Shown in pieces: positions 1-64,000 of a DNA stretch of 64,000 nucleotides. Both the position numbers and the translations under genes were made by a program. Positions within the stretch are counted from its first letter, which is position 1; each line of letters begins with the position of its first letter. Source of the stretch: an uncultured Phycisphaerales bacterium (lineage in GTDB: Bacteria; Planctomycetota; Phycisphaerae; Tepidisphaerales; Tepidisphaeraceae); the NCBI GenBank assembly GCA_963755915.1, contig CAVWLP010000002.1, forward strand, positions 4,896,001 to 4,960,000. The letters are read 5' to 3'. The notes beneath the pieces were generated by a model. It was not told where the DNA came from. It saw only the letters and a program-made list of their open reading frames with translations, and did not search any database.

Positions 1-1
1 G

Positions 2-2317
2 GTTGAGGCGCCGGATGGGACGATCTACGCGGGCACCGGGCCGCGGGCGATGCTGCTGGCGGTGAAGGATGACAAGGTCAGCACCGTGGCAACGCTGGAC
101 AATGCGGTAAATATTCTGTCGCTGATGGTGGATTCGAACGGCGCGATCCTGCTGGGGACGGGCGGTGAAAAAGGGCGAGTGCTGCGGATTGACAAGCCGG
201 GCGATAAGCCGGTTGAGATCTTCGCGGAAGACAACGTGCAATATATCTGGGCGCTGCGTCAGACGGTCGACGGCAATATTTATGCGGCGACCGGTCCGAA
301 CGGGCAGGTGTTTGAGATTAAGCCGGACGGCTCGCACAAGGAGCTTTACAAGAGCTCTGAAGACAACATCACCAGCATGATAAGCGATGGGAAAGACGTT
401 CTGTATCTGGGGACGGATCCGGATGGGCTGGTGATCCGGCTGAACCGCAAGACCAAAGAAGCGTTCATCATGTACAACGCCAGCGAGGCGGAGATCACGG
501 CGCTGGCGCTGGATTCATCGGGAAATTTGTATGCCGCGACGGGGGAAGAGACGGACCATCAGACGGCGGAGACACCGCCGGCGGACGAGAAGACGGCGGG
601 TAAGCCGGAGGATTCGGGGGCGTCATCGACGCCGATCCCTCCGGGTCCGACGCCCAATCCGCCGCAGCCGGCGCCGGTTCCGAATCCGAATCCGGGGCAG
701 CCTGCCCCGCTGCCGAAGGGGCAATCGATGGCGGTTCCAGCGGCAAGCTTGCCGAAGATGATGGACGTGATCGCCCGGGCCGGGAATGACGATCCGGGCG
801 GGGGTGGGGGTGATGATCCGGGGGGCGGAGGGGGCGGTGATGATCCAGGGGGCGGCGGTGGCGGAAATTCGCCAGCCCAACCACCCGGGCCCGGACAGAA
901 CCCGGCGGCCCCGCAGCCCGCGCAGACGCGACAGGTGGCCAATCAAAATCAGCCGCAGAATCAGCAGGAACAGCAGTCTTCCGGGCCCGAAGGCAACGCG
1001 ATCTATAAGATCGATGCCGAGGGGTTCGTCACGGAAATCTTCCGTGAAGACGTGGTGATTTACTCGATGATTCTGCAGAACAACGTTCTGCTGGTGGGGA
1101 CCGGCGACGATGGGAATATCTACCAGGTCAATCCCACCGCCGAGGAGACCGCGGTTCTGGCCAAGGTGGATGCGAAGCAGGTGATGTGCCTTTTGCCGGC
1201 GAAGGATGGCAGGATTTTTATGGGGCTGGCGAACACCGGAGGAATTGCGGCGATGACCGGTGGGTATGCCCCGGCGGGAACTTATCTGAGCCCCGTGCTC
1301 GATGCGACTCAGGTGAGCCGATTCGGTAAGATGCAGCTTCATGGCGAATTGCCGGACGGCGCGCGGTTGCAGGTGGCGACGCGGAGCGGAAATGTGAAGG
1401 ATGCGGATTCGCCGGGGTGGTCGGATTGGTCGCCGGATGTCGATGCGGCGGAATTTCTGCCGGTCGCGTCGCCATCGGCGCGGTTTCTGCAATATCGATT
1501 GACGTTCAGCACGACGGATCCATCGCGGTCGGCGGTGGTCGATCGGGTGGATGTGGCGTATCAGATTCCGAACATGGCGCCGGTGGTGAAGTCGATCCGG
1601 ATTGGTGGAATAGATGCCTCGCAGGAAAACAGCCAGAATGCACCGGCCGCGGGAGACAACTCGCAGGCTGACAACAGCCAGCCGGATACCTCCGCCAGCA
1701 ATTCCGCGGGCGGCGGGCACCCGGACACGGGCAAGCCGAGCGGCGGGACGGGGGCGCAGACCATTACCTGGGATGCGTCTGATCCCAACGGGGATTCTCT
1801 GGTGTACACGCTCTATTTCCGGCGCGGGCCGCATGCCCCCTGGATTTTGCTGAAGGACCGGCTCACGCAACTCACTTACGAATGGGACACGCGCACCGTC
1901 GCCGACGGCGAATACCAGGTGAAGGTGGTGGCTTCGGATGCGCTGGCCAATGCTCCGGGCGAAGGAAAGACGACGAGCCGAGTCAGTGATCCGTTTGTGG
2001 TCGATAATACGCCTCCGACGATCGCCGACGTGGACTGGAAGGTCGCGGGAGGGGCAGCGACGATTTCGCTGCGGGTCGAGGACCAGATCAGTACGATCGC
2101 TTCGGTGGAATATGCCCTGGATTCCAACGATGAATGGCAGACGGTTTTGCCAGTGAGCGGGATCTTCGACAGCCTGGATGAGCAGGTGAAATTTTCGGTG
2201 ACGGGCTTGACGGCGGGCGAGCATCAGGTGACGATCCGCGCGACGAACACGCGTGGCACCCAGGCGCTGCATACGATCGTGATCAAAGTGGAGTCGGCGA
2301 CGGCGGGAACGCAATAG
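2..2317 (+). CDS. Large exported beta-propeller protein with Pro/Gly/Gln-rich linker and C-terminal Ig/FN3-like domains; 5' end lies outside the window
   Basis: Frame is open from base 2 (VEAPDGTIYAGTG...). Repeated 'DG.(I/L)Y.(G/A)TG..G' blade motifs; low-complexity middle; 'WDASDPNGDSLVYTLY...DGEYQVKVVASD' beta-sandwich. Confidence 0.75.
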   Translation, partial: VEAPDGTIYAGTGPRAMLLAVKDDKVSTVATLDNAVNILSLMVDSNGAILLGTGGEKGRVLRIDKPGDKPVEIFAEDNVQYIWALRQTVDGNIYAATGPNGQVFEIKPDGSHKELYKSSEDNITSMISDGKDVLYLGTDPDGLVIRLNRKTKEAFIMYNASEAEITALALDSSGNLYAATGEETDHQTAETPPADEKTAGKPEDSGASSTPIPPGPTPNPPQPAPVPNPNPGQPAPLPKGQSMAVPAASLPKMMDVIARAGNDDPGGGGGDDPGGGGGGDDPGGGGGGNSPAQPPGPGQNPAAPQPAQTRQVANQNQPQNQQEQQSSGPEGNAIYKIDAEGFVTEIFREDVVIYSMILQNNVLLVGTGDDGNIYQVNPTAEETAVLAKVDAKQVMCLLPAKDGRIFMGLANTGGIAAMTGGYAPAGTYLSPVLDATQVSRFGKMQLHGELPDGARLQVATRSGNVKDADSPGWSDWSPDVDAAEFLPVASPSARFLQYRLTFSTTDPSRSAVVDRVDVAYQIPNMAPVVKSIRIGGIDASQENSQNAPAAGDNSQADNSQPDTSASNSAGGGHPDTGKPSGGTGAQTITWDASDPNGDSLVYTLYFRRGPHAPWILLKDRLTQLTYEWDTRTVADGEYQVKVVASDALANAPGEGKTTSRVSDPFVVDNTPPTIADVDWKVAGGAATISLRVEDQISTIASVEYALDSNDEWQTVLPVSGIFDSLDEQVKFSVTGLTAGEHQVTIRATNTRGTQALHTIVIKVESATAGTQ
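786..866 (+). repeat. Coding tandem repeat, about 3 x 24 nt, encoding (DDPGGGGG)3
   Basis: gatgatccgggcgggggtgggggt-like unit repeated three times within the first ORF. Confidence 0.85.
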
Positions 2318-2347
2318 CCCTTTTTAAGACTTAGGAACAAACCAGCC

Positions 2348-2482
2348 ATGCACTATCCGCACAAGACCAGCAACATCAAGCGGGCCCGCAACATCGGATT
2401 CCGGGCGAGGATGAAGACGAAAAAGGGGCGGCAGATGATCAACCGCAAGCGCCGGGCGGGCCGGCGGGTACAAGTCGTCTAA
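2348..2482 (+). CDS. rpmH: 50S ribosomal protein L34 (44 aa)
   Basis: Manual translation gives MHYPHKTSNIKRARNIGFRARMKTKKGRQMINRKRRAGRRVQVV, with the L34 signature GFRARM.T..G...I..RR..GR. Below the ORF track's size cut-off. Confidence 0.95.
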   Translation: MHYPHKTSNIKRARNIGFRARMKTKKGRQMINRKRRAGRRVQVV

Positions 2483-2509
2483 GCGGTTCGATTGATTTGG
2501 ACGCCATTT

Positions 2510-2558
2510 TTGCTTTCGCAAACCGGGCGGGTTATCCTGTTTTCAGTACTTACTGAAA
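2510..2558 (+). promoter_or_regulatory. Sigma70-type promoter (TTGCTT-17-TATCCT) followed by a palindromic operator TTTCAGTA-CT-TACTGAAA
   Basis: Perfect 8-bp inverted repeat at 2541-2558, immediately after the -10 box (2533-2538) and 12 nt before the GbsR-family gene. Confidence 0.7.
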
Positions 2559-2570
2559 CTGGAGGAACCT

Positions 2571-3170
2571 GTGACCACGGCCCTCGAACCTCCCCAAAAA
2601 GACTCTTCCCGCCAATCCCTCTCTCCGGAAGCTCAGCGGCAGCTCCAGGCGGCGCAGGATCTGTTCATCCGCCGCTGGGGGGAAATGGGGGCGACCTGGG
2701 GTATCAACCGGACGATGGCGGAAATCCACGCCCTGCTCTACGTCGTGGGCGATCCACTGTGCACGGACGACGTGATGGAGCGGCTGAACATCAGCCGGGG
2801 GAACGCCAGCATGTCGCTGCGGTCGCTGTGCGACTGGGGGATCGTCCGCCGGCTGCACAAGCGCGGGCACCGGCGGGAATATTTTGAGAGCCTGTCGGAT
2901 GTGTGGGATCTGTTCAGCCTGATCGCGGCCGAAAGAAAACGCCGGGAGATGGACCCGGTTCTGGAGACGATCAGGCAGTGCCGGAACATGCTTGATGAGC
3001 AGTCGCTGGGGAAAAGCGCAGCGCGGTGCGAGGCGGTTCAACTGACCCGGCAGCGGCTGGCGGGGATGGAAGAGTTTATGGAAGTGACCAACAAGGTGTT
3101 TCAGCAGTTTGTGGGAAACGCGCGGGCGGGGTTGAACCGGGTGGTGAGGGTTTTGTTGAAGGCGTTTTAA
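2571..3170 (+). CDS. GbsR/MarR-family transcriptional regulator
   Basis: FIRRWGEMGATWGINRTMAEIHALL...LNISRGNASMSLRSLCDWGIV...RREYFE is the GbsR-type wHTH pattern. Confidence 0.88.
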   Translation: MTTALEPPQKDSSRQSLSPEAQRQLQAAQDLFIRRWGEMGATWGINRTMAEIHALLYVVGDPLCTDDVMERLNISRGNASMSLRSLCDWGIVRRLHKRGHRREYFESLSDVWDLFSLIAAERKRREMDPVLETIRQCRNMLDEQSLGKSAARCEAVQLTRQRLAGMEEFMEVTNKVFQQFVGNARAGLNRVVRVLLKAF

Positions 3171-3172
3171 AA

Positions 3173-3200
3173 GCGCTCCCCTGCGGGTCGCGGCTAAACG
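3173..3200. repeat. REP-like intergenic repeat, copy 1 (copy 2 at 7349-7377)
   Basis: gcgctcccctgcgggtcgcggctaaacg versus gcgcacccctgcggggttgcggctaaacg; both lie at gene 3' ends. Confidence 0.7.
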
Positions 3201-3209
3201 CGGAGATTG

Positions 3210-4773
3210 TCACCTCGCATATTCCACCGAGCGCACCTCGCGGATGAGCGTTACCTTGATCTCGCCGGGATAATTCAGCTCGTGCTCGATCTTCTTGGCG
3301 ATGTCGCGGGCGATTTTGGCGCTGATGCGGTCGTCGACCAGCTTGGCGTCGACGATCACGCGAACCTCGCGGCCGGCCTGGATGGCGTAGGCCTGGCGTA
3401 CGCCTTCGAAAGTCATGGCCAGGTCTTCCAGCTCCTGGAGGCGCTTGACGTAGCGCTCGAGGCTTTCGCGGCGGGCGCCGGGGCGGCTGGCGCTGATGGC
3501 GTCGGCGGCCATGATGATCGGCGGTGTAGGGCGTGGTCGGCGGGAACGTCGCCGTGATGGGCTTCGGCGGCGTTGAGAACCGCCTCGGGCTCGTCGAATC
3601 GGCGTAGAAATTCCTTGCCTAGCTGGGGGTGGCCGCCTTCCTGCTCGTGGTCCATGGCTTTGCCGATGTCGTGGAGCAGGCCGGCGCGGCGGGCGAGGTT
3701 GCCGTCGAGGCCGAGCTCGTCGGCGATCACCTGGGAAAGATAGGCGACTTCCAGCGAATGCTTCAGCACGTTCTGGCCGTAGCTGGTGCGGAAGGCCAGG
3801 CGTCCGAGCATGGGGATGATCGGGCTTGGCGACCTGGAGGTTGGCCTCCTGGGCGGCTTCTTTGCCCGAGGCGGATCAGCTCTTCGTCCATCTCCTTGCT
3901 GGTCGCGGTGACGACCTCTTCGATGCGTGCGGGATGGATTCGGCCGTCCTGAACGAGGCGGTCGAGGGAAATGCGGGCGATTTCGCGGCGAACGGGGTCG
4001 AAGCAGCTGACGACGACGACGCCGGGCGTGTCGTCGATGATGACATCCACGCCGGTCGCTTTCTCGAAGCTGCGGATGTTGCGGCCCTCGCGGCCGATGA
4101 CGCGGCCTTTCATGTCGTCGGTGGGGATGGTCACCGTGCTGACGGTGTGATCGGCCGTCTGTTCGGCGGCGTAGCGCTGGATGGCCTGAAGGATGATCTG
4201 CCGGCTCTTTTCCTTGGCTTCGTCCTGGGTCTGCTCGGTAATTCGCTGGATGATGGCGCCTGCTTCGAGCTTGCAATCGTCCTCGATGCGCTTGAGGAGC
4301 ATTTCCTTGGCCTGCTCGGGAGACATGCTGGTGAGCTGCAGTAGCCGGTCGCGCTGCTCGCGCAGAATTCTGGCAAGCTCTTCTTCCTTGCCGGCCAGGG
4401 ATTTTTCGCGCTGGGCAATGCTTCGCGTCCTGATCGTCGAGGTGTTTTTCCTTGACGGAAAGCGTGTCGAGCTTGCGATCGAGGGTGTCTTCGCGCTTGG
4501 CGAGGCGGGCTTCGAGCGACTTGAGCTCGTTGCGGTCTTTTTCGGTTTCCCGCTCGAATTGCTCTTTGCGCTTGAGTTGTTCCTGCGCGCGGCCAGTTCG
4601 ATTTCCTTGGCCTTGTTCTGGGCCTCGGATTGGGCGTTGTTGCGAAGCTGTTCGGCTTCGAACTTGCTGCGGTTGATGGCGCTATTGGCCATCATTTTCA
4701 TCGCGACGGCGGTACAGGCCACGCCGACGACCAGGCCGATCAGGAGATACAAAATGATTTCCATGAATCCCAC
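3210..4773 (-). CDS. rny: Ribonuclease Y, broken by several indels (probably assembly errors); start at 4773 (GTG) or 4764 (ATG)
   Basis: N-terminal TM, coiled coil, KH domain ([30 protein letters not shown]), HD domain ([12 protein letters not shown]...[10 protein letters not shown]) and C-terminus ([14 protein letters not shown]...[11 protein letters not shown]...YPGEIKVT) are spread over three ORFs. Confidence 0.95.
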
Positions 4774-4848
4774 CCGAGTTGGTTAACTCGCAATGCGGAT
4801 ATAAACGAAATACCCCTGATTAGACGGGTGGGTGTTGAGCAGCGCGTT

Positions 4849-5106
4849 TCAACAGCAGTCTGAAGCGCGTGCCTGGCATTGCCCAATGAAAGTCACTGTG
4901 GGAGGTGCTCGCGAAGGGAGGATGATCCACCGGCGGGTATTGGACCGGACGGGGGAGTTTAGATCGAGCCGCACTGCAAGCTGGGCCGGCAAAAGTTGCC
5001 GGCGCCAGAGCTCCGCCAGGCGATGGGAGAGCGCGAGCAGCAGCCCGAGCAGGCCCAAAGCCATGAGAACTGTCTTCGTGAGTATTCCCAAAATGAGGAC
5101 GTTCAT
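4849..5106 (-). CDS. Putative 85-aa leader peptide of rny: N-terminal TM segment plus RAPP motif (candidate ribosome-arrest peptide)
   Basis: MNVLILGILTKTVLMALGLLGLLLALSHRL...WIILPSRAPPTVTF...; RAPP is codons 66-69 (4900-4911). Lies between a promoter and rny on the same strand. Confidence 0.6.
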   Translation of the reverse strand: MNVLILGILTKTVLMALGLLGLLLALSHRLAELWRRQLLPAQLAVRLDLNSPVRSNTRRWIILPSRAPPTVTFIGQCQARASDCC

Positions 5107-5223
5107 TTCGAACCGTCGAATCAAGGAACTGTGGGGCGAGGGTCTATCCGCTCCTGACCACCGCCCTTTCGGATGCACACCGGAATCAAAAAAGACCGAA
5201 TGCGATCCAAATCTACTGCTCAT

Positions 5224-5251
5224 ATTTTACGCACATGGCGTTAAGTTTCAA
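5224..5251 (-). promoter_or_regulatory. Sigma70-type promoter for leader-rny (TTGAAA-16-TAAAAT)
   Basis: Minus strand reads ttgaaa cttaacgccatgtgcg taaaat. Confidence 0.65.
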
Positions 5252-5265
5252 GATGGATAAATGGG

Positions 5266-5877
5266 CTAGGAATGGTGGGAATGTGGACGACCGGGCACAA
5301 CGGGAGGGGGTAGAGAGGCGGCGGCAAGACGATCCAGGCCGGAAATTACCTCTGGGTTGCGGGTTGTCCACCAGAGCTGATGGTGGTGGTGGATTGTGCA
5401 AACGGTTTTTTGTGCGGGGAATGCGAGGGAGAAGTCGCTGGCGGTGAGGTTTTGCAATAGGCTGCGGAGGGTGATTTCGAAGGTGGGCTGCTCCGATGGG
5501 GTGAATTCGACGGCGGCGGCGCTGGTTAAACCAATCAGGGACTGCGGATCAATGCTGATCTCGTGCAGGAGTTGCGGCATCCAGGTTCGGCTTCCGTAGT
5601 TCAATTCGAAGGACCAGTGACTGCCGGGCATTATCCAGGCGATGCCGGGCAAGAGCTGAAGCCATGCCTGGGTCGCGAATTTGGATTGGTCGGCGGAAGT
5701 AACGATCCGGAGATTGTCGCGCATCTGGGGCTTGATTGTGGGATCGTCAGATTCAGTCCATCCTCTAATGATCCCTCCGGACGGGAAGCCGAACGCCCCG
5801 CCGTTAAAGTAGTGGCATTCGAGTCCGTCGGCGGTTAATTGGGCCAGGACCTGGGAATAGTCGATCACCCGGGGCAT
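5266..5877 (-). CDS. Hypothetical protein
   Basis: Protein-like ORF from MPRVIDYSQV, directly downstream of argH; ends near ...VCTIHHHHQLWW. Confidence 0.7.
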   Translation of the reverse strand: MPRVIDYSQVLAQLTADGLECHYFNGGAFGFPSGGIIRGWTESDDPTIKPQMRDNLRIVTSADQSKFATQAWLQLLPGIAWIMPGSHWSFELNYGSRTWMPQLLHEISIDPQSLIGLTSAAAVEFTPSEQPTFEITLRSLLQNLTASDFSLAFPAQKTVCTIHHHHQLWWTTRNPEVISGLDRLAAASLPPPVVPGRPHSHHS

Positions 5878-5893
5878 GAATTGCCTTTTTTCG

Positions 5894-7309
5894 TCAGTCG
5901 ATTTTGAGGCGTTTTTTCCAATTGGCCAGTTGGTCTTGGAAGGGTTTTCCACCCGCGGCGCCGGCGCTGCGGTAGCGGTTTACGACGTTTTTTGCGCCTA
6001 GGGAGTCGTAGACATCTTGGTCGGGGCCCACGGATTGCCATCCGTGGGCTTTCAGGGCTTCGTGGAAATCTTCGAGTTTTAGTTGGGCGAGGGCGGTTTT
6101 TCCTTCTTTTTCGCATTTGGCGACCAGGGTGCCTACCACGTGATGGGCGGTGCGGAAGGGGACGCCTTTGGTTACGAAATATTCCGCTAAGCTCGTGGCG
6201 TCGAGGAATCCGCGCTCGAGGGTGGGCTCGATGTTTTCCTTGATGAAATTCGCGGAGTTTACGATTGCGGCGGCCATGGTTAGGCAACTGGTCACGGTGT
6301 CGTAGGCGCGGAAGACGATGCGTTTGTCTTCCTGGAGGTCGCGGTTGTAGCCGATGGGGAGGCCCTTGAGGATGGTCATGAGGGCGAAGAGATCGCCATA
6401 GACGTTTCCGCAGCGGCCGCGGATGAGCTCGAGCATGTCGGGGTTGCGCTTCTGGGGCATCATACTGCTACTGGTGGTGTACTTGTCCGCGATTTTGATG
6501 AAGGAGAATTCGGTGGTCATGTAGATGATCCACTGCTCGGCCCAGCGGGAGAGGTGCATGGAGATGATGGCGAGGTGAAAGACGAATTCGATGGCCAGAT
6601 CGCGCTTGGCGGTCTGTTCGATGCTGCTTGGGGTTACGGCGCCGAAGCCCAGGAGGGAACGCGTCGCTTCGAGATCGAGCGGGAGGGAAGTGCCGGCGAT
6701 TGCGCCGGAGCCGAGGGGATTTTCCATCTCCTTCAGTCGGAATCGGCCCATGCGGTTGAAGTTTTCCGAAAGCATCGAGCACCAGGCGAGGGCCTCGGCG
6801 CCGGCGACGATCGGCTGGGCGCGCTGGAGATGCGTATAGGACGGCATCACAACATCACGGCTTCGGTCGGCCAAAGCGATGAAGGCGCAGCAGAGGGATT
6901 CCAAGGCGGTATCGATTTTGCCACTCGCTTCATCGAGCCAGAGCAGCAGGTCGGTCGCGACCTGATCGTTGCGGCTCCGGGCTGTGTGGAGCTTTTTTCC
7001 GGGTTCGCCGATACGCTCGATCAGCGCGGCTTCGACGACCATGTGGATGTCTTCGAGGCTTTCGTCGAATTTGAATTTGTTGGATTCGATTTCTTTTTCG
7101 ATTTCTTTCAGGCCGGAGATGATGGCGTCGCGTTCGGGGTCGGTGATGAGGTTGACCTTGGCGAGCATTGTGGCGTGGGCGATGCTGCCGGCGATGTCGT
7201 GCTTGTAGAGGCGGCGATCGTAGGTGATGGATTCGACGAAGGACTGGCCGAGGGCGTCGGTGGCTTCGCCGATGCGGGCTTGCCAGGATTTTTCTTTTGC
7301 CATGGGCAT
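5894..7309 (-). CDS. argH: Argininosuccinate lyase
   Basis: EDIHM, KLHTARSRNDQVATD, YTHLQRAQP, SSMMPQKRNPD and YNRDLQEDK motifs. Confidence 0.97.
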   Translation of the reverse strand: MPMAKEKSWQARIGEATDALGQSFVESITYDRRLYKHDIAGSIAHATMLAKVNLITDPERDAIISGLKEIEKEIESNKFKFDESLEDIHMVVEAALIERIGEPGKKLHTARSRNDQVATDLLLWLDEASGKIDTALESLCCAFIALADRSRDVVMPSYTHLQRAQPIVAGAEALAWCSMLSENFNRMGRFRLKEMENPLGSGAIAGTSLPLDLEATRSLLGFGAVTPSSIEQTAKRDLAIEFVFHLAIISMHLSRWAEQWIIYMTTEFSFIKIADKYTTSSSMMPQKRNPDMLELIRGRCGNVYGDLFALMTILKGLPIGYNRDLQEDKRIVFRAYDTVTSCLTMAAAIVNSANFIKENIEPTLERGFLDATSLAEYFVTKGVPFRTAHHVVGTLVAKCEKEGKTALAQLKLEDFHEALKAHGWQSVGPDQDVYDSLGAKNVVNRYRSAGAAGGKPFQDQLANWKKRLKID

Positions 7310-7348
7310 CGATTCTAACCGTAAATTGTAAATAGGGGACGGGGGGAC

Positions 7349-7377
7349 GCGCACCCCTGCGGGGTTGCGGCTAAACG
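7349..7377. repeat. REP-like repeat, copy 2
   Basis: Near-identical to 3173-3200. Confidence 0.65.
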
Positions 7378-7811
7378 GGGAGGTGGAAGATCATTTTGTA
7401 GTGCGGGCCGGCGGTGGGGATGTCGAATTCTTCGGAAGCGATTTTCCAGCCGTGCTTTTCGTAGAACGGGGCGGCGGGTTTGCGGGCGTTGGCCCAGATG
7501 AGGGGGACGCCTCTTTCTTGCGCGATTCGGTGAACGTCTGCGAGCAATTTGCTCCCCAGACCAAAACGCTGATGGGCTGGATCGATGGCCATTCCGCGAA
7601 GCTGGCAGGCGGGGTGGCCGTTCCATTCGTTCAATAGGATCGTGGCGCAGCCGACGACCTGGTTTTGAATTTTCGCGGCGAGGTGGACGGTTGTTGTTTT
7701 GTCGTCGCCGGGAAAATAGGCGTCGGATCTGGGGAGGCCGGTGCGCAGGACTGCGTGGCGGAGATCGATGATCTGCTCGACATCGACGCGGGTTATCTCG
7801 ATTATTTCCAT
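7371..7811 (-). CDS. GNAT acetyltransferase (YitI/ElaA-like)
   Basis: LRHAVLR...QLRGMAIDPAHQRFGLGSKLL...WANARKPAAPFYEKHGW...GPHYKM. Confidence 0.9.
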   Translation of the reverse strand: MEIIEITRVDVEQIIDLRHAVLRTGLPRSDAYFPGDDKTTTVHLAAKIQNQVVGCATILLNEWNGHPACQLRGMAIDPAHQRFGLGSKLLADVHRIAQERGVPLIWANARKPAAPFYEKHGWKIASEEFDIPTAGPHYKMIFHLPV

Positions 7812-8728
7812 GCCTGGGGATGATGCTCCGGCACCATTGGCAAATCGGCGGCGGCGGCGTTGGAGCGGGTTTGCTTTTCGTCTTTGCAGCCGGGGATGAC
7901 GGTGGTGACGGCCTGATGCTGGAGGCACCAGGCGAGGGCCCATTGGGCCATTTCTACGCCGGGGGGGACTTCGCTGCGGGCGATTTCCTGAACTTCGTGG
8001 AGGCGCTTTTCGACGGTGGCCCTGTCCTGGCCGGTGCGAACGTCGTTGGCGGCGAACTTGACGCCTGGCTTGTATTTTCCGCTCAGGAATCCGCTGGCGA
8101 GGGGGACGCGGGCGAGGACGCCGAGGTTTTGGGTTTGACAGCTATTGAACACGGCCTCTTCGGGGGTGCGATCGAGGCGGTTGTAGATGACCTGGATGGC
8201 TTCGACTTTTCGGCGGGTGGAGGCTTCTACCTGGTCGATATTTTTTTGGGTCAGGCCGGAGATTGAATTGCCGAGGTGGCGGACTTTTCCGGACTTGTGC
8301 AGCTTTTCCAGGGCTGCGGATAACTCATCGTTATCGAATTCGCTGAATCGGATGCTGTGATACTGGAGGAGATCGATCCAGTCGGTCTCGAGCGCCTTCA
8401 GGGAATCTTCGACCTGGACGATCATGTCGGCGGCGGTGCGTTCGTCGGTGCGGTTCATGTGGGAATGGAATTTGTGGCCGAATTTGGTGGCCACGATCCA
8501 TTTTTCGCGGTCGCGGCGGATGGCGGCGCCGACGAAGCGTTCGGAAAGATGGTCGCCGTAGCATTCGGCGGTGTCGATGAGGTTAATGCCGGTTTCGCGG
8601 GCGGCGTTGAAGATTCGATCGACCTCGAGTTGGGTGAAATCCTTTCCCCATTCACCGCCGAATTGCCAGGTGCCGATGCCGATGACGGAGACGCGGAGAT
8701 CGGTTTTTCCGAGGCGGCGGTATTTCAT
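7802..8728 (-). CDS. Aldo/keto reductase
   Basis: YRRLGKTDLRVSVIGIGTWQFGG, IDTAECYG, ATKFG, SLKALETDWIDLLQYH, PLASGFLSGKY. Confidence 0.93.
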   Translation of the reverse strand: MKYRRLGKTDLRVSVIGIGTWQFGGEWGKDFTQLEVDRIFNAARETGINLIDTAECYGDHLSERFVGAAIRRDREKWIVATKFGHKFHSHMNRTDERTAADMIVQVEDSLKALETDWIDLLQYHSIRFSEFDNDELSAALEKLHKSGKVRHLGNSISGLTQKNIDQVEASTRRKVEAIQVIYNRLDRTPEEAVFNSCQTQNLGVLARVPLASGFLSGKYKPGVKFAANDVRTGQDRATVEKRLHEVQEIARSEVPPGVEMAQWALAWCLQHQAVTTVIPGCKDEKQTRSNAAAADLPMVPEHHPQAWK

Positions 8729-8775
8729 GGGGGTATTGTCGGGCGCGGGCACGGGAATTCAAACGGGGATGAACA

Positions 8776-8802
8776 TTCCCCAGTTTTCCCCAAAATTCCC
8801 CA
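8776..8802 (-). repeat. Three TGGGGAA direct repeats with exact 10-nt period
   Basis: ttcccca at 8776, 8786 and 8796 in the divergent AKR/GH51 intergenic region. Confidence 0.75.
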
Positions 8803-9050
8803 CTTTTTCGGACAAGCACAGGGAATTGGGGAATTTGAAATTTGAGATTTCAGACTTGGGGGAAGAAGAAATATCGCGCCTCTATATACAGGTCCGGGAG
8901 TGCACGTTTTGTACCTATTTTTGCAAAAATCCGGGGGGAATTATTTTTCGGGGCGTGAGATTGGAAAGAATTTGATAAGCGGGGCGCGAAATCGTGGTAA
9001 TTGGCCAATACTTGCATTTTCGGGGCGAATCCACAAAACTTACTTTCCCC

Positions 9051-11498
9051 ATGAAAAAAATCGCTCTCGTAATATCAGCGGCGTTTTTGGCTATTTTCCT
9101 CGGCAGCGCGGCGGGTGATCCGGCCGGGATTACGGTCGATCTGGACCATCCCGGGGCGAAGATCAGCCCGACCTTTTACGGCCTGATGACGGAGGAGATC
9201 AATCACTCCTATGACGGCGGGCTGTATGCGGAATTGATCCAGAATCGCGCAATGGGGGACAGTGTACATGAGCCGAGGCACTGGTCGGTTGTAAAGAGCG
9301 ATGGGGTGGATGGGTCGATTGCGCTGGATACGGGCGTGCCGTTGAACGACGCGCTGAAGACGAGCTTGCGGCTCGACGTCGCTAACGTGGGCCAGGGACA
9401 GCGGGTTGGCGTTGCCAATGAGGGGTATTGGGGTATTCCGGTCAAGCCGGACACGCAATATCAGGCTTCGTTTTACGCGAAGGCGGGAAACGGGTTTGCC
9501 GGTCCGCTGACCGTTGATATCGAGAGCAATGATGGGGGCACGATCTATGCCACTGGGACGGTTTCGCAAATCAGCGGCGACTGGAAGAAATATGATCTTA
9601 CGCTCACGACCCAAAAGCTTGACCCGACGAAGGATGCTCGATTTGTGATCTCAGCGGGCGGGAAGGGATCGGTGTGGTTTGATCAGGTGTCTCTGTTTCC
9701 GCCGACCTATAACGACCGCCCCAACGGCAACCGGATCGACCTGATGCAGTTGCTGGCAGATCTGCACCCAACCTTCCTTCGGTTCCCCGGTGGGAACTAT
9801 TTGGAGGGCGACTTTGTTAATGAGCGCTTCATATGGAAAAACACCATTGGCGACCCGGCGCAGCGGGCCGGACATCGCAGTCCGTGGAATTACCACTCGA
9901 CGGACGGCATGGGTTTGCTGGAATTTCTGGAGTGGTGCGAGGACCTGCACATGCAGCCGCTGCTGGCGGTTTATGCGGGATATTCGCTGCAGCATATCCA
10001 TGTCGATGCGGGGCCGGACCTGGTGCCGTTTGTGCAGGAGGCGCTGGATGAAATCGAATATTGTACGGGGGATACTTCTACGAAATGGGGGGCGGAGCGT
10101 GCGAAGGATGGGCATCCGCAGCCGTTCGATATCAAATATATTGAGGTGGGCAATGAGGATTTCTTTGACACGGCGGGGTACGACAAGCGTTTCGCGCAGT
10201 TTTATGACGCGATCAAGGCGAAATATCCGAACCTGCTGCTGATCGCGACGGTACCGGTGAAGAACCGGACGCCGGATGTGGTGGATGACCACTATTACCG
10301 CTCTTCGCGGCAGATGGAGCGGGACGTGACACATTACGACAAGACGGATCGAAATGGGCCGAAGGTTTTTGTGGGTGAATGGGCGACGACTGAAGGGCGG
10401 CCGACGCCGAACTTCGGGGCGGCGATGGCGGACGCGGCCTGGATGACGGGACTGGAACGCAACTCGGATGTGGTGGTGATGAACTGCTATGCGCCGCTGC
10501 TGGTGAATGTGAATCACAACGCGTCGCAGTGGGGTACGAATCTGATCGGATACGATGCGCTGAATAGCTTCGGATCGACGTCGTATTACGCGCAGCGGAT
10601 GTTTGCGGAGAACATGGGAGATACGATTATCCCGGTGGCAATCTCGCAGCCACCGGTCGATAACAGCACCCCCCCACCGCCGGACACCGGGGGCGTGGGG
10701 GTGGGGACGTGGAATACGCAGGCGCAGTTTAAAGACATTAAAGTCACCCAGGGGGATCAGACGCTTTTGCAGTCGGATTTCACGAACGGCACCGCGGGCT
10801 GGCGAAAGGGACGCAATGGAACCTGGTCGGCGGCAGATGGGGTGCTGACGCAGTCCGGCAATGCTCAGGATACGCGGATCACCACGGGCAATGCGAGTTG
10901 GACAGATTACACGTATAGCCTGAAGGCGATGAAAACGGGCGGGTCGGAAGGATTCCTGATCCTGTTCCACACGCGCGGGCGAAATGATTATCTCTGGTGG
11001 AACGTCGGCGGGTGGGGGAATACGCGGTCTGCCCTGGAAAAAATCGATGATGGGCAGAAGAAAGAGTTCGGGACGTCGGCGAATGTCACCGTCGAATCGA
11101 ATCGGTGGTACGACATCAGCGTTGAAGTGAGCGGCACGGATATCAAGTGCTATCTGGACGGGAAGCTGGTGACTGAGGCGACGGATCCTCCGCCGGCGCC
11201 GCTGGATCCGATTTATGCGACGGCGAGCCGGGTGGATTCAACCGGGCAGGTGATTTTGAAGGTGGTGAACATCTCGTCTTCGCCGGAGAGTTTGCAGATC
11301 AATCTGAGCGGGGCGAAGGATGTTTCGGCGGCCGGGAAGGCGATCGTGCTGACGGGGAAACCGACGGATGTGAATTCGCTGGCGAATCCGACGAAGGTTT
11401 ATCCGCAGGACCAGGACATCACGGACGCGGGGGCGACGTTTACGCATGAGTTTCCGGCGTATTCGGTGAATGTGCTGAAGATTGATATGAAGCCGTAG
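9051..11498 (+). CDS. Secreted alpha-L-arabinofuranosidase (GH51) with CBM-like domain and inserted ConA-like domain
   Basis: Signal peptide; YGLMTEEINHSYDGGLYAELIQNR, FLRFPGGNYLEG, IEVGNED, DDHYY, VFVGEWA, GLERNSDVV..YAPLL. Confidence 0.93.
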   Translation: MKKIALVISAAFLAIFLGSAAGDPAGITVDLDHPGAKISPTFYGLMTEEINHSYDGGLYAELIQNRAMGDSVHEPRHWSVVKSDGVDGSIALDTGVPLNDALKTSLRLDVANVGQGQRVGVANEGYWGIPVKPDTQYQASFYAKAGNGFAGPLTVDIESNDGGTIYATGTVSQISGDWKKYDLTLTTQKLDPTKDARFVISAGGKGSVWFDQVSLFPPTYNDRPNGNRIDLMQLLADLHPTFLRFPGGNYLEGDFVNERFIWKNTIGDPAQRAGHRSPWNYHSTDGMGLLEFLEWCEDLHMQPLLAVYAGYSLQHIHVDAGPDLVPFVQEALDEIEYCTGDTSTKWGAERAKDGHPQPFDIKYIEVGNEDFFDTAGYDKRFAQFYDAIKAKYPNLLLIATVPVKNRTPDVVDDHYYRSSRQMERDVTHYDKTDRNGPKVFVGEWATTEGRPTPNFGAAMADAAWMTGLERNSDVVVMNCYAPLLVNVNHNASQWGTNLIGYDALNSFGSTSYYAQRMFAENMGDTIIPVAISQPPVDNSTPPPPDTGGVGVGTWNTQAQFKDIKVTQGDQTLLQSDFTNGTAGWRKGRNGTWSAADGVLTQSGNAQDTRITTGNASWTDYTYSLKAMKTGGSEGFLILFHTRGRNDYLWWNVGGWGNTRSALEKIDDGQKKEFGTSANVTVESNRWYDISVEVSGTDIKCYLDGKLVTEATDPPPAPLDPIYATASRVDSTGQVILKVVNISSSPESLQINLSGAKDVSAAGKAIVLTGKPTDVNSLANPTKVYPQDQDITDAGATFTHEFPAYSVNVLKIDMKP

Positions 11499-11570
11499 GG
11501 GCTAGGTGCGCGGCGGTACCGATTAAACCCTTGAAAGCGTGCACTGTGGGCCGGTTCGCGCAGAATTATT

Positions 11571-11599
11571 TTGATTTGTTCGGTTTATGTATGTATAGT
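11571..11599 (+). promoter_or_regulatory. Putative promoter (TTGATT-17-TATAGT) of the NTase/wHTH pair
   Basis: AT-rich stretch with near-consensus hexamers, 23 nt before the ATG at 11623. Confidence 0.5.
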
Positions 11600-11622
11600 A
11601 TTTCCGATATAATTAAAGCGAG

Positions 11623-12153
11623 ATGAACGGCGACACAATCAAGACCTCGCTTGCCGCACTTGGGCGAGAGTTGTCAGCAGGGGACCCGGTTGAATTAGTA
11701 ATCGTGGGGGGCGCGGCGGGACTGCTGACAGGTCAGTTGTCTCCCGCTGTTACAACGGGCGACGTGGACGCGATATCGGTCCTGCCCGCCGATCAATGGC
11801 ACCGGGTTCAGGAAGCGGCAGCGCTGGTCACAACGGCATTGGGTCTTCCAGCCAATTGGCTGAACCGCGATGTGGGGTTGCATCGACTTGCATTGCCACC
11901 GGACTACCGCAGCCGACTTGTGATCGTGGGTGAATTTGGATCCCTGACGGTAAAGGCAATAGGCCGGCTCGATTTGATTGCCATGAAGTTCTACGCCCAT
12001 CGCCAGCGCGACGTAGAACACCTGCTTGAATTCTCGCCAACCGGGCAGGAGAAGAGATTTGTGTTGGACTATCTGAACGCTTTGGAGTCGGCCGGGGTTG
12101 GGGAGCCGAGCCAGATTCAAATGGCCAAACATGTGCTCACGGAATGGAAATAA
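11623..12153 (+). CDS. Pol-beta-superfamily nucleotidyltransferase (DUF6036/AbiEii-like)
   Basis: LVIVGGAA...TTGDVD motif, WLN, and C-terminal 'LIAMKFYAHRQRDVEHL' (K...R..D). Confidence 0.78.
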   Translation: MNGDTIKTSLAALGRELSAGDPVELVIVGGAAGLLTGQLSPAVTTGDVDAISVLPADQWHRVQEAAALVTTALGLPANWLNRDVGLHRLALPPDYRSRLVIVGEFGSLTVKAIGRLDLIAMKFYAHRQRDVEHLLEFSPTGQEKRFVLDYLNALESAGVGEPSQIQMAKHVLTEWK

Positions 12154-12908
12154 TGCAGCGCGAAGCAGTCAATTCCGTAATCGCCAAGTGGACGCGCCTG
12201 GGCGCGATGTTCAATGTTTCTGCCTGTGACGAGGAGGTAGACGTCGAATACCTCCTGCTTGACACTGCGCGGATGGCCGCGATGAATTCACGTCTATTCA
12301 TTCTCGCGGTAACCTGGCTTTCCCAATATGGCAGCTACGTTGCTAGACACCGCCTTGCCCGTCTGATTGGCGATGAACTTGAAAACGAGCATCGGCAGAC
12401 AATGGGGCTGATGCTGGATCTGGCAAAACAAAAGGGCGCCGACAGCGCTCATCGGTTCAATAAAGCGATTGAAGCTTGCGGCGAAGTCATCGACCACAAA
12501 CCCCTGCTCGACGTCTCCCGGCGGAGCGACCTGCTCGCGAAGATTTCGCGGCAAAGTGCTTCGGCACTTTCGCTGAAATGGGGAAGATGGGTAGAAGATT
12601 TTGAGCTGAAGCTTAGCGCACTGCGACCGCCGCACTGGATCATCGAAAAGAATCCGTCCCTACGATGGAGGTCTGATTTCAAAGGGGATTTGCGGGCATC
12701 GGTGGTGGTCGAATTGCTGGCCAGCGCGGGCCGGGCGGAGAGCGAATCGGATATCGCTCGACGCTGCGGCGTCACGTACTCGGCCGCGCTGAACGCCCTG
12801 GAATCTCTTGAACGGTCTGGATGGATCCGGCGCAAGCGTCGCCCGCACTCGACGGAAATCGTGCTTGTGGGAGATTCAAAAATGAAATCGCTCGTAGGCG
12901 TGAAATAA
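12153..12908 (+). CDS. Hypothetical protein with C-terminal winged HTH; translationally coupled partner of the NTase
   Basis: TAATG overlap with the upstream stop; C-terminal ESESDIARRCGVTYSAALNALESLERSGWI. Confidence 0.7.
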   Translation: MQREAVNSVIAKWTRLGAMFNVSACDEEVDVEYLLLDTARMAAMNSRLFILAVTWLSQYGSYVARHRLARLIGDELENEHRQTMGLMLDLAKQKGADSAHRFNKAIEACGEVIDHKPLLDVSRRSDLLAKISRQSASALSLKWGRWVEDFELKLSALRPPHWIIEKNPSLRWRSDFKGDLRASVVVELLASAGRAESESDIARRCGVTYSAALNALESLERSGWIRRKRRPHSTEIVLVGDSKMKSLVGVK

Positions 12909-12967
12909 TCGGGACTCCACGAACGACGTTGGGCGAGCGGTATGGATTGTTTTTCGGGGCCTGGGAC

Positions 12968-14302
12968 TTACGCCGCGCGGGCGCGGGAGACGGCGCCGGG
13001 GGCGAAGGTTTCGGGGGGGATTTTCACACCGGCGTTTTCGAGCTTCTGCATGAACATGGGGCGGAGTCCGCAGGCGACGAGGGAGCCGTCGACTTTGTTG
13101 GGCTGTCCGGTGGCGATTTCCTTGAACTTGAAGAGTTCCTGCATGAGGACGCGGTCGCCTTCCATGCCGGCGATCTCGGTGACGCTGGTGACTTTTCGGG
13201 AACCGTCGCGGAGGCGCGATTGCTGGACCATGACCTGGACGGCGGAGCCGATCTGCTCGCGGATGACGCGGATGGGGAAGTCGATGCCGGCCATGAGAGA
13301 CATGGTTTCAATACGGGAGATGGCGTCGCGCGGGCTGTTGGCGTGGAGGGTGGTGAGGGAGCCGTCGTGACCGGTGTTCATGGCCTGGAGCATGTCGAGG
13401 GCTTCTGCGCCGCGGCACTCGCCGACGACGATGCGCTCGGGACGCATACGCAGGGCGTTGCGGACGAGCTCGCGAATGGTGACTTCGGCGCCGGTGTCGG
13501 AGCCGGCGCGCTTGGCTTCCAGAGTGATGACATGGTCCTGGTCGAGCTGCAATTCGGCGGCGTCTTCGATGGTGACGATTCGCTCGTCGTGTCCGATGCA
13601 ACTGGAGAGAATATTGAGAAGGGTCGTTTTGCCGGAGCCGGTTCCACCGCAGACGACGATGTTGAGGCGAGCCTGGACGCAGGCCTTGAGGAAGTCGCCG
13701 ATGGGGGCGGTGATGGAACCGAACTTCACCAGGTCTTCCATGGTGAGGCGTTTACGGCTGAATTTTCGGATGGTGACGCAGGCGCCGGCGATGGCGATGG
13801 GCGGAATGACGACGTTGACGCGCGAGCCGTCAGGCAGACGGGCGTCGACGAGCGGGTTGTTGCCGTCGAGGCGCTTGCCGAGGGGTTTGATGATGCGGTC
13901 GATCACGGCCCGGAGATGGGCGTCGTCGTCGAAAACGATGTCGGTTCGCATCGGTTTGCCCATGCGCTCGACGTAAACGCGGTCGGTGCGGTTGATCATT
14001 ACTTCGGTGACGGTGGGATCGTCGAGCAGGGGTTGAATCGGGCCAAAGCCGTAGAGTTCGGCCAGCACCTCGTTGAGGAGTGTATTACGGACGTCGTCGG
14101 GGAGGCTGGCGTCGGCGGCGCGGAGGGCGCCGGGGAGTTCGTCTTCGATCTTTTTGCGGTTGGCCACATCGGTCGCGGCGGTTCCGGAGGGTTGTGCCTG
14201 TTTGAAGAAATGCTCAACCAATCGCTTGCGGATTTTGCGCAGTTGGGCCTTTGCGGAGGCATCCCCCTGCTCGGTTGGCTTGGACCCATTCATTTCAGGC
14301 AT
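12968..14302 (-). CDS. cpaF: CpaF/TadA-family secretion ATPase
   Basis: GPIQPLLDDPTVTEVMIN, DARLPDGSRVN, GGTGSGKTTLLN, TIEDAAEL, LRMRPERIVVGECRG, MNTGHDGSLTTLHAN. Confidence 0.93.
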   Translation of the reverse strand: MPEMNGSKPTEQGDASAKAQLRKIRKRLVEHFFKQAQPSGTAATDVANRKKIEDELPGALRAADASLPDDVRNTLLNEVLAELYGFGPIQPLLDDPTVTEVMINRTDRVYVERMGKPMRTDIVFDDDAHLRAVIDRIIKPLGKRLDGNNPLVDARLPDGSRVNVVIPPIAIAGACVTIRKFSRKRLTMEDLVKFGSITAPIGDFLKACVQARLNIVVCGGTGSGKTTLLNILSSCIGHDERIVTIEDAAELQLDQDHVITLEAKRAGSDTGAEVTIRELVRNALRMRPERIVVGECRGAEALDMLQAMNTGHDGSLTTLHANSPRDAISRIETMSLMAGIDFPIRVIREQIGSAVQVMVQQSRLRDGSRKVTSVTEIAGMEGDRVLMQELFKFKEIATGQPNKVDGSLVACGLRPMFMQKLENAGVKIPPETFAPGAVSRARAA

Positions 14303-14485
14303 GGTTGAAGTATCGGCCGCTTTGCGAATGAGCATAAGAGCGCCAATACTCGATTCAGCCTTCAAAAGGGGCACATCGGAAGGAATTAGCGCGGTCCTAA
14401 TTTATGGGATCGGCGAGGCGAAAGGCGTGATTTGAGGATGACGTGGTCCGGTAAACGAATTCCGCCGGTGAGGACACTTTTGGGG

Positions 14486-15508
14486 CTATTGCAGCGAGGG
14501 GCGGCTGGAGGGGGCGTTCAGCGGGACGTGCGGCCTGGCAAGAGAACGGTCGAAGAAATCGTAGACCATTGAGAGATCATCGTGATTACGGAACCAGCCG
14601 TATCCGTGTCCGGCGTTGGGAATGATTACAAATCGGACCTTGGCCCCGGCGGCAGTGAGCCGCTGATAGAATTCCTGGCTCTGGTGCAGGGGAACGTAGC
14701 GGTCCTGGTTGCCATGCATGATGAGGAAGGGGACGAGCGGGCCTTTGCCGATCTGGTCGGCCGGGCTGGCGAAGCGGGCGATGCGCGATTGGGTTGCCAG
14801 CGAGCCTCCGCCGAAGAGGAAATTCACAGCGGTTCCGCCGGGACCGGTCCAGTCGTCGGCGGCCTGAAAATCAGAAGGGCCGAACCAATCGCAGACGGCC
14901 TGCACATTGCTGGAAGGACCAATAACGCCTTCGGTTCCCTCGTATTCGCGGCAGCCGTTGGTGGTGCCGAGAAGGGATGCAAGTTGTCCACCGGCGGAAT
15001 CGCCCCATACGCCGATGCGATCGGGCGAGATTCCAAAATCGCGGGCGTGGAAGCGAAGGAATCGGATGGCGGCTTTGCAATCGAAAATCTGCGCGGGGAA
15101 GAGGGCGTCGGAGCTGAGGCGATAGTTGATGCTCACGACGATAAATCCGCGGGTGAGGATCCCCAAACCCGGTGGCGCGGATTTATCTCCGCTGCGCCAT
15201 CCACCGCCGTGAATCCAGACCATCACGGGGCGCGGGGTGGTTCGAACGTCGGGAAGATAAAGATCGAGGGTGCGGGAGCGGCCTGCTCCGATGACGTAGG
15301 AAATATCATGGACGACATGGAATCCCTTGGGGATCCATTGCACGGTTAGAACCCTTGATGGCCGGGTGGAAGGAAGAAGGGAAACGGACGGCGCGGGAGT
15401 AAGCGAATTGATTGGGAGGGGACTGGCAGGGATGAGCGTGGTCGCATCGGCAAACGATGCGACAAGCACTGCCAGACAAAAACCGAGTTGCCCGAAGAAC
15501 GACTTCAT
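14486..15508 (-). CDS. Secreted alpha/beta-hydrolase (HSL/BD-FAE-like esterase)
   Basis: WIHGGGW oxyanion loop, GDSAGG nucleophile, HGNQD...AGHG; signal peptide from MKSFFG. Confidence 0.9.
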   Translation of the reverse strand: MKSFFGQLGFCLAVLVASFADATTLIPASPLPINSLTPAPSVSLLPSTRPSRVLTVQWIPKGFHVVHDISYVIGAGRSRTLDLYLPDVRTTPRPVMVWIHGGGWRSGDKSAPPGLGILTRGFIVVSINYRLSSDALFPAQIFDCKAAIRFLRFHARDFGISPDRIGVWGDSAGGQLASLLGTTNGCREYEGTEGVIGPSSNVQAVCDWFGPSDFQAADDWTGPGGTAVNFLFGGGSLATQSRIARFASPADQIGKGPLVPFLIMHGNQDRYVPLHQSQEFYQRLTAAGAKVRFVIIPNAGHGYGWFRNHDDLSMVYDFFDRSLARPHVPLNAPSSRPSLQ

Positions 15509-15693
15509 TTCCGCCGCCAAACGAGTGAGGAACGTATTATATTTAACTGCACGGACTAAAGATACGGAAGTTTCAGGGATAAAGTGAACAAGGGAGGGGT
15601 TATGATGACCTATGGTTGGCAGTTGATTAATCCGCTGGAAACGCGGCCGAGGCCGCATAAGAGGCGATTGGTCGCTGAGATTGACACACATCC

Positions 15694-16398
15694 ATGAATC
15701 AGGAAGTTAAAGACCGCATATCCGCTGCCCTCCGCGACTTCGCTCGGCTGGATTTGCGCCCTTCCCACCTGATCGTTGGGGGAATGGTGGTGCTGGGGGT
15801 GATTGTTAATCTCGTGTTTGCACATGGATGGACGGTGTGGCCGGTCGTGCTGGCGTTTGCGATGCTGACCATCATTAACGAGGCGGTTGAGCGGAATGGG
15901 CAGGGGATTCCGCCGTTTCAGGTGTACGCATTTTTTATCGGGATTGGGGTGGCATGGCTGGTCGTTGTGATGTGCCTGTGGGCGGTCCATCCGATCTTTT
16001 TGATCCTTGGTATCGGGGTGGTGCTTTATCGCGGGATCGAGGCGTATCTCAAGCAGCGCGAGCGTGAGCGGCTGATCGCCTTTCGGCGCGAGCGCGGTGT
16101 GTGCCTGCACTGCGGCGAGGTGTATGATCCCAACTCGGTGCTGTGCGAATCGTGCGGGGAGGAGCCGAACCCGGATTCGGCGATACTGAAGCGGGTGGCG
16201 CAGATTTGTCGATCGCCGCAGGATGTTGCCCACGCCCGGGCGGTGCTGAGCCGGGCGACGGGATCGAACTCAGCCGCGGCGAAGGAGAAGGCGTTGATCT
16301 CGCGTCATCACGGGGAGAAGAAAAAGGTTACAAAACCGGCGGAGTTGCCGAAGGCGGCGAAGGTGGGGCCGTCTTTTGGCAAGCATCGCAAAAGTTGA
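15694..16398 (+). CDS. Membrane protein (about 4 TM) with zinc ribbon
   Basis: Hydrophobic N-terminal half, then CLHC...CESC and a Lys-rich tail. Confidence 0.75.
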   Translation: MNQEVKDRISAALRDFARLDLRPSHLIVGGMVVLGVIVNLVFAHGWTVWPVVLAFAMLTIINEAVERNGQGIPPFQVYAFFIGIGVAWLVVVMCLWAVHPIFLILGIGVVLYRGIEAYLKQRERERLIAFRRERGVCLHCGEVYDPNSVLCESCGEEPNPDSAILKRVAQICRSPQDVAHARAVLSRATGSNSAAAKEKALISRHHGEKKKVTKPAELPKAAKVGPSFGKHRKS

Positions 16399-16549
16399 AA
16401 CAGAATTTTGGGCGGGGGTGAACCGGCGGCGCGAGATTTCAATTCGGCATTTGGACTTCGACGAGCTCAGTCGAGTCGCACTCGACATTCGGCATTTTTG
16501 GAAAGATTCTCTTCCAAGTGAATCGCGGTCGTTGTACGATAAATAAAGC

Positions 16550-17979
16550 ATGGACGCTGCATTAATTGAGAAGCGAACGGACTCGCCGGCCGCTAGTCAG
16601 TTCCAGGGGAAACGGGTGCATTTTATCGGAGTGGGCGGTAGTGGGATGAGCGGCTTGGCGCGTACCTTGCTGGATGCTGGGGCGATTGTGACCGGTTCGG
16701 AGCCGCGATTGGGTCCGCAGACGCTGGAACTGGTGCAGAAAGGTGCAAAAATTTCGCGCCAGCAAACCGGGGAATTTATCGATCCAAAAGTTGATTTGGT
16801 CGTTCGGACCGCGGCCGTGCTCGATAACAATATCGAGATGCTTGTCGCGGGCCGGCTGGGGCTTAAAACGGTCAAATATGCGCAGATGCTGGGAATGGTG
16901 ATGGGGGAGCGATTTGGCGTCGCGGTTTCGGGGACACATGGGAAATCGACGACGAGCGCGATGATCGCGTTTGCGCTGCGCGAGTGCGGCGCGGACCCGA
17001 GCTTTGTGATCGGGGGAACGGTTCCGCAGCTTGGGGGCGGAAGCCATTCGGGGAAGGGGAACATTTTTGTCGCCGAGGCGTGCGAGTTCGATCGCAGCTT
17101 TCACAACCTGCGGCCGAAGATTGCACTGATCACCAACATTGAGCCGGACCATCTGGATTATTACCGGGACATCGACGAAATCGTGGAGAGCTTTCGCGAT
17201 TTGCGCGGCGGGTTCCGGCGGATGGGGTGATTATCGCCGGGGGAAAAGACCGGCGGGTGGCGCAGGCGCTGAGCGGATTGACTACGGCGATTGAGACTGT
17301 TTCTGTGGGCGAGAATAATATTTGGTCAGCGCGGGTTTCAGGTATTGACAACGGGTGCTACAGCGGCGAAGTATCGTTCCGGAATCAGAGTGTTGGAACG
17401 CTGCACCTTTCGATCGCGGGCGAACACAATCTGATGAATGCGACGATGGCGGCGGCGGCATGTGCCGCCTGCGGTGTGCCGCCGGGAGAGGCGATCGAAG
17501 CGCTGGGAAAATTCCAGGGCGTCGATCGGCGAATGAGCGTCGTCGGACGATATCATGGGGCGACGGTGGTGGATGATTATGGGCATCATCCGACCGAAAT
17601 CCGCACCACGCTGCGGGCGCTGCGGCAAAGGTTTGATCCGCGGCGGCTGATTTGTGTTTTTCAGCCGCATCAGCACAGCCGGACGCGTTTCCTCATGGAG
17701 GATTTCGCGGCGAGCTTCGTGCTGGCGGATGAGACGATCGTGCCGGACATCTTCTTCGTCCGCGACAGTGAGGCGGAGCGGCAGAAGGTAACCGCGGCCG
17801 ATCTGGTGCAGCGGGTGCGGGCGAATGGGCAAAATGCGATCCATCTGCCGACGTTTGGGCAGATTGTGGAGTATCTTAAGCAGAACGTCCACGAGGACGA
17901 CCTGGTGGTGACGATGGGGGCGGGAAATATCTGGGAGATCGGGAAAGACCTGATTGAGAAAGATCGGGTCTCGAAGTGA
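16550..17979 (+). CDS. murC: UDP-N-acetylmuramate--L-alanine ligase (frameshift near 17200-17225)
   Basis: HFIGVGGSGMSGLA, GTHGKSTT, EACEFDRSF, NIEPDHLD; second ORF carries DDYGHHPTEI, FQPHQHSRT, MGAG. Confidence 0.95.
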
Positions 17980-17980
17980 C

Positions 17981-18874
17981 ATGCTGAAGTTATCCAATCC
18001 ATTTTCGGGGCTTGACTCGTTCGTGCAGCAGAACGCTCCCCTGGCGCGGTATACGTGGTATCGCATCGGCGGGCCGGCGCGGTGGTTTGTGCGGCCGGGA
18101 AACATTGAGGATTTGCAGGAAGCGGCGCGGCGGTGTGCCGAGGCGAATATCCGCACGTATGTGCTGGGGTTTGGGGCGAATATTCTTGTGAGCGACGCCG
18201 GAGTCGATGCGGCGGTGTTTCGATTCGACAGCGATTTCTGGCGGCGGTGCGACTTCGGCGAAAATAAAGTGGAAGTCGGCGCGGGCATGGATATGCAGAA
18301 GCTGCTGCTTCGCACGATCCGGCAGGGACGCAGCGGGGTGGAATGCCTGGCGGGGATTCCGGGAACCATTGGCGGGGGAATCCGCATGAACGCGGGGGGG
18401 AAATTCGGGGATATCGGGTCGGTCGTGCAGTCGGTGCAGGTGATGGATAATTACGGGAATCTGTACGAACGGCACAAGGACGACCTGGTTTTTGATTATC
18501 GCACGACCAATATTTCCGCGCCGTTCATCCTGGGCGCAACGCTGGATCTGGAAGAGGAAGACCCGGAACGCATCCTTCGAAAGACGAAGGAGATCTGGAT
18601 GTACAAGCGGAACACGCAGCCGCTGAATACCAAGAATGCCGGGTGCATTTTCAAGAATCCGCGCGGGCTGAGCGCTGGGGCGCTGATCGATCAGGCGGGA
18701 ATGAAGGGGATGCGGATTGGCGGGGCCGAGGTTTCGGCCAAGCACGCGAACTTCATCATCGCCCATCCGGGGTGCACGGCGGATGATGTGATGACGATGA
18801 TTAAGCTGATCCGGGAAAAAGTGTTCGATCGCAATCAGATTCACCTGGAAAGCGAAGTGCAGATCTGGCCATGA
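17981..18874 (+). CDS. murB: UDP-N-acetylenolpyruvoylglucosamine reductase
   Basis: TWYRIGGPA, GIPGTIGGGIRMNAG, AGCIFKNP, SAKHANFI, LESEV. Confidence 0.96.
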   Translation: MLKLSNPFSGLDSFVQQNAPLARYTWYRIGGPARWFVRPGNIEDLQEAARRCAEANIRTYVLGFGANILVSDAGVDAAVFRFDSDFWRRCDFGENKVEVGAGMDMQKLLLRTIRQGRSGVECLAGIPGTIGGGIRMNAGGKFGDIGSVVQSVQVMDNYGNLYERHKDDLVFDYRTTNISAPFILGATLDLEEEDPERILRKTKEIWMYKRNTQPLNTKNAGCIFKNPRGLSAGALIDQAGMKGMRIGGAEVSAKHANFIIAHPGCTADDVMTMIKLIREKVFDRNQIHLESEVQIWP

Positions 18875-19782
18875 AAGTGACGGTCCTCTACGGCGGCCCA
18901 AGCGCAGAGCGCGAGGTGAGCCTGGTAAGCGGAGGGGCCGTCATCGAAGCGCTTCGGGGGATGGGGCACGAGGTTTTTGCCAGCGACGTCTCCCCTGCCG
19001 ATCTTTCCGGGCTCGATCATCCTGCCGATGTCATTTTTCCGGTTCTGCACGGGGCTTTTGGAGAAAGCGGAGAGTTGCAGGAAATTCTGGAGCAGCGGGG
19101 ATTGCGATTCGTCGGCAGCGGCTCGAAAGCGTCGCGCCTGGGGATGAACAAAGTGCTTACCAAGCAGGTGTGGGAAAAGGCGGGGCTGCCGACGCCGGCA
19201 TATCGTGTGATCAAGCGCGGGGAAGAAGCTTATGACGCGCCGGGCGCGTGCGTCGTCAAAGCGATCGACAGCGGGAGCAGCATCGACGTTTATCTCTGCA
19301 AATCGCCGGCGGAATGCTCGGCACAGACTGCGACGGCGATTAAGGAAGTTCTCTCGCGGCACGAGTCGGCGCTGGTGGAGAAATTCATTGATGGGATCGA
19401 GCTGACGGTGGGAATCTTGGAAGAGAAACCGCTGGCGCCGATTCGCATCGTGCCGAAGCGGGAGTTTTTTGATTACGAAGCGAAATATCGATCCAGCGAG
19501 ACCGAGCACCGGTTTGAGACAGGTCTGCCGGCGGAGGTTGTGCAAAGCTGCCGGGAACTGGCTCAGCGTGCTAACGCGGCCGTGGGGGCGCGGGATCTGG
19601 CGCGGATCGACATCATGGTCGATCGCGCGAATCAACCCTATCTGCTGGAAATCAATACTTTGCCGGGGTTCACGCCCCGCAGCCTTTTGCCTGAGGCGGC
19701 AAAACATGCGGGGATTGAGTTTGGGCCGTTGGTGGATCGGCTGGTTAGGCGGGCGGGGGGGCGCGGCGCCGACGTGGTTTAG
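18871..19782 (+). CDS. ddl: D-alanine--D-alanine ligase
   Basis: GGPSAEREVSLVSG, LHGAFGESG, GSSI, FFDYEAKY, LEINTLPGFT..SL.P. Confidence 0.96.
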   Translation: MKVTVLYGGPSAEREVSLVSGGAVIEALRGMGHEVFASDVSPADLSGLDHPADVIFPVLHGAFGESGELQEILEQRGLRFVGSGSKASRLGMNKVLTKQVWEKAGLPTPAYRVIKRGEEAYDAPGACVVKAIDSGSSIDVYLCKSPAECSAQTATAIKEVLSRHESALVEKFIDGIELTVGILEEKPLAPIRIVPKREFFDYEAKYRSSETEHRFETGLPAEVVQSCRELAQRANAAVGARDLARIDIMVDRANQPYLLEINTLPGFTPRSLLPEAAKHAGIEFGPLVDRLVRRAGGRGADVV

Positions 19783-19882
19783 GTTTGCGCCGTCGTGGCA
19801 TTAGTTCAGCAAGGCGGTCGGTCCGCACGCTGGATGACTCACATCGATATCGTCTGTTGAAATCCAAGCCAAATGGTCGTCC

Positions 19883-19924
19883 AGCCCCCACCCTAACCCT
19901 CCCCCGGAGTACCAGGGGAGGGGA
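19883..19924. repeat. REP-like palindromic element, 42 nt (other copies at 62653-62694 and, more divergent, 30600-30640)
   Basis: agcccccaccctaaccctcccccggagtaccaggggagggga; 41 of 42 nt identical to the copy in the MFS gene. Confidence 0.85.
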
Positions 19925-20010
19925 TAAGAGCGCGGCCTGATCGCCAGGGTAACTCTCAGGCCTCGAAGCTCACGTCAGTCGTGTTAAACGTCCGATAAAG
20001 ATACGAGACC

Positions 20011-20967
20011 ATGGCCAAGCCTCGGAAGTCGGCGTCGTTGCCGAGCCGCAAATCCTCTATTTCCGCCGACCTATGGTGGCGTTGCGCACTTCATGGGACG
20101 ATTTTTCTTATCTTTGCATCGGGGATCGTTTCACTGTTTCGGTTCAGCGAGATTTATGTCGATCGGCGAATCGCTTTTCCGACGGAGCCGCCAAAGGTTG
20201 TTCTGGCAAATCGACCGGTGTGGATGACCGATTTCCTGGCCGATCAGATCATGCGATCGATCCAGCCGGTTGGGTTGCACTCCTCGTTTGATCGTCAGCT
20301 ACTCGTTCAAACGTCCCGATCGCTGGGGGCTAACCCGTGGATTCAATCCGTCAACCAAGTCCGACGGGTCTACCAGGACCATCCCGGAGACACGCTGCAA
20401 ATCGATTGCGTCTACCGCGCCCCAGCGGCGGTCGTGAAATGGGGGCAGTTTTTCTGGCTGGTGGACTCGCATGGGGTAAAGCTTCCGGAGCAATACACCG
20501 CCGACCAGTTGCCGAAAATTCTCGTGGGCACGGATGGGAAGGCGAATATTCGCATTATCGACGGCGTTTCGAGGCCACCATGTGAGCCGGGACATGTCTG
20601 GTCCGGCGAAGATATCGCCAGCGCTCTGGAAATGGCGCGGCTGTTGTCGACGGTCGATTGGGCGGATCAGATCCGGGTGATCGATGTCAGCAACCTCTCC
20701 GGGCGACGGGACATACGCGAGGCGCAAATCGTTCTAGTGACGCGTTTTGGCACGCAAATCCGCTGGGGCCGGCCGCCCAGTGCGGCGGACGCGTTCGTTG
20801 AAGTCTCTCCTGCGGTGAAGCTTGCCGCCATCGACAATATCTTCTGGCGCGATCAGCGTGTCGACGCCAATCAGCCGTGGATCGACGTGCGTTTTGATCG
20901 GGTCACCTGCCCTGGGGAAGCGCAAAACGCCACGGCACAAGTCGATAGCACTTCAAACGCTCAATAA
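20011..20967 (+). CDS. ftsQ: FtsQ/DivIB-like bitopic membrane protein
   Basis: Basic N-terminus, single TM, POTRA/beta pattern 'PWIQSVNQVRR...PGDTLQIDCVYRAPAAVV...LVDSHGVKL', C-terminal 'IDVRF'; canonical position after ddl. Confidence 0.7.
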   Translation: MAKPRKSASLPSRKSSISADLWWRCALHGTIFLIFASGIVSLFRFSEIYVDRRIAFPTEPPKVVLANRPVWMTDFLADQIMRSIQPVGLHSSFDRQLLVQTSRSLGANPWIQSVNQVRRVYQDHPGDTLQIDCVYRAPAAVVKWGQFFWLVDSHGVKLPEQYTADQLPKILVGTDGKANIRIIDGVSRPPCEPGHVWSGEDIASALEMARLLSTVDWADQIRVIDVSNLSGRRDIREAQIVLVTRFGTQIRWGRPPSAADAFVEVSPAVKLAAIDNIFWRDQRVDANQPWIDVRFDRVTCPGEAQNATAQVDSTSNAQ

Positions 20968-21031
20968 ATCCGCCCTTATGCAATCGACTTGCGATAGACT
21001 TGCGGCGTCTATCCGGGAACCTTCGCGGGAA

Positions 21032-21672
21032 ATGGAACACTCGAAAACAAACCTGAAATCAGCGGCGATCGTGATTTGGCTATTGGTCCAGATTGCGGCT
21101 TTGGCGGCGTGCGCGGATCGAATCACGTTTTGGGCGCGCTCGCCGGCGGCTGGGGAGCAATTGGCGCTGGCGGTGATGCTCTGTGCGCAAGTCGGAACCA
21201 GCTCCTTGATATTCCCCTATCTGTTGAGCAGTCGCAACTCGACGATACTCGCGATTGTGAGTGGTTGGCCGCTGGCACAATTGGCAGCGTACTTGTCGGA
21301 CGCGTCGCTAACTCAAGCCGCGGGGGGAGAGCTTTATGTTTCGGCCTGGCTGCTGGGGCTGACTTTTTATTCTCCGCTGCTTCGAAGTGAATCGGCGAAA
21401 CTGATTGGCGCGGCACTGGCAGCCATGATTGCGCTGGGTGGGCCTTTCATTCTTTATCTGCGCCTGGAATTCGCTGCCGGTGTGAGCGTGCCGTTGCAAT
21501 CGTTCGCCTCGTTTGGACCGGTTGATGGTGCGCTTTCCCAGACTTGCGCACGGGATACTCCGCAGGATCCATCGTGGCGTGGGCGATTCCAGCGGCGTTA
21601 ATCGCCATCGGGGCGGCGTTGAATTTTGCAATTTGGAAGCGTCGCGACAATTCGCGACAAGTTATCCACTGA
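21032..21672 (+). CDS. Multi-pass membrane protein (frameshift near 21540-21580)
   Basis: Hydrophobic ORF; the last helix (WAIPAALIAIGAALNFAIWKRR) is in another frame ending at 21672. Confidence 0.6.
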
Positions 21673-21859
21673 AATTTCACATTGCGGATGCGGGTTGAAT
21701 CGCTGTTTTTTCGTTGAAAATCCCAAACGAAGCCTTATCGGCGCGAAAAACATTTTCATGATTTTTTGCGCGCACTCTTGCATCCCGTGGGAGGCTTGGT
21801 AAAGTTTCCCTGTCAATCCCACATACACAAGGTCATGTGGGGAGAAATCCTAGAACCTG

Positions 21860-22306
21860 ATGCCGGTATTCTTTGGCGAACATGACCTCTCAATCGATGA
21901 CAAAAATCGCCTCCTTATTCCGGCCCAGATTCGGAAAAAGATTGACCCGGAAGTTGATGGAAGAAGTTTGTTTGTAACCTTGAAACGTAACAACCATGGC
22001 ATGATCCCGTGGTTTTATCCCGAGGCCTTTTTCATGGGCCTCGTGAAACAAGGAGCTCCGGCCGTTTTAGCACCTGATGAGCAGCAACTCAAGTTCACGT
22101 ATGAAACACTTTCGATCGCAGACGAATTGGAGTGGGACAATCAGGGACGAGTAGTTTTATCGGAAAAGATCCTTGGCCGGGCCAGTCTCGGAAAGGAAGT
22201 GACTCTCGTCGGTGCGAATGAACATTTGGAGTTATGGAATCGGAGTGCATGGGTCGCTTTTCGGGATTCGGGATTTAAGACTGAGCCTCGTGTATTGGAC
22301 AGGTAG
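21860..22306 (+). CDS. mraZ: Division/cell-wall cluster transcriptional regulator MraZ
   Basis: Two SpoVT/AbrB repeats: FFGEHDLSIDDKNRLLIP and WDNQGRVVL...VTLVGANEHLELWN...W. Confidence 0.9.
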   Translation: MPVFFGEHDLSIDDKNRLLIPAQIRKKIDPEVDGRSLFVTLKRNNHGMIPWFYPEAFFMGLVKQGAPAVLAPDEQQLKFTYETLSIADELEWDNQGRVVLSEKILGRASLGKEVTLVGANEHLELWNRSAWVAFRDSGFKTEPRVLDR

Positions 22307-23063
22307 TTTCGGGCCTCATATCGGGCAATGGGAAAGAAAGATGGAGTTTTGCGGGCCTTGAATAAGCACCGCAGAACGGGAATGAAAAGCAGTTGTAAGG
22401 GAACTGGAATCGACCGCGACCAGCATTTTAAAAACAGGCTGGTTGAATCATGTTTGTGGGCAGTTTTTCTCGCGGCGCGGGCGTATTCAACGCCGTGAGG
22501 AAAGATCGGGAGCCTGAATCAGGGAAGGTTTGGGTCTCCGCTAAATCCTAGTAGTTGAATGAGTTGCTCATCGCGACGACGGATGAAGTGTCGGCGGCAG
22601 GGATGCTCCGCGCTCATCGGCCGAATCCGCAAGGGAATGGATGCCCGTTGTTTGCGGATGCAGGATCGAGCGCGATGGCAGCAGCCATTTCGCGGCATCG
22701 GCGGGTTGTGCGATGCCTCGGAATGGGGCCTCGGAATGGGGCTTAGAGACCGGGGAAGGCTGTGGGTTTCGCTCCAGGGATCGGAACGAAATCCACCGCC
22801 AAACCGGTCATCACTAGAAGTCGTGTAGGTAGAGTCATCGCAAGTTGGATGGGATCCCTCGGCTGCAACCGAGGGCGGGCAGGATGCCCGGCTCTGCCTT
22901 TTATACGAACAAAGTACTAACTCGCTCAGTATCTTATCTCTTGAGAGAAATTGCAAGTGGGAAAAAACTAAGGGTAATGGATCAATTCGGGGGCGGTAGG
23001 AAGTTTGAAATATCCCACGGCGGCGCCGTGGGCGTTCCGGGATCAAACTGAATCAATACCAAA

Positions 23064-24061
23064 CTAAGGGGTCAGCAGCTTCGCGGCGACTGCGGAAAAA
23101 TAGGTGATAATCATATCGGCGCCCGCGCGCTTCATCGCAGTTAAGGATTCCAGAACTACCGCGTCGCGATCCAGCCAGCCGTTTTTTGCCGCGGCTTCGA
23201 TCATCGAATATTCACCGCTCACCTGATAGGCCACCACAGGCACATTCACCGCTTGTTTGACTGCGGCGAGAATGTCCAGATATGGGAGGCCGGGCTTGAC
23301 CATCACCAGGTCGGCGCCCTGTTCGACGTCGAGCCGGGCTTCGCGGATCGCCTCGGGTATGCCACGGGCGGGGTCCATCTGATAGGAGCGGCGGTCGCCG
23401 AACTGCGGCGCAGAATCTGCCGCATCTCGGAAGGGGCCGTAAAACGCGCTGGCGTATTTGACGGAGTAGGCGAGGATTCCCACATCGCCAAAGCCCGCTG
23501 CGTCCAAGCCGCTGCGCAGGGCTCCGACCGCGCCGTCCATCATTCCGCTGGGGGCGACCAAATCGGCGCCGGCTTTGGCGTGGTTGATGGCTTGCTCCAC
23601 GAGCCGGGGCACCGTTGCGTCGTTCAGGACCGTGGAACCCTCGCCGGAGAGGATTCCACAGTGGCCGTGATTCGTGTATTCGCAGAAGCAAAGGTCGGTG
23701 ATGGCAAGCATCGGCGATTTTCGCGATTTCATTTCGCGCAGGAGGCGGCAGACGACGTTGTTGGGATCGAGCGCGGCCGATCCCTGCGGATCCTTGGCGG
23801 CGCGATCGATCACACCGAAAATGAGATAGGCGGGAAATCCTTCGCCGTGGCGCTCCTGGAGCCAATCGGCGGCGACATCGACCGACATCTGAAAAATCCC
23901 CGGCATCGAGGCAATTTCTTTGCGCGCCCCCTGCCGTCGCGCACGAAGACGGGAACGATCAGGTCGCGCCGCTGAAGGCGCACGCTTGCGAGGCTGCCGC
24001 GCATCAGCGGCGAAAGACGGAGCCGGCGCGGGCGCTGCGGCAGATCGGAATTCGCGGCCAT
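23064..24061 (-). CDS. hemB: Porphobilinogen synthase (frameshift near 23930)
   Basis: RPRRLR...DLIVPVFV N-terminus; DLCFCEYTNHGHCG, APSGMMDG, KYASAFYGPFRDAA, MVKPG, AYQVSGEY. Confidence 0.96.
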
Positions 24062-24126
24062 GGTTGTTGATTTTAGTGTGGTGCCGCTGTTTGTCATCAT
24101 TGCCGGTTCCATTACAATTCGCAGCG

Positions 24127-25186
24127 ATGGTTTCCCGGGCGATTTCTTTGGCGAATTCACGACTGATTTCAGGGGGTTTTGCCATCGCGATCGCGATGTT
24201 TCTGTTTTCCAAAGCGGCCCTGGGAAGGGAATACACCACGTGGGAATATCGCGAAGGGCGATGGGTGCAGGCCCCGCGGATGATTCCACAGGTTCCCCAG
24301 CCTGAGCCGGTACTCGACGAAGCCGAGAGACTGCTGGCAGACGAAAATCTGAAACAGGCCAAGATCGTGCTGGTGAACTGGGAGAAGACGCATAAGCACT
24401 CGCCCTCAAGGGACCGGTGCATTTTCGATTTCGCAAGGCTTTACTTCCAGAAGAACAATCGAATCAAGTCGTTCTTCTACTGCGATGAGCTGATGGATGA
24501 ATATCCGGAGAGCAAGTTGTTCCAGACGGCTTTGCAGTGGCAATATGACATCGCCAAGGCGTATCTGGACGGATACAAGGACAGCTTTCTGGGGATGCCG
24601 ATCCTGGACCGCGGGGGCGAGGCGGTGGAAATGATGTGGCGAATCCAGCAGCGCAGCCCGGGCTCGCCGCTGGCGGAAAAGGGATTGCTCGACACGGCCG
24701 ACTATTACTTCAACGACCGCGACTACGATCTGGCCGAGGACGCGTACAATTTTTACGTTCAGAATTACCCGAACAGTTTGCGGGTTCCGGCGGTTAAGCT
24801 TCGGGCGGCTTATGCGTCATGGGCGCAGTTCCGGGGCACGAAGTTCGATGCCAGCCATATCATCGACGCGCAGGCGCAGCTTCTGGTGATTCAGCGGGAG
24901 TATCCGGAGCTGGCGGCGGAGGAAAACGTCCAGGCGGCGCTGGACCGGATCGATGCGGCGTTTGCGCAAATTGTTCGAGCAGGGGGATTTTTATGAGCGG
25001 ACGCACCAGCTTAAGGGGGCGGTGTATCAGTATCGCTTTCTGCTGGAGACGTATCCCGGCTCGACGGACGCAGCCGAGGCGATGGTACGATTGCGGCACA
25101 TGCCGGCGTGGGCTCTGACCGATCCCCCACCGCCACCGGCCAGCGGATATGCACCGGCGACGGAGCCGAGCGCGGATGCGCAATGA
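24127..25186 (+). CDS. bamD: BamD/YfiO-like TPR outer-membrane assembly protein (frameshift near 24970)
   Basis: Signal peptide, TPR repeats with YP.S motifs, 'DFYERT...AVYQYRFLLETYPGS.AA' C-terminus; adjacent to lptE. Confidence 0.7.
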
Positions 25187-25197
25187 AGATCGGACTT

Positions 25198-25285
25198 CAC
25201 CGCGGAGAACGCAGAGAGCGCTGAGACTAAATCAATGAGAAACAAACAAATCCTTTCTCAGCGCTCTCCGCGATCTCTGCGGTTA
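25198..25285. repeat. Inverted-repeat element (accgcggagaacgcagagagcgctgag / ctcagcgctctccgcgatctctgcggt)
   Basis: Two complementary arms between bamD and lptE; similar architecture to 40060-40118. Confidence 0.7.
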
Positions 25286-25789
25286 AATCTGCCGCTGTTG
25301 ATTTCATTGGCGCTTGGCTGTTTGAGCGGCTGCGCATCCGACTCGCAAACCGGCTGGCACTGGGGTTCGGTCTACCGGGAGGACATCCATAGCGTGGCGG
25401 TGCCGGTGTTTACATCGAAGGACTACCGCCGGGGGGTTGAGTCGCAGTTAACCGACTCGCTGGTCAAGAAAATCGAGGAGTACACACCCTATAAGGTCGA
25501 ACCGCGCGATCGGGCGGATACGGTTCTTGAGGGGGAGATCGTAGCGATAACGCCTTCGACACTGTCGCTGAACCCTTACACGGCCACGCCGCAGGAGCAG
25601 GAATATTCGATCATCGTGAATTTCACGTGGAAGGACCTGCGAACGGGGAAGATATTATTGAGCCGGCAGGGGTTTGAGCAGGCGACGACCTACTTCCCGA
25701 GCCTTGGGGAAGGGCAATACGTGGCGTCCGAGAACGCGGTCGAAAAGCTTGCCCTGGGGATCGTAAACGAGATGGAGGGGCCGTGGTAG
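25235..25789 (+). CDS. lptE: LptE-family lipoprotein (start uncertain)
   Basis: Lipobox LSGC; SVAVPVF....RRGVESQLTDSLVKKIE..TPYKV...ADTVLEGEI...WKDLRTGKIL. Confidence 0.75.
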   Translation: MRNKQILSQRSPRSLRLNLPLLISLALGCLSGCASDSQTGWHWGSVYREDIHSVAVPVFTSKDYRRGVESQLTDSLVKKIEEYTPYKVEPRDRADTVLEGEIVAITPSTLSLNPYTATPQEQEYSIIVNFTWKDLRTGKILLSRQGFEQATTYFPSLGEGQYVASENAVEKLALGIVNEMEGPW

Positions 25790-25988
25790 ACGCTACGGGT
25801 TGCGCTTTATCACACGCTAGGGCCATAATTTGCCGATTGATTCGTTAATACGAGTGATTGCGGCTGGAAAACCGGGGGGCGAACCCCTTATGATGGCATG
25901 GACGTATGTTTTCCGGTCGCAGCCTGGCGGCACACCAGACCGGTGAGTCGCTTGCAGCAAAGGAATTGCGACCGAATTAAGGATAATT

Positions 25989-28028
25989 ATGTCAGAACCA
26001 CGACCCCCCGGAGCCCCCTTCCGAAAAAACGGCCGGAATACCCAAAACGGCAATGGCATGCGCGTTCCGCGGGGGCTGTTCGCGTGGGTGCTTTTCATCA
26101 GCCTGCTCATCATGCTGGTGATGCTGCTCCGGAGCACGGGGCCCAACAGCCAGCAGATTCCCATTTCCGACTTTGAGACGCTTCTGAAAAACGATCGCGT
26201 GCAGGAATTCACCATCGACGGAAACGACGTCGAAGGCCAAGTGAAGGAAAACATCCCAATCCCCAACGCGCCGGCCAACACGCGGTGGTTCAAGACGGAA
26301 TACCCTGAGGGGACCTTTTCCAACGGAACCTATCTGGCGCAGTTGATGACAATGCACGGCGACAGCAAGGTTGACGCCAAGAATGAGTCCAACCTGCTGA
26401 TCAACATTCTGCTGCCGCTGGTGCCGTGGCTGCTGATCTTCGGATTCATCTGGTTCTTCGTCTTCCGGCAGCTCCGCAACAGCGCGGGGGCGGGCGGGAT
26501 GCTGGGAAGCTTCGGCAAGAGCAAGCACAAGATTACGGCGAAGGATCACACCAACATCACCTTCGATGACGTGGCCGGCGTTGAAGAGGCCAAGGAAGAG
26601 GTGATGGAAATCGTGGAGTTCCTGAAGAACCCCAAGAAATTCCAGCGCCTGGGGGGACGAATTCCGCGCGGCGTGCTGCTGGTGGGCGAGCCGGGCACTG
26701 GTAAGACGCTGCTGGCCAAGGCAATCGCCGGCGAGGCGGATTGCCCGTTCTTCAGCATCAGCGGGTCTGACTTCGTCGAAATGTTCGTGGGCGTCGGGGC
26801 GAGCCGGGTACGCGATCTGTTTAAGCAGGCGAAGGACAACAGCCCGTGCATCATCTTCCTGGATGAAATCGACGCGGTGGGACGCCGGCGGGGCAGCGGG
26901 TTTTCCAGCGGCGGACATGACGAGCGCGAACAGACATTAAACGCCATCCTCGTGGAGATGGACGGCTTCGATACGAACGACCAGGTGATCGTGTGTGCGG
27001 CGACGAACCGGGTGGACGTGCTCGATCCGGCGCTGACCCGGCCGGGGCGATTCGATCGGCAGATTTACGTGCCGCTGCCGGACGTCAAGGGGCGGCTGGA
27101 AATTCTCAAGGTCCATAGCCGGAAGGTGAAACTTGGGCCGAACGTGGATTTGCAGCGGCTGGCCCGGGCGACGCCGGGATTCAGCGGGGCGGATTTGGCC
27201 GCCATCATCAACGAGTCGGCGCTGGGCGCGACGCTGGCGGGCAAGGAATTCATCGAGATGGACGATCTCGAGGAAGCCCGCGACAAAGTCCGCTGGGGCC
27301 GGGCGAGAAAGAGCCGCGTGATCGATGAAAAAGAAAAGATTGCCACGGCCTATCACGAAGCGGGGCATGCCGTCGTGCAATACCTGGAGAAAGACGCCGA
27401 TCCGATCCACAAGGTGACGATCATCCCGCGCGGGAACTATGGCGGGGCGACGATGGCGCTGCCGGAAAAAGACCGCATGTCCCATTCCAAGAAATGGTGC
27501 TATGCGTTCATGAAGGTTTGCTTCGGCGGGCGAATCGCCGAGGAGATGTTCACCGGGGATGTGAACACCGGCGCGGCGGGCGATATCCGGCAGGCGACTT
27601 CTTTGGCGCGAAAAATGATCCGCGACTGGGGCATGAGCGATCGCCTCGGCTTCGTTTTCTATGGCGAGGACGACAATCGCCCCGGGTTTTTCGAAATGAA
27701 CGGCGGACGCGACTATTCCGAAGAAACCGCCAAGGCCATCGACGAAGAGACGAGGTCGCTGATCGACCGGCTCTACGATGAGACGCGGAAAATCCTCGAA
27801 GCCAACAAGGATCGCGTTGAGGCGCTGGCCAAGGCGCTGACGCGATATGAGACGCTGGACGCCTCGGAAGTCGACCGCGTCATGAAGGGCGAAACGCTCA
27901 CCAAGCCGACGGTTGGCGATCTGCTGGAAAAAGAGCAGAGTCGGCGTGGCGTGGTGATTCAGCCGGCGCCTGAGGTCAAAGGGCCGGACGTGACCCTCGG
28001 CGGTGGGCCGTTGCCGACGCCGGGGTGA
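25989..28028 (+). CDS. ftsH: ATP-dependent zinc metalloprotease FtsH
   Basis: Two [40 protein letters not shown]. Confidence 0.98.
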
Positions 28029-28046
28029 ACCGCGCTTAAATGTTCC

Positions 28047-30527
28047 TCACTGCGGGTACGAAACCTTTATCTGACTGTAGATGTTTGCCGCGCCGGTGGC
28101 ACAAACGCCTGTGCCGCTGAAGTCGTTGGGACTAATGGTGGCCTGCATGGAGAGCGTTTGGCTGTCGACGGTGTTGTGAGCTTCGGCGATAAGGGTTGAT
28201 CCACTGACTTTCAGGCTGAGCAAGGTGTTCTGCTTAAAGACGCCGGAGACAACTTGCGTGTCATTCAGCGCCATTCCGGCGCCGCTGGTGATTTTGTAGA
28301 ACTGGTAGGTGCAGGCGGCGGCGGTTTTGGTGGTGCGCCAATAGCGCAGCGAGTAGCCGGTCTGGGTGATCGGATCGTATTTGATAAAGATGTCGCCGTG
28401 ATAGTTGCGGCCTCCGCTGTCGTCCGGCGAGCCGGGGACGGCGAAGACGGTGCCTTCGGTTTTGTCCGGGGTGACGACCAGATCGACCTGCATGTCGCCG
28501 GTTTTTCCGTTTTGGAAATAGAAGAGTTTGTTGCCGGGGTCGCGGGAATTCCGGGCGTTGGTGCCGGCGCGGATGCCAAAGCCGTTGACGAGATTTGGTC
28601 CGGCGACGATGGACCATGCTCCTTCGACCGTCCAGAGCCCCCCTGCCGGCGCGGGGCTGGGGTCTGGGACGAAGTTGCGGAAATTGGGGTTGATGCTTGC
28701 AGACGCGACGTCGGCGGCGGCAATCGGCGCATCGGCCGTCGCAAAGACCGCGGGGCCGGGATCGGAGATGGGAATTTTTGGCTCGAGGCTGACGCGCAGG
28801 AATTTTCCCGCGTCGCCGGGCAGGAGGGTATAGGATTTCAGCGGCTCATTTCCACGGCTGACTGCAACCTGCGTGGCGTTCTTACCAGCGGCGTCATCGC
28901 AGGTAAACCAGGTGATCAGCGACTGATCCTTGCGTTTCCCCAGGTTCAGGGCGTAATCGACGCTGACTGATCCGCCGGCGGGCGGATCGAGTTTCAGGGG
29001 AGAGACCAGTACCGGCGGATCGATAAATTTCGGCTCGACGTAGATCCAGGCGGTGACGTAATAGCCGTTGGATGCGGTGGCCTTGATCGGCACGTACTCG
29101 GCTTCCTCAGTGCTGTTTTTGCCGATGACTTCGATTTTTGGGCCGGTGGAGGTGCTGAGGGAGATGAGGTTGGAGCTGGTTGACCAGGAAATGGTTGGAT
29201 CGGGGGCGTCGCGAGGAATGACTGCCGCGCTCAGTTTAACGCCCGGTCCGCCAGTGCGGATCGTCGGAGCGAACCAGATTGAGCCTGGAGAGGCGATGCC
29301 GAGCCCGAACGGTCCGCCGGCGACGGTTGTGGTCTCGCCGACGCGAAGGGACATGCGATAGACGAGCTTTTCCTGGCCGGCCTTTTCAAATTGCTGGCGG
29401 ACGCCGGCGGGGTCCCAATCGTCGGGCGCGGCGTTGGGGGCGGATCGCAAAAGATTCCAGGGGTCAAAGGCGGGAAGCTCCGGCGGGGACAATTCACGGC
29501 TATAGGTGAAGGTGCGCGGACCGACGGTGGCGTCGTGCACGACGGCGGGGTTTCCGTCTTCGGTTTTGTTGTTGGAGGTGAGCGTAAATTGATTGGGGCG
29601 AGGCGCGGCGATGCCGCGGACCCAGGCGGTGCGGGCTTCGGCGCTGGTGCCGGGGAACTGGCAGTTGATGAAAACGTCGGGGCGGGCGGCGCTGCCGAAT
29701 TCAGCTTTGTAAAATTCCATGGCGCGGTTTGCCTCGAATTTGCAGTTGAAAAAGACGACGTTGGAGGCGGACATTACGCCGCTGCCTCTGGGGTAGACGA
29801 GCATGCAGTCCTGCCAGACGCTGATCTGGCCGCCGCCCATCCAGTCGTCGGTTCCTTCGATATAGACGTTTTTGAAATAGGATCGGGTGGTTCCCAGGAA
29901 CATCGTGTCGAGCCGGCTGAGGATTGCGACGTTATCGTAGACGTGTTTGTCGCCCGCGGCCTGAAGAGCGACGGCCTGGGTGACCGTGGGATTTCGCATC
30001 TTTAGATTTTTACTTGCGTCGCCGGGGTATTCGTAATCGCAGTTGCAGTAGTTGAGGATCGTCAGGTTCCTGACGGTGAAGCCGGTGGCGTTGACGTCGA
30101 GGAGGAAGCCGTCGTCGCCGGCGCCTTCGTCTAGGCCGCGGTTGTCGGCGAGGACGACCGAGCGGCGGTTGTTGGTGAGGCCGAGGAGGGTGATCCAGTC
30201 CTTGGTGATGCTGAGGCTGGGGGCCGGCTCCTCGCTGCCGGTAATGAAATAGACATTGGGCTCAATGCCGATGACGGTCGGATGCGCTTCGGTTCCAGCC
30301 GGCGCGGCGGCGTAGGCGGCCTGGAAGGTTTTGAATTTTTTGTTTGTGGGGTCGTCTTTGGGGAGATTTTCATCTACCAGATAGTCATACGTGAGTTTGG
30401 AGGGGTCGATGGAATTGACGATGGGTTCGGAGCTGCCGCGGACGTTGTCCTGGGCGCGGGCTGGTCGTGCGACTCCAATTGAAATTGCGGATATGCCTAG
30501 AAGTAGAAAAAGGCTCTTGAATTTCAT
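28047..30527 (-). CDS. Secreted pectinesterase-like (CE8 beta-helix) protein with C-terminal Ig-like/ConA-like domains
   Basis: Signal peptide; FKTFQAA, FTVRNLTILN, QAVALQAAGDK, RLDTMF...RSYFKNVYIEGTDDW. Confidence 0.7.
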   Translation of the reverse strand: MKFKSLFLLLGISAISIGVARPARAQDNVRGSSEPIVNSIDPSKLTYDYLVDENLPKDDPTNKKFKTFQAAYAAAPAGTEAHPTVIGIEPNVYFITGSEEPAPSLSITKDWITLLGLTNNRRSVVLADNRGLDEGAGDDGFLLDVNATGFTVRNLTILNYCNCDYEYPGDASKNLKMRNPTVTQAVALQAAGDKHVYDNVAILSRLDTMFLGTTRSYFKNVYIEGTDDWMGGGQISVWQDCMLVYPRGSGVMSASNVVFFNCKFEANRAMEFYKAEFGSAARPDVFINCQFPGTSAEARTAWVRGIAAPRPNQFTLTSNNKTEDGNPAVVHDATVGPRTFTYSRELSPPELPAFDPWNLLRSAPNAAPDDWDPAGVRQQFEKAGQEKLVYRMSLRVGETTTVAGGPFGLGIASPGSIWFAPTIRTGGPGVKLSAAVIPRDAPDPTISWSTSSNLISLSTSTGPKIEVIGKNSTEEAEYVPIKATASNGYYVTAWIYVEPKFIDPPVLVSPLKLDPPAGGSVSVDYALNLGKRKDQSLITWFTCDDAAGKNATQVAVSRGNEPLKSYTLLPGDAGKFLRVSLEPKIPISDPGPAVFATADAPIAAADVASASINPNFRNFVPDPSPAPAGGLWTVEGAWSIVAGPNLVNGFGIRAGTNARNSRDPGNKLFYFQNGKTGDMQVDLVVTPDKTEGTVFAVPGSPDDSGGRNYHGDIFIKYDPITQTGYSLRYWRTTKTAAACTYQFYKITSGAGMALNDTQVVSGVFKQNTLLSLKVSGSTLIAEAHNTVDSQTLSMQATISPNDFSGTGVCATGAANIYSQIKVSYPQ

Positions 30528-30599
30528 CGATCGCTCCTCGCCGCGAAGCTTGTGGCTGCCAGTTCAGGGCAATCGCATTTGGTTCGAGACATGCTGGGG

Positions 30600-30640
30600 G
30601 CCCTCACCCCAGCCCTCTCCCAGATTACTGGGAGAGGGGG
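30600..30640. repeat. REP-like palindrome related to the 19883 and 62653 copies
   Basis: gccctcaccccagccctctcccagattactgggagaggggg with a ccctctcccag/ctgggagaggg stem. Confidence 0.75.
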
Positions 30641-30826
30641 AAAGAGCAGCAAATGCGATTGTCGGGCTCGGAATATACCCGCTACGATGAAGATTGGAGA
30701 CGCGTATGAAACCGAATAAATGGCAAAAAATGGCGAAACTTGGGTATCAAATCACCAGCATGCAGAACTATCTGGGACTGTCTGTCGGTCGCGCGATCAC
30801 ATCCAGCCGGGCGGCATGACTTGCGA

Positions 30827-31966
30827 CTATTTCATCTCCTGCAAATCCACATTCACCACATGCCGCTGTCCCTTGCGGAGGATTTCGATCTGGGTCGTGC
30901 CGCGGCGGTCGGCGATGGCGGCGGCGAAAGCCGTGGCGTCGCCCACGGATTGGCCGGCCAGGGTGAGGATCAAATCGTCGGGCTGTAAGCCGGCCCGCTC
31001 CGCGGCGGAGCCTGGGATCACATTGCGAATGCGGAGAGCCGGCGTGGCGCCGAGGCCGGGAATGGATTGCCGGTCGGGATCATCGGGCGAAAGCGATTCG
31101 ATATAGACGCCGAGGTAGGGACGGCGCACGACGCCGTACTGGATCAATTCGTCGACGACCGGCGCACACCCGGCCGCCGAGATATACCGCCCTTCTTTGG
31201 TAAACCCGGCGATGGTGCCGTCGATGTTTACCAGCGTGGAGACATCCGGCTCCCACCCCTGCCACACGGCCAGACGATTGCCGGCGGGATTCAGCGACAT
31301 CACCAGCATCAATGTTCCCGCCTCGGGGGCGGCAGTTGAAACCGTCGCGGAGGGAAGCTGGATGTTGCCGTTGAGACGCAGGACGGTGAGATCCGCCTGG
31401 CGATCGGAAGCGACGAACGATGCGGTGGCCCAGCGCCCATCGCCGACGGCGACGGGAATCGGCCATTGGCACGCCGCCTGGTCGACGTATCGGGGAACGA
31501 GCAGGTGGTTCTGCCCGTCGACCACGATACCGATTCCGTTTGGCACAAAACGGTCGATGCGTAAAATGATCAGGTGAGGCGATTGCTGCACCGCCTCTGC
31601 TGAAGTTGGTTCAGTCGTCGGACGGATTTCCGCGGTCGAAAAAGGGACGCCCGATGCGCTGTGCTCCATCGCCACCAGGCGCGCCAGCGAGGCTGGATCG
31701 AGCTGCGGGGCCCATTTGGCAAGGGGATCGTCCGGCGGCAGCATGAATGTCGTCGGCATTGGCAACTGCACGCGGACGATGCTCGGGGCGACGTGCTTGA
31801 ACAGGTCCTGGGTTTCGTGGTTTAGTTGCTCGAGCAGAGGCCGGTCGGAGGAATTTTGCGTGGTCTGGCCAGGCGACGATTCGCAGGCGCTGCTAATCAG
31901 TATTGCACAAATCGCGGCGGCGATGCCGCGGGACTTGGGAAAAAACGCAGGTGCCGATTCAGACAT
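30827..31966 (-). CDS. Lipoprotein with degenerate trypsin-like domain and PDZ domain (HtrA-like pseudoprotease)
   Basis: ISSAC lipobox-like motif; GIGIVVDG, DLTVLRL, LVNIDGTIAG; PDZ 'RPYLGV...VIPGSAAERAGLQPDDLIL'. Confidence 0.8.
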   Translation of the reverse strand: MSESAPAFFPKSRGIAAAICAILISSACESSPGQTTQNSSDRPLLEQLNHETQDLFKHVAPSIVRVQLPMPTTFMLPPDDPLAKWAPQLDPASLARLVAMEHSASGVPFSTAEIRPTTEPTSAEAVQQSPHLIILRIDRFVPNGIGIVVDGQNHLLVPRYVDQAACQWPIPVAVGDGRWATASFVASDRQADLTVLRLNGNIQLPSATVSTAAPEAGTLMLVMSLNPAGNRLAVWQGWEPDVSTLVNIDGTIAGFTKEGRYISAAGCAPVVDELIQYGVVRRPYLGVYIESLSPDDPDRQSIPGLGATPALRIRNVIPGSAAERAGLQPDDLILTLAGQSVGDATAFAAAIADRRGTTQIEILRKGQRHVVNVDLQEMK

Positions 31967-31980
31967 GGAGCAATCAGCTA

Positions 31981-32022
31981 AAACTTAGCTACTAAAACTT
32001 CGCTACTAGAACTTAGCTACTA
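31981..32022. repeat. Tandem 3 x 14-nt repeat (aaacttagctacta)
   Basis: aaacttagctacta / aaacttcgctacta / gaacttagctacta. Confidence 0.85.
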
Positions 32023-32594
32023 AAATTTATCTGGGCTGGGAACACCGGTCGAATCGCCCAGACCTGACGAATGGTTCGCCCACTCCTGAATCCATTGCTT
32101 CGCCTCGGCTTCGGAATTGAAGGTGAAGATATTGACGATTTTGCCGTTGCCGTCGCGCATTTCCACGTTCCATTGCCGCGTTAAAGGCGCCCCCATTCCG
32201 GCCGGGACGACGGATTGAGTTCCGCTGGAGGCCAGGCTTGAGATCGGTGTGGCGTACATTCGATCGCGGCCGAGCCAGCCGACGGTGAATCCGAAGAGAA
32301 TCAGGGCCGCGGCCGAAGCGACGATGCGAAGCCCGTTGAAGGCCCACCCCATGATGTCTTCGCGCTGGTGGCCCGCATGATGTTGGCTTCGAGGCGGACC
32401 ATGGTCCTGTCATCCGGCTCCAGGCTGTTCCAAGCCATCGAGCGGAGTGAACTGTCAGCCCTAAGCTGGTCGAGCTCCGTCTTAAGCTCGCGTTCGCTGG
32501 CGAGGCGTCGCCAGAGGCCTTCGCACTCGGCGGTGGGCAGCTCGCCGTCGAGATAGGCATGTAGCAGTTCGAGATCGCTGTCGTTTACCGGCAT
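32020..32594 (-). CDS. Anti-sigma factor, bitopic (frameshift near 32350)
   Basis: LLHAYLDGEL N-terminus; TM 'IVASAAALILFGFTVGWLG' in the second frame; follows the ECF sigma. Confidence 0.8.
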
Positions 32595-32645
32595 AATTGT
32601 CCTTCCTCCGTCCCCGAAATATCTCCCAACCTTTGGCTCCGTCCA

Positions 32646-33188
32646 TTAGACCTGATCGGCATAAGCCCGCAACAGCTCAGCAAGCTGACGGCGGCCGCGA
32701 TGTATCCAGGTTTTGACCTGCGGAATGCTTGCCCCAAGTGTTTCAGCAATCTGGGCATAAGACATCTTCTCATATTCGCAGAGCACCAGAGCCGCCCGGA
32801 AGTTCTCGGGTAAGCGGTCGATGGCGCGTCTGACCTGGAGAACGGTTTCACTTTCGATCATATGACGACTTGGCGACTGTGAAGAGCCGCTGGGGTCGCC
32901 TGCTTCATCCGGCAAAACCGACATGTGAGGCTTTCGCAAAATGCGAAGCGCCTCGTTCACGACGGTTCGCCGCATCAGCCCTCCCGCTTCCCGCCAGTCG
33001 TAACGGTCGCGGTGCTGGTACAGGTTCATAAATGCCTGTTGCACCACATCTTCTGGCGAGGCGCGGGTGCCGACGATGGCCCTGGCAATTGCCAGCATCC
33101 GTCGTGAATGCTGCCGCACGGCACGCTCGAAAAGCTCAGTTGTGCTCTGTGCGGGGGCATCTTGCCGCCCGTTCTCTTCCTGTGACAC
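32646..33188 (-). CDS. ECF sigma-70 factor
   Basis: EDVVQQAF (region 2); LPENFRAALVLCEYEKMSYAQIAETLGASIPQVKTWIHRGRRQL (region 4). Confidence 0.93.
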   Translation of the reverse strand: MSQEENGRQDAPAQSTTELFERAVRQHSRRMLAIARAIVGTRASPEDVVQQAFMNLYQHRDRYDWREAGGLMRRTVVNEALRILRKPHMSVLPDEAGDPSGSSQSPSRHMIESETVLQVRRAIDRLPENFRAALVLCEYEKMSYAQIAETLGASIPQVKTWIHRGRRQLAELLRAYADQV

Positions 33189-33302
33189 GCGCCGACTCCG
33201 GCAAAGTTACAGTGTTTGACTCATTAAAACCCTATACTTACATCTTATCGGTCGTCCTTTGATTTGTCGCGGAAGCTTTCGTTTTAGGAAAGGTAGGAAA
33301 CT

Positions 33303-34301
33303 ATGGGGTCGAACATTACCCCCCGCCGCCAGCTTGGAAAATCGGGGCTGACGGTTTCGGCATTGGGCCTGGGCTGCATGGGGATGTCGGAATTCTATGG
33401 CTCCAGAAATGACGAGGAGTCGATTAACGTCATTCACCGCAGCATCGAACTGGGGATGGATTTCCTCGACACCGCCGACATGTATGGCGTCGGGGATAAC
33501 GAAAAACTCGTCGGTCAGGCCATCCGCGACCGGCGGGATAAGGTGACCCTGGCGACGAAATTCGGGAACGTGCGGGGCGCCGACGGCAGCTTCAAGGGGA
33601 TCAATGGAACCCCCGAATACGTCGCCAGCGCCTGCGAGGCGAGCCTTAAACGCCTTGGAATCGACGTGATCGATCTTTATTACCAGCATCGCGTGGACGC
33701 CAATACGCCCATTGAAGAGACAGTCGGCGCGATGGCAAGGTTAGTGAAGCAGGGCAAAGTGCGGTTCCTCGGCCTCTCTGAGGCAGGCGCCAATACCATC
33801 CGTCGCGCGGCGAAGGTACATCCGATCGCGGCTTTGCAAACCGAATATTCGCTTTGGACCCGGGATGTCGAAGATGAGATTCTTCCCACTTGCCGGGAGC
33901 TGGGAGTGGGATTTGTGGCTTATAGCCCGCTGGGTCGCGGGTTTTTGACGGGGCAGTTCAAAAAATTAGAGGATCTTCCTCCGGGCGATCGCCGACGGGC
34001 GTTTCCACGGTTCCAGGGCGAAAACTTCGAGAAGAACCTGGAACTGGTACGAAAGATCGAGCAGCTTGCGTCAAAGAAGGGTTGTCGGCCGTGCCAACTG
34101 GCGCTCGCCTGGGTGCTGGCGCAGGGTCCGGATATCGTGCCGATACCGGGGACCAAGAAGTTGAAGTATCTCGAGCAGAACGCCTGTGCGTACCTGCAAC
34201 TCAGCGAAGCCGAGCTTCAAGAGATCGACCAGATCATTCCGCATGAACTGTTTGCGGGCCAAAGATATCCGGCCGAGGCGATGGGCGCCCTGAGCCGCTA
34301 A
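33303..34301 (+). CDS. Aldo/keto reductase (YakC/AKR13-like)
   Basis: [53 protein letters not shown]. Confidence 0.95.
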
Positions 34302-34333
34302 CCTTGTGAATCGGGGGCTGGAGATGAAATCGA

Positions 34334-35776
34334 ATGACGGACCTCAATTGCGTGGCGAGGCGGCTCTGGAGTATCGCCGCCCTTATTTTTCTAGGCACGA
34401 ACATCGCTCGGGCGGACGAATTGAATGCGCCGTCGCCGCAATATCAGGAGCAATACCGCCCGCAATTCCATTTCACTGCTGACAAGGGCTGGCTGAACGA
34501 TCCGAACGGGCTGGTTTTCTTTGACGGAGAATACCATCTCTTCTTTCAATATCGTCCCGATGCCTTAGCGCTAGTGCCGCCGGTGATGTCCTGGGGCCAT
34601 GCGGTCAGTCCTGATCTGGTGCATTGGACGCAATTGGATACGGCGCTCCGCCCTGACGATCACGACGGATGGATCTGGTCCGGCTCGGCAGTCGTCGACT
34701 GGCAAAATACCAGCGGGTTCGGGCGTGACGGAAAGCCGCCGCTCGTCGCGATTTATACGGCCGCGAAAGACCCGTTCGCGCAGGCAATTGCGTACAGCAA
34801 TGATCGCGGCAGAACCTGGACCAAATACGCGGGCAATCCAGTGGTCCCCCACATCGCGAACGACAACCGCGATCCGCACGCATTCTGGTACGAGCCCGCG
34901 AAGCAGTGGGTGATGGTGCTTTTCAAGGACGTGGACAGCACATTTTGCATCCTGAGTTCTCCCGACCTTAAACATTGGGCTGAGCAGCAAGAATTTCAGA
35001 TGCCCGGCTGTGGCGAATGCCCGGATTTCTTTCCCCTGCCACTGGATGGCGAAGCTTCAAAACTGAAGTGGGTTTTCACAGCCGCCAACGGCAAGTATCT
35101 GGTTGGCGATTTCGACGGCCACAAATTCACGCCACAGCAGGAACTGCGCGAGGTCGATTATGGTGGGAATTTTTACGCGGTGCAAACATTCAATGACATT
35201 CCCCCTGCCGATGGACGGCGAATTCAGATCACCTGGATGCGCGACGGACGATATCCCGGCATGCCGTTCAATCAGCAGATGAGTTTTCCCTGCGAACTGA
35301 CCTTGCATTCAACCAACGATGGCCCCCGCCTGTTCCGCTACCCCGTCCATGAAATCAATCTGCTTCATGCGAAGCAATATCACTGGACTGATCTCGTCCT
35401 AACACCCGGCGACAAACCGCTCGACGGCCCAACTGGCGATCTATTCGATATCCAGGCCGACATCGACCCGGGCGATGCCGCCGTGGTCGGTTTGCGAATC
35501 GCCAACCAAACCGTCACATACGAAAGACCAACCGAACTTGTCCGATCCCTGGGGGATGCCCCCTTGCCGTTGGACAAAGGCGCCGTCCTGCACCTTCGCG
35601 TGCTGGTCGATCGCACATCAATCGAAACCTTCGCACAAGATGGCCGCGTGTCCCTGACAAGCTGCTATCTCCCGCCGACAGGCGAAAGCGACACCCCCTT
35701 GTCACTCATCGACAAAGGCGGCACCGCGCGTGTGCATTCGTTGTCCATTTACGAGTTGAAATCGGCGTGGCAATAA
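34334..35776 (+). CDS. Secreted GH32 levanase/beta-fructofuranosidase
   Basis: WLNDPNG, WGHAVS.DLVHW, WSGSAVVD, RDP, ECPD. Confidence 0.95.
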   Translation: MTDLNCVARRLWSIAALIFLGTNIARADELNAPSPQYQEQYRPQFHFTADKGWLNDPNGLVFFDGEYHLFFQYRPDALALVPPVMSWGHAVSPDLVHWTQLDTALRPDDHDGWIWSGSAVVDWQNTSGFGRDGKPPLVAIYTAAKDPFAQAIAYSNDRGRTWTKYAGNPVVPHIANDNRDPHAFWYEPAKQWVMVLFKDVDSTFCILSSPDLKHWAEQQEFQMPGCGECPDFFPLPLDGEASKLKWVFTAANGKYLVGDFDGHKFTPQQELREVDYGGNFYAVQTFNDIPPADGRRIQITWMRDGRYPGMPFNQQMSFPCELTLHSTNDGPRLFRYPVHEINLLHAKQYHWTDLVLTPGDKPLDGPTGDLFDIQADIDPGDAAVVGLRIANQTVTYERPTELVRSLGDAPLPLDKGAVLHLRVLVDRTSIETFAQDGRVSLTSCYLPPTGESDTPLSLIDKGGTARVHSLSIYELKSAWQ

Positions 35777-35779
35777 GAG

Positions 35780-37381
35780 CTAAGCGGGTTCAGCGTGGCT
35801 GGCGGAAACCGGTGACCGGGTGGCCAATCTGAAGTTCCGCCATAGCCACCAAACCAGCGCGGCGAAGGCCACGAGCGCCAGAGCGAACAGAATCTTCATC
35901 AGCGGACTCGTGAAGATGATGAAGAGTGTCGCTGAAAAAGTCGCCCCACCCAGCAGAAGACAAGCAGGCAGCGTCAGAATCCAGGCCAGGGCGATATTGC
36001 GGAGAGTGGCGACCTGCAGGCCGGAGCGATTCGCGGCCATCGTTCCCGCGACACCGGACGACAAGACGTGTGTCGTGCTCACCGGCATTCCAAACATATC
36101 GGCTGCGCCGATCGTCGCCATCGCGACCAGTTCCGCGCACGCCCCCTGCGCGTAGGTCAGATGCTCTTTGCCGATTTTTTCACCGACGGTCACCACGATC
36201 CGCTTCCAGCCGATCATCGTGCCAAATCCCAGTGCGCAAGCGACGGCGACTTTCACCCACGCGGGAATGTATTGCGTGACTCCCGTGAGTTCCTTTTTGT
36301 AGGAGGCGAGCGATGTTGCCTCGGCCGGGTCCTGAATCTGCTTCTGGGCCTGAAGTTTGGTGATGGCGCCGGAGAGGAGATAAAGCCGGCTTCGGACGAG
36401 CTTTCTTTCGTCGCCGGTGAATTCGCTGAAGCTGTTTTTGCCCTCCAGGTCGCGATCCACTTCGCGGTTGACGACGGCCAGGGCGGGGATCGTGTTTTCG
36501 CTGAAAGTGCCCGCGGTCTGTAGATAGTCCGACAGGACACCGGAAGCGTCGTCCAAAGACGGCGCTGAAGCAGCCGCCGTCTGGGTTTCGAGCTGCGCCG
36601 ACCGTCTGGGCCGATTTCTGCAGCTCTCTCAGTTGCCCCGCGCCGGCCTCCATGTTCAGTGCGTACATGCCCGGCAGAATCCCGATCAGGATAAGAACGA
36701 CCAGGCCCATCCCCTTCTGCCCATCGTTTGAACCATGCGCGAAGCTTACGCCGGTGCAGGTGAGAACCAACAGGCGCGGATCGGCATTGGCGGCGGCGTC
36801 CCTTTGGGCGGCGACTTATAGAGCGCGGGATTGCGAATCAGCAGCCTCGCCATCCATAAAAGGAGCGCGGCTCCAACGAAACCCATCAGGGGTGAAATCA
36901 GCAGCGATGAGAAGACCTCGGTGGCTTTGCTCCAGTTAACGCCTTCGCCAAAAACGTGCCCTTTGGAAAGCATCGCGTTGGCCAGTCCAACGCCCATGAT
37001 GGAGCCGATCAGGGAATGCGAGCTGGAGGCAGGAAGGCCGAGGTACCAGGTGCCGAGGTTCCAGAAGATCGCGGAGATCAGCAGCGCGAAGATCATCGCG
37101 AAGCCGGCGTCGGAGCCGATGTTGATGACCAGCTCGACCGGCAATAGCGCGACCACGCTGAAGGCAACCGCGCCGGAAGAGGTGAGGACACCGATGAGGT
37201 TCCAGAGACCCGACCAGACGACGGCAACCCACGGGGGAAGCGTGTCGGTGTAGATAACGGTGGCGACGGCGTTGGCGGTGTCGTGAAATCCGTTGACGAA
37301 CTCAAACCCCAGCGCAAGTCCAAGCGCCAGCACCAGAAAGGCACAGTTACCCATGGAGAGGGAGTCTGCCAGAAGGTTCAT
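35780..37381 (-). CDS. pitA: PiT-family inorganic phosphate transporter (two frameshifts, near 36770 and 36580)
   Basis: FEFVNGFHDTANAVATVIYT, GLPASSSH, SFAHGSNDGQKGMG, GWKRIVVTVGEKIGK.HLTYAQG, PVSTTHVLSSG. Confidence 0.93.
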
Positions 37382-37526
37382 AGAACTGGTGCCATAACCC
37401 TATAGGTTTCTGTGAAAACTTCAAACAGCGTTCAGCCGCTCGCCAGCGTAAGGGAAGCGGTTGCGCGAAGTGTTAGCTTAAGGTTAGAATTGCGCGAAGA
37501 GGAGATTTGCGGGGCTTAATCTAAGC

Positions 37527-38278
37527 CTATTTCTGACTGCTGGTCATTCCATCGCGCTGGATGGGGATGGTGGTTTTTCCGATGGTGATTTTTTGGGCGA
37601 AGAGGATGAGGTGGCCATCGAGTTCGCCGAGCATGCCGGTGGCGGTGATGTAACCCCTGGCGTTGGAGTCGAAAGTGCCTTGGGGGAAGATGAGTCTTTC
37701 ACCGACATCGACGGTGCCGATGGCGCCGGCGTCGGTGCGGAGACGCATGAGCAATTCGGGGGTTGAGTCGCCCATGAGGTCGGCGGCACGGATGCCACAG
37801 ATCCGGCCTTCAAACGTGACCGGCTTGGGGGAGCGGCGTTGCTTGGCTGGGTCGCGGGGGCGGGGACCCACAGGGTTGTATCGTCCGGGGTGGGGGCGGA
37901 GGGAATGTTTGGCGAAACGGCATTGGGCGATGGGGCGCTGGGCTGAGGGACGGAGTTGCTCGCGGAGGGGCCTCCGAAGACGTACTGCGGAACGCTGCCG
38001 CCGACGCCGGGGGCGGACGGGGGCGGAGAGTATTGCCAGTTTTGGTTGGAGGAACCGGCGGAATCGTAGGGGATGGGGACGTAGTCAAAGCGGCCGGTGT
38101 ACCAGTTGAACTGGAAGGGATTGTAATTGTTGCGGGTGCGGAAGTTGTAGGAAGGATTTTCGGGATAGATCGGGCCGACGCGGGTGTCAATCTGGGGCTG
38201 GACCTGCCATTGGGCGAGTGAATAGACCGCGAGAATGCCAATCGTTGCGATGATCAGATAGAGGGTGGATCGATTCAT
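37527..38278 (-). CDS. Exported Pro-rich hypothetical protein with C-terminal OB-fold-like domain (frameshift near 37860)
   Basis: Signal/TM, Pro-rich linker, then PVTFEGRI...GTVDVG...YITATG...FAQKITIG in the second frame. Confidence 0.6.
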
Positions 38279-38516
38279 TTGAATTCCTTTGTGAACGGTG
38301 ATTGTAGGGGGCGATTTTTATTTTGCGGGTGAGGGAAATTTTTTGGTGCTCGGAGGGCATCGGTACAAAAGGTAACACTCCGCAACAAGATGGGAAAGAT
38401 GGGTAATATGGGATATGGTATCTAAGGTATTATGACATTAAGCAACTTCAATCGCAGATTTATAAAGACCGACAAGTTTCGCGCGGAGGCGCTGAGGCTC
38501 GGGCGGGAAGACAGGC

Positions 38517-39173
38517 TCAAGTCGACTTGGCTCGGCGCCGGCCCAGCACGGCGGCGGAGAGCAACCCAAGCAGCGACGCCGATGCCGGCTCGGGGACCGC
38601 GATTTCGATTCCATTGCCCGCGGTTCCGCCTGCTGTTTCGTCGAGCTCATATATCTCGTCTAAAGTGGTCGTTGTAGTTGTCCAGTCTCCGTAGCCAAAG
38701 GGTCCCGTTGGGCCATTTACGCCCGTGAGGGCAATCGTGTTAGACCCAAGACCCGTTACGTTGAGCAGCGAGGAGCCGTTGAGTTGGGTCCAGTCACCAT
38801 CTGAAGTCAGGATGGTGTCCTCGAAATCCGTGTAAGTTTCGGTATTAAAAACTGTAATCGCCTGGCTTTGACTGAAGACCATTTTGATTTCCCATTGATC
38901 GATCCCGGTGCCCGTATCCATGATTCCCATTTTGACACCGCCATCCGCATTTTGCGACCCCTGCGATCCGACGCCGGGTGCGTATTGGAACAACTGGGGC
39001 GTTCCGACTGCGGGTGCGGAGACTTCGGAAACGGTGACACTGCCTCCCGGATAATCGATGGTCATGGGAAGGGTGGAAGGAGAGATGCCCGCAAAATCAA
39101 TCCAGATCGAGCCAAACACAGGAGCGCCAATGAGCAAAACCGCAGCAAAAACCAATTCAAACGACACCCGCAT
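38517..39173 (-). CDS. PEP-CTERM sorting-domain protein
   Basis: Signal peptide; C-terminal VPEPASASLLGLLSAAVLGRRR. Confidence 0.92.
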   Translation of the reverse strand: MRVSFELVFAAVLLIGAPVFGSIWIDFAGISPSTLPMTIDYPGGSVTVSEVSAPAVGTPQLFQYAPGVGSQGSQNADGGVKMGIMDTGTGIDQWEIKMVFSQSQAITVFNTETYTDFEDTILTSDGDWTQLNGSSLLNVTGLGSNTIALTGVNGPTGPFGYGDWTTTTTTLDEIYELDETAGGTAGNGIEIAVPEPASASLLGLLSAAVLGRRRAKST

Positions 39174-39596
39174 GGATACCTCTCGGCTGTTAGCCGGATG
39201 GGAAATAGCGCTACACTTTTTTTGGAACCGCCAGACTGGTAACGGAAACTACAAAAACGACTTTAAACGCGCTGCACCGCGCGCCAACAACAATCGCGCA
39301 GAAGCGAGGCTAAATTTGAAAGTTTTTACTCGCTGGGTTTGCGACGAATATTTCCGTGATTGCGACGGGAGGCGTCAAGTTAATTTCGTTGAATGGCCGA
39401 CCGCGAGCGAATGTCGATTGAGGCACGCGTTCACGCGACGGTTATTTTGCATTGACGCACGTGATCGGCGCGACGAAACATCGCGGGTATAGAGTTAAAG
39501 TGGGATGGGACTTGTGGTGGGAGTTGTGGTCGTCGCGACCGTCTCATTCTGATTCGTTTGCGGTTCTTGATTTGGGACGGTTTTCGCTGCACGTGT

Positions 39597-40008
39597 TCAT
39601 TGCTTGTGCCGCATGACGCGTTGGCCGTCTTTGACGCTGCAGTCGCGCCAGCCAAGGGATCGGTAGAGTTTGTAGGCGCGGGTGGATTTGTCGGTTGAAG
39701 TCCAGAGCCAGATTTCGGGCCAGCCGTGCTCGTAGAGCCATTGCTGGCCGCGGCGAACCAGCTCTGTTCCGATGCCGCGGCGTTCGTATTTGGGCAGAAC
39801 GGCGACGACCCAGAATTCGCCGGTGGTGCAATCGCACATGCTGAAGCCGACGATCTGGGCTTCGAGCTCGCAGACCCAGCCTTTGTGGGTTGTGGAGAGG
39901 CCGCGGGCGACGGATTCTTCGGTGATGCCGGCGCGTGTCAGGGCTTCGAGGGACCAGCGGTTGGGGAGTCATCAAGGACGCCCCTCCGGATTTGGCTCGG
40001 AATCATGA
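39597..40008 (-). pseudogene. GNAT acetyltransferase with N-terminal frameshift/deletion
   Basis: MIPSQIRRGVLDD, then out of frame NRWSLEALTRAGITEESV...GWVCE...IVGFS...VLPKYERRGIGTELV...RAYKLYRSLGW. Confidence 0.65.
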
Positions 40009-40059
40009 TCACTATCTGCACGGAACAGCAATCGAATAGCGATATGGCGGCGCATCTTC

Positions 40060-40118
40060 CTTGGCGCTCTTGGCGTCTTGGCGGTTCTAAAGAATTTTTA
40101 ACCGCCAAGAGCGCCAAG
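40060..40118. repeat. Inverted-repeat element (cttggcgctcttggcgtcttggcggtt / aaccgccaagagcgccaag)
   Basis: Complementary arms around an AT-rich spacer. Confidence 0.75.
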
Positions 40119-40161
40119 AAATACAATTGTTCTGGATAGAAATCATTTGGAAGTTGCAGAC

Positions 40162-40371
40162 TTGAGCAGAAAATATCTTGGTTCAAGCGTCGATGATTTT
40201 CTGAAGGAGGATGGAATCTTCGAAGAGGCTCAGGCGAAAGCAGTCAGGGAAGTCGTCGCTTGGCAACTGGCGAAAGCGATGAAGAAAAAGAAGCTTTCGA
40301 AAAAGAAGATGGCGGCTTTGCTGAAGACGAGCCGGACGCAGGTGGACCGGCTAGCCGAACGACCTGCCTGA
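40162..40371 (+). pseudogene. Truncated XRE-family HTH antitoxin
   Basis: GSSVDDFLKEDGIFEE...AWQLAKAM...SKKKMAALLKTSRTQVDRL; homology stops mid-HTH where the PIN gene's stop codon begins (40351). Confidence 0.75.
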
Positions 40372-40833
40372 GCGCGTAATTAGTTCGAGAAAATTGAGAT
40401 ACGGAACATTAACGCTCGCAATGGAACACACGGCAGGAATTTTGTACCGCGCCATCAGCGTGGGAAGCAATGGCTGAGGCGCTTCGTTCGTGACCAGTTC
40501 GCAGCCAGCTTCTTTTGCGGCTGCAATGATCAGCAAGTCGTTCTCATCAACGCCGTTAGCGTGGTATCGATCATTCATAATCCCGAGGCTTGCTTTCATC
40601 GCGAGAGCAAATCCCACCGAGATCTGTGTGGTTGAAAGCTCTCCTATATTGTTGTTTTTAAGCCATGTGTGGCAATCTGGAGAACGGTGGGCGGTTTCAT
40701 CAAGTGCAACCTTTGCAATGGTGAACCGCCCTGCGACAATTTCTTCCTCTATCCAGTCCCAGAGTCTCGGGAAATGGCTCAACGGATAGTTAATCCAGCC
40801 ATGGAGAATGGATGACGCGTCAAATGTTGGCAA
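40351..40833 (-). CDS. PIN-domain protein (DUF4411-like)
   Basis: FDASS...YP...FP.LWDW...ALDE...DLLIIAAAK...VTNE...KIPAVC. Confidence 0.85.
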   Translation of the reverse strand: MPTFDASSILHGWINYPLSHFPRLWDWIEEEIVAGRFTIAKVALDETAHRSPDCHTWLKNNNIGELSTTQISVGFALAMKASLGIMNDRYHANGVDENDLLIIAAAKEAGCELVTNEAPQPLLPTLMARYKIPAVCSIASVNVPYLNFLELITRSGRSFG

Positions 40834-41980
40834 GATGCTTCTCAAGCTTGAAGACGTCGTTCACTTTTAGATTGTCAAGGAAGCCGCTGGCCTTATTAAG
40901 TGTTATCCGTCGCGCCCGTAAGGCCGTGAGAACTGCGCGTACATAACGTCGACCGAACAATTGCACTGGTTCCTTGAATCTGCCAGAGCGGTTACCTCCA
41001 GATCTCTCCACCTTTGGCTGCGCTTCGCGCCATTTGCGGTACTCCTCGTATTTCGAAAGGGATAGTCGACCCTCGTCGAGTAGGCGGCGTAGGACAACTT
41101 CTGCGCTTACTCCCCACGCGCCGTACCAATGACGTAGTGAATCGTCGTATTCAGCGACGCCCGTGGGAATCGCGCTTTGCGGAATTTGATTTACGTACTC
41201 TCTAGGTACAAGGAGCTGGCCGGCAAATGCATTGGCCTCGCGTTCCCCACCCTGGCGGGCCCACAGGTCTGCTTCGCGGTCTATCGATCCACTGTCATGG
41301 AGCAGCAGGTGCGCCAGTTCATGCATCAGGGTGAAAGTCATGCGGGCTTCAACGAAATGCCCTCGGACTACTATGACGGGGTAGAGTTTGAATGGAATTG
41401 AAAAGCCGATCACCGTTGACTCGGCTGGAAATCGCCATGCGCCGAGGTATCCGGTAGTTCGGATAACCAAAACTCCCTTGTCCTCGATTTTCTCGCGGAA
41501 ATACTCAAACGACCGCGGAGAACTCACTTGTTCGTCTATGCCGAGCCAAGTTCGGACCCTCGCCGGTGCTGACGAAGGGTCGGCCTTTGGCGACAATGGC
41601 ACGGCAAAAGGAGGACCCAGGTCTTCGCCGATCTCTTCTCGCACTGCCAGGTAGGTCTCGCGGTACCTCTCGGTGCGCTCAATTAGTCCCTTAATCTCTG
41701 GCAAAAGGTCCGGCTCGTTGTTTGTCAGGCTGCGAAACGCTGGAGTCCTTACTTGGGTTTCGGTTACCGCACCCGTTTCGAGAAAAAAGAGGACGCCACG
41801 GCCAAAGAACTTCGCCAAGGAACTAAGCTGCGAAAACGTCAACCCTCCCTCGCCAGCCAACACTGCTCTCCATCGCGACGGTGTGATATGGATTTGTTCC
41901 CCAACGTCCTCGGGTGATATACCAAAATCGTCACTGCACCAGCGCAAACGCTCATTATTGATGGGTCCGAGTCGGTCCAT
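40820..41980 (-). CDS. XRE-HTH fused ImmA/IrrE-family zinc metallopeptidase
   Basis: N-terminal HTH (LTFSQLSSLAKFFGRGVLFF), FR motif, FTLMHELAHLLLH (HExxH), EREANAFAGQLLVP, WGVS.EV.LRRL. Confidence 0.9.
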   Translation of the reverse strand: MDRLGPINNERLRWCSDDFGISPEDVGEQIHITPSRWRAVLAGEGGLTFSQLSSLAKFFGRGVLFFLETGAVTETQVRTPAFRSLTNNEPDLLPEIKGLIERTERYRETYLAVREEIGEDLGPPFAVPLSPKADPSSAPARVRTWLGIDEQVSSPRSFEYFREKIEDKGVLVIRTTGYLGAWRFPAESTVIGFSIPFKLYPVIVVRGHFVEARMTFTLMHELAHLLLHDSGSIDREADLWARQGGEREANAFAGQLLVPREYVNQIPQSAIPTGVAEYDDSLRHWYGAWGVSAEVVLRRLLDEGRLSLSKYEEYRKWREAQPKVERSGGNRSGRFKEPVQLFGRRYVRAVLTALRARRITLNKASGFLDNLKVNDVFKLEKHLANI

Positions 41981-42181
41981 GAGGTTCTATTCTGAGGATA
42001 ATTATAACGCCGAGAGGTCTCAACCGTGGCGCATGTCGCAGCTAATAATAAGCGTCAGCTAGGATTTAGGCGGAATTTCAATGAACCACATACCACTGCC
42101 CTATCAAATTCAGCGGCTTCATTAACCGGTTCGGGCCCGCAGATGGCAGCCAATCATGATCGCCATGTGCAATGCCCAAAA

Positions 42182-42269
42182 CGGATAGGGAAGGGATCGA
42201 ACTCCCGCTACGGCAAAGCCGCGGACCTCGGTTTCACAAACCGATGCATTACCACTTAGCCATCTCTGG
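42182..42269 (-). pseudogene. Degenerate tRNA, class II (Ser-like scaffold)
   Basis: Minus strand has TGGCTAAGTGGTAATGCA (D arm), TCGGT-TTGTGAA-ACCGA (anticodon arm), a long variable hairpin, GTTCGATCCC (T loop) and 3' CCTATCCG; the 5' acceptor strand no longer pairs. Confidence 0.7.
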
Positions 42270-42432
42270 CGGAAGCACCTGAAATTCCCGTGCAAACGCC
42301 GGATATGGCGGGGGCAGGAGAAGAGTATGGCGCAAAGCGCTCTCGGTCAAATCGACATTAGCAAATGAAAAATACGCAGTGAAGGGGCCTACAGGTGCGC
42401 ATTCGCGGGCAAGACGTAGACCGCCGCTACTA

Positions 42433-43392
42433 CTACTGCTGCTGCTGCACCTCCTGCAGATCCGCCGCCTCGCGTAGCGCCGCCGCGCCGGTGGCATAGG
42501 CGGGGATTTCCAGGGACTGCATGCGTTCGGCCGCGAGTTCGGCAGGGATGGTGGGGAGTTCTTCGCTTTTGACGGCGACGTCGATGGTTTCGGTGGCGTT
42601 GCCGCGGTAGACACCGCGGTTGGGGGGGACGTCGCGGAAATCGCGGCCGACGGCGACCTTCACGAAGTTTCCGCCGATGACGCAGCGGTTGGCGGCGTCG
42701 AAGCCGACCCAGCCGGCGGAGGGGAAAAGCATCTCGCACCAGGCGTGGGTTTGGGTGTAGCCGCGGTATTTCTGGGCGTCGGGGTGGATGAAGCCGCTGA
42801 CGTATCTCGCCGGGATTTTCAGCAGGCGGGCGAGGGCGATCATTAGGTGGGTGAAGTCCTGGCAGACGCCGTAGCCGGTGGTGAGGATGTCGGTGATGGG
42901 GCTGGCGGCGTTGGTGATTCCTTTTTTGTAGGTGAATTTGTCGTCGATGAGGTGGAGAATTCGCAGGGCCATTTCGCCGGAGCTGACGGCGCCGTGGGGT
43001 GCGATGATGCCGGCGAGGTCGTGAAGCTGGGGGCAGTCGACGATGGGGCCGCCGAACTGGAGGAAATCGTAGGCGGTGTAGTCGTAGGCTTCGGGGGCGA
43101 CGGGCCAGGGGTCGGCGAAACGCTCGGGTTCTTTTCTGGGGCGGTCGGTCTCGACGACGCTGGTGGCGATGATGGAGATCTGGCGGTGGAACATGTTGAC
43201 GCTGAAGGTGTGGACGGTGTTGCCGAGCCAGTCGAAATAGCTGTTGACGGTGGTCGGCGGGCCGATGGCGAGGTCGAAGGAGAGGCGGTGCTGGTCCTGC
43301 TCCTGGCGCGGGACCATGCGCAGCTCCATGATCGATTCGTTGATGAAATCGGAGTAGCGGAGTTCGGTTTGGTGGGTGATTTTTAGGAGCAT
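42433..43392 (-). CDS. Transglutaminase-family protein
   Basis: LKITHQTELRY N-domain; GVCQDFTH, PARYVSGF, THAWCE, WVGFD..N, GRDFRDVPP.RG. Confidence 0.93.
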   Translation of the reverse strand: MLLKITHQTELRYSDFINESIMELRMVPRQEQDQHRLSFDLAIGPPTTVNSYFDWLGNTVHTFSVNMFHRQISIIATSVVETDRPRKEPERFADPWPVAPEAYDYTAYDFLQFGGPIVDCPQLHDLAGIIAPHGAVSSGEMALRILHLIDDKFTYKKGITNAASPITDILTTGYGVCQDFTHLMIALARLLKIPARYVSGFIHPDAQKYRGYTQTHAWCEMLFPSAGWVGFDAANRCVIGGNFVKVAVGRDFRDVPPNRGVYRGNATETIDVAVKSEELPTIPAELAAERMQSLEIPAYATGAAALREAADLQEVQQQQ

Positions 43393-43429
43393 GGTGATTT
43401 TTTTATGGGGTTGTGGCGGCGGGTCGTGA

Positions 43430-43571
43430 AATTCCGAAACCAGAAACCAGAATGGCGAATCAAACCCGAATGACGAAATCCGAATGAAATCGGGCGGCAA
43501 CATGGGCAGCCGGTTTCGTCATTCGGATTTCGGATTTGATTCGTCATTCGAGTTTCTGGTTTCTGGTTTCG
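43430..43571. repeat. Heptamer-built inverted-repeat element
   Basis: Left arm cgaaaccagaaaccagaatggcgaatcaaacccgaatgacgaaatccgaatga; right arm tcattcggatttcggatttgattcgtcattcgagtttctggtttctggtttcg. Confidence 0.8.
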
Positions 43572-43576
43572 CGCAC

Positions 43577-44610
43577 TCAGTGCATAAAATAGGACTGCTG
43601 GACCGCAACCGCGGCTTCGTGGACGGCGGTTTGGATTCGCTGCAAATAGGCTGGAATTCCTTCCGAAAGGATTTCGGATAATTCCGAATATTCGAGCTGG
43701 GCATCGAGGCGGCCGAGGATTCGCTCGGCGGGGTCGATGACGTTGCCGCGGCGCCGGCGCGGATGGCGGTGATGGCGGCGAGGGCGCTCGTCACCGTAAA
43801 ACGAATGCTGCGGGGAAAACTGCGCTCCAGGATCAGGAAGCCTGCCACGCGGGTGGGGTCCATGTCGCCGACGTAGTTGCGGCGGTAGGCTTCGATCGAG
43901 CAGCAGCTCCGCAGGACGGCCATCAGGTGGAGATTCCTCAGCGTGCTGTCGAACATCTGCTCGTTGGATTTAAGGATTTCATATTTCGTCTGGATCACCC
44001 GGCAGGTGACGTCCGTGCGCTCCAGAAATTTGGCGAGCTGGGTGAAGAGCCAGCGCTGGTCGTGGGGGAGGGTCTGGTCGGTAAGGCCCTGGAAGAGCAT
44101 GGAGCCGGCCATGACCGAGCGGTAGAGATCGTCGGGGGATTCGTCGAATCGGCCCGGAGTGTCGTCGCTGCGGAGGGACCAGTAGAGGGTGTTGAGGTTT
44201 TCCCACATCTCGGCGGAGATGTTTTCGCGAATGCCGCGGGCGTTTTCGCGAGCGTGGGTGAGGCAATTGAGGATGCTGCTGGGGTTGTCCAGGTTGAAGG
44301 TGAGCTGCTGGCCGACGCGCTGGGGGAGATTGGGGCCTTCAGGAAGCTCGGGGTGGTGGAAGATCGTCAGGAGGCTTTGCCACTGGCGGGCCTGGAGGGC
44401 GGGGGCGAGATCGCCGACGTCGATGAGAAGATTGGAATTGACCAGCAGGAGGCGGGCGACATGCTCGGAGCGCTCAACGTAGCGGGCCATCCAGTACATG
44501 GCGTCGGCGTCGCGCGAAAGCATGGACCGCTCTGGCTTCAGAGCCAACGAGGCGGGGATGCCGAGGGTTCGGGAAGTAATCGAGACGGAGGATTCGGCGG
44601 GGGCGCTCAT
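43577..44610 (-). CDS. Alpha-E domain protein (DUF403; frameshift near 43750)
   Basis: [60 protein letters not shown]; true C-terminus [14 protein letters not shown]...SYFMH. Confidence 0.9.
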
Positions 44611-44612
44611 GG

Positions 44613-46045
44613 TTATTCTTCTTCCAGAACCCAGGTGTCCTTGCTTCCCCCGCCCTGGCTGCTGTTGACGACGAGGCTGCCTTTGCGGAGGGCAACGCGC
44701 GTGAGGCCGCCAGGCATGACGATAACCTTTTGGCCATAGAGAATGTAGGGGCGGAGATCGACGCGGCGGCCTTCGAAATGGTCTTCGACAAGGCTGGGAT
44801 GCTGGCTGAGCTGGACGACGGGCTGGGCGATGAAGTTTCTGGGGTCGGCCTGGATTTTTTCGGCGAAGATCGGCGCGTTCGTCTGCGGAGGCCTGGTGGC
44901 CCATGAGCATTCCGTAGCCGCCGGATTCGTTGGTGCTTTTGACGACGAGTTCGTCGAGGTGTTCGAGCACGAATTTTTTGTCGGAATCGCGGGCGCAAAT
45001 ATATGTCGGGACGTTGGGGAGGATCGGTTCCTGGTTCAGGTAAAACTTGATCATGTCGGGAACGAAGGGATAGATGGCCTTGTCGTCGGCGACGCCGGTG
45101 CCGACGGCATTGACGAGGGCCAGATTTCCGACGCGGTAGGCGTTCATCAGGCCGGGGACGCCGAGGGCGCTGTCGGAGCGGAAACAGAGGGGGTCGAGAA
45201 AATCGTCGTCAACGCGGCGATAGAGGACGTCGATTCGGCGCAGGCCGGCGGTGGTGCGCATGTAGAGGAAGCCTTTATCGACGACGAGGTCACGGCCTTC
45301 GACGAGCTCGATGCCCATCTGCCGGGCGAGGAAGCTGTGCTCGAAATAGGCGGAGTTGTAAATGCCGGGCGTGAGGATGGCGATGCCGGCGTCGTCGGCG
45401 TAATGGGCGGCGACATATTTGAGCACCTGGAGGAGGTTGTACGGATAATCCTCGACGGCGCGGACGCGATAGGCGCTGAAGAGAGTCGGGAAGACGCGTT
45501 TCATGACGGTGCGGTTTTCCAGCACGTAGCTGACGCCGCTGGGCGTGCGGCCGTTGTCTTCGAGGACGTAATATTTTCCGTCCTTGTCGCGAATGAGATC
45601 GGTGCCGCAGATGTGGATGTAGATGTCGCGCGGCACGCGGACGCCAAACATCTCGCGGCGGAACATCTTCGCGCCGTAGATCAGCTCGGGGGGAATCACC
45701 CGTTCGCGAAGGATGCGCTGGGCGTGGTAGATGTCGTGGCAGAAAAGATTGAGGGCGGTGATGCGCTGGGTGAGGCCGCGCTCGATGACGTCCCACTCGT
45801 CGGCGGGGACGATGCGGGGGACGAGATCGAAGGGGAAGATTTTCTCGACGCCGCGGGTGTCGTTGTAGACCGTGAAGGTGATCCCCTGGTTTCGGAAGAG
45901 GATGTCGGTCATTCGGCGGCGTTTTTCAAGCGCCGTCTGGCCGAGGTTGCGAAGGCGGTTGACGAGGGATTTGTAGTGGTCGCGAGGGGTTCCCTCGCGC
46001 GAAGACCTCGTCGAACAGGCCGTTCACCTCGTAATTTTCAAACAT
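44613..46045 (-). CDS. Circularly permuted type 2 ATP-grasp protein (frameshifts near 46000-45930 and 44870)
   Basis: FDE N-terminus, [70 protein letters not shown]...[13 protein letters not shown]. Confidence 0.93.
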
Positions 46046-46193
46046 TCCGACGGATCCGTTCTCCCGTCTCTCTCTAAGCCGCCGGGGGCGATTCTAGGGA
46101 AACGGGGGCGGGTGGCAAGCATATTCTTCTGCCCCCATTCTGGTATCGGATTTGCGACATTTTTGCGGTGCAAGAAAGTGGCACCACGATTGC

Positions 46194-46552
46194 CTAACTT
46201 GCCTTTTTCCATACCGTCGTCAGCCATGAGACGGGGTTCGCTTGAATCGTATCCATCAACCGTCGCGCCAAAGGGGTAGGCCGGCGGACGCCGCGCTCCC
46301 AACCCTGGAGCCAAATCCGCGACACTCCCAGCAACTCGGCAAAGACGGCCTGGCTCATTCCAAGCCTGGCTCGAAGTTTTTTGACAGCGGCGGGGGAATA
46401 TTTGCCGGGCTCGGGAATGTCGATCGTGCGCACAGTAAACCGCTGCTCCAGCGGCGCCGCGCCTTCAATCGCTTCGGCAAGCGCCGAAGAGAGTGCATGA
46501 TATCGTCCGCCGCGCGCGAGCGTTTTTGTTTGGACTTGTTGTGTTCGGCCAT
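46194..46552 (-). CDS. HigA-like XRE HTH antitoxin (frameshift near 46440-46470)
   Basis: VKKLRARLGMSQAVFAELLGVS....QGWERGVRRP; directly downstream of the RelE-type toxin. Confidence 0.8.
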
Positions 46553-46564
46553 TTTTTACTCCTG

Positions 46565-46912
46565 TCAGACTTTTGAAACACTACGCTTGATCAGCTCGAT
46601 TAACTTCCGTGCTTCCGCCTTGTCCTGCGGCGTGAGATTCGCCTGCTCGTTTTTTGGGTAGATCGCGAGCAGATAGACGGCGTCGGCGACGCGGAAATAG
46701 GCGTACCCGACGCGGAACGCGCCGCTCTTACCCACATGGCGCGAGGGCGGAGCGAACCTGACCTTTCTGAGACCGCCCGTACCTGAGACAACCGCGCCCG
46801 CTTCCGGATTGCGCAAAAGCGTCCGCTCCAGTGCCTGCAAATCATCATCCGTCAACCTCAGTTGCGCCCATCGCGCCGCAAACCGCGGAAGCTGAACGAA
46901 CGTCAGACGCAT
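46565..46912 (-). CDS. RelE/HigB-family toxin
   Basis: FVQLPRF...LLRNPEAGAVVSGTGGLRKVRF...GKSGAFRV.Y...LLAIYPKNEQANLT. Confidence 0.9.
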   Translation of the reverse strand: MRLTFVQLPRFAARWAQLRLTDDDLQALERTLLRNPEAGAVVSGTGGLRKVRFAPPSRHVGKSGAFRVGYAYFRVADAVYLLAIYPKNEQANLTPQDKAEARKLIELIKRSVSKV

Positions 46913-46919
46913 ACGCTGT

Positions 46920-46947
46920 ATACTAGAATACCCTGTAAGCTTGTCAA
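46920..46947 (-). promoter_or_regulatory. Promoter TTGACA-16-TAGTAT, 7 nt before the toxin ATG (leaderless)
   Basis: Minus strand reads ttgaca agcttacagggtattc tagtat acagcgt ATG. Confidence 0.7.
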
Positions 46948-47091
46948 TAATGAACTATCGATCCATAATCCTGGGATGCAAGCGGCGGTGCTACCGCCTC
47001 CCCATTGCATTCCCCGCCTCCAAATGGACAATGCTCGCCCAAGGGCCGGGATCGGCGGAGAGAGAATTTCGGTACATTTAAGGAACCTGCC

Positions 47092-47436
47092 ATGCTGCTG
47101 ACCAAACACGAGGGCGCGACCTTTCAAAACCAGACCATCTACATCAGCGGGCAGGCGTTCGTCCGTTGTACATTCATCGCCTGTACGCTCGTGCTGCGGG
47201 AGACGGTTTATTATCTCGAGGGGTGTACGTTCGACCGGTGCAACTGGCACGTCGATCGCGTTTTGATGTGGGGCAGCCCCGAATCGATCCAGGAAGTGAA
47301 GGCGCTGATCGCGATGATCGAATCGGTGCAACAGCAGCAGCAGGCCAGCGCCGGACAGGGGAACCCGGTGGGTACGCTGGTGAATCCCACGCCAAATTTT
47401 ACGGGCGATCCGACGGCTGTGCCGCAGCCGGGATAG
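47092..47436 (+). CDS. Hypothetical protein with short beta-helix-like repeats
   Basis: AAGGA RBS; FVRCTFIACTL...LEGCTFDRCNW. Confidence 0.7.
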   Translation: MLLTKHEGATFQNQTIYISGQAFVRCTFIACTLVLRETVYYLEGCTFDRCNWHVDRVLMWGSPESIQEVKALIAMIESVQQQQQASAGQGNPVGTLVNPTPNFTGDPTAVPQPG

Positions 47437-47563
47437 GCTCTGTCTCATAGTGTGCGATATGTGAACCGCATCTTTTTTCTTCGTGTGCGATACCCGACCA
47501 GTGGACGTTGAGAAAGCCCTCGCCGCCAGGTTAAACTATCGGTCACGGAAAAGGAGTTGCGTC

Positions 47564-48136
47564 ATGCCAATGCGAACCACTATTCTCGGTGCTCTAGCCA
47601 TCCTCGCCGTCGTCGGCGTAAGCCTTGGCCAAGGTACGCTGGCAGCGAATCTTGCGACACTCACACCCGAGCCAGGTAAACCCGTCGCCGGGCTTCAACT
47701 CGCGCTTGATTGTGCCGCCCATGGTGTTCTGGAGATAACCTTTGAAAATGTGGGCCAAAATGCCATGGTTATCAATCTCGGCGACATGGTTGGCAATGGA
47801 CGCCAACTGGAGCCTCGGAACCTTCACCTGATCGTCAGTGGTCTCTCCGGGAAACCGCGCCAGCTCGATTGGAAGGGCCTCGCCGGCGTTTCCGGCCGGC
47901 TGGACGATTTCCTGGTCCCCCTCATGCCCGGGTCAAAATACACTATCACATTCTCGCTCGACGATTTGATCGGCGAAGGGAAAGGTGGCGACTGGAGCAG
48001 CACGGTGGCCGCCGGCGAAAAAGTCCAAGCCGTCTTCAAAGGCGCCGCACCTTCACTCTCGAACGGGGTAAGCATACCGGATTTGCCGATTTGGAATCAC
48101 AAGGTCGTATCAACTCCACTTCCGTACGCGGAATGA
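47564..48136 (+). CDS. Exported hypothetical protein
   Basis: AAGGAG RBS, signal peptide, GKPVAGLQLAL...ITFENVG...VVS.P beta-sandwich pattern. Confidence 0.7.
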   Translation: MPMRTTILGALAILAVVGVSLGQGTLAANLATLTPEPGKPVAGLQLALDCAAHGVLEITFENVGQNAMVINLGDMVGNGRQLEPRNLHLIVSGLSGKPRQLDWKGLAGVSGRLDDFLVPLMPGSKYTITFSLDDLIGEGKGGDWSSTVAAGEKVQAVFKGAAPSLSNGVSIPDLPIWNHKVVSTPLPYAE

Positions 48137-48337
48137 CCCCGATAGTCCGTGAGCAGTGTCTGGAGTGCACTCCGCAAAACGCTCACGTCTCATAAATCCT
48201 CGCGCAGCCAGACGAAGCGGCTTTCGTTCGGCTGCAAGAAGCGACGACGAGGTTCCTCTAGGCAGCTTCCGCAGGACCGGCGAGGAGGAGCGACGCCGCA
48301 GCCGGACGAAAGACGCGAGTATGGCTCGCGAGGATTC

Positions 48338-49978
48338 ATGAGGCATAGCCTACAATCTCGCGTGAAATCAATCGTTTGTGCTTTTCGCCGGGCGGTGGTC
48401 GGGGGATTGGTATTCCTGGCGCTGTTTGCGGCCGTGCCGGCGTGGGCGCTTGATCCTTCGCAAATTCTGCTGATCACCAATGAGAATTCGCCGGACAGTC
48501 AGCGGCTGGCGGCGCTCTATTGCCAGCTTCGCGGGGTGCCGGTGGATCAGACGGTGGCGCTCGATTTGCCCAATGCCGAGGAAATGCCGTTTCTGACCTA
48601 TGAGCAGGATGTCATGGGTCCGCTGCGGCAGTATCTGGCGGATCACCAGCTCCAATCGAAAATCAAATGCCTGCTGACCTTTTACGGCGTGCCGTTTCGC
48701 ATTGCCGCCAGAGTCAACACCGAGGCGGACTTGCAGGAGCAGGCCGAGTTGAAGGATCTTCAATCGGCAACAGGGCAGGAGTTTGCCGACCTGGTGAGAT
48801 CGATTGAATCCAACGCGGCCGAGCTCGATCCGAACTTCAAGCCCGGGCGCGGCGATACGCCCGAAGCGCTCGATGCGCGATCGAAGGCGGCGATGATCGA
48901 TATTGTTTCAAAAATTCCCGCGATCGCCGATCCAGAGCAGCAGCGGGCACAAAGAGGGCGCCTGTGGGAGGACGTGGAGACGATCAACGGCCGAAGCGCC
49001 ATCGACAACGCCGAGCATGGGCAACCCGGGCCGCTGCACGACCAGGTGATGGAGGCCCGCCGGCTGATCGACACGCTGGGCGTGCAGCGCTGGGACCGGC
49101 AGGCAAGATCCGATCTTCGCCACTGGACCGAGCTGAATCTGGGCCTGGTCGGGCTTCTGCGCCTGCTCGATGCGCAGATTCAATATTTCGACACGGCCGA
49201 CACCGCATCAGCAACGGACAGCGAATTGTCGCTGCTCATGTGGGATTACTACCCGCGTTCGGGCAGGCTGCCGAACCCGATGAAGATTGATTTCATGGGG
49301 CGCTTGCAGCCGACGATGATGACCATGCGGCTCGATGCCCCAGACCCGGCAACGGTTGAGAAGATGATGCGGACCTCGATTGCGGTGGAGAAGACCGGGC
49401 TTCAGGGGATCGTCGCCATCAACGCGCGGGGCTTGCAGCCGATCGACGACAAGGGGCAACTTAATACTTACGGCGAGTTTGACGAGACGCTTCGTAATCT
49501 TGCCTATATGCTGCGCCTGAAAACCAATTTGAAGATCAAGCTGGGGAATGAGGACCTGGTTTTTCCGGCCCACACCGTCAAGAACGTGGCGCTGTATGTC
49601 GGCTGGTACAGCCTGCAAAAATATATTCCGGGTTGCGATTTCAATCCCGGGGCGGTGGGGTTTCATGTCGCAAGTTACGAGCTGACCACGCTGCACGTCC
49701 CCACGACCGAATGGGTATCCGGGCTTTTGCACGATGGAGTCGTGGCAACCCTTGGTGCGGTTGCCGAGCCCTATCTCGATTCATTTCCAAAGCCGGATGA
49801 TTTCTTTCCCCTGCTGCTGACGGGGAAGCTGACCCTTGCCGAGGTCTATTGGAAAACAACTCCTTATACGAGCTGGATGATTTCGTTCATCGGCGACCCC
49901 CTTTATACGCCATTTAAGAACGATCCGGCGATGAAGATTGAGGATTTACCCCCCGGGCTTCGGCGGGCGTTCCAATAA
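48338..49978 (+). CDS. TIGR03790-family (exosortase/PEP-CTERM-associated) protein
   Basis: N..SPDS...A..Y...R, YGVPFRI, DSEL, RLDAP, GWYS, PGAVGFHVASYE, GAVAEPYL..FP.P, SWM...GDPLY.PF. Confidence 0.85.
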   Translation: MRHSLQSRVKSIVCAFRRAVVGGLVFLALFAAVPAWALDPSQILLITNENSPDSQRLAALYCQLRGVPVDQTVALDLPNAEEMPFLTYEQDVMGPLRQYLADHQLQSKIKCLLTFYGVPFRIAARVNTEADLQEQAELKDLQSATGQEFADLVRSIESNAAELDPNFKPGRGDTPEALDARSKAAMIDIVSKIPAIADPEQQRAQRGRLWEDVETINGRSAIDNAEHGQPGPLHDQVMEARRLIDTLGVQRWDRQARSDLRHWTELNLGLVGLLRLLDAQIQYFDTADTASATDSELSLLMWDYYPRSGRLPNPMKIDFMGRLQPTMMTMRLDAPDPATVEKMMRTSIAVEKTGLQGIVAINARGLQPIDDKGQLNTYGEFDETLRNLAYMLRLKTNLKIKLGNEDLVFPAHTVKNVALYVGWYSLQKYIPGCDFNPGAVGFHVASYELTTLHVPTTEWVSGLLHDGVVATLGAVAEPYLDSFPKPDDFFPLLLTGKLTLAEVYWKTTPYTSWMISFIGDPLYTPFKNDPAMKIEDLPPGLRRAFQ

Positions 49979-50049
49979 TCCGCAAGATTCTGAAGCGGCA
50001 GCGTGGGGGTTGATTCAAGTTGCGTGGATGTTTGACCGATATTCCCTGC

Positions 50050-50217
50050 ATGGCCGTTCAGATCATTTGCCCGAATCTTCAATGCCGGAAGATTCTTTCG
50101 GTACCGGATGAAGTTCGCGGGAAACAGGTGAAGTGCCAGTATTGCCAGACGACGTTCCGGGTGCCGGAGGTTCGCAAGCCGGTGGCGGCCGCTGGCGCTG
50201 AGGCCGCGAAGAAGTAG
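50050..50217 (+). CDS. Small zinc-ribbon protein (MJ0042-finger-like)
   Basis: IICPNLQCRKILSVPDEVRGKQVKCQYCQTTFRVP. Confidence 0.8.
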   Translation: MAVQIICPNLQCRKILSVPDEVRGKQVKCQYCQTTFRVPEVRKPVAAAGAEAAKK

Positions 50218-50391
50218 CAAGCCTGACGATTCTCCCGCCATCCCCGAAAACCAACGAGCCCCCGCCTCCCAAACCAAAAGCCACACCATGGCAATGGTGT
50301 GGCCCGCATAATGGGAGCCCCGTACCAAAGCCGCAGGGGTACTCGCACCCATGGAACCACCGCACTTAAAGATTTTCCATTCGGGATAGGA

Positions 50392-51644
50392 TCACCCCGG
50401 CACAACCGATGGCGCAACATTCCCATCGGCCGCCGCCGCACGCGGCGATTCCATCAGCGAAACGTAGCTATTCCGATACGCGACATAACTGATGTACGCC
50501 ATCAGCGGTGCAACCAATCCGCCCAAAAGCGGAATGATCTGAAAAAAGATCAGTACCAGAAACAGCAAACGGATGCCCCAACGCAGCAGGAATCGCTTTC
50601 CCAGCGGCAGATATTGGCTGAACGGCAGAACGATCTCCATGCGATAATAGACGCTGGCCACAATCAGCCCGAGAATCGGCACAAGGCTCATCAAAAAGCA
50701 GACCATCAAAACCACCGGAACCCGGCGGGCAATGAAGTCGGCATATTGCGACGCGAATTTTGCCTCGGCGGAAGAAGACCCTGAGCATGTCTGACAGGCA
50801 GCAAACGGCCTCCGCGCGGGAAATCGCAAAGCGCAACTCGGGCATCGTCGTTTTTCGACCAGGCGATACGCCTGGTTCGCCGGATCGGGCGATGGATATG
50901 GCTTGGACTGACCGAGAAAACCGACCGCGCTGGGGGTCGCATTCGCCTGATGACAAGTCGGACACGCAACGGCACTAGGGTACATCAGCGTTTGGCACTG
51001 AGGACACGCGACTTTGCGCTGGTCTTCGGTGATTTCCAGACGTTTGCGAATTGCAAAAAGCACGCCGGTCGCGATGCCGATGATCAGCAGCATCAGCAGC
51101 GGAAAAATAAATAGCAGAAATACTCCGAAAACAGTCCACGCCTCTTCCAGCCAACTGATCAACTTGTCCAGCCCGGTCCCATCGAGGTGATCGAAGACCG
51201 CCAGCGCCACGCTCTTGCGAAGAACGGCGAGGCGCCAGGTCAAAATCGCGGAAACAAAAGGAAATATGGCCTGGGAAAATCCCGCCTGATGTACGCTTTG
51301 ATTGACGAACGAGGCATCGCCGGAGCTGATCACGCCCAGCGACGTCAGGGCGGCCAGGGCGGGTTTCAGATAGATGTCGAATTCATGAATCACCTGTCGA
51401 ACTTCGGGGTTCTTTTGGCCGAGAATCTCCACGACCGACAGCACCGCCAGGACAACCAATGAAATATCGCTGGTAAACCAGGTCGGCTTGCCATGCCGGA
51501 GATAGGCCAGCAACCCGAGATGATGGACCACAGGAATATCCGGCCCAAACCGAAGCAGCAGAGCCGTCAAGAGCGCGGCAAAAAGATCCGCGTCGAAAAA
51601 AGGCTGGACGATCCGATGGCATTGAAAAGCGTCGCGAGGTTCAT
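50392..51644 (-). CDS. Membrane protein (DUF4126-like N-terminus) with multiple zinc ribbons (frameshift near 51575)
   Basis: TM helices; CPQC...CPTC and CPSC...CQTC; N-terminus MNLATLFNAIGSSSLFSTRIF in another frame. Confidence 0.7.
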
Positions 51645-52040
51645 GTGATAGGGATTATATGGGTTTTCTTTCTCCAACCGATGAAAAGGCCAAGCGCACC
51701 GCCAAGGGTCGAATGAATGTGCCCGGTCGCCGAATCGCGCAAACGGCCCGCCTGGTCGGTGACCCAACTGCTCGTATCCTTGTACTTGTTCTCAGCCGCG
51801 GTGAAATCGATGTTCATCACATTGAAATAAGAGAGCAGAACCAATCCACCGAGGACGAGTGCGGTGATCGATGCCGTGATTTTCAGGAACGTCCGGAATA
51901 ACCAGCCGACCAGAAACCCAAGAAGAACGCTGGCGCCGACCCGGCGTGCCCAGCCCGCCAGTACGGACGGCGCGGGCTGGGTCGTGGGCGTCGGCTGTTG
52001 AACAGCGCCAGCTGATGTTGGTGGAATATTGGAGTCGGCC
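51641..52040 (-). CDS. FUN14-like small membrane protein; no in-frame start found (5' truncated or frameshifted)
   Basis: RVGASVLLGFLVGWLFRTFLKITASITALVLGGLVLLSYFNVMNIDF...GGALGLFIGWRK. Confidence 0.6.
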
Positions 52041-52565
52041 AGCGTGTGATATCCTCGATGAGCCCGACGGCAGTGTAGTCCTGCTGAGTCGTTATGGCAT
52101 TCTTCGGATGTGTTCAGACGGCAATCCGTTGGCGAAAGTTAGTGCTTTCACGCGAAACAATTTCGCCTTGAAATTCCCGGGCCAGATCACGCATTGCAGG
52201 AGTTCGAATCCTGTTGCTTGCTCGCCTTAACTCCAGATTTTCCGAAGGAATTTGAACAACTCATCGAACCAAAGGAAGTTCATAAGTAGTGATGCGGCAA
52301 AAAGATGCCGTGATGAAATTGCCGAAACGAATTTCCGTCCCGTCGAATCGGAGCGACAAGGTTTGAACTCACTTTGCCCGAAACCCCAAGCGGAGACCCG
52401 ACCTAATCATTACGCACACGCAGCTCGAACATGCCCCGGTTTGTTTACTCTTAATCAAATCCCCTCACCCGCCCGCAAATAAAGCTAGCACACACTAATC
52501 AAATTCGCGAAAAATGTAAAAAAACGTAAAATTATGTAAATCCCCCCCCACCGAATCAGACCTCC

Positions 52566-53326
52566 TCAACTCAACCCCATCCCCCGCACATTCTTCAGAC
52601 TAATCGCCAAACTCTCAAACGGATCGCGCTGGCAGATGTCCTGCTCGATGATATACCACTCCACCCCTGCCGCCCGGCAGGCCTGGAGGATCGCCGGCCA
52701 ATTAAGATTCCCCTCCCCCACTTCTGCCATCAGCGGGTTGCGGTCGGCGTCGATCGCAAAGTCCTTCAGGTGAACGCAGGGGATCCGGCCGGAGACTTTG
52801 GCGATCCACGCCGCCGGATCCCCCCGCCGTGCTGGATCCAGTAGGTGTCGATCTCCATCCAGATTTCCGGAGAGAAATGATCCAGCAGCGTCTGCAGCGC
52901 CACCTTCCCGTCGAAGCGGGCCAGCTCGTGGCTGTGATTGTGATATCCGACGCGAACGCCCGATCCGCGGAACTTTGCCGCGACCTCGTTGAATTCCTTC
53001 GCGAACTTCGGCCAATCGGCTGCCTTGGGCGCCTTGGGAAAGAACCCTCCTATCGCCGTAAATTTGCAGTTCCAGAGGCGATGCTCCTCGATGACCGCGG
53101 CGGTTTCATCGCGCATGCGCTCCAGCGAGACGTGCGTCGCGCAGCAGGCAAGCCCTTCGCCCTGCAATATCTTCGCCAGCTCCTTCGGGTCGATTTTCCC
53201 CAGCGCCGAAAGCTGCACCGCGTCATAGCCGATCTTCTTCACGCGCTTCAGCGTCAATGCGATGTCGGCAGGCGTTTTGGTGAAGTCCCGAAGGGTATAC
53301 ATCTGAGCGGCAATCGTGGTTGGCAT
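52566..53326 (-). CDS. Sugar phosphate isomerase/epimerase, xylose-isomerase-like TIM barrel (frameshift in a C run near 52820)
   Basis: AQMYTLRD, GYHNHSHE, EIDTYW, VHLKD, EVGEGNL.W, IIEQD. Confidence 0.9.
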
Positions 53327-53445
53327 CGCGGTCTCCGTGGAGTTTGGAGGCTATTATTGGACGAGCGTTTTGCAGACGCCGAGGTCGGTTGCTAACATAC
53401 AGCGGAGCCGCCGCGGAATGAAGCGTGAAAGGATTTCCTGCTGCG

Positions 53446-54342
53446 ATGACGTATTGTTTGGGCATTGTAACGAAATTCGGGCTGGTCATGGCCTCCGACT
53501 CGCGGACCAACGCGGGTTATGACCAGGTGAACACGTGTCGAAAGATGTACACCTTCGTCAAGGAGGGGGAGCGGGTCTTCATCCTCCTCGCGAGCGGAAG
53601 TCTTTCCTGCACGCAATCGGTCATCACGCAATTGCGGCGCGACTTTGTCGCGGGGCTTGGGCTTGCCCAGGTGTCGACGATGTATGACGCCGCCCGGATC
53701 ATCGGGCAGGAAGTGCGCAAAGTCGCGGAGCTGGACCGCTCGGCCCTGGAGCGCGACGACTACAAATTCAACGTCCATTTTCTGCTTGGCGGACAGATGC
53801 AGGGAGAGGCGCCGGGACTCTTTCTGATTTATCCGCAGGGCAACCCGCTTCAGGCGACGGAAGAATCGCCTTATCTGCAGATCGGGGAGACGAAATACGG
53901 GCGGCCGATCTTGGATCGCGGGATTCGGTTCGAGAAAACGACCCTGGAAGAGGCGGCGAAATATGCGCTGCTGTCGCTGGATTCGACAATGAAATCGAAC
54001 GTGACGGTGGGGCCGCCCATCGATCTGCTGGCGTATGAAGTCAATTCGCTGGCGGTCACGCATCAGCGGCGCTTCATGGCGGACGATGCCGACCTGATGA
54101 AAATCGGCCAGCGGTGGCAGCAGGCGCTGCGCGTGGCGGTGGCGCGATTGCCGAACATCCGCTTCAAGATCGCGACCAAAGCGATGGAGGAGAACGCGCA
54201 GGAATCGATCCAACTGGTGGAGTCACCGCCGTCGCCCGAGCCGGCGACGGAATTACAATCCCAATCCGAGGGCAACGCCCGAATGCAATCGCGCGGCGGC
54301 CTCGGGCGAAGACTAGCTGCTCTACTTTCAAATCTGCTGTAG
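53446..54342 (+). CDS. Anbu proteasome-type Ntn protease
   Basis: MTYCLG...GLVMASDSRTNAG.D....RKM with N-terminal Thr nucleophile; LFLIYPQGN, QIGETKYGRPILDR, SLDSTMKSNVTVGPPIDL. Confidence 0.92.
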   Translation: MTYCLGIVTKFGLVMASDSRTNAGYDQVNTCRKMYTFVKEGERVFILLASGSLSCTQSVITQLRRDFVAGLGLAQVSTMYDAARIIGQEVRKVAELDRSALERDDYKFNVHFLLGGQMQGEAPGLFLIYPQGNPLQATEESPYLQIGETKYGRPILDRGIRFEKTTLEEAAKYALLSLDSTMKSNVTVGPPIDLLAYEVNSLAVTHQRRFMADDADLMKIGQRWQQALRVAVARLPNIRFKIATKAMEENAQESIQLVESPPSPEPATELQSQSEGNARMQSRGGLGRRLAALLSNLL

Positions 54343-54431
54343 CGCTGCGATCGATTCACGATCGCGCGTTTTTGCATCCCCGCGTATCGCCGCGGGCGGT
54401 TTTTCATTCTATTATTTGACGAGAACCAACC

Positions 54432-55532
54432 ATGTGCGCACCGCAAACACCACTGATTCGCAAGCTGGAGGAAATGCGCCAGCGGTATGAGACTCTCCAG
54501 GAATCGATGAACGACCCCGTGGTTCAGGCGAATTCGCAGAAGCTGATCGCCGCGAGCAAGGAAGCCGGCAAGCTGGAGCCGGTCGTGAGCCGGTACCGGG
54601 AATATCAGAAGTCGATCCGGACGATCGCCGAACTGGAAGAGATGGCCGCCAATCCCGGCGATGCGGAGATGGCCAAGCTGGCCGCATCGGAGCTTCCGCC
54701 GGCCCGGCAACAGGCGGATGGGCTGCTCGAATCGCTCAAGGACGAGCTGGTTTCCGCGGAGGACAATGCGGTCGATTCGTTCTTTCTGGAAATCCGAGCC
54801 GGGACCGGCGGGGAGGAGGCCGCGCTTTTTGGCCGGGATTTGTACGAAATGTATCGCAAATATTGCGAGTCGAAGGGATACCGATTCGATGTCAGCGATT
54901 TCTCGACGGCCGAGCGCGGGGGGGTTAAGGAAGTGATCGTCAATATTCGCGGGCGCGGCGCCTATCGCCGGCTGCAATTCGAGGGAGGCGGGCATCGGGT
55001 TCAGCGCGTCCCCGAGACCGAAGCGCAAGGCCGGATTCACACCAGCGCGGCCACGGTGGCGGTGCTGCCGGAACTGCCGGATGTGAAGATCGAGATTAAC
55101 CCGAAGGACGTGGAAGAATTCGGCTGCCGGGGCGGCGGACCGGGCGGGCAGAACGTCAATAAAGTCGAAACGGGCTGGCGAATTTTGCACAAGCCTTCCG
55201 GATTGCAATTCAAAATGACGGAGCACAAGAGCCAGACGCAGAACAAGGAGCGGGCGTGGGCCCTGCTTCGGGCGACGCTATACGAAGCCGAGCAGGCGAA
55301 GCAGCACGCGGCCGTTACCAGCGCCCGCAAGGCGATGATGGGGAGCGGGGACCGGAGCCAGCGGATTCGGACGTACAATTTTCCGCAAAATCGCTGCACC
55401 GACCATCGCTTGGGCGGCGAAGGGGGCGGGGAGAAGAATTTTAGTCTGGACCAGATCATGCAGGGAATCCTCGATCCGCTGCTGAATGCTTTGCTGGAGA
55501 TGGATAAGCAGCAGAGGCTGGAAAACTTGTGA
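54432..55532 (+). CDS. prfA: Peptide chain release factor 1
   Basis: EIRAGTGGEEAALF, GHRVQRVPETE (PxT), GGQNVNK, RSQRIRTYNFPQNR.TDHR. Confidence 0.96.
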   Translation: MCAPQTPLIRKLEEMRQRYETLQESMNDPVVQANSQKLIAASKEAGKLEPVVSRYREYQKSIRTIAELEEMAANPGDAEMAKLAASELPPARQQADGLLESLKDELVSAEDNAVDSFFLEIRAGTGGEEAALFGRDLYEMYRKYCESKGYRFDVSDFSTAERGGVKEVIVNIRGRGAYRRLQFEGGGHRVQRVPETEAQGRIHTSAATVAVLPELPDVKIEINPKDVEEFGCRGGGPGGQNVNKVETGWRILHKPSGLQFKMTEHKSQTQNKERAWALLRATLYEAEQAKQHAAVTSARKAMMGSGDRSQRIRTYNFPQNRCTDHRLGGEGGGEKNFSLDQIMQGILDPLLNALLEMDKQQRLENL

Positions 55533-55592
55533 AGGGAAGCTGGAAATTGCGACTGCTACTAACTCGCCACACTTTTCATTAGAATGGTGCCC

Positions 55593-55982
55593 ATGGCTAA
55601 GGAACAAAAAACGAGCAAAACTCAGGGTAAGAAGAAATTGGAACGTAAGGTCCCCGCGGCGCCGGGGGCATCGCCGTTGATCGACCCGCTTCAATCGGCG
55701 GCGGCGGCAGCGGCAATGGTCGGGCATAAGGTTTCGGCGTCGGGAGGCACTGCGGGGCCGGGGACGGCGGGTCCTGCGACGGAGTCGAGCAGTTTTCGGA
55801 ATTTGAAGGAGTCGCTTTCCAAGCCGCACTCGCAGACGATGGGGAGTGTGCTGGATAAGATTTCGCCGGGCGGGCAGAAGAAGTCGGGGCTGCCGTTTGC
55901 GGGCGGCAAGCAGGTGGGGCATAACCAGACGTTTGGGGCGGACGTGAGCCGGCGGAATGTGCCGCGGCGGACGAACGGGTAG
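55593..55982 (+). CDS. Basic, low-complexity hypothetical protein
   Basis: Lys/Ala/Gly-rich ORF with host-like codon use; ends GADVSRRNVPRRTNG. Confidence 0.65.
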   Translation: MAKEQKTSKTQGKKKLERKVPAAPGASPLIDPLQSAAAAAAMVGHKVSASGGTAGPGTAGPATESSSFRNLKESLSKPHSQTMGSVLDKISPGGQKKSGLPFAGGKQVGHNQTFGADVSRRNVPRRTNG

Positions 55983-55990
55983 AGCGCACT

Positions 55991-56224
55991 TCACTGCATC
56001 GAATGGCCATTTAATGTTTCGCTGTATTCCAGCGCCGCGGCGAAGACCGCGGAGATGCAGTCGCAGTTTACGTCGCTATTTTCAATCGTCGTGCGCACGG
56101 ATTGGAATCGGTCAAGCGCGATTCCGATAACAAGTTTCTTTTCGTCAGCCGAAAGATCGAGCGATTCGACCAATTCAGTGGCGGCGAGCAGCGCCTGTTG
56201 GCGGGCGGATGATTTTCGGTTCAT
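55991..56224 (-). CDS. Small hypothetical protein
   Basis: AGGAG RBS before MNRKSSARQQALL; helical protein-like sequence. Confidence 0.5.
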   Translation of the reverse strand: MNRKSSARQQALLAATELVESLDLSADEKKLVIGIALDRFQSVRTTIENSDVNCDCISAVFAAALEYSETLNGHSMQ

Positions 56225-56258
56225 GGGGGATCTCCTGCTTCTTTGTGGATCGAATGTC

Positions 56259-56945
56259 TCATCGAAATTTTTGCATGAGCATTTGTGCGATGACCAGGTA
56301 GGAATTCGTAAAGGCGTCCTTGCGGAAAAAAGTTGTTGGCATAGTGGGCTGGCCGACGAATGGCCGCAGAACCCAGCCCGCCTGAACTGCGACGAAGACA
56401 TAGATCGTGAGCCACGCCCGGAGGGTCCAGCGGTGTTTCCGGTTGCGCAGGATCAGGGCGCGATAGGCGCGGTGCAGGGCGAATTGAGCGGCAGAGCTCG
56501 CCACGGCGAAGATTGACGCGTTGAACAAAATTGCATCTTGGTAATTCGGATCGGATAGGTACCAGAGGGAGGTCATTGGCGACAGAGAAGCTAGGACGAT
56601 GGTGATTGTGGCCTGGGCGGAGCCGAGTGCAGCGAGGCATTCGCGGAAGTCGGCGCGAAGGCCGAGAATTGTGTTGAGGACGAAAAACGTCGGGAGTGTC
56701 AGGGAAAAAGACGTCAGGAGGAGCAGCGGGATCTTGATGGCGGAATAGATGATTTGCTCCGGTCGGGGCTGGGCGGTTCCAGCGAACGCGCCCATGACGG
56801 CGCCATACCAGCAGCCGCAGGCGATGAGGATGATCCAGAGAGGCGTAAGGCTCGCGAGATTTCTGCCGGGAATTTGCCGGCCGCGAAGGATCGCGTCGAT
56901 GCGGACGAAGGGAGCGGCTGCGGAATTTGATGTGTGCTGAGTCAT
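56259..56945 (-). CDS. Yip1-like multi-pass membrane protein (paralogue 2)
   Basis: YGAVMG, SAIKIPLLLL, LPTFFVLN, QAGWVLRPFVGQP; ATGA overlap with the upstream gene. Confidence 0.75.
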   Translation of the reverse strand: MTQHTSNSAAAPFVRIDAILRGRQIPGRNLASLTPLWIILIACGCWYGAVMGAFAGTAQPRPEQIIYSAIKIPLLLLTSFSLTLPTFFVLNTILGLRADFRECLAALGSAQATITIVLASLSPMTSLWYLSDPNYQDAILFNASIFAVASSAAQFALHRAYRALILRNRKHRWTLRAWLTIYVFVAVQAGWVLRPFVGQPTMPTTFFRKDAFTNSYLVIAQMLMQKFR

Positions 56946-57727
56946 CGCCAGGTGATTAGTCTGTATGCCGCCTGGAAGACAGCCTGGAAAAAGTTTGAAT
57001 AGGGGGAGCGGAACCAGGTGAAGGGCTGATCGGGACGTCCGATGAACGGGCGCAGGACCCAGGCCATCTGGCATCCCACCAGGCCGAAGACAATGACCCA
57101 GATGCGAAAGACCGTTTTCACGTGCGGCGCCAGAACGTAGTCGGAGGACGGATCGAGGGGCCCGGGTTGCGAGATAGGGGGATCGGCCTGCGCGGTCGTA
57201 TCGGGCGGCAATGGCGCCGTGATTTGCACGACCGTCATGCGGTGCAGGGTCTGAAGGAGAAATGCCAGCCCGAGCAATCCGGAAACGGCAAAGACGAGGA
57301 CGTTCAGAATCAGCATGAAATCGTAGCTGCGTGTTGTGAAGGAAAAGAAACCAACGATCGGTCCGATTGAAGCGAGTACGGCAAGGATCACACCCAGCGA
57401 CGCGATCAGGAGGCGAAGCAGCGATGAAATAATCAGGCGGGATCCGACCAGGGCGTTGAAGACGTAGAGTGAAGGGAACGTGACGGCGAGGGTCGCGAGA
57501 AAAAGCGTCGGCACTTTGAGCATGGCGGCGAGAAGCTGCATGGGATGGTGGCTGCCGCCAGGGGTCAGGGAGAAGAGGCCCATGCAGCAGCCGTACATGG
57601 CGCCGAGGGCGGCGATGACGGCGGAGAGGCCGAGGATAGGGATGTCGAAGCGGTTCTCTCGAAGCACGCTCAATTGAGTTGCCTGGCCGCGAAGAATGCT
57701 GTCGAGGGCTTTGATCCATTGCCACAT
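56942..57727 (-). CDS. Yip1-like multi-pass membrane protein (paralogue 1)
   Basis: YGCCMG, LKVPTLFLATL..TFPSLYVFN, QMAWVLRPFIGRP...FR...NFF. Confidence 0.8.
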   Translation of the reverse strand: MWQWIKALDSILRGQATQLSVLRENRFDIPILGLSAVIAALGAMYGCCMGLFSLTPGGSHHPMQLLAAMLKVPTLFLATLAVTFPSLYVFNALVGSRLIISSLLRLLIASLGVILAVLASIGPIVGFFSFTTRSYDFMLILNVLVFAVSGLLGLAFLLQTLHRMTVVQITAPLPPDTTAQADPPISQPGPLDPSSDYVLAPHVKTVFRIWVIVFGLVGCQMAWVLRPFIGRPDQPFTWFRSPYSNFFQAVFQAAYRLITWR

Positions 57728-57763
57728 TGAAAATCTCCTGATCGTTTTCTCTGTATCTCAAAC

Positions 57764-57782
57764 TACTTTATATTGCAAAGTA
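57764..57782. promoter_or_regulatory. Palindromic operator TACTTT-N7-AAAGTA
   Basis: tactttatattgcaaagta upstream of 57727; second copy at 58844-58860. Confidence 0.75.
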
Positions 57783-57818
57783 CAATGGCGTAGCAATTAT
57801 CCGCTTGACATAAGGCGT

Positions 57819-58220
57819 TTACGACAAGGCTGGGATGCCTATCACGGCTGATTTAGGAAAATGGGACGATTTTTTTCCCCCTGCCGAGGCGTCGGCGACG
57901 ACCGACTGTAGAGTTTGAATATATTCGAGGAATCGGGCGCGGCCGGCCTCACTGAGACGACAGCGCGTCTGCGGACGATTTCGGTGATAACCCTTCCAGA
58001 TTTCGACCAGGCCATTTTCCTGAAGGAGCTGAATCTGCCGGCTCAGGTTGCCGTCCGTCAGGGAGCAGAGCGTTTTCAGCTCGGTGAAGAGCAGGCCATC
58101 GGGATGGGCGGCAAGGGAAGATAAGATGCCCAGGCGCGAGCGTTCGTGAATGAGACGGTCGAGGCCCTCGTAGGCGAATCGGCCGGAGGCGCGCTTGGGG
58201 ATTTCGTTATTTCGACTCAT
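57819..58220 (-). CDS. Winged-helix transcriptional regulator (HTH_34/MarR-like)
   Basis: LDRLIHERSRLGILSSL...FTELK...LTDGNLSRQ...L...G.V...GRARF..Y. Confidence 0.9.
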   Translation of the reverse strand: MSRNNEIPKRASGRFAYEGLDRLIHERSRLGILSSLAAHPDGLLFTELKTLCSLTDGNLSRQIQLLQENGLVEIWKGYHRNRPQTRCRLSEAGRARFLEYIQTLQSVVADASAGGKKSSHFPKSAVIGIPALS

Positions 58221-58819
58221 GGGTGCGCTCCAGTGACCAGTACAAAATAAAGGCGGCGGCGCTCTGACCGATTCCAAAAGGGGCTGCGACCGTCCAGGGC
58301 GAAAAAGCGAATTGATGCGCAAAGGGAGTGAGGCAAACCACGCCTGCGAGGATGTAAAACGCGCCGACCAGCCCGATCGGCCGAGGCAGGAGCGATCGCG
58401 AATAGATCACACCAAGGCCGAAGAAAATCGACCAGAATCCGGGGAGGAGCCAGAGGGATTCCAACGAGGAATATGAGAGCGCGAGCGTTACGATGCCGCC
58501 AACCGCGATGAATGGGAGCAATTGCTCGATGGCTTGAGTGGTAAGTCGCCGATTCAGGGATGATTCGGTGCGGTGGAAGCGGACGGTCATTTCCGCGGCG
58601 ACGATAATCAGGCAAATAATCGCTACGGTTATCCAAAGCTCAACGAATCGGAGGGGATCGCGCGGGTTGGGGGATCCACCAAGGCTGGAAAAGCGCCGCG
58701 GCGATGGCGACGATCGCGGTGAAGAATGTCGTCAGGGCGCGATAACCCCGAAAAGTTCGGGCGAGACCGATCTGCCGATGGATTTGGGCGATCTGATCGA
58801 GAGCACTGTCGAGTTCCAT
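58207..58819 (-). CDS. Multi-pass membrane protein (frameshift near 58680)
   Basis: MELDSALDQIAQIHRQI...FRGYR N-terminus; LLPGFWSIFFGLG...PFGIGQ..AA.ILY C-terminus. Confidence 0.7.
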
Positions 58820-58843
58820 TGGAGCAACTCCGGTTTAGAAGTT

Positions 58844-58860
58844 ACTTTATATCATAAAGT
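58844..58860. promoter_or_regulatory. Palindromic operator ACTTT-N7-AAAGT
   Basis: actttatatcataaagt in the divergent intergenic region; 14 of 17 nt identical to the 57765-57781 site. Confidence 0.75.
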
Positions 58861-58939
58861 CATAGGGTCTCATGTCAAGGGGCGGCACCGGGCGACGACC
58901 TGATGATCGCAATCGCTCTTCTGATATCATCTTGCGCAT

Positions 58940-60079
58940 ATGTCCATCTCCCGCGACACGTTTGAACGGTATCGACAGAAGGGGCTCGATGCCCGGCGAG
59001 CCGGGCAGTGGGATTCGGCGCGGATTTATCTTTTGGAAGCGGCGCGGGCGATGGTGGCGCTGAGCAAGGAGGCGCAGGGGGAGGAATTGAAAAATGCCCG
59101 GCGGGAGACGGCGACGCGACTGCTGGAACTGGCCAAGGATTGCGAGAAGGCGAAAAACGAAAATCGCAGGCAGCCGGCGGCGGGCGGCTCGCCACGGGAA
59201 TCGGCGGGGGAAAGCGAGGGGACGACATCGGCCAGTCAGTGGCTGGTGAAGGAGCGGCCGAGTATCCGCTTTGCGGACGTCGCGGGGCTGGAGGATGTGA
59301 AAGAGGACATCCGGCTGAAGATGATTTATCCGTTTGAACACCCGGACCTGGCGGCGAAATTCGGGATTCGGCCGGGGGGCGGCGTGCTGCTTTATGGGCC
59401 GCCGGGGACGGGGAAGACGATGCTGGCCAAGGCGACGGCCGGGGAGATCGACGCGGCGTTTTTCCGGATTTCGCCGGCAGATGTTTTGAGTAAGTGGGTT
59501 GGGGAAGCGGAGCAGAACATCAAGAAGCTTTTCGACGCGGCGGCGGCGGAGCCGCGGAGTATTATCTTTATCGATGAAATCGAATCACTGGTGCCGGCAC
59601 GGAGGGACGAGGGGTCGAGCGTGATGCAGCGGGTGGTGCCGCAGATTTTGGAGGGAATGGAAGGGTTCGATAAGAAATCGGGGCAGCCGATTCTTTTTAT
59701 GGGGGCAACGAACGTGCCGTGGCAGCTCGATCCGGCGGTGCTGCGGCCCGGGCGGTTTGATGAGAAGGTGTTTATTCCGCTGCCGGATCTGGAAGCGCGG
59801 CGGAAAATGCTGGACATGTATTTGGGCCATCGGCCGCTGGCGGGCGATTTGGTGCTAGATCGGCTTGCCGTCGCGCTGGATGGCTTTAGCGGGGCGGATA
59901 TCAGATATATCTGTGATCGCGCGGCGACGGTGCCGTTTCTTCAGAGCGTTGCAACCGGGGAAGAGGGGCAGATCACTTTGGCGATTTTTGAGGATGCGAT
60001 GCACGATACGCCTAAGTCGGTGACGGGGGAGATGCTTTCGCGGTTTACGAAATGGGGCGGAGACGCGGCGAGGGAGTGA
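58940..60079 (+). CDS. AAA+ ATPase with MIT-like N-terminal helical bundle (Vps4/CdvC-like)
   Basis: About 70-aa helical N-domain; FADVAGLEDVKE, GPPGTGKT, SKWVGEAE pore loop, FIDEIE, ATNVPWQLDPAVLRPGRFD; single AAA module. Confidence 0.85.
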   Translation: MSISRDTFERYRQKGLDARRAGQWDSARIYLLEAARAMVALSKEAQGEELKNARRETATRLLELAKDCEKAKNENRRQPAAGGSPRESAGESEGTTSASQWLVKERPSIRFADVAGLEDVKEDIRLKMIYPFEHPDLAAKFGIRPGGGVLLYGPPGTGKTMLAKATAGEIDAAFFRISPADVLSKWVGEAEQNIKKLFDAAAAEPRSIIFIDEIESLVPARRDEGSSVMQRVVPQILEGMEGFDKKSGQPILFMGATNVPWQLDPAVLRPGRFDEKVFIPLPDLEARRKMLDMYLGHRPLAGDLVLDRLAVALDGFSGADIRYICDRAATVPFLQSVATGEEGQITLAIFEDAMHDTPKSVTGEMLSRFTKWGGDAARE

Positions 60080-60137
60080 TTTTCAGTTCGAGCGACGGGC
60101 AGCGAGGAAACCAATCTGATAAAGTAAAAAGATCAAC

Positions 60138-62047
60138 ATGCCCGACCTCCGCGAACAATTACAGAATCACTTCGGCCTGGACGAATTTCGTCCGTCTCAG
60201 CGCGAAGTGATCGAAGATGTTCTGGCCGGGCGGGACGTGCTTTGCGTGATGCCAACCGGGGCGGGGAAAAGTCTGTGCTTTCAGCTTCCCGCGGCTGTGA
60301 ATGGCGGGCTGACGATGGTCGTCTCGCCGCTGATTTCGCTGATGGAGGATCAGGTACAGCAGCTTCGCGATGAGGGAATTGCCGCGGCGCTTTTGAATAG
60401 CTCGCTGACCCCGGCGATGCAGCGGCAGGTGATGGCCGAGCTTGAAGAGGGTTTTTCGGGGTTACTTTACGTTGCGCCGGAGCGGCTCTTCGCCGGCAAT
60501 TTTCAGGCCCTGATGCAAAAGCTGCGGCCCAGGCTTTTGGCGGTGGATGAGGCGCACTGCATCAGCCAGTGGGGGCACGATTTTCGGCCGGAGTATTCGC
60601 GGATTGGGGAGGCGCGGAAGAAACTGGGCGATCCGCCAACGATTGCGCTGACGGCGACCGCAACGGAGGACGTGCGGGCGGACATCGTTGCGCAGCTTGG
60701 GTTGCGGGAGCCGCGCGTGGTGGTGACGGGGTTTGATCGGCCGGGGCTGCGATATGGCTCCAAGCGAATCAACAGAGAGGATGATAAGGACGCGATCCTG
60801 GTTGATCTGCTTCGCGAAGAGCCGGGGAGCGCGATCGTTTATTGCGCAACGCGAAAAGTCGTGGACGAACTCGCCGGGATTTTGCAGCGACATCTGGGCG
60901 GTCGGGTTGTCGTCCGTTATCACGGCGGGATGGACCCTGCCTCGCGCACGGCGAGCCAGGAGAAGTTCATGGAATCGGCCGGGGCGATCGCGATTGCGAC
61001 CAATGCGTTTGGGATGGGGATCAACAAGCCGGATATCCGCCTCGTCATCCACTACAACATTCCGGGGACGCTGGAGGCGTATTACCAGGAGGCGGGCCGG
61101 GCGGGTCGCGACGGGAGGCCGGCGCGGTGCGTCATTCTTTTCAGTTACCAGGACCGGTTCGTCCAGGAATTCTTTATCGACAAGCTGGGGGAGGACAACC
61201 CGCAGGCCGATCCGCAAATCATTGCCAGGCGGCAGCAGCATGCAAGGGAAAAGCTGGAGCTGATGATCCAGTACGCCCGCACGCACCTGTGCCGGCGGAA
61301 GATGATCCTCGATTATTTCGGCGACACCGCGGAGGTGAACGATTGCCACTGCGACGTGTGCGGCAGGGGCGACAAATCATCCAAGATCCCGGAAGCGCCG
61401 GTCATCATGGCGGATGAAGTCGTGACGATCGTCCGGCAGATTCTCTCGGCGATCGTGCGCTGCCGGGGAAAGTTTGGCGTGGGTGCGGTCGCGGAAATGC
61501 TTACCGGATCCGAAAGCGACCGGATGCAGAAATGGGGCCTCGACCAGCTTTCCACGTTCGGGCTGCTGAAGATTTATTCCGTGAAGCGAGTCGTCGCGAT
61601 GATTCACCGGATTCTCGAATCGGGGTTGGCCCGGCAGAAAGATCCGGACGGCGTGAAGTTTCGGCCCGTGGTAGAAATTACGGCGGCGGGCATTTCAGTC
61701 ATGCGCGGCGAGCAGCAGCCGCCCAATTCGCTGGCGGATATTTTGCCCCGGCGGGCCGAGCGATCGGCGCCGCCGCGGGAGCGAGCTGCGGCGAGCGATC
61801 GATCGTATGAGAACGAGCACATGACGCAGGAGATGCAGGTTCGTTTCGAGGCGCTGCGTGAGCTTCGGGCGCGGATCGTGCGCGAACGCGGCATGCCGGC
61901 CTTTGTCATCTGCCATGATTCGACGCTTCAGCAGCTTGCGCGCAAGCGCCCGGCAGCGAGACCGAGCTCGCGGGAGTGAAGGGAATGGGGCCGTACAAAA
62001 TCAAAATGTATGGGGCGGCATTTCTGGAGGTCCTCAGAAGCGAGTGA
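60138..62047 (+). CDS. recQ: ATP-dependent DNA helicase RecQ (frameshift in HRDC near 61955)
   Basis: MPTGAGKS, VDEAHCISQWGHDFRPEY, ATNAFGMGINK, YYQEAGRAGRDG, CRR...CHCDVC, RQC and HRDC (GVKGMGPYKIKMYG in the next frame). Confidence 0.95.
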
Positions 62048-63332
62048 CCGCGAAAAAGACAAAGGAAAGCAGTTCATTCACGAGCCATCTGACGCTGGCG
62101 CTGTGTACGATTCTGCACGGCTTTACGCACGCGTATGGCTCGATGCTGGTGCCGCTTTATTATCGGATTGCCGACGATTTGAAATTGCCGGGTGTGGGCC
62201 GGGCGACCCTGATCGTTACGATCTACGGCGCGGTCTACAACCTGGGAAGCTACGCGGCCGGCCTGGCGGCGGATCGATTCAGCCGAAAAAAGCTGCTGGC
62301 GATTGGATTGCTTGGCAATGCGCTGGCGATTGGGGGAATGGGATTGTGCCGGGATTATTGGGGGATTCTGGCACTGGGGGTGGCGGCGGGAATCTTCGGG
62401 ACGATTTTTCATCCTTCGGCGAACGCGCTGGCGAGCAGCCATTATCCGAAATCGCCGGGGATGGCGATTGGAATTCTGGGGATCGGCTCGGGGCTGGGAT
62501 TTTTCTTTGGTCCGCAGATCGCGGGGTGGCGGGCCGCGTCGGCGAGCTGGCATCTGTGGAATGTTGCGCAGTGGCAGAAGCCGTGCGTTGAGATGGCGAT
62601 TGCGGGGCTAATTGTGGGGATTGTCTTCATCTTGTTTGGGGCGGACGCACAGAGCCCCCACCCCAACCCTCCCCCGGAGTACCAGGGGAGGGGAAGTAAG
62701 GGGCTGGGCCGGGGAGTCGTTCGCATGGCGCTCGTGCTGATGTTCCGCGATTTCGCGGGCGTCGCGGGCCTTTCGCTTGCCGCGATTTATGTCCGCAACG
62801 TATTTCACCTCAACGTGAGCCAGGCGGGGTTGTTCGTGGGGGTGATGATGCTGCCGAGCGTGATCTTCAATCCGCTGTCGGTTTATCTGACGCCGGGGCG
62901 CCGGCGTTTGCCGGGATTGAACGTGATCCTGATCGTCGGTGGATTGGCGGCGGCGACAACGCCACTCTGGCCGCTGGCGGGAGCGCTGGTGATTCTGTGC
63001 GTTTTTCAAACGCTTCAGCTTGCCAGCTACGCGGTGAGCGACGGCGCCACGTTTGAGCGGGTCGCACCCGAATTTCGCGGGCGGGTTTCGGGGCTTTTTC
63101 TGCAGATCGCCGGCACGTTCGTGCGCTGGGGCCATGGGTGATGGGGGCGTGGACGGACCGGCTGCCGGCGCCGCATATGCAGTCGAGCTATTTTGCGCTG
63201 TATGCGGTGATCGGCGCATCGATGATCGTGGCGGCGGCCGCGCCGAGGTTGATTGGGCGGCTTGGGCCGGTGGTTGCGCGGGTTGACCCGATGCGCGAAA
63301 TTTCGCCGGAGACGATGGGGGCGGTTCCTTGA
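62044..63332 (+). CDS. MFS transporter (frameshift near 63125)
   Basis: GLAADRFSRK motif A, FHPSA, about 12 TM, GAWTD in the last segment; GTGA overlap with the recQ stop. Confidence 0.88.
62653..62694. repeat. REP-like palindrome embedded in frame in the MFS central loop
   Basis: 41 of 42 nt identical to 19883-19924; translated as SPHPNPPPEYQGRG. Confidence 0.85.
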
Positions 63333-63974
63333 TCAGGATCTTTGCGAGACGATGAGCTGGCCGTCGTCCTTCAGCCAGGCGTCGCAGGTATGGCGGGTAC
63401 CGTCGATGTCATAATCGAAAGTGAAGTGGGAGGGGTCGGCGATGTCGGGTTGGGCGGCAAAGAATTTCCAGTGCCGCTTGCTGATGAAGGGGCTCTCCAG
63501 GCCGGCAAAGGTCGCCTCATCGGCTTTCAGTAATTGCGGGCTTACCGCGGCGGACCACTCGCGATACTCGAGCCGGAGCATGTTGGTGTCATAGGCGAGC
63601 TGGGAGAAGCTGGAGATGGAAAGAAGCACCAGCCGGCGCTCTCCGGAAGGCGTTTGCATTTCGTGCAGGAAGACGGTGCCGTCGTCGGCGGTTCGATCGT
63701 CGAGGTATCGCTGCATCGAGTTCAGCGGCGGGCAAAACTCGGAATATAGAATATTGCAGTTGCTGGTTTCCAGAACCAGATGAGCGGGTGATTGCCGGTA
63801 GATCATGCAGCGATGCTGCCAGTAGAGAAAATTGCCCCATCGCCAGAGGCCTGGTCCCCAGAAGACCAGGACGGCCAGCATCGCGCCGACAAAAATGGCG
63901 CGATAGAGCCACAACATGATCCGGCTCGTCGGAGGCGGCTTACGCGCGTAATTGAGGGGATTGACCGCATCCAT
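63333..63974 (-). CDS. Membrane-anchored hypothetical protein
   Basis: LNYA motif, single TM, FLHE..TPSG.RRLV, QPD.ADPSHFT.DY.IDG...DAWLKDDG. Confidence 0.75.
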   Translation of the reverse strand: MDAVNPLNYARKPPPTSRIMLWLYRAIFVGAMLAVLVFWGPGLWRWGNFLYWQHRCMIYRQSPAHLVLETSNCNILYSEFCPPLNSMQRYLDDRTADDGTVFLHEMQTPSGERRLVLLSISSFSQLAYDTNMLRLEYREWSAAVSPQLLKADEATFAGLESPFISKRHWKFFAAQPDIADPSHFTFDYDIDGTRHTCDAWLKDDGQLIVSQRS

Positions 63975-64000
63975 TCGGTTCGAGCGGGCATCATATTGAT

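Follow-up and report, generated by a model that had tools for sequence, protein, structure and literature searches.

The window analysed here is a stretch of 64,000 nucleotides from an uncultured Phycisphaerales bacterium (contig CAVWLP010000002.1), and the features described below lie on its minus strand. A small upstream open reading frame (uORF), with its ATG at 5106 and a TGA stop at 4851–4849, precedes rny, the gene for RNase Y, whose ATG at 4764 follows after a spacer of 84 nt; a stretch of ~110 nt leads from the promoter to the uORF start (Table 1). The 85-codon frame translates as MNVLILGILTKTVLMALGLLGLLLALSHRLAELWRRQLLPAQLAVRLDLNSPVRSNTRRWIILPSRAPPTVTFIGQCQARASDCC. Its hydrophobic stretch, V3–S27, includes a single Lys at position 11, and a linker of 38 residues connects it to R66. 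An alternative reading of 124 codons from an ATG at 5223 was rejected, because that ATG falls within the -10 hexamer and is unlikely to be the true start. The earlier note, made from the sequence alone, had described this anatomy correctly in every element (85 codons, hydrophobic segment, spacer, RAPP at codons 66–69, 16-codon tail), and its promoter at 5224–5251, TTGAAA-16-TAAAAT, was recovered with 10 of 12 matches.

Table 1. Positions of the features in the window, with the basis of each assignment
Feature	Position	Strand	Basis
Sigma-70-like promoter TTGAAA-16-TAAAAT for leader and rny	5224..5251	-	10/12 matches, sole such site in 4600–5500
5'UTR stem-loop, apical loop GCGGAUA (5151–5145)	5134..5166	-	k-mers, folding, covariation
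Candidate leader uORF, 85 codons, stop included	4849..5106	-	strand reading and ORF list, homologues
Hydrophobic segment, codons 3–27, predicted N-out/C-in anchor	5026..5100	-	charge pattern, 98 loci
Linker, codons 28–65; length kept, sequence poorly kept	4912..5025	-	98 loci
Putative R-A-P-P arrest motif, codons 66–69, CGA GCA CCT CCC	4900..4911	-	sequence and published arrest geometry
16-codon tail 3' of RAPP	4852..4899	-	tail lengths, 98 loci
Hairpin over uORF stop codon, GCGCUUCA...UGAA-AC-GCGC	4842..4868	-	genus alignment and folding z
CCCACCCG, complementary to rny SD-like CGGGUGGG	4825..4832	-	sequence
Spacer motif UAUCCGC, complementary to 5'UTR loop GCGGAUA	4795..4801	-	k-mer counts, pairing
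SD-like GGGUGGGA of rny	4768..4775	-	sequence; G-rich runs in relatives
rny (RNase Y), N-terminal membrane anchor; frameshifted in this assembly	3210..4764	-	Pfam, NCBIfam, comparison with G001

The identity of rny is given by Pfam RNase_Y_N (PF12072) and KH and by NCBIfam TIGR03319, and relatives carry G-rich SD-like runs 5–12 nt ahead of its ATG. Compared with a near-identical relative (G001), six single-base indels break rny in this assembly, while the uORF has none. We read these frameshifts as assembly errors and not as the mark of a pseudogene, since rny is intact in that relative and the window genome, in 3 contigs at 81% completeness, also has a split rho. The uORF peptide matches no Pfam family at E ≤0.1 and no NCBIfam family, and a protein database search with it returned only two unnamed relatives. 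Upstream of RAPP, the window peptide contains no Cys, and no sensing motif was found there besides the membrane anchor. Across the 6.6-Mb genome, the window uORF is the only ORF that is small, has a hydrophobic window and places R[AG]PP at most 40 residues from its end; control motifs in the same genome-wide scan of small ORFs gave 1–2 matches.

Distribution, spacing and predicted topology of the leader

Upstream regions of 900 nt ahead of rny were gathered from relatives in the order, the family in our collection being the whole order (141 genomes, 76 genera). A match to rny was found in 129 of the 141 genomes, with at least 500 nt upstream in 122. For the strict pattern, an ORF running from stop to stop on the strand of rny had to contain a 17-residue Kyte–Doolittle window scoring 1.9 or more and, after it, R[AG]PP; the relaxed pattern accepted lower hydrophobicity and also admitted RDPP, RSPP and RASP. 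Strict matches occurred in 81/122 genomes and 47/71 genera of the order, relaxed matches in 98/122 genomes and 54 genera, with RAPP at 79 of the 98 loci, RGPP at 7, RDPP at 6, RASP at 4 and RSPP at 2. Most of the 41 strict misses, on inspection, proved to carry this ORF too, either scoring a little lower for hydrophobicity or with a changed motif, PAPP (G011) and EAPP (G021) being among them, and 24/122 genomes have no recognisable motif. The RNase Y match scores of genomes without the leader tend to be the most divergent, a hint that the leader was gained once, later than the basal splits. Dropping G014, a genome flagged as unpublished, from the 98 loci alters no conclusion, and the public contig L142 carries the same peptide.

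Controls were close to zero: the reverse strand of the same upstream regions gave 0/122, each of 20 dinucleotide shuffles 0–1 of 122, and 13 control motifs of similar composition at most 5/122. Outside the order, 20 other families of the class, scanned with a wider motif list, yielded 0/93 genomes, and of 78 rny loci taken from public contigs that span many phyla, the pattern is confined to the 10 that belong to this order. The expectation that an ORF with a transmembrane segment and RAPP is conserved before rny thus stands for the order Tepidisphaerales and fails for Phycisphaerae in general. The earlier note had named absence of the ORF or its RAPP from relatives as evidence against a leader, and within the order both are present. 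Judged from sequence comparison, this ORF upstream of rny is not a product of chance.

The uORF also keeps company with rny when its surroundings change. The gene upstream of the leader is kept in only 16/136 loci, 13 of the 16 in the window's own genus, so the leader appears to travel with rny and not with that neighbour. Promoter-like sites were detected upstream of the uORF in 58/98 loci (5.5 in shuffles), at a similar distance each time, and in the spacer between uORF and rny in 0/98 (1.0 in shuffles), which suggests that transcription runs through the leader into rny; in the window, a transcript from the promoter at 5251–5224 would do so. Four RNA libraries from four studies contain parts of the leader, although such contigs prove no transcript, ends or level. 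One of these contigs, of 425 nt and from a 96%-identical relative, covers 4624–5030 with leader, spacer and rny start, without proving a single transcript.

The spacing within the peptide is narrow. Over the 98 loci, the distance from the end of the hydrophobic stretch to the motif Arg has a median of 39 residues (IQR 38–42, range 33–52), and the uncharged hydrophobic stretch itself a median of 23 residues. Lys and Arg average 2.52 in the 12 residues after the helix vs 0.64 in the 10 before it, an enrichment that predicts an N-out/C-in orientation; the same charge rule gives the same orientation for the anchor of RNase Y. The nascent leader would accordingly present a short uncharged or acidic N-terminal tail, a hydrophobic segment of ~23 residues and then Arg/Lys, and insert as an N-out/C-in anchor like that of RNase Y. 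With RAP in the P site, the helix has its C-terminal end ~41 residues and its N-terminal end ~64 residues from the peptidyl-transferase centre (PTC). Transmembrane helices are reported to pull from the point at which their N-terminal end is ~45 residues off the PTC until their C-terminal end is ~45 residues off (PMC7886326), and the predicted arrest point thereby falls inside the published force window.

On these grounds, the 85-codon ORF is probably an arrest leader of the RAPP type that works on rny in cis; that ribosomes arrest, that membrane insertion frees them and that rny responds is what we infer from the sequences. Peptide-bond formation would stall once the P site contains RAP-tRNA and the A site the second Pro codon. 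Since the stall site lies within the helix-pulling window, successful insertion of the anchor, by SRP with YidC and/or SecYEG, would be expected to shorten the arrest and failed insertion to prolong it. Several features fit the arrest reading less well: RAPP stands 16–18 codons from the stop, farther than in classic cases, and the order includes genomes with RASP or with no recognisable motif. The tail after RAPP has a median of 17.5 codons over the 98 loci (mode 16–18, range 8–67). In the window, the motif is 16 residues from the C-terminus; published papers give no hard limit for this distance, and a window of 15 residues has been applied to LPPP.

Conserved RNA elements and possible routes to rny

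In the proposed mechanism, the dwell time of the stalled ribosome would set rny expression from the same transcript, and candidate outputs are Rho-dependent attenuation as in CruR, pairing between 5'UTR loop and spacer, or mRNA cleavage. A further output, unmasking of the Shine–Dalgarno (SD) sequence, was modelled in partition-function folds that kept a segment the size of a ribosome unpaired, either at RAPP or at the stop codon of the uORF. In these models (n=96), accessibility of the rny ribosome-binding site (RBS) was unchanged by masking, at 0.340 when free and 0.347 and 0.357 with the RAPP and stop masks. It was also alike among uORF loci (0.344), order members without the uORF (0.328) and outgroups (0.354). 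The predicted partners of the rny RBS cluster in the spacer, 90–140 nt past the Arg codon, and only ~10% of the predicted RBS pairing involves the RAPP region. SecM-style unmasking of the rny SD is therefore unsupported by the folding models, accessibility being flat with or without a ribosome, and a special sequestration of the RBS in uORF leaders was rejected because non-uORF order members and outgroups look the same.

CruR acts through Rho-dependent termination between uORF and gene, in a region with C>G (PMC9426467). The window genome has rho, and C-G lies between +0.05 and +0.21 over an interval that opens about 30 nt ahead of the Arg codon and closes about 45 nt ahead of the rny ATG; this C>G bias over the uORF end and spacer recalls CruR, but here it is weak and non-specific, the spacer value of +0.075 comparing with +0.031 in the outgroup. 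A Rho site was not assigned on the basis of a bias that outgroups share, and a CruR-like Rho mechanism is possible. No intrinsic terminator was found between uORF and rny in the window, where the sole minus-strand terminator-like site lies at 5208–5193, in the 5'UTR. The region from R+18 to stop+35 is more structured than its dinucleotide shuffles (n=98, mean z -1.77), a point that also counts against a Rho site. In a genus alignment the helix of the stop-codon hairpin is swapped in sister lineages for CCGGUU/AACCGG and CCCGGCU/AGCCGGG.

Two short complementary elements, one on each side of the uORF, are conserved in the order. In k-mer counts, ATCCGC occurs in the spacer in 34/54 genera (shuffle maximum 13), and GCGGAT and AGCGGA occur in the 5'UTR in 39/54 and 40/54 (shuffle maximum 16); GCGGA is present in 94/98 leaders. 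Both 5-nt cores are found in 87/98 loci, the 3' core at a median of 56 nt past the uORF stop and 73 nt ahead of the rny ATG. Beyond the core, the helix extends by 2.85 bp vs 2.09±0.16 bp with permuted partners, a value reached by 0/200 permutations, and the first flanking pair takes compensatory forms (U-A 52, U-G 8, G-C 7, A-U 4, C-G 2, unpaired 14). In 64/87 loci, vs 20.9 expected from flank shuffling, a strong hairpin presents the 5' copy in its apical loop. Its stem, aligned over 35 genera, is 79.9% paired vs 62.1% when shuffled, and 8/8 pairs change on both sides; the rows were pre-selected for folding, which inflates the paired fraction, and the alignment was a trimmed one with a supplied structure.

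As a pair, these elements are specific to the order. Both 6-mers occur in 52/98 uORF loci, 5/19 order members without a recognised motif and 0/71 outgroups, and ATCCGC near rny in 63/98 uORF loci vs 3/71 outgroup loci. Masking the AUCCGC helix raised predicted RBS accessibility only slightly, from 0.346 to 0.376, against 0.356 with a control mask. Given a plain MAFFT alignment of the 5' stem-loop, RNAalifold returned no structure, and Rfam gave no match at E ≤1 in 4500–5600. A covariance model of the stem-loop, with 26 positions, is too weak for a 6.6-Mb search (best E 0.28, with the leader's own copy unlisted).

These RNA elements bear on an alternative role for the arrest. Much as XBP1u does for its mRNA, arrest could hold the rny mRNA at the membrane, where RNase Y would cleave its own leader in a negative feedback. 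We consider such tethering improbable, though it shares the anchor and RAPP anatomy with the arrest reading and gives a use to conserved structured RNA elements that are superfluous for the latter; the lack of support for SD unmasking also favours it. The enzyme is membrane-anchored (PMC11313650), and in Bacillus subtilis RNase Y is reported to autoregulate through cuts that it makes in the 5'UTR and the early ORF of its own mRNA (PMC10303841). Control there passes through rny's own leader, as proposed here, but it works via cleavage by RNase Y and via RNase J1, and a leader peptide does not figure in the account given (PMC10303841). What speaks against tethering is that cleavage sites are neither known nor predictable here, and that the narrow spacing of ~41 residues suits release by force, whereas a mere tether needs no such range.

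Selection on the peptide

The arrest reading draws further weight from how the motif varies. Natural substitutions were compared with published tolerance through unbiased counts in the uORFs: R-x-P-P has x = A in 79, G in 7, D in 6, S in 2, I in 2 and P, N and L in 1 each, and x-APP has R in 79 against 9 others. In systematic mutagenesis of ApdA and ApdP, Gly was tolerated in full at the Ala position and Ser, Asp and Pro in part, whereas Arg was irreplaceable (PMC12992588). At the Ala position, natural variation in these sequences matches what those experiments show the motif to tolerate. As a separate observation, RASP occurs in four genera, and a change at that Pro is reported to have abolished ApdA arrest (PMC12992588).

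Conservation in the uORFs extends to the motif, the hydrophobic segment and the spacing only, and the motif stays fixed while the remainder diverges. The flanks of the motif vary except for R at -12 (50/98), P at -2 (59/98) and S at -1 (40/98), and T-F-P is common immediately after it. Near the start, a short N-terminal motif, MNVV..GVQ, is kept. The ORF could instead encode a stable small single-pass membrane protein, for instance a partner or regulator of RNase Y in an ordinary operon, with RAPP serving a structural or binding role. Conservation of the hydrophobic segment, of MNVV..GVQ and of tail length would fit such a protein, but beyond the anchor only RAPP and three nearby positions are kept, with linker and tail diverging freely, and the Ala substitutions mirror arrest tolerance. 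RAPP is moreover avoided in long ORFs of the window genome, where, among the 12 orderings of its residues, it occurs least often (57 vs 79–270), and the peptide has neither a Pfam or NCBIfam family nor more than its two unnamed database relatives. This alternative therefore appears distinctly improbable.

Codon usage speaks to whether the frame is translated. At the 98 loci, the motif Arg is encoded by CGG in 30, CGA in 24, CGC in 23, CGT in 9, AGG in 8 and AGA in 4, and the motif Ala by GCT in 45, GCA in 17, GCG in 14 and GCC in 7; each motif Pro uses all four codons. That every synonymous codon of Arg (six), Ala and Pro is in use indicates that selection acts on the peptide. An untranslated, conserved RNA leader element with an incidental open frame would suit the conserved RNA elements and the nucleotides near the presumed start (AACGTGG...GGAGTT), which are kept beyond amino-acid needs, but it is very improbable: anchor and RAPP share one frame across linkers of 33–52 residues at 98 loci, synonymous codons are free at invariant residues, including CGN/AGR switches, and the reverse strand and shuffles give ~0.

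Relation to known arrest peptides and implications

The anatomy of the putative arrest leader recalls that of B. subtilis MifM, which monitors membrane insertion with an N-out single-span N-terminal anchor and a cytosolic C-terminal arrest sequence. The MifM arrest sequence controls yidC2 by SD unmasking. Anchor and, as proposed for the window leader, cytosolic C-terminal arrest and a role in monitoring insertion are alike in the two, whereas arrest sequence, target and, according to the folding models, output differ. With ApdA, ApdP and RQH (Sakiyama 2021; Fujiwara 2024, PMC10987492; Morici 2024, PMC10951233), the window leader shares the form of an unannotated small uORF that has a localisation segment at its N-terminus, over 30 residues of spacer and RAPP. 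Homologues share little besides RAPP in these systems too, the Ala variants fit the mutational tolerance, and the distribution is patchy, the window leader being confined to one order. In contrast to ApdA, ApdP and RQH, which precede secA, secDF or yidC, it precedes rny, has its motif 16–18 codons from the stop and carries conserved 5'UTR and spacer RNA elements. Set against the four search criteria published in PMC10987492, it shows an N-terminal localisation segment, a conserved motif towards the C-terminus and the spacer of more than 30 residues (criterion iv), and it is not upstream of sec/yidC (criterion i).

RAPP leaders ahead of other kinds of genes have precedents. CruR of Bordetella pertussis (Roy 2022, PMC9426467) is, like the window leader, a RAPP uORF with a non-Sec target; it differs in being a DUF2946 protein with a copper-sensing CXXC and with RAPP 3 residues from its end, whereas the window peptide has no Pfam match and no Cys ahead of RAPP. 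Small membrane or secreted proteins with RAPP or RGPP before genes of many functions were reported in December 2025 (Fujiwara, Tsuji et al., EMBO J; PMC12992588), the downstream genes named there including TonB-dependent receptors, YcnI, PCu(A)C, PepSY, DsbA and thioredoxin, that is, metal homeostasis and oxidative folding. In that report, small proteins of Streptomyces lividans with RAPP or RGPP close to the C-terminus were translated in PURE systems: 7/7 stalled with B. subtilis and S. lividans components, and most of the same proteins gave mainly full-length product in E. coli PURE (PMC12992588).

The earlier note had held that this pairing was not known to have been described. As regards RAPP leaders before non-Sec genes, precedence belongs to PMC12992588; a link to RNase Y was not found, and the pairing of a RAPP leader with RNase Y appears new. 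The main text of PMC12992588 contains 'RNase Y', 'rny' and 'ribonuclease' zero times and 'RNase' only as RNase A treatment. The literature search returned no paper linking an arrest peptide to RNase Y; the only paper there with both terms, a Rae1 study, mentions RNase Y once. As described, the survey in PMC12992588 used predicted proteomes, whereas leaders of the window type are almost never called as genes. Gene callers skip RAPP leaders, only two database proteins being alike, and such leaders can consequently escape proteome-based surveys.

The sign of the proposed control can be approached by analogy. Judging from SecM, MifM and CruR, we lean slightly towards poor insertion leading to more RNase Y. 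In its most extended form, the arrest reading becomes an order-wide circuit in which the leader reports insertion capacity and so sets the level of membrane RNase Y, the output being a new long-range GCGGAU/AUCCGC RNA switch and not the SD-unmasking or CruR routes. This full circuit is rather unlikely; if true, it would be a bacterial counterpart of the logic of the eukaryotic unfolded-protein response. In that response, an mRNA is carried to the membrane by an arrest peptide with a hydrophobic segment, and an RNase in the membrane lightens the burden of mRNAs targeted there.

RNase Y starts most mRNA decay in its host bacteria and acts from the membrane. In B. subtilis, cytoplasmic RNase Y at wild-type level is reported to slow growth about as much as loss of the enzyme (PMC11313650). 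If a nascent-chain insertion sensor gates rny, envelope biogenesis and global mRNA turnover would be coupled at translation elongation. The 98 natural variants, with their tight spacing rule, offer material for force-profile and arrest-motif studies. Among RAPP leaders, the one described here is unusual in both its target, rny, and its architecture, and in this order the production of RNase Y may track the efficiency of membrane entry.

RNA elements around the leader

The entire RAPP leader ORF is bracketed by two conserved elements: a 5'UTR stem-loop carrying GCGGAU in its loop and the complementary AUCCGC in the spacer ahead of rny, the RNase Y gene. This pair is specific to the order Tepidisphaerales, and no Rfam match to it was found. 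Only a few bases downstream of the presumed transcription start comes a terminator-like hairpin with its T-run, GGATCGCATTCGGTCT TTTTTGATTC; in the predicted full fold it belongs to a longer 5'-terminal hairpin, and it could serve as a 5' stabiliser or an attenuator.

Features in and around the rny locus (window coordinates)
Feature	Position	Strand	Basis
228-residue ORF upstream of the leader	5266-5952	minus	ORF reading
Terminator-like hairpin and T-run	5193-5208	minus	sequence
5'UTR stem-loop, GCGGAU in loop	5134-5166	minus	conserved
Leader tail after RAPP	4852-4899		
AUCCGC in leader-rny spacer	4795-4801	minus	conserved
rny indel region	3519-4586	minus	comparison with G001

Neighboring gene and assembly quality

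The 228-residue ORF belongs to no Pfam family and has no credible NCBIfam match (the sole one scores 13.8 bits, E 0.031, where the cut-off is 220); its synteny is limited to the window's genus and three other genera. Compared with the intact rny of the near-identical relative G001, the window copy carries six single-base indels (at 4586, 4420, 3864, 3820, 3538 and 3519), and rho in the same genome (C3:794178-795414) is likewise broken, into two frames. Since the assembly comprises 3 contigs at 81% completeness, both sets of frameshifts look like long-read indel error across the whole assembly, and other frameshifts in the window should therefore not be taken as pseudogenes.

Conserved and variable parts of the leader

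At the presumed leader start in relatives (e.g., rny loci L070, L071, L034 and L082), nucleotide conservation exceeds that of amino acids, with the pattern (ATG)AACGTGG, ~9 nt, then GGAGTTCAA.TCGCGCAG, encoding the N-terminal motif MNVV..GVQ.AQ. The window reads ATG AAC GTC here, and GTG is probably the start codon in relatives without this ATG. After RAPP, the tail is Cys-rich in the window and its genus relatives (…GQCQARASDCC, …RQCWITGCGFC); tails in other genera are Arg-rich and lack Cys. Across the window's whole genome, this leader is the only small ORF to have both a hydrophobic segment and a C-proximal R[AG]PP motif, so that, by these criteria, its sec and yidC genes are without a RAPP-type leader.

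In a few members of the order, the Arg or the motif itself is gone, yet the ORF with its anchor is still there, as are the spacing and the GCGGAT/ATCCGC pair. RAPP is replaced by PAPP at L026 (genome G011), EAPP at L007 (G021), PSPP at L029 (G020) and RAPR at L012 (G023). These four leaders may be decaying or re-tuned, and they would be usable as natural loss-of-arrest controls.
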